Assembly (NCBI GenBank): GCA_030754595.1
Contig: JASLZZ010000028.1
Location: forward strand, 1-14,316
Direction of reading: 5' to 3'
Length of the DNA: 14,316 bases
DNA from: Nitrospinota bacterium
GTDB lineage: Bacteria > UBA8248
The notes under the pieces are model-generated. The model was not told the DNA's origin and ran no database searches. It saw only the letters and a list, made by a program, of their open reading frames with translations. Both the position numbers and the translations under genes were made by a program. Shown here one piece after another: positions 1 through 14,316 of the stretch; the first letter of the stretch is position 1, and each line of letters opens with the position of its first letter.

Positions 1-42
1 GTAAAATAAATTCTGCCAAAGCGAATCACATTCTTATAACAA

Positions 43-50
43 AAGGAGGT
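43..50 (+). promoter_or_regulatory. Shine-Dalgarno site for the Cys-rich small ORF
   Basis: AAGGAGGT at 43-50, 5 nt before ATG at 56; near-perfect anti-16S complement. Confidence 0.8.
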
Positions 51-55
51 TCACC

Positions 56-211
56 ATGTGTTTCTTTTGCGGATGTTTTTGTGGATGTGGCGGAGGAGGA
101 CCATTTCAGAGCGTGAAAGTCATCCTTCCTTCGGAGATAAAAACGCTACCAAGCGATCAAAAGGACCCCTCTTTTTTGAAAAAGACGGGGAAAGAAAATC
201 AAAAGGGCTGA
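56..211 (+). CDS. 51-aa Cys-rich small protein/peptide, MCFFCGCFCGCGGGGPFQSVKVILPSEIKTLPSDQKDPSFLKKTGKENQKG (not in ORF track)
   Basis: Manual translation from ATG 56 to TGA 209-211; very strong RBS; 5 Cys in the first 11 residues followed by GGGG. Confidence 0.7.
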   Translation: MCFFCGCFCGCGGGGPFQSVKVILPSEIKTLPSDQKDPSFLKKTGKENQKG

Positions 212-239
212 TCGCCAATTCCTCGCGGGGAGAATTCAT

Positions 240-689
240 ATGAACCTTTTTGAGGAAGCCAAGCGGAATATGGAAGAGATCAGCGGGGAGGCCGATTTCT
301 TCGAGAAAGCCCGCAAGAAAAAGAGGCAGATTATTTCTGGAGATTATTTTTTTGCGGGCCCTTACTGAGCAAAGCTGGTTTTTCGCTTGGAACCCATCAT
401 CGAGTGGACAAGCGAAAAATGGGCGGCCCTGGAAGGGCTCGCGGAAGAGTTCGGTCTCAGCATCGACGTCGAGAACGCCATTCACCTCCAGGAAGGCGCA
501 GAGAAAAAGGAAATTGCCTCCATTCACGAGATCGGGGCCGAAAACGACATCCGAATCATCCCGGATTACGAGAAGGGCAACGAACTCTTGATGGCCATCG
601 GATCACAGATATTTGAGGCACAGGCTGCCTCGTGTGGGGTGCCCCTCCAGCCACATTTCTGGACCGGCAACTCCTTTGTCCCGTGTTAG
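240..689 (+). CDS. Putative selenoprotein, 149 aa, in-frame TGA at codon 43 (context DYFFAGPY-U-AKLVF); possible thioredoxin/DsbA-like fold
   Basis: RBS GGGGAG 227-232 and ATG 240. The frame continues through a single TGA (366-368) into track ORF 387..689 and ends at TAG. A strong hairpin lies just 3' of the TGA. The C-terminal GVPLQPHF has the spacing of the DsbA-type GVxxxPxF cis-Pro loop. Confidence 0.65.
374..424 (+). promoter_or_regulatory. SECIS-like stem-loop downstream of the in-frame UGA
   Basis: TTTTTCGCTTG (379-389) pairs perfectly with CAAGCGAAAAA (409-419), extendable by GCT/GGC (374-376/422-424). Inner stem CCAT/GTGG (394-397/404-407). The perfect stem begins 10 nt after the TGA. 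Confidence 0.6.
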
Positions 690-761
690 CCCACGGCGTT
701 GGAGTTTCACCCAGAATTCCCAAATGACTTGTAAATCCGCCTTATATATTTCCTTGGCATA

Positions 762-779
762 TTCCCGTCCAAACGGGAA
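762..779. terminator. Possible terminator hairpin between convergent genes
   Basis: TTCCCGT-CCAA-ACGGGAA perfect 7-bp inverted repeat in the 690-815 gap; no clear U-tail. Confidence 0.3.
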
Positions 780-815
780 ATCCGGGTTTAACCTGTTGAA
801 CTTTAATCCCTTACC

Positions 816-1220
816 CTACGACTGGAACCCCACATAGGGCCCGACGATTTCGATGTCGATATTTTCGGGCCCCCGGACGTAGGCGATCATTCGCCCCCCC
901 ATTCCTCCGGAGTGGGGCTCGACTGAAAATTCGGCCCCCCGCGCCCGGAGCCAGTCCGCCGCTTTCTCCACGTCCTCCACCCCAATGCCGAAATGATCGA
1001 GCCCCTGCACCCGGCCGGGGGCAACCGCGTCGGGAACTTCGTCAACCCTGAGACCGCGCACGAAAATCCGCATCGACCCCAGGAGAAGCGCCGCGCTCGG
1101 CGAGCCCTTGAAATCATCGTTATAGGAAATGATCTCGGCGCCGAAAACGCGCTCGAAAAAATCGATCATCTCCTTGGCATCGCCGCAAACAACGTGAACG
1201 TGATCGAATTTGAATTCCAT
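816..1220 (-). CDS. VOC (glyoxalase/bleomycin resistance/dioxygenase) family protein
   Basis: FDHVHVVC ... GLDHFGIGVEDVEKAADWLRARGAEF ... YVRGPENIDIEIV are typical VOC motifs; GGAGG RBS upstream. Confidence 0.85.
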   Translation of the reverse strand: MEFKFDHVHVVCGDAKEMIDFFERVFGAEIISYNDDFKGSPSAALLLGSMRIFVRGLRVDEVPDAVAPGRVQGLDHFGIGVEDVEKAADWLRARGAEFSVEPHSGGMGGRMIAYVRGPENIDIEIVGPYVGFQS

Positions 1221-1247
1221 GAGAGCCGCCTCCAGCGGACTGAATGA

Positions 1248-2957
1248 TTACGGGGTGATGATTGTGGGAGAATCGGGCTCCGAGCCAACAGGTTCCGGGC
1301 CGCCGCTCTCCTCGCCATGCTCATGACCGTGGCCTTGGTCTTGCGCCTCCTGGCTCTGCCGGATCGCACGCTCGAGCATGGCGCCGATGGAGTAACGGAC
1401 CACCTCGGTGAAGAAGTCGGGTTGCGGCCCGCCCTCTCGCAGACGGTCGGCCAGTGAAATAATCTGGCTGGCGAGGGCAGCCTCCCCTTGTTGATGAAGC
1501 AGGTAGGCATTGTCCTCGAGTTGAAAACTGAGGCGTCGCAGTAAATCGGTATTGTTATAGAGTTCGCCCGCGGCTTCCTCTATCGCCTTGTCAAACAAGA
1601 TGCGCCGCTGCTCGTCGTCCGTCGCCACCTGGCTCTGAAGCGCCTCGACGCATTTCTGAAAGTGGGGGACGATCAAACCCTCCTCGATCACCCAGGCCCA
1701 AAAAGCGGAATTACCAAAAATATCCTTGTGAGCGATTCGCCCATCCTCGCCCGAAGCCGACTGGACCAACGCCCGCACCGGATGATCCCCCGGAAACGGA
1801 AACACCTCCGGATCGGCCAGGGGAGCGAGGAGGATCCGCGAATGGGTGAAACCCTGGGGAATCGCCGAGCCGCTCCCGCTTTCGTTTTCCTGCTGTCCCC
1901 GCTGGAGGAGCCAAAACGCGTAACCCGCGGGAACCTCCACGGACGGCAGCCTTTGGTCCTGGGTCAACCTTCCGAAAAACTCCCGCAGCTCTTTCGAGGA
2001 CATATCGGTTGAAACAAATTCCTGAATTCCCCGGCCGTGCCTAAGCCTCGCCTGAAAGATAGAGCGCCCCCTCGGCTGGCGCGAACGCGCGATCCAGAGA
2101 ATGAGGTTTCCGGCGCCATCGACCGAACTGACGATGGCTTTGACGTAATCGAGCCCATGCGAGGCGAGGCGAGGGCCTATGGACGATGAATCCTCCTCGG
2201 GAGCAACGCCCTTGCCGCGAAGCCGGAATAGCGCCTTTCGAATACGTGAGCCGGCAGCCTTGTCCTTCACGGAATCGGCCAGGCGCGAGAGGCCCTCGAC
2301 CGCCTCCGTCGTGGCCTCAGCCGTCATTGTATCGATTAAAACCGGTGGCGGAGCCGAACCCCGCGCCGCGAACGCATCCGCAAGCGCGATCGCCGCCTGA
2401 ACCCGGACGCTTCCGGCACTCTCCCCCGAAAAGGCGTCCCGAAGGGCAACTTCCCGAAGGGAATCGGGAAGAGAATCAAGAATTTCGCTGATCGCGCCGG
2501 CCGCTTCGTCCGATAATCGATCGGCATCGGCGAGATCATCGGCAACTTTTCGCGCCCGCGCGATAGCGTCGCCGTCGAGTTCGGCGGGAATTTTCACCCC
2601 CGCGTCGAGCGCCTGAATGGTTTCTCGGAGTGCGAACAGATCGTCCGGCGCCCACCTCAGGGACCCGACGCGCTCTAAAAGACCGGGGACGGCTGCGGCA
2701 TCTCCAAGCTCCCGAATCGAGCTTAGCGACGCGGCCCGACCCTCGGGAGCGGTAGCCGCCAGATGCTCGAGCATGCCGGCGACTCCGACCTCGCCCATCT
2801 CCCGAATCTCGTCAATCAAGGGCGCGGGAGCCATCGCCCCCGGCTGAGGCGGATCGGTGAACGAGGCCTCGAGGCCCACTGCGATTGCCCGCGCATGTTT
2901 CAATTCCTGCGGAGAATAATTTTTTTTCGATGATTTTTTCTTTGTTTTTTTCGCCAC
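1248..2957 (-). CDS. Conserved hypothetical protein, 569 aa, helical/HEAT-like N-half, His/acidic C-terminal tail
   Basis: Long ORF, GTG start with GAGGA RBS, protein-like composition; 27-nt gap to the VOC gene suggests co-transcription; function not recognised. Confidence 0.8.
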   Translation of the reverse strand: MAKKTKKKSSKKNYSPQELKHARAIAVGLEASFTDPPQPGAMAPAPLIDEIREMGEVGVAGMLEHLAATAPEGRAASLSSIRELGDAAAVPGLLERVGSLRWAPDDLFALRETIQALDAGVKIPAELDGDAIARARKVADDLADADRLSDEAAGAISEILDSLPDSLREVALRDAFSGESAGSVRVQAAIALADAFAARGSAPPPVLIDTMTAEATTEAVEGLSRLADSVKDKAAGSRIRKALFRLRGKGVAPEEDSSSIGPRLASHGLDYVKAIVSSVDGAGNLILWIARSRQPRGRSIFQARLRHGRGIQEFVSTDMSSKELREFFGRLTQDQRLPSVEVPAGYAFWLLQRGQQENESGSGSAIPQGFTHSRILLAPLADPEVFPFPGDHPVRALVQSASGEDGRIAHKDIFGNSAFWAWVIEEGLIVPHFQKCVEALQSQVATDDEQRRILFDKAIEEAAGELYNNTDLLRRLSFQLEDNAYLLHQQGEAALASQIISLADRLREGGPQPDFFTEVVRYSIGAMLERAIRQSQEAQDQGHGHEHGEESGGPEPVGSEPDSPTIITP

Positions 2958-2997
2958 CGTAATCCTCTTTCAAAGCTCCATGATCGAAGCGGCGTGC

Positions 2998-3027
2998 ATC
3001 ATCCTTTGAGGAGAAGTAACCTGTCAA
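2998..3027 (-). promoter_or_regulatory. Possible sigma70 promoter for the 569-aa gene/VOC pair
   Basis: Minus strand TTGACA (3027-3022), 18-nt spacer, GATGAT (3003-2998), about 40 nt upstream of the GTG at 2957. Confidence 0.4.
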
Positions 3028-3088
3028 GACAGTGTTTTGGCCGGAATCGGCCTCGATTCCTTTCGATTCGGGAAAAAGGACGGACCCT

Positions 3089-3622
3089 TTGGGCATCCGC
3101 TCCATACCTTCGGAAATTCACTGCCTGACGCTCGGCCATCGGTGGGGCACGGCGGCCATGGCGGCAAGCGAAAGAGGCGTCTGCGCCCTTTCACTTTTAG
3201 GCGGCCAAGGAAGCCTCGACCGAATACTGGCCGATCGAGAAGGCCCCCGCCGAAAAACGACCCCCGCCAGCCCGGGCAATCCGCACCTTGAGCCGATGCG
3301 CGCCTGGCTTGATGCGCTACTCAACCAGAGGCGGTATTATGCCTTATCCGTCCCCCTCGATCGGCCACCCGGAACCCCGTTTCAGGAAAGTGTCTGGCGG
3401 GCGGTCTCGGAGATTCCCCGGGGCGAGACAAAAGCCTACTCGGATATCGCCCGGACGATCGGAAATCCCCACGCCTCCCGGGCCGTGGGCGCGGCCAATG
3501 CCGCCAATCCGATTCCACCGATCATTCCCTGCCACCGGCTGGTGGGAGTGGACGGCGGCCTGAAAGGCTACGCGGGGGGAACCGCGATGAAACGGTGGCT
3601 TCTCGATGTCGAGCGGCCCTGA
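3089..3622 (+). CDS. ogt: Methylated-DNA--protein-cysteine S-methyltransferase
   Basis: GTPFQESVW, IPRGETKAYSDIA, RAVGAANAANP, active-site PCHR, GYAGG. Start uncertain: TTG 3089 has an AAGGA RBS; the track start is GTG 3032. Confidence 0.9.
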   Translation: MGIRSIPSEIHCLTLGHRWGTAAMAASERGVCALSLLGGQGSLDRILADREGPRRKTTPASPGNPHLEPMRAWLDALLNQRRYYALSVPLDRPPGTPFQESVWRAVSEIPRGETKAYSDIARTIGNPHASRAVGAANAANPIPPIIPCHRLVGVDGGLKGYAGGTAMKRWLLDVERP

Positions 3623-3689
3623 GCCTTTTTACCCTGTGCATTTTTTTCGAGGAGCAATTTTTATCGACGAGCTAAGTGGAGAACCCGCG

Positions 3690-4472
3690 ATGAAGAACTC
3701 CCTCTGGGTGGACACCGCATTCAGCCACACCGAAGTTCCCCTCCGCCTCGCTGACGCCGAAAAAGAACGCGGTGTAGCACAGGGGGATATCGTCTGCTGC
3801 GTGATCGACGTGCTGAGGGCCACCTCGACTATCGCCGCCGCTATGGGAAACGGCTGCGCGGGTTTTTATCCCTGCGCCTCACCGGACGCCGCGCGGGAGC
3901 TTGCCGTCTCGCTCCGCGCCGAGCACGGAAACGGCAACGTTCTCCTCGGCGGCGAGAAGGACGCCAGACCCACCGAGGGGTTCAACGGCGGAAATTCGCC
4001 CCGGGAGTACACAAGGGAGAGAATCGGGGGCCGCCGCCTCGTCTTCTCGAGCACGAACGGCACGAGAACCCTCGACGCCGTCAAGGATTGCCGCGCGGTT
4101 TTCACGGCCGCCTTCGCCAACCTCTCCGCTGTGGCGAATCGGCTGGCCGATGAGTTGAAAAAAGAATCCGCTCTCCTCATCGCCTGCTCGGGCCGGGAAG
4201 GGGGCTACACCGTGGAGGACACCGTCGTGGCGGGCGAGCTCATCTCGAAACTCACCTCCCTCGTCGGCGAGGTCGAGCTCTCCGACACTTCGGCGGCCGC
4301 GCTCGAGATATCAAAAGCCGCGGAGGGCGATGGCGCCGCGATGCTCCGAAACTGCCGCTGGGGCCGATACCTCGCCGGCCTCGGGCTAGGCGATGACATC
4401 GAATTCTGCGGAAAACGCGACTGGACCGGTATCGTGCCCGAGATGAGGGACGGGGTGATATTGCCGGGCTAG
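3690..4472 (+). CDS. comB: 2-phosphosulfolactate phosphatase family protein
   Basis: VIDVLRATSTI, LGGE, GNSPRE, STNGTRTL, ACSG, ED motifs; ATG 3690 with GGAGA RBS preferred over track start 3606. Confidence 0.88.
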   Translation: MKNSLWVDTAFSHTEVPLRLADAEKERGVAQGDIVCCVIDVLRATSTIAAAMGNGCAGFYPCASPDAARELAVSLRAEHGNGNVLLGGEKDARPTEGFNGGNSPREYTRERIGGRRLVFSSTNGTRTLDAVKDCRAVFTAAFANLSAVANRLADELKKESALLIACSGREGGYTVEDTVVAGELISKLTSLVGEVELSDTSAAALEISKAAEGDGAAMLRNCRWGRYLAGLGLGDDIEFCGKRDWTGIVPEMRDGVILPG

Positions 4473-5338
4473 CCATCCTTCTCCCTCAGCGCCCGCTCAA
4501 TCTCCCGCTCACCCTCACTCGATTTCCCGCCCGGCTTCATATGCACAAAAAACTCCCGGTTCCCCTTTGCACCCCGGATGGGGCTCGCGCAGGCGGCGGC
4601 GGGGCCGAAGCCGTTTTGAGACGCCCATGTCCATAAGGATTCGAGCACAGTGCGATGCACGGCCGGGTCCTTGACGATACCTCCCTTTCCGACCTGATCG
4701 CGCCCGGCCTCGAACTGGGGCTTGGCGAGGACGATTATTTCGGATTTTTCCGCCATGAGAGCGAGAACAGCGGGGAGAACCTTCGTCACCGAGATGAAGG
4801 AGAGATCGACCGCCGCGAGGTCGGGGACCCCAGGGTCGGGGACCCCAGGGTCGGGGACCCCAGGGTCGGGGGCCTCTAGGCCCGCGGCTTCGGAGCCCAC
4901 GGCGCCGGCGAAAACCTTTTTTGTCAGGTAACGGGCGTTCACACCCTCAAGCACCGTGACGCGCGGGTCCTCCCTGAGCGACCAGTCGAGTTGGCCCCTG
5001 CCGACATCGACGCAGACGGCGCGCCGGGCCCCTCGCCGGAGCATGACGTCGGTAAACCCTCCGGTTGACGACCCGACATCGAGAAAGAAACGGCCTTCGG
5101 GTGAGATGGTGAACTCATCGAGGGCGGCGGCGAGCTTGAGCCCTCCGCGGCTGACGTATGGGCAGGGGTCTTCCTTGACGGCAATGTCGGCGTCGGGAGG
5201 AAAAGCGGAGCCGGCCTTGTCGGCCAAGACGCCTTTAACGGTGACGCGGCCGGCGAGGATGAGACGCTGAGCCCGCTCGCGGCTAGGAGCGAGGCCCCGC
5301 TCGACGAGAAGGCGGTCGAGGCGTTCTCCCTTAGGCAT
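4469..5338 (-). CDS. tlyA: TlyA family rRNA 2'-O-methyltransferase (S4 + FtsJ domains)
   Basis: RLDRLLVERGL, YVSRGGLKL, DVGSSTGGFTD, DLSFIS, KPQFEAG, GAKGNREF; directly downstream of dxs with an 8-nt overlap. Confidence 0.95.
   Translation of the reverse strand: MPKGERLDRLLVERGLAPSRERAQRLILAGRVTVKGVLADKAGSAFPPDADIAVKEDPCPYVSRGGLKLAAALDEFTISPEGRFFLDVGSSTGGFTDVMLRRGARRAVCVDVGRGQLDWSLREDPRVTVLEGVNARYLTKKVFAGAVGSEAAGLEAPDPGVPDPGVPDPGVPDLAAVDLSFISVTKVLPAVLALMAEKSEIIVLAKPQFEAGRDQVGKGGIVKDPAVHRTVLESLWTWASQNGFGPAAACASPIRGAKGNREFFVHMKPGGKSSEGEREIERALREKDG
4819..4871. repeat. Perfect 15-bp tandem repeat (GGTCGGGGACCCCAG) x3.5 inside tlyA, encoding (PDPGV)n
   Basis: Units at 4819-4833, 4834-4848 and 4849-4863, plus a partial unit at 4864-4871. 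Confidence 0.95.
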
Positions 5339-7253
5339 GCCCAGAGAGCGAGGAGGCTTTCTTGGCCCGGCCTTCGATTAAATCGCGGGCGGCCTGGGTG
5401 ATGTCGCCGGGCGTGAGGCCGCAGTCCTCGCGCTGAAGGTCGGGCGCGCCGTGCTCGATGAACCGATCGGGGAGTCCGAGGCGGGTCACCGCGACATTTT
5501 CAATGCCCCGCTCGGAAAGAAGCTCGACGACGGCGGAGCCCATGCCGCCCATGCGGACGCCTTCCTCGATGGTGACAAGGCGCTTGCACCGCCGGGCGAG
5601 GTCCACGATTTTCTCCTCGTCGAGGGGTTTGACGAAGCGAAGATTCAGCACGGCCGCCTGGATGCGCAACTCATCGAGTTGGGCGGCCGATTCCATCGAA
5701 AGACCGACCATTGGACCCAGCGCGATGAGGGCCACGTCCTCGCCCTCGCGGACGAGTTCGGCCTCGCCGATCGGAAGCGGTTCGATTTCCTCATCCATCT
5801 CAACGCCCTCGCCCGCCCCTCGGGGAAAACGCACGGCCGCCGGACCGGGATACTCGATGGCGGTGAGCGTCATGCGCTGAAGCTCGTTTTCGTCCTTGGG
5901 CGACATGATGACCATGTTGGGCAGGCACCTGAGATAGGCGATATCGAAGGCGCCCTGGTGCGTGGGCCCATCGTCGCCGACCAGGCCCGAGCGGTCGAGG
6001 GCGAAGGTGACGGGCACATTTGTCAGGCAAACATCGTGGATGATCTGGTCATAGGCCCGCTGAAGGAAAGTGCTGTAGATGGCGGCGACGGGTTTCATCC
6101 CTTGAAGCGCCAGACCCACCGCGAAAGTGACAGCGTGCTGCTCGCACATCCCCACGTCGAAGCAGCGATCCGGAAACTCGGCCTGATAGTTCACCAGCGC
6201 GGTTCCCTCGAGCATGGCCGCCGAGATGGCCACAATTTTTTCGTCATTCCGGCTCAGCTTGGCCATCGAATCGGTGAAGACCTTCGCGTAGGCCGGCGGG
6301 CCGGGGGCCTTTTTCTTGAACTCGCCCGTCTCGGGGTCGAATTTCGTGACGCCGTGGTAGGTGACAGGCTCTTTTTCGCTGTAGGGATATCCGTAGCCCT
6401 TCTGGGTGACCACGTGGACCAGGTTGGGACCCTTCATTTTCATCACGTTGCGCAGGGTGGGCAGGAGAAGATCGAGACGATGGCCGTCCACGGGCCCGAT
6501 GTAGCGGAACCCCAACTCCTCGAACAGCATCCCCGGCACAATGAAATTCTTGACCGAATCCTCGACCCGGTCCATCAGGGCCACCGCCGTCTCGCCCACC
6601 ATCGGAACCTGAGTGAGGAGCTTTTGCACTTCGTCGCGGACCTTGCGGGCGCGATTGGCCCATTCGCCGGTCATGATGCGCGCGAGATAAGAGCACATCG
6701 CGCCCACGTTTTTCGAGATGCCCATCTTGTTGTCGTTCAGGATGACGGTGACGTCGCGGTCCATGTGGCCGGCGTTGTTCAGCCCTTCCATCGCCATTCC
6801 GGCCGTGAGGCTGCCGTCCCCGATGATGGCAACGACATTGTAATCCTCGCCCTGGAGATCGCGGGCGGTGGCCATGCCGAGGGCGGCCGAGATCGAGGTT
6901 CCCCCGTGTGCCACGTTCAGCGCGTCGTACTCGCTTTCCCGTCTGTCGGGGAAACCCGCGATGCCGCCCCACTGGCGAAGCGTCTCGAAGCGGTCGCGCC
7001 GCCCGGTCAGTATCTTATGCCCGTAGGCCTGGTGGCCCACGTCGAAAATCAGCTTGTCGCGGGGGGTGTCGTAGAGATAATGAAGCGCAACGACGAGCTC
7101 GGTGGCGCCCATCGATGCACCCAGGTGCCCCCCCGTTTTGGAGGTCACCTGGATGATCATGTCCCGGATTTCGCTGACGACCTGGGGAAGCTCTTCCTCG
7201 TTCAATTTCTTGAGATCTTCCGGGCTGTCAATCCGGTCAAGCAGTTCGCCCAT
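5331..7253 (-). CDS. dxs: 1-deoxy-D-xylulose-5-phosphate synthase
   Basis: GGHLG, DVGHQAYGHKILTGR, TPP motif GDGSLTAG...NDN, DRSGLVGDDGPTHQG; GAGGA RBS. Confidence 0.98.
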   Translation of the reverse strand: MGELLDRIDSPEDLKKLNEEELPQVVSEIRDMIIQVTSKTGGHLGASMGATELVVALHYLYDTPRDKLIFDVGHQAYGHKILTGRRDRFETLRQWGGIAGFPDRRESEYDALNVAHGGTSISAALGMATARDLQGEDYNVVAIIGDGSLTAGMAMEGLNNAGHMDRDVTVILNDNKMGISKNVGAMCSYLARIMTGEWANRARKVRDEVQKLLTQVPMVGETAVALMDRVEDSVKNFIVPGMLFEELGFRYIGPVDGHRLDLLLPTLRNVMKMKGPNLVHVVTQKGYGYPYSEKEPVTYHGVTKFDPETGEFKKKAPGPPAYAKVFTDSMAKLSRNDEKIVAISAAMLEGTALVNYQAEFPDRCFDVGMCEQHAVTFAVGLALQGMKPVAAIYSTFLQRAYDQIIHDVCLTNVPVTFALDRSGLVGDDGPTHQGAFDIAYLRCLPNMVIMSPKDENELQRMTLTAIEYPGPAAVRFPRGAGEGVEMDEEIEPLPIGEAELVREGEDVALIALGPMVGLSMESAAQLDELRIQAAVLNLRFVKPLDEEKIVDLARRCKRLVTIEEGVRMGGMGSAVVELLSERGIENVAVTRLGLPDRFIEHGAPDLQREDCGLTPGDITQAARDLIEGRAKKASSLSGHA

Positions 7254-7287
7254 ATCCTCACTTCCGCCGGAGCAGAACCTTTCTTTC

Positions 7288-7310
7288 GCTTCCAGAAAGC
7301 GTCTGGAAGC
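7288..7310. promoter_or_regulatory. Intercistronic 9-bp perfect hairpin between ispA and dxs
   Basis: GCTTCCAGA-AAGCG-TCTGGAAGC; no U-tail in the sense (minus) direction. Confidence 0.4.
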
Positions 7311-7377
7311 CTGTCGGGGCGTTAACTCAATGAGATTCCTTGCGTTCCAAGGCTTGCCTCAACATGCTAGTGGATGT

Positions 7378-8295
7378 TCAGAATCTCCGCAATACAATAA
7401 ACCGGGCGAGGGCGGCGAGCGCCGGAGCCCCCCCCTCAAAAGCGGCCAGAGCGCCGATGGCCTCCTCGGTCACCCGCCGGGCCATCTCCTTCGAGGCATC
7501 GAGGCCGTGCAGGGCCGGATAGGTGACCTTTTCCTGGTCGGCATCCGTTCCCGTTGATTTTCCCATTAATTCAGCATCGCCCTCGACGTCGAGAATATCA
7601 TCGACTATCTGAAAGGCGAGCCCCGCTTTCTCTCCGTAACGGGCGAGGGCGCTCATCTCATCCGGGCTCCCGCCCCCGAGAAGCCCCCCCATATAGACCG
7701 ATGCCCGGATCATGGCCCCGGTCTTCCGGCGGTGAATTTCCTCGAGTTCGGGAGGATCGCTCACCTTACCACCCGCGCGGATGTCGAGAAGCTGGCCTCC
7801 CACCATGCCCGTCGCGCCGGCCGCTTCGGCCAGAATCCGGACGCCTTCCATGGTCCGTTCCGGCCCGGCCGAATCGGCCATCCTTTCGCCGGTCATGAGT
7901 TCAAATGCCAGGGTCAGGAGGCCGTCCCCACCCAGTATCGCCGCCGCCTCGCCGAATACTTTGTGGCTGGTGGGATTGCCACGGCGAAAATCGTCATCGT
8001 CCATCGCGGGAAGATCGTCATGAATGAGCGAATAGGTGTGGATGCATTCCAGGGCGCAGGCGGCGGGAAGCACCAAATCGGGAGCGCCGCCCACGGCTTC
8101 GGCCCCTGCGACGCAGAGGATCGGGCGAAGTCGCTTCCCCCCCGCAAAAAGGCTGTAGCGCATAATCCGAAACATTTCGGAGGGCTCGCCGCCATCCTCC
8201 GGAACCAGGTGATCGATGGTTTCCTCCACACGGGCGGCCCACTGCTTCATATAGGCGGCGGCGTCCACCCGGGCGGCGCCGGAATCAAGGCTCAT
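7378..8295 (-). CDS. ispA: Farnesyl diphosphate synthase / geranyltranstransferase
   Basis: GGKRLRP, FARM SLIHDDLPAMDDDDFRRG, GGQ, KTG, SARM FQIVDDILD, KVTYP. Confidence 0.95.
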   Translation of the reverse strand: MSLDSGAARVDAAAYMKQWAARVEETIDHLVPEDGGEPSEMFRIMRYSLFAGGKRLRPILCVAGAEAVGGAPDLVLPAACALECIHTYSLIHDDLPAMDDDDFRRGNPTSHKVFGEAAAILGGDGLLTLAFELMTGERMADSAGPERTMEGVRILAEAAGATGMVGGQLLDIRAGGKVSDPPELEEIHRRKTGAMIRASVYMGGLLGGGSPDEMSALARYGEKAGLAFQIVDDILDVEGDAELMGKSTGTDADQEKVTYPALHGLDASKEMARRVTEEAIGALAAFEGGAPALAALARFIVLRRF

Positions 8296-8300
8296 GCCGT

Positions 8301-8576
8301 TTATTCTTCCTCTTCCTCGTCTTCATCCTCGAAAGAGCGAAGAGAGAGAACCTCCTCCGCTTCGCCCGCAAGCTCCTCGACGCGCTTTTGCGCGGAGTCG
8401 AGTTGCTCGCGGCAATAGCGGAAAAGCGTCACGCCTTCCTCATAGAGGCCAACGGCTCCTTCTAAAGGGGCCTCGCCGCCTTCGAGCTCTTCAACGATTT
8501 CCTCGAGGCGCTCAAGTGCCTCCTCGAAATTTTCGGGGCCTTTCTTCGATGAAGCGGATTTTTTCGCCGCGTTCAA
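8301..8576 (-). CDS. xseB: Exodeoxyribonuclease VII small subunit
   Basis: FEEALERLEEIVEELEGG...LYEEGV...L..AQKRV. Likely TTG start at 8576 overlaps the xseA stop (TTGA) and follows an AGGAGG RBS; track start 8615 is less likely. Confidence 0.93.
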   Translation of the reverse strand: MNAAKKSASSKKGPENFEEALERLEEIVEELEGGEAPLEGAVGLYEEGVTLFRYCREQLDSAQKRVEELAGEAEEVLSLRSFEDEDEEEEE

Positions 8577-9976
8577 GGTCCTTCTCCTCCTCTCAAGCTC
8601 TCCTCCACCCGGCATGTCAGCATACCTTCGGAAAGACGCAGACGCACTCGTTCACCCACACCAGCCTGCTCCGCCCGGCGGAGCAGTGCACCGTCGTTTT
8701 CCCTGTAGGCCAAACTGTACCCACGGGCCAGGACCGCCAGCGGGGATACGGCTTCCAGCCGCCCCGCGGCGCCGTGGAGAGCCGATGCCTTTCGCTCCCG
8801 GCCACTTTCATCCGCCAACCGCAACCGGCGCATCATGTCCGAAAGATCCTCCACGCTCCGGCGCACCGCAGCGTCCGGCGAGGAGGCGGCCAGCCTCGGC
8901 AGGATGGCGCGAAGACGGGAAAAGCGGGCGGCTTCGGCGTGCCGGGCCTCCCGCCACATACGCTCGAAAAGGCTATCCACCCGCTGCGCGAGAACCCCCA
9001 GGGCGTCCTCGGGACGCCGGAGGGTCCGCTCCGCCCCGATGGCCTCAAGGCGCGCTTCGAGTTCACCGATTCGAGCCTCGGTCAGCCGGTTCAATGTCTC
9101 GGTCATTCGGTCCAGATCGCGGGAAAGCATCTGCCAGCCCCGGGCCACCACCTCGGCCGCCGCGGTCGGTGTGGGGGCGGCGGCGTCCGCGGCCAGATCG
9201 CTCAGCGAAGTGTCGATTTCATGTCCCACCGCCGACAAAACCGGGGTCTCGCAATTTACTATCGCCCTGACGGTCACTTCTTCGTTAAACGCCCAGAGAT
9301 CCTCACGGCTTCCCCCGCCCCGGCCCACGATGATCAGATCGGCCGCCCGTTCCATCCCCCGAAGCCCCCGGTCCGCACGATGAAGAGCCGCCGCAATCGA
9401 CTCCCCCGCCTTATCTCCCTGAACAAGGGTGTGCACCAGAACGACCTCGACGATGGGCGCTCTCTCGGACAGCACTCGCAGCATGTCCCTCAAGGCGGCC
9501 CCTTCGCGGCTGGTGACCAAGGCCACCCGCCGGGGACGGACGGGGAGCGGCCGCTTGCGCTCCGGGGAGAAGAGACCTTCCTTTTCGAGGCGCTCCCTCA
9601 GTTGGCGAAAGGCCACCTCGAGAGCGCCCTCGCCGAGCGGCTCCATCGACAGGACGGAGAGCTGAAAACGGCCGTCGCGCTCGTAGAGCGTCACGCGGCA
9701 CTTCAACAGAACGCGCATGCCGTCCTCGGGCTCGAAGCGCAAGAATCGGCGGCGGCCCGAGAACATGACCGCGCCCACCTTGGCAGTGGCGTCTTTAACG
9801 GAAAAATAAGCGTGGCCCGAGGGGTAGGTTCGCCAGGAGGTCACCTCTCCTTCGACCAGGACTTCGGCGAACTCCCCCTCGAGGAGGCCTTTGACCCTGG
9901 AATTGAGCTGGGAAACCGTATAGACGGGCGGCCCCGCACCGGCGGAAGCGGAAGGACCCAGAAGATCGGCGCTCAC
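8573..9976 (-). CDS. xseA: Exodeoxyribonuclease VII large subunit
   Basis: YTVSQLN, SGHAYFS, RGGGSREDLWAFNEE, AVGHEID, PTPTAAAE, SPLAVLARGYS. Confidence 0.97.
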   Translation of the reverse strand: MSADLLGPSASAGAGPPVYTVSQLNSRVKGLLEGEFAEVLVEGEVTSWRTYPSGHAYFSVKDATAKVGAVMFSGRRRFLRFEPEDGMRVLLKCRVTLYERDGRFQLSVLSMEPLGEGALEVAFRQLRERLEKEGLFSPERKRPLPVRPRRVALVTSREGAALRDMLRVLSERAPIVEVVLVHTLVQGDKAGESIAAALHRADRGLRGMERAADLIIVGRGGGSREDLWAFNEEVTVRAIVNCETPVLSAVGHEIDTSLSDLAADAAAPTPTAAAEVVARGWQMLSRDLDRMTETLNRLTEARIGELEARLEAIGAERTLRRPEDALGVLAQRVDSLFERMWREARHAEAARFSRLRAILPRLAASSPDAAVRRSVEDLSDMMRRLRLADESGRERKASALHGAAGRLEAVSPLAVLARGYSLAYRENDGALLRRAEQAGVGERVRLRLSEGMLTCRVEESLRGGEGP

Positions 9977-10005
9977 GCGGGTGTACTCACTCAGAGGGCG
10001 GAAGA

Positions 10006-10872
10006 TTAGCCGGATGCATGGTCGCGGAACGCCCGGACGGTATTGGCCATCAGCATGGCCACGGTCATCGGACCCACACCGCCCGGAACGGGGGTAATCG
10101 CCGAGACCTTCACGACGAGGGCGTCATAATCACAATCGCCCACCAGCTTTTCGTCGACGCGATTGATGCCGATATCGACGACCACGGCACCCTCCTTCAC
10201 CATATCGGCTGTCAGGAATTTAGGGCGGCCGAGGGCGGCGACGACGATATCGGCCTCGCGGGTGACCGCCCCGATATCGGATGTACGGGAGTGGCAGACG
10301 GTGATCGTCGCGTTCTCGTGCAAGAGTAAAAGCGACAGCGGGAGGCCGACGATTTTGGAGCGCCCGATCAAGGCGACGGATTTACCCTCGATTTCGATTT
10401 CGTAGTGTTTGAGCATTTCGATGACGCCGGCCGGGGTGCAGGGACGAAGAATCCCCTGCTTCAGGGCCATGCGCCCAAAATTCTCGGGGTGGAATACATC
10501 GACGTCCTTATCGAGGGCGACGGCGCGGAGGGCCTCCTGCTCGTTCAGATGACCGGGCAAGGGTAACTGTATAAGAATTCCATCCACTGCGGGGTCTGAG
10601 TTAAGGCGGCTTATGAGGTCGAGAAGGTCCCCTTGATCGAGATTTTCGGGTATGCGGTGGTCGAAAGTGAGGATGCCCAATTTCTTGGCGGTTCGCTCCT
10701 TGATGCGGACGTAGACCTGGGAGGCGGGGTCCTCCCCCACCAGGACGACGGCGAGACCGGGCGGGCGGCCGGTCTTCGCAGCGAGGCCCTCGACTTCGGA
10801 GCGAAGCCCTTCAGTCAGTTTTTCGGCGACGGGCTTTCCCTTCATGACAATAGCGGAGGTTTTCTGTTCCAT
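10006..10872 (-). CDS. folD: Bifunctional methylene-THF dehydrogenase/cyclohydrolase
   Basis: PGLAVVLVGEDPASQVYV, QLPLP, KDVD, PCTPAG, GRSKIVG, DIGIN, TPVPGGVGPMT. Confidence 0.97.
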   Translation of the reverse strand: MEQKTSAIVMKGKPVAEKLTEGLRSEVEGLAAKTGRPPGLAVVLVGEDPASQVYVRIKERTAKKLGILTFDHRIPENLDQGDLLDLISRLNSDPAVDGILIQLPLPGHLNEQEALRAVALDKDVDVFHPENFGRMALKQGILRPCTPAGVIEMLKHYEIEIEGKSVALIGRSKIVGLPLSLLLLHENATITVCHSRTSDIGAVTREADIVVAALGRPKFLTADMVKEGAVVVDIGINRVDEKLVGDCDYDALVVKVSAITPVPGGVGPMTVAMLMANTVRAFRDHASG

Positions 10873-10955
10873 TTTCGGTCCATTTCGGCGGGAGGTCAGT
10901 CCAATGCGCCCCTCATATCACGATTCGGCTAGCTTTCAAAATGAAATCGCAAAAT

Positions 10956-11110
10956 GAACTCACCGGGCCCCGGTCGCCGGACCCCTGACCCCGGCAAACG
11001 AAAATCAACCGGAAGAAGCCTCCTAAATGGGGACAAGGAATACACCCCGGACAAAGGAGGGCGTCCACACTGCCGGCCCCAGCAGGGAGCCTCGAAATAC
11101 CGGTGGGATC
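10956..11110 (-). ncRNA. Putative structured RNA (rod-like with central bubble, 6S-like architecture); strand uncertain
   Basis: Five nested complementary pairs: CACCGG 10961-66/CCGGTG 11100-05, CCCTG 10983-87/CAGGG 11083-87, CCGGCA 10991-96/TGCCGG 11071-76, CCTCCT 11019-24/AGGAGG 11055-60, GGGG 11029-32/CCCC 11045-48. Lies in a ~330-nt non-coding gap. Confidence 0.45.
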
Positions 11111-11204
11111 GGCGTTAAAATTGCCGGAGGCGAGGAATCGCCAGAAACATCTCAATCGGGAAATCCCGGGACCTTCGGGAAAATTTGCCAAAGGGGATTT
11201 TCGA

Positions 11205-11606
11205 ATGAACGAGTTCCGCACGCCCTATCTCACAGTCGATATTATTATCGAAGCAAGAGAGGGCATTGTTCTCATTGAACGGAAAAACCCGCCCCCCGGC
11301 TGGGCCCTTCCCGGCGGATTCGTGGACTACGGGGAGAGCCTCGAGGAGGCCGCTCTCAGGGAGGCCAAGGAGGAAACCTCGCTCGATGTCGAGTTAATCC
11401 GCCAGTTCCACGCCTACAGCGACCCAGCGAGGGATGCCCGCCAGCACAATGCCACCGTGGTTTTTATCGCTCGGGCCACAGGCGGAGACCTCAGGGGGCG
11501 CGACGATGCCCGAAGAGCGGAAATTTTTCGGCGGGAGAATCTCCCCCCCGCTATGGCATTTGACCATGCCCGGATTCTTGAAGATTTTTTCAGCGAAAAA
11601 TATTGA
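11205..11606 (+). CDS. Nudix hydrolase (ADP-ribose pyrophosphatase-like)
   Basis: Nudix box [30 protein letters not shown] and AFDH motifs; ATG 11205 with AGGGGA RBS preferred over track start 11103. Confidence 0.93.
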
Positions 11607-11664
11607 ATATCTCTCATTTCGCCTTTGTCGCCCCATAACCCCGGTAGCGCTCGATAAATGATAG

Positions 11665-11673
11665 TGCGATAAT
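11665..11673 (+). promoter_or_regulatory. Possible extended -10 promoter for cysE-iscS-iscU
   Basis: TG-c-GATAAT in an AT-rich patch ~85 nt upstream of cysE. Confidence 0.35.
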
Positions 11674-11756
11674 ATTCAGTCTCTTAGACGGCGGATTAGG
11701 CCGCCTTTCGCATTTGAACCAAGATGGGTTTTATCGCTTTCAAGAGGAACATTCTC

Positions 11757-12449
11757 ATGCGATTTTTACACAGAAATATCCGGCGCGCGCTTCTAGTCAT
11801 CCGGCGCGATATTCGAGCGGTTCTCAAGAGAGACCCCGCCGCGCGTTCGGTCGCCGAGGTGGTCCTCTGCTACCCGGGATTTCACGCCGTATCTTTTCAC
11901 CGCCTTGCCCATTTCCTGTGGAATCGCCGCTTCTATCTTTTCGCCAGATGGCTCAGTCACCTGAGCCGATTTTTCACGGGTATCGAGATCCATCCGGGCG
12001 CCCAAATCGGAGAGAACTTTTTTATTGACCATGGGATGGGGGTAGTCATCGGAGAGACAACCCGAATCGGCCGGGGTTGCACGATATACCAGGGCGTGAC
12101 ACTCGGCGGCGTAAGTCTCCACAAAGGAAAGCGCCACCCAACTCTTGAAGACAACGTAATCATCGGAGTAGGCGCAAAAGTCCTGGGGCCGAATACCATC
12201 GGCGCGGGCAGCCGCATCGGCGCCGCGTCGGTCGTCATTTCGGACGTACCTCCAGGCTCAACCGTCGTCGGCGTTCCGGGCAGGGTCGTATATCAAGAGG
12301 GCGAAACAAAAGTCGATTCCGAATCCTTCGAACACGCCAATCTTCCCGACCCGGTGGAATCCGCCCTGCAGGCCTTCAATCTTCGGATCGCCGAACTCGA
12401 ACGCGAACTCGACAACGTTCGCAACTCGAATGCTGAAAGACGGCCATGA
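11757..12449 (+). CDS. cysE: Serine O-acetyltransferase
   Basis: [57 protein letters not shown] 11757 has an AAGAGGA RBS (track start 11724). Confidence 0.96.
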
Positions 12450-13627
12450 CCCGCATGAACCCCGTCTACATGGATAACAACGCAACAACGCCCGTACGGC
12501 CGGAAGTGGCCGAGGTGATCAACCGCTACCTCGGGCCCGCTTTCGGCAACCCAAACAGCATTCATCGATTCGGAAGAAAAGCCCGCTCCGCGGTCGAGGT
12601 AGCGCGCGAACATGCCGCCAATCTTATCGGCGCACTCAGCCTCGAGGAAATTATCTTCACCTCGGGAGGCACCGAAAGTGATAACTGGGCGCTCAGAGGG
12701 GCCGTCTCCGCGGCGGGGGGCGGTGGACATGTCGTCACCAGCGCCATAGAGCACTCGGCGATTCTCGATACGTGCGAAGTGCTCGAAAAATCCGGTGTCG
12801 AAATCACATACATCAGTCCGGATCGCAAGGGCCTTGTATCCGCCGGCGAAGTTGCGGCGGCCATACGCCCGGACACGCGCATTGTTTCGATAATGTGGGC
12901 CAACAACGAGGTGGGCACTGTTCAGCCTATCGAGAATATCGGCGCTCTCTGCCGCGACAAGGGCATCCTCTTCCATACGGATGCGGTTCAGGGGATAGGC
13001 AAACTTTCAATCGATGTAAATCTCGCCTGCGTCGATCTCCTATCGGCCAGCGGCCACAAAATCAACGCCAGCAAAGGTGTCGGCTTTCTTTACATTCGAA
13101 ACGGAATATATATCGACCCGATAATTACGGGGGGGGGGCAGGAGCGTGATTTACGCTCAGGCACGGAAAATGTCCCCTCAATCGCCGGGTTCGGCGAAGC
13201 ATGCCGAATCGCGAAAAAGGAACAGCCGTCCGAATCAGAGAAAATCGCTTCTATCAGGGACAGGATGGAAAATGAGATCTGCGAGCGAATCCCGGACGTG
13301 GTGATCAACGGAGATCCCGACAATCGCGTTCCCGGAACCAGCAATCTCGGATTCCTCGGCGCGGAGGGGGAGACGCTTCTTATTCGGCTTGATCTCGAGG
13401 GATTCGCGGTAAGCACCGGCTCCGCCTGCAGTTCGGGATCGACCGAGCCCAGCCATGTTTTGCTCGCCATGGGCCTGCCGAAAGATGCCGTACAGGGCTC
13501 TCTCCGCTTCAGCCTGGGCTGGGGCAGCACCGAAGATGACGTGAACCGCCTCCTTGAAATACTCCCCAAGGCGGTCGAGCGGGTTCGTTCGATAGCTCCC
13601 CGGGTGCGAGCCGCTTCCGGGAGTTAG
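12446..13627 (+). CDS. iscS: Cysteine desulfurase, IscS/NifS group I
   Basis: [35 protein letters not shown] Lys in SGHK, catalytic [13 protein letters not shown] overlap with cysE. Confidence 0.95.
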
Positions 13628-13636
13628 ACACCAGAA

Positions 13637-14014
13637 ATGGCGGCGGACGACTACCACTACAATGAAACCGTTCTGGCGCACATCGCCGATCCGCATAACA
13701 CCGGCATCATCGAAGATACGGATTGCATCGGAACTGGAACCAATCCCGCCTGCGGGGATGAAGTCACCCTCTACCTGAAATTCGACGGAATGATCGTCGC
13801 CGATGCTAAAATGGAGGTTCTCGGCTGCGGCGCCATCACCGCTGCCATGAGCGCCGTCACTGATCTGATCCGGGGGAAAACAGTGGACGAACTCCTCGAG
13901 GTCACCCCCGAAAATATCGCTGAATCCCTCGGCGGCCTACCCAAGCACAAGCGTCACTGCGCACGGCTCGCCCAACGCGTTATTCAAAGCGCAGTGAAAA
14001 ACCGACAAAATTAA
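13637..14014 (+). CDS. iscU: Fe-S cluster scaffold protein, IscU/NifU N-terminal type
   Basis: Three conserved Cys in NPACGD, LGCG and KRHC; 9 nt after iscS. Confidence 0.9.
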   Translation: MAADDYHYNETVLAHIADPHNTGIIEDTDCIGTGTNPACGDEVTLYLKFDGMIVADAKMEVLGCGAITAAMSAVTDLIRGKTVDELLEVTPENIAESLGGLPKHKRHCARLAQRVIQSAVKNRQN

Positions 14015-14068
14015 CAAACATTTAAAAGTTAGCCATCGGCTTTTAATCAACCTTGCGGGGAAATAATT

Positions 14069-14176
14069 TTGGACAATCTTCAAAACATGTTTGAGGAAAT
14101 CCTTAACAAAGTGGCCTCGGAATTAGAGAACGAACTACCAGAGGATAAGCTTCAAGAAAAATCAACAATTCAGTAA
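14069..14176 (+). CDS. Possible small acidic peptide, 35 aa (M/LDNLQNMFEEILNKVASELENELPEDKLQEKSTIQ)
   Basis: TTG 14069 after GGGGA (alternative ATG 14087), TAA 14174-14176; amphipathic-helix-like pattern; below the track length cut-off. Confidence 0.3.
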   Translation: MDNLQNMFEEILNKVASELENELPEDKLQEKSTIQ

Positions 14177-14294
14177 ACAAGTTCGTTTCTGAAGTTTCCC
14201 CAGAAATTTTCAATAGACTAAAGGGCACCTCTAAAAACCTCCCCTATTTCATCTCTGATGTGAACCAATAGAATCCTCCCGCCCCGGAGGATAG

Positions 14295-14316
14295 ATGATG
14301 GCCTCACAGCCAGGAT
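14295..14316 (+). CDS. Probable 5' end of a downstream gene, truncated by the window (MMASQPG...)
   Basis: GGAGG at 14286-14290 followed by ATGATG at 14295-14300; frame open to the window end. Confidence 0.4.

Follow-up and report, generated by a model that had tools for sequence, protein, structure and literature searches.

The 14,316-nucleotide stretch of Nitrospinota DNA analysed here (the window) carries near its start a reading frame that meets a single TGA and then runs on, which raises the question of whether this codon ends a small gene or is read as selenocysteine (Sec). The earlier note had taken the locus for a hidden selenoprotein gene that gene callers break in two, with a GGGGAG motif, an ATG at 240, one in-frame TGA at 366-368 and a TAG at 687-689, and all of these features were reproduced, the GGGGAG at 227-232 and the ATG at 240-242. 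The TGA is codon 43 and 106 sense codons follow it in the read-through frame. The open reading frame called for the 3' part alone (TTG 387, 100 amino acids) likewise agrees with the earlier description. On the evidence set out below, positions 240-689 form a single gene for a small, cytoplasmic predicted selenoprotein with Sec at codon 43, a reading to which a probability of about 0.85-0.9 is given. The predicted selenoprotein belongs to a new family, for which a function is proposed from the gene neighbourhood and from predicted models. The features of the locus are collected in the table.

Table. Features of the locus, with positions counted from the first nucleotide of the window
Feature	Position	Strand	Basis
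Sequence shared with the 3' end of contig C70 (same genome)	1..19	+	Window 1-19 identical to the last 19 nt of C70
GGAGG ribosome-binding site of the Cys-rich mini-ORF	45..49	+	Sequence; 6 nt before ATG 56
Cys-rich mini-ORF, 51 aa (MCFFCGCFCGCGGGGPFQSVKVILPS...)	56..211	+	ORF list, alignment
GGGGAG ribosome-binding site of the predicted selenoprotein gene	227..232	+	Read from sequence
Predicted selenoprotein CDS, 149 codons + stop, Sec = codon 43	240..689	+	
In-frame UGA, predicted selenocysteine U43	366..368	+	TGA in 7/7 loci; Cys in 90 homologues
SECIS-like hairpin	375..423	+	Folding, inverted-repeat scan, pairing across 7 loci
TGT (Cys132) at the relatives' stop position, apparent stop-loss substitution	633..635	+	Codon table
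Lineage-specific C-terminal tail, non-conserved, predicted disordered	636..686	+	Alignment, model
TAG stop used in the window's genome	687..689	+	

Seven Nitrospinota loci were compared, namely the window, four genomes and two metagenome contigs. The TGA at codon 43 was found in all seven, and the reading frame, spacing and length were identical throughout. Homology on both sides of the TGA was present in the six other loci, with a protein identity of 68-81% across both flanks. The variable first, second and third codon positions numbered 18/17/35, 2/2/4 and 25/16/57 in three segments of the gene, the third position being the most variable in each. Directly 3' of the TGA, codons 44-46 underwent synonymous change only in six of the seven loci (GCA/GCC/GCG, AAG/AAA, CTG/CTC/TTG). 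The conserved core of the predicted protein corresponds to codons 1-131, and purine-rich stretches also precede the ATG or TTG starts of the relatives' genes.

The two codons before the TGA are far less constant, codon 41 encoding P, Y, F, N or T and codon 42 encoding Y, U, C or R, with P and Y in the window. One relative, G037, carries TGC-TGA at codons 42-43, an apparent Cys-Sec pair, and three others (G010, G041 and G004) carry TGA-TGA, an apparent Sec-Sec pair. The window itself has Tyr-Sec and lacks the U or C present at codon 42 in these four relatives.

A Cys form was not found among close relatives (at least 68% identity). A profile search reached full-length distant relatives, which gave an alignment of 105 rows. 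Ninety of these distant homologues, mostly from Deinococcota, have Cys exactly at the TGA column. The check for Cys at position 43 that the earlier note had called for gave C in every one of the 97 rows that are not gapped at that column (90 true Cys and the seven TGA rows), and the Cys motif was present in 40 of 40 fetched proteins. In a profile-profile comparison with hhalign, the two groups were matched over residues 7-131 with a probability of 99.6% (E = 8.7e-25), and the UGA codon was paired with the Cys of GGSCGKPAF. The motif common to the family is G-x-x-[C/U]-[G/A]-K, followed 39 residues later by an invariant His, H82, found in 105 of 105 rows. Together the proteins make up a family without a name, about 131-145 residues long and characterised by G-x-x-[C/U]-[G/A]-K-x-x-F, H82 and a near-invariant Glu (E91). 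Searches of Pfam and NCBIfam returned no family for the read-through protein, for either of its halves, for the mini-ORF or for the distant Cys forms. Phrase searches of open-access text found no description of the family or of a bacterial adjacent Sec-Sec. A C-X5-R motif of the phosphatase/ArsC-like kind (U43...R49) was also considered and was rejected, since 88 rows have Leu at position 49.

The TGA is followed by a hairpin. The perfect 11-bp stem described earlier was confirmed, with 379-389 (TTTTTCGCTTG) pairing with 409-419 (CAAGCGAAAAA) and 10 nt separating the TGA from the stem. To this lower stem are added outer pairs and an upper 4-bp stem (394-397/404-407), which closes an apical loop, CAUCGA at 398-403, starting 30 nt past the UGA. 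In the whole 14.3-kb window, this is the sole non-palindromic inverted repeat of at least 11 nt with arms at most 40 nt apart. The 65 nt from the TGA fold at -24.4 kcal/mol (z = -3.17), and none of 200 shuffled sequences was as stable; for the 71-nt stretch 360-430, z was -2.10 and 8 of 200 shuffles were as stable. Across the seven loci, pairing was kept in 93.3% of cells versus 42-54% with the partners slid, and in G004 the hairpin is retained with a shifted register. The hairpin is more than a product of chance. Covariation was weak, with a compensatory change in one of 15 pairs and observed scores reached by 59-71 of 500 shuffles, and much of the conservation of the hairpin could therefore stem from the conserved peptide F-R...[R/G/S]-E-K. 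Its CAUCGA loop is unlike the small G-rich loops found 3' of other in-frame TGAs in the genome, and a search of Rfam over 300-500 gave chance matches only (E about 7) and no family.

The genome encodes the machinery that such a gene would need. Genes for selA (551.8 bits), selB (364.5 bits), selD (345) and tRNA-Sec (73.6 bits) were all found, each above its curated cut-off. In-frame TGAs were also seen in 8 of the 16 AhpC-TSA matches of the genome. The selD gene itself contains one in-frame TGA. By the textbook mechanism, SelB with Sec-tRNA(Sec) would bind the hairpin, just 3' of the UGA, and the ribosome would then place selenocysteine at codon 43 instead of terminating. The homology on both flanks, the Cys at the TGA column and the Sec machinery, which had been named in advance as the points on which a hidden selenoprotein would stand or fall, all came out in its favour.

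The same cannot be said of the kinship first proposed for the protein, a thioredoxin/DsbA-like family. It shares with selenoproteins of that type a small size, a bacterial origin and a gene split by gene callers. Unlike them, it has no CxxC, UxxC or CxxU motif, a different predicted order of secondary-structure elements and no sequence-family match; the thioredoxin and DSBA models gave none (Pfam E up to 1, NCBIfam E up to 0.1). In the window, the residues around U43 read G-P-Y-U-A-K, with no Cys within three residues. The P and Y of the PY-U context, which had been likened to CPYC, are variable across the family at codons 41 and 42, and the family motif is GxxCGK. The supposed cis-Pro loop 'GVPLQPHFWTGNSFVP' (residues 134-148) lies past the stop codon of the family and is absent from all relatives. 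The two Cys proposed as resolving thiols, that of 'SCG' and the terminal one, both fall within residues 132-149, beyond the same stop.

This C-terminal tail is a peculiarity of the window's lineage. At codon 132 the relatives have a stop, TGA in four and TAA in one, where the window has TGT, and the closest relative, P0003, ends in ...GAQSGSI. Comparison of the sequences points to an origin of the 18-residue tail by stop-codon loss (TGA to TGT), and the tail is modelled with a pLDDT of about 46. It is common to a cluster of 10 proteins that are 97% identical.

Structure prediction from a shallow alignment gave a low-confidence model (pLDDT 60.5), and fold searches with it were uninformative. 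A second model reached a pLDDT of 87.5 and a pTM of 0.79, with elements in the order H-H-E-E-E-H-E-E-E-E-H and U43 in the turn that joins strands 36-42 and 45-50. The protein is thus predicted to be an alpha+beta domain carrying Sec at the tip of a beta-hairpin. With this model, Foldseek gave no match at E <=0.001, the best being a biotin ligase at 0.053. Among 48,161 chains searched with VIA-align, the best Z was 5.8 (rmsd 2.6 over 71 residues, CPSF73 C-terminal domain), which falls below the stated background of Z = 7-8. The predicted fold is without a significant neighbour in the PDB. No thioredoxin-fold entry was among the matches listed by Foldseek or VIA-align, an absence from the list that is compatible with such a fold. 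A sequence-profile search of the PDB found nothing below E = 0.11 and the ESM Atlas gave no usable match. Tests for two other kinds of protein were negative. For HMA/CopZ there was neither a Pfam HMA match nor an MxCxxC motif, and for GrdA there was no Pfam match, while NCBIfam gave only a sub-threshold phosphate acetyltransferase (E = 0.014).

What the protein may do is suggested first by its neighbours. The 19-nt overlap between the window and contig C70 places the last gene of that contig (C70:9198-9704) just upstream of the window. Its product is a MerR-family metal regulator with matches to MerR_1, MerR and MerR-DNA-bind in Pfam and 64% identity to the G010 regulator. Four of the seven loci have a MerR-family regulator immediately upstream, and its best NCBIfam matches are CueR, ZntR, MerR and CadR, all below the equivalog cut-offs. 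In G037 the regulator is of the PadR type; G041 and L034 showed no recognisable regulator. Genes farther upstream of the regulator (EamA, HhH-GPD, RidA, SDR) are not conserved between genomes. The Cys-rich mini-ORF precedes the gene in six of the seven loci with invariant C-G-C and F.SV.V..P, and in the homologue P0041 a Cys-rich N-terminus (MCDCCNPG...) is fused to the family domain. In all 13 Deinococcota plasmid records, a copper/heavy-metal P-type ATPase gene immediately precedes the gene for the Cys form on the same strand, and in 11 of them a CsoR-type regulator and an HMA/CopZ gene are annotated next to these as well. A promoter and terminator scan of window 1-1000 was uninformative. 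In the window's genome, the predicted selenoprotein gene is thus the last of a cassette running from a MerR-type metal sensor through the Cys-rich mini-peptide, and in Deinococcota the Cys form is encoded next after copA.

A second indication comes from the modelling of a Cys form, P0049, as a homodimer. The prediction scored 0.72, against 0.02 for the best of three controls; of proteins solved as same-chain pairs, 20 of 30 came up to that mark, as did one of 23 solved as single chains. Three runs shared at least 80% of contacts and the pLDDT of the partner was at least 83. The predicted interface includes residues 49-55, 58 and 89-96, the last of which contain the invariant His. By this prediction, two copies of the Cys form pair as a homodimer, and both the Cys loop and the invariant His lie at the two-fold interface. 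Taken with the neighbourhood, the odds lean slightly towards a role of the family under soft-metal stress (Cu(I), or metals of the Hg/Cd/Ag type), in which the Cys thiolate or Sec selenolate and the His would form a putative inter-subunit metal site. A fuller scheme can be put forward only tentatively: a dimeric soft-metal protein, probably for copper, that would use a selenolate as metal ligand in Nitrospinota, acquire a vicinal Sec-Sec from UGA-UGA through a single SECIS in three lineages and act with the Cys-rich mini-peptide under a MerR-type sensor.

It is also possible, though it is not the reading preferred here, that the protein is a real selenoprotein in which Sec/Cys43 serves as a redox or catalytic nucleophile, for example in a metal-stress-induced selenol/thiol-dependent reductase or repair enzyme. 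Redox enzymes make up the majority of the known bacterial selenoproteins (PMC9312934 section 13, with a table of 87 families), and one invariant Cys together with the invariant His and the near-invariant Glu would suit a catalytic set as well. A glutaredoxin-family gene moreover adjoins the operon in two of the 13 Deinococcota records (H1 and H10). However, the family offers no resolving Cys, no CxxC, UxxC or TxxU motif and no likeness to any oxidoreductase family, and its constant partners are the metal pump (in all 13 records) and metal-binding proteins. The predicted interface also brings the motifs of the two subunits close together, which suits a shared metal site.

Two small genes, in which a 42-codon frame ending at TGA 366 would be followed by a coupled, re-initiated frame with the hairpin regulating re-initiation, would leave much the same trace in databases. 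The 34 close proteins in the databases are, without exception, 3' fragments, N-terminal fragments of 42-54 amino acids are called as well, and this arrangement would predict just such a set of close relatives without a Cys form. In addition, the tandem TGA-TGA of three relatives resembles a reinforced stop, and codon 50 would be buried by the hairpin. The 3' fragments nevertheless start at differing codons, 46 or 50, depending on the gene call, and no start codon for the 3' part is conserved among the seven loci. Codon 50 (L/V/M) was rejected as a hidden start because it is CTG in four loci; the others have TTG, GTG and ATG, once each. The synonymous evolution of codons 44-46, the fixed frame and spacing in all seven loci, the distant homologues that are single polypeptides similar on both sides of their Cys, and a model that folds residues 1-131 as one domain by pairing strands from both sides of the TGA make this arrangement very unlikely.

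Less likely still is a passage of the UGA by a route other than Sec, whether by near-cognate insertion of Trp, Cys or Arg or by a reassigned code. In its favour, the full-length homologue P0036 is recorded with Gly both at column 43 and at residue 132, the position of the family's TGA stop, so that, to judge from the protein record, TGA is probably translated as Gly in its source. In the genome of the window, by contrast, TGA is a stop, as it is at the end of the family's own gene in four relatives, the full Sec machinery is accompanied by many other in-frame-TGA genes with UxxC-type motifs, and the residue that homologues carry at this column, Cys, is the typical sign of Sec. A pseudogene with a nonsense mutation, to which the missing normal stop (TGT at codon 132) and the missing U or C at codon 42 might point, hardly needs to be entertained given purifying selection on both halves, no frameshifts, no equal change at the three codon positions and a tail shared by a whole cluster of proteins, and a sequencing error is refuted by the identical TGA in seven independent assemblies.

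The proposed soft-metal selenoprotein can be set beside several known systems. CsoR builds its Cu(I) site across a subunit interface from Cys and His, and CopZ/HMA proteins are copper chaperones. Like them, the family consists of small cytoplasmic proteins of the copA operon (13 of 13 records), with an invariant Cys and His and a predicted interface around both. Unlike them, it has neither the HMA fold and MxCxxC motif nor the CsoR helical bundle, and its metal binding is putative. Animal thioredoxin reductase carries a vicinal Cys-Sec in its C-terminal GCUG, to which the adjacent Cys-Sec of G037 and the TGA-TGA of G010, G041 and G004 may be likened. However, the pair here would sit in an internal beta-hairpin turn rather than in a C-terminal tail, and the window has Tyr-Sec. 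Codon 42 varies across the family (Y, R, and S/G/A elsewhere), and a vicinal pair is thus not essential to the family. Predicted Sec-containing metal-handling proteins have also been listed, namely MerT-like, ZntA-type P-type ATPase (UxxC), mercuric reductase-like (UxxU), CopZ-like and MerB-like forms (PMC9312934, Table 1). As in these, Sec replaces a Cys that would be a metal ligand or active-site residue, here putatively a ligand, in very Sec-rich lineages and with the SECIS hairpin inside the coding sequence. In contrast to those Sec variants of named families, the window protein has no Pfam or NCBIfam family and no CxxC-type pair, and its predicted fold has no significant PDB neighbour.

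The gene is split in every record seen, all 34 close proteins being fragments, and the Sec form of the family is therefore invisible in annotation. Its recognition would add a selenoprotein family without a named domain or recognisable fold, and would offer a first clue to the role of the "hypothetical protein" encoded after copA on plasmids of Deinococcus and Meiothermus. Should the Sec/His site bind metal, the family would provide a clean natural Cys-to-Sec exchange in a metal ligand, with culturable Cys forms for comparison. The TGA-TGA relatives provide a natural test of one bacterial SECIS serving two adjacent UGA codons and, if this is true, the UGA-UGA lineages would be bacteria with a naturally occurring vicinal Sec-Sec site.

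The layout that an earlier note had drawn for a hidden selenoprotein gene, from its ribosome-binding site to its stop codon and 11-bp stem, matches the sequence exactly (see the table), and gene callers see, as it had also described, the 3' part alone, a 100-codon ORF from TTG 387. Six-frame searches of 60 relatives found orthologues in four other genomes, that is in 5 of the 51 genomes of the phylum searched when the window's own genome (G000) is included. The same four, all Nitrospinota MAGs, were recovered by a scan of genome contigs, and a metagenome scan added two more orthologue-bearing contigs. In all seven loci a single frame with identical spacing runs through the first 42 codons, the TGA and the part after it; every locus starts at a codon of its own with a purine-rich site ahead of it, and similarity extends on both sides of the TGA with a full-length identity to the window of 68-81%. 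The codons right after the TGA evolve like coding sequence: six of the seven loci have GCA, GCC or GCG at codon 44, AAG or AAA follows at codon 45 and CTG, CTC or TTG at codon 46, and third codon positions are the most variable in every segment. Codon 50, the TTG taken as start in the window, is CTG in four of the seven loci, and all 34 database proteins are 3' fragments of 82-100 residues that start at differing codons, so no start of its own is conserved for the 3' part.

Main features of the selenoprotein gene, its surroundings, the Sec machinery and the protein model
Feature	Location	Strand	Remark
Cys-rich mini-ORF	56-211	+	unannotated, strong GGAGG site; between regulator and selenoprotein gene
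Ribosome-binding site GGGGAG	227-232	+	read from sequence
Start ATG	240	+	read from sequence
Single in-frame TGA, codon 43	366-368	+	read from sequence
Arms of perfect 11-bp stem	379-389 with 409-419		begins 10 nt past the TGA
Stop TAG	687-689	+	read from sequence; after 106 further sense codons
Long ORF, 569 aa	1248-2957	-	no Pfam match
Long ORF, 571 aa	8294-10009	+	no Pfam match
selA and selB	contig C113 of G000		
selD	contig C16 of G000		itself with one in-frame TGA
tRNA-Sec	contig C102 of G000		
Helices	H3-16, H20-27, H58-70, H113-125		AlphaFold2 model
Strands	E31-33, E36-42, E45-50, E73-77, E81-85, E90-98, E101-106		AlphaFold2 model

Homologues bearing Cys at the TGA position were also found. 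A profile of the seven read-through proteins retrieved 21 proteins from 1.84 billion representatives, several of them uninterrupted full-length relatives. A word-index search that used a mixed alignment then brought 154 proteins; those of full length have 130-156 residues and, where named, come from Meiothermus, Deinococcus or Deinococcota. The motif GLGGSCGKPAF occurs in all 40 fetched Cys-form proteins. In a 105-row alignment the U43 column is Cys in 97 of the 97 rows with a residue (seven TGA rows and 90 true Cys), His82 is invariant (105/105), and Gly40 (98/98), Phe48 (101/101), Lys45 (97/98) and Glu91 (104/105) are conserved. Profile-profile comparison of the Sec and Cys groups gave a probability of 99.6% (E = 8.7e-25) over residues 7-131 with U43 paired to Cys, which is the classical Sec/Cys signature. 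The sole exception, P0036, has Gly at column 43. Its residue 132 is Gly too, followed by 13 more residues, and because this second Gly coincides with the TGA stop of the family, TGA was probably rendered as Gly by the source of this record. Three internally duplicated, two-domain proteins of 268 residues (P0040, and P0056 and P0057, two among the 40 fetched) carry AGFGC[G/A]K twice. Another profile-search hit, P0047 (689 aa), contains 12 tandem repeats with CGGSGCARIIVSVEF and matched profile positions 25-73 (E = 7e-10), possibly through spurious repeat accumulation.

The genome possesses the full Sec machinery, with selA, selB, selD and tRNA-Sec each above the curated cut-off. In the same genome, 8 of 16 AhpC-TSA matches contain in-frame TGAs in UxxC, TxxU and UxxU contexts and are probably further selenoprotein genes; they lie on contigs C65, C17, C109, C43, C110 and C114, and two TGAs, in the context UPYU (UxxU), occur in the one at C109:8334-8717. 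G000 is a Sec-rich genome, and passages of one publication (PMC13326102) count Nitrospinota, at 48-54 selenoprotein genes each, among the bacteria richest in them.

The stem just past the TGA is the only non-palindromic inverted repeat of at least 11 nt with arms at most 40 nt apart in the 14.3 kb of the window. It folds with -24.4 kcal/mol; no shuffle out of 200 was as stable for the 65-nt stretch (z = -3.17) and 8 of 200 were for the 71-nt stretch around it (z = -2.10). The consensus structure is two-tiered, with a lower stem core UUUUCGC/GCGAAAA, an internal loop, an upper 4-bp stem CCAC/GUGG and an apical loop CAUCGA about 30 nt past the UGA, unlike the small G-rich loops found 3' of other in-frame TGAs in G000. 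Across the seven loci pairing holds in 93.3% of cells versus 42-54% with partners slid by 1-3 columns, and in G004 the hairpin is retained, register shifted, through different bases. A compensatory change occurs at only one pair, the shuffle control for covariation was not significant (observed values reached by 59-71 of 500 shuffles) and Rfam gave no match. The hairpin is well placed and compatible with a SECIS, and is not diagnostic alone.

The codon before U43 is TGA as well in G010, G041 and G004, TGC in G037, CGT or CGC in the two metagenome loci and TAC in the window, and its equivalent in Cys forms is Ser, Gly or Ala, so this position is not essential. Judged from the codons, the first three lineages appear to encode Sec-Sec and G037 Cys-Sec. 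Phrase searches of open-access text turned up no report of bacterial genes with Sec codons side by side, and a 2022 table of 87 prokaryotic selenoprotein families holds no adjacent-Sec motif among the entries open to comparison (PMC9312934).

The selenoprotein proposal of the earlier note is borne out by the TGA conserved in seven of seven loci, the aligned Cys homologues and the Sec machinery of G000, and we put the probability that the window gene encodes a selenoprotein at 0.85-0.9. In the open-access text searched we could not find a description of this selenoprotein family.

The surroundings of the gene were extended beyond the contig. The window begins at a contig end, where its opening 19 nt are identical to the final 19 nt of G000 contig C70 (L036/L052), so that both contigs are adjacent in the genome; joined at this overlap, they give back a cassette in which a MerR-type regulator is followed by the mini-ORF and the selenoprotein gene. 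C70 terminates in a MerR-family gene 64% identical to the regulator upstream of the G010 orthologue, and a gene of the same type stands ahead of the cassette in G010, in G004 and in the metagenome locus L035, hence in four of seven loci with G000. This regulator has MerR_1 and MerR-DNA-bind domains and conserved CWPExTC and SDHxxGxCxC stretches, and in NCBIfam it matches CueR, ZntR, MerR and CadR best, with no score reaching the equivalog cut-off. A PadR-family gene takes its place in G037, and no regulator was recognised upstream of the cassette in G041 or in L034, the other metagenome locus. The mini-ORF product opens MCFFCGCFCGCGGGG and goes on to F-Q-S-V-K-V-I-L-P; its motifs are kept upstream of the Sec gene in six of seven loci, and it has no Pfam or NCBIfam family. 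In L035 (698-1462) the MerR-type ORF runs in frame into the Cys-rich peptide sequence, the peptide being either fused to the regulator or started internally at MSTPTTLES, and in the distant Cys form P0041 a Cys-rich N-terminus (MCDCCNPG...) is fused to the domain.

The G041 locus, which has neither mini-ORF nor recognisable regulator, contains a second, partial C-terminal copy (L029, G041:C61:14087-14200; residues 91-128, 63% identity) about 1.2 kb downstream of the orthologue. Divergent from the L034 cassette is a membrane-protein ORF (3-782, minus strand) containing LFAPCAFPLFPAY, a stretch that resembles a CcdA/DsbD-type thiol-transfer membrane protein. Besides the two long ORFs of the table, the remaining window genes are ordinary housekeeping ones (glyoxalase-family, Ogt-like, ComB-like phosphatase, TlyA-like methyltransferase, Dxs, polyprenyl synthase and FolD).

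The Cys form is a separate line of evidence: it occurs on plasmid records of Deinococcus (12) and Meiothermus (one), and in all 13 a copper/heavy-metal P-type ATPase gene lies directly upstream on the same strand. An annotated CsoR-type regulator and an HMA/CopZ gene stand beside it in 11 of 13, and a four-helix-bundle copper-binding protein, DUF305, CueP and multicopper oxidase are often near. Two records, the Deinococcus aetherius and D. grandis plasmids (L042, L048), have a further small ORF in between. Because the small ORFs are adjacent and each record has two matching places, the Cys family possibly also occurs there as two tandem genes after copA.

A homodimer prediction for the Cys form P0049 scored 0.72, against 0.02 for the best of three controls; of proteins with solved structures, 20 of 30 one-chain pairs came up to this mark, as did 1 of 23 single chains. 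The runs share at least 80% of contacts with a partner pLDDT of at least 83, and the predicted interface takes in residues 49-55 and 58 on the flanks of the Cys as well as 89-96 with the invariant His. The modelled dimer supports self-binding. Taken with the metal-operon neighbours, we lean slightly towards a metal-handling role of the family; the main alternative, in which the same residue would serve a redox or catalytic role, seems less probable.

A thioredoxin or DsbA identity, as had been suggested from the sequence, is not supported, since no Pfam or NCBIfam model matches the Sec or Cys forms, the protein has no CxxC-type motif, and the supposed DsbA-type cis-Pro loop falls within residues 132-149, as do the terminal Cys and that of SCG, in a stretch that begins at the relatives' stop codon. 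Codon 132 is a stop in relatives (TGA in four, TAA in one) and TGT in the window, and the tail is absent from P0003 (87% identity), the closest relative outside the window's own cluster, and modelled as disorder; it is a recent stop-loss extension and does not belong to the family. The AlphaFold2 model built with a deep alignment is confident (pLDDT 87.5, pTM 0.79; residues 1-131 mostly above 90) and places U43 in a tight turn joining two strands. Foldseek found no match to it at E <=0.001, and the best match of an exhaustive aligner (Z 5.8, rmsd 2.6 Å over 71 residues) is below the tool's quoted background.

What the data show is a single gene whose UGA is conserved and has Cys counterparts in homologues, in a genome with the Sec machinery, together with a conserved hairpin and neighbourhoods of metal operons in two phyla. 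SelB-dependent insertion probably places Sec at codon 43. In a metal-handling role, Sec or Cys and His of both subunits would form a soft-metal site in the dimer, and the MerR-type sensor would induce the protein along with the Cys-rich peptide, which may serve to buffer the metal or to deliver it. The copA, CsoR and CopZ neighbours argue for Cu(I), and a Cys-rich MerR-type sensor would suit Hg, Cd or Zn as well. The recoding mechanism itself is textbook, and the protein falls into a Cys/Sec-His family, as yet uncharacterised, that goes with copper and soft-metal operons.
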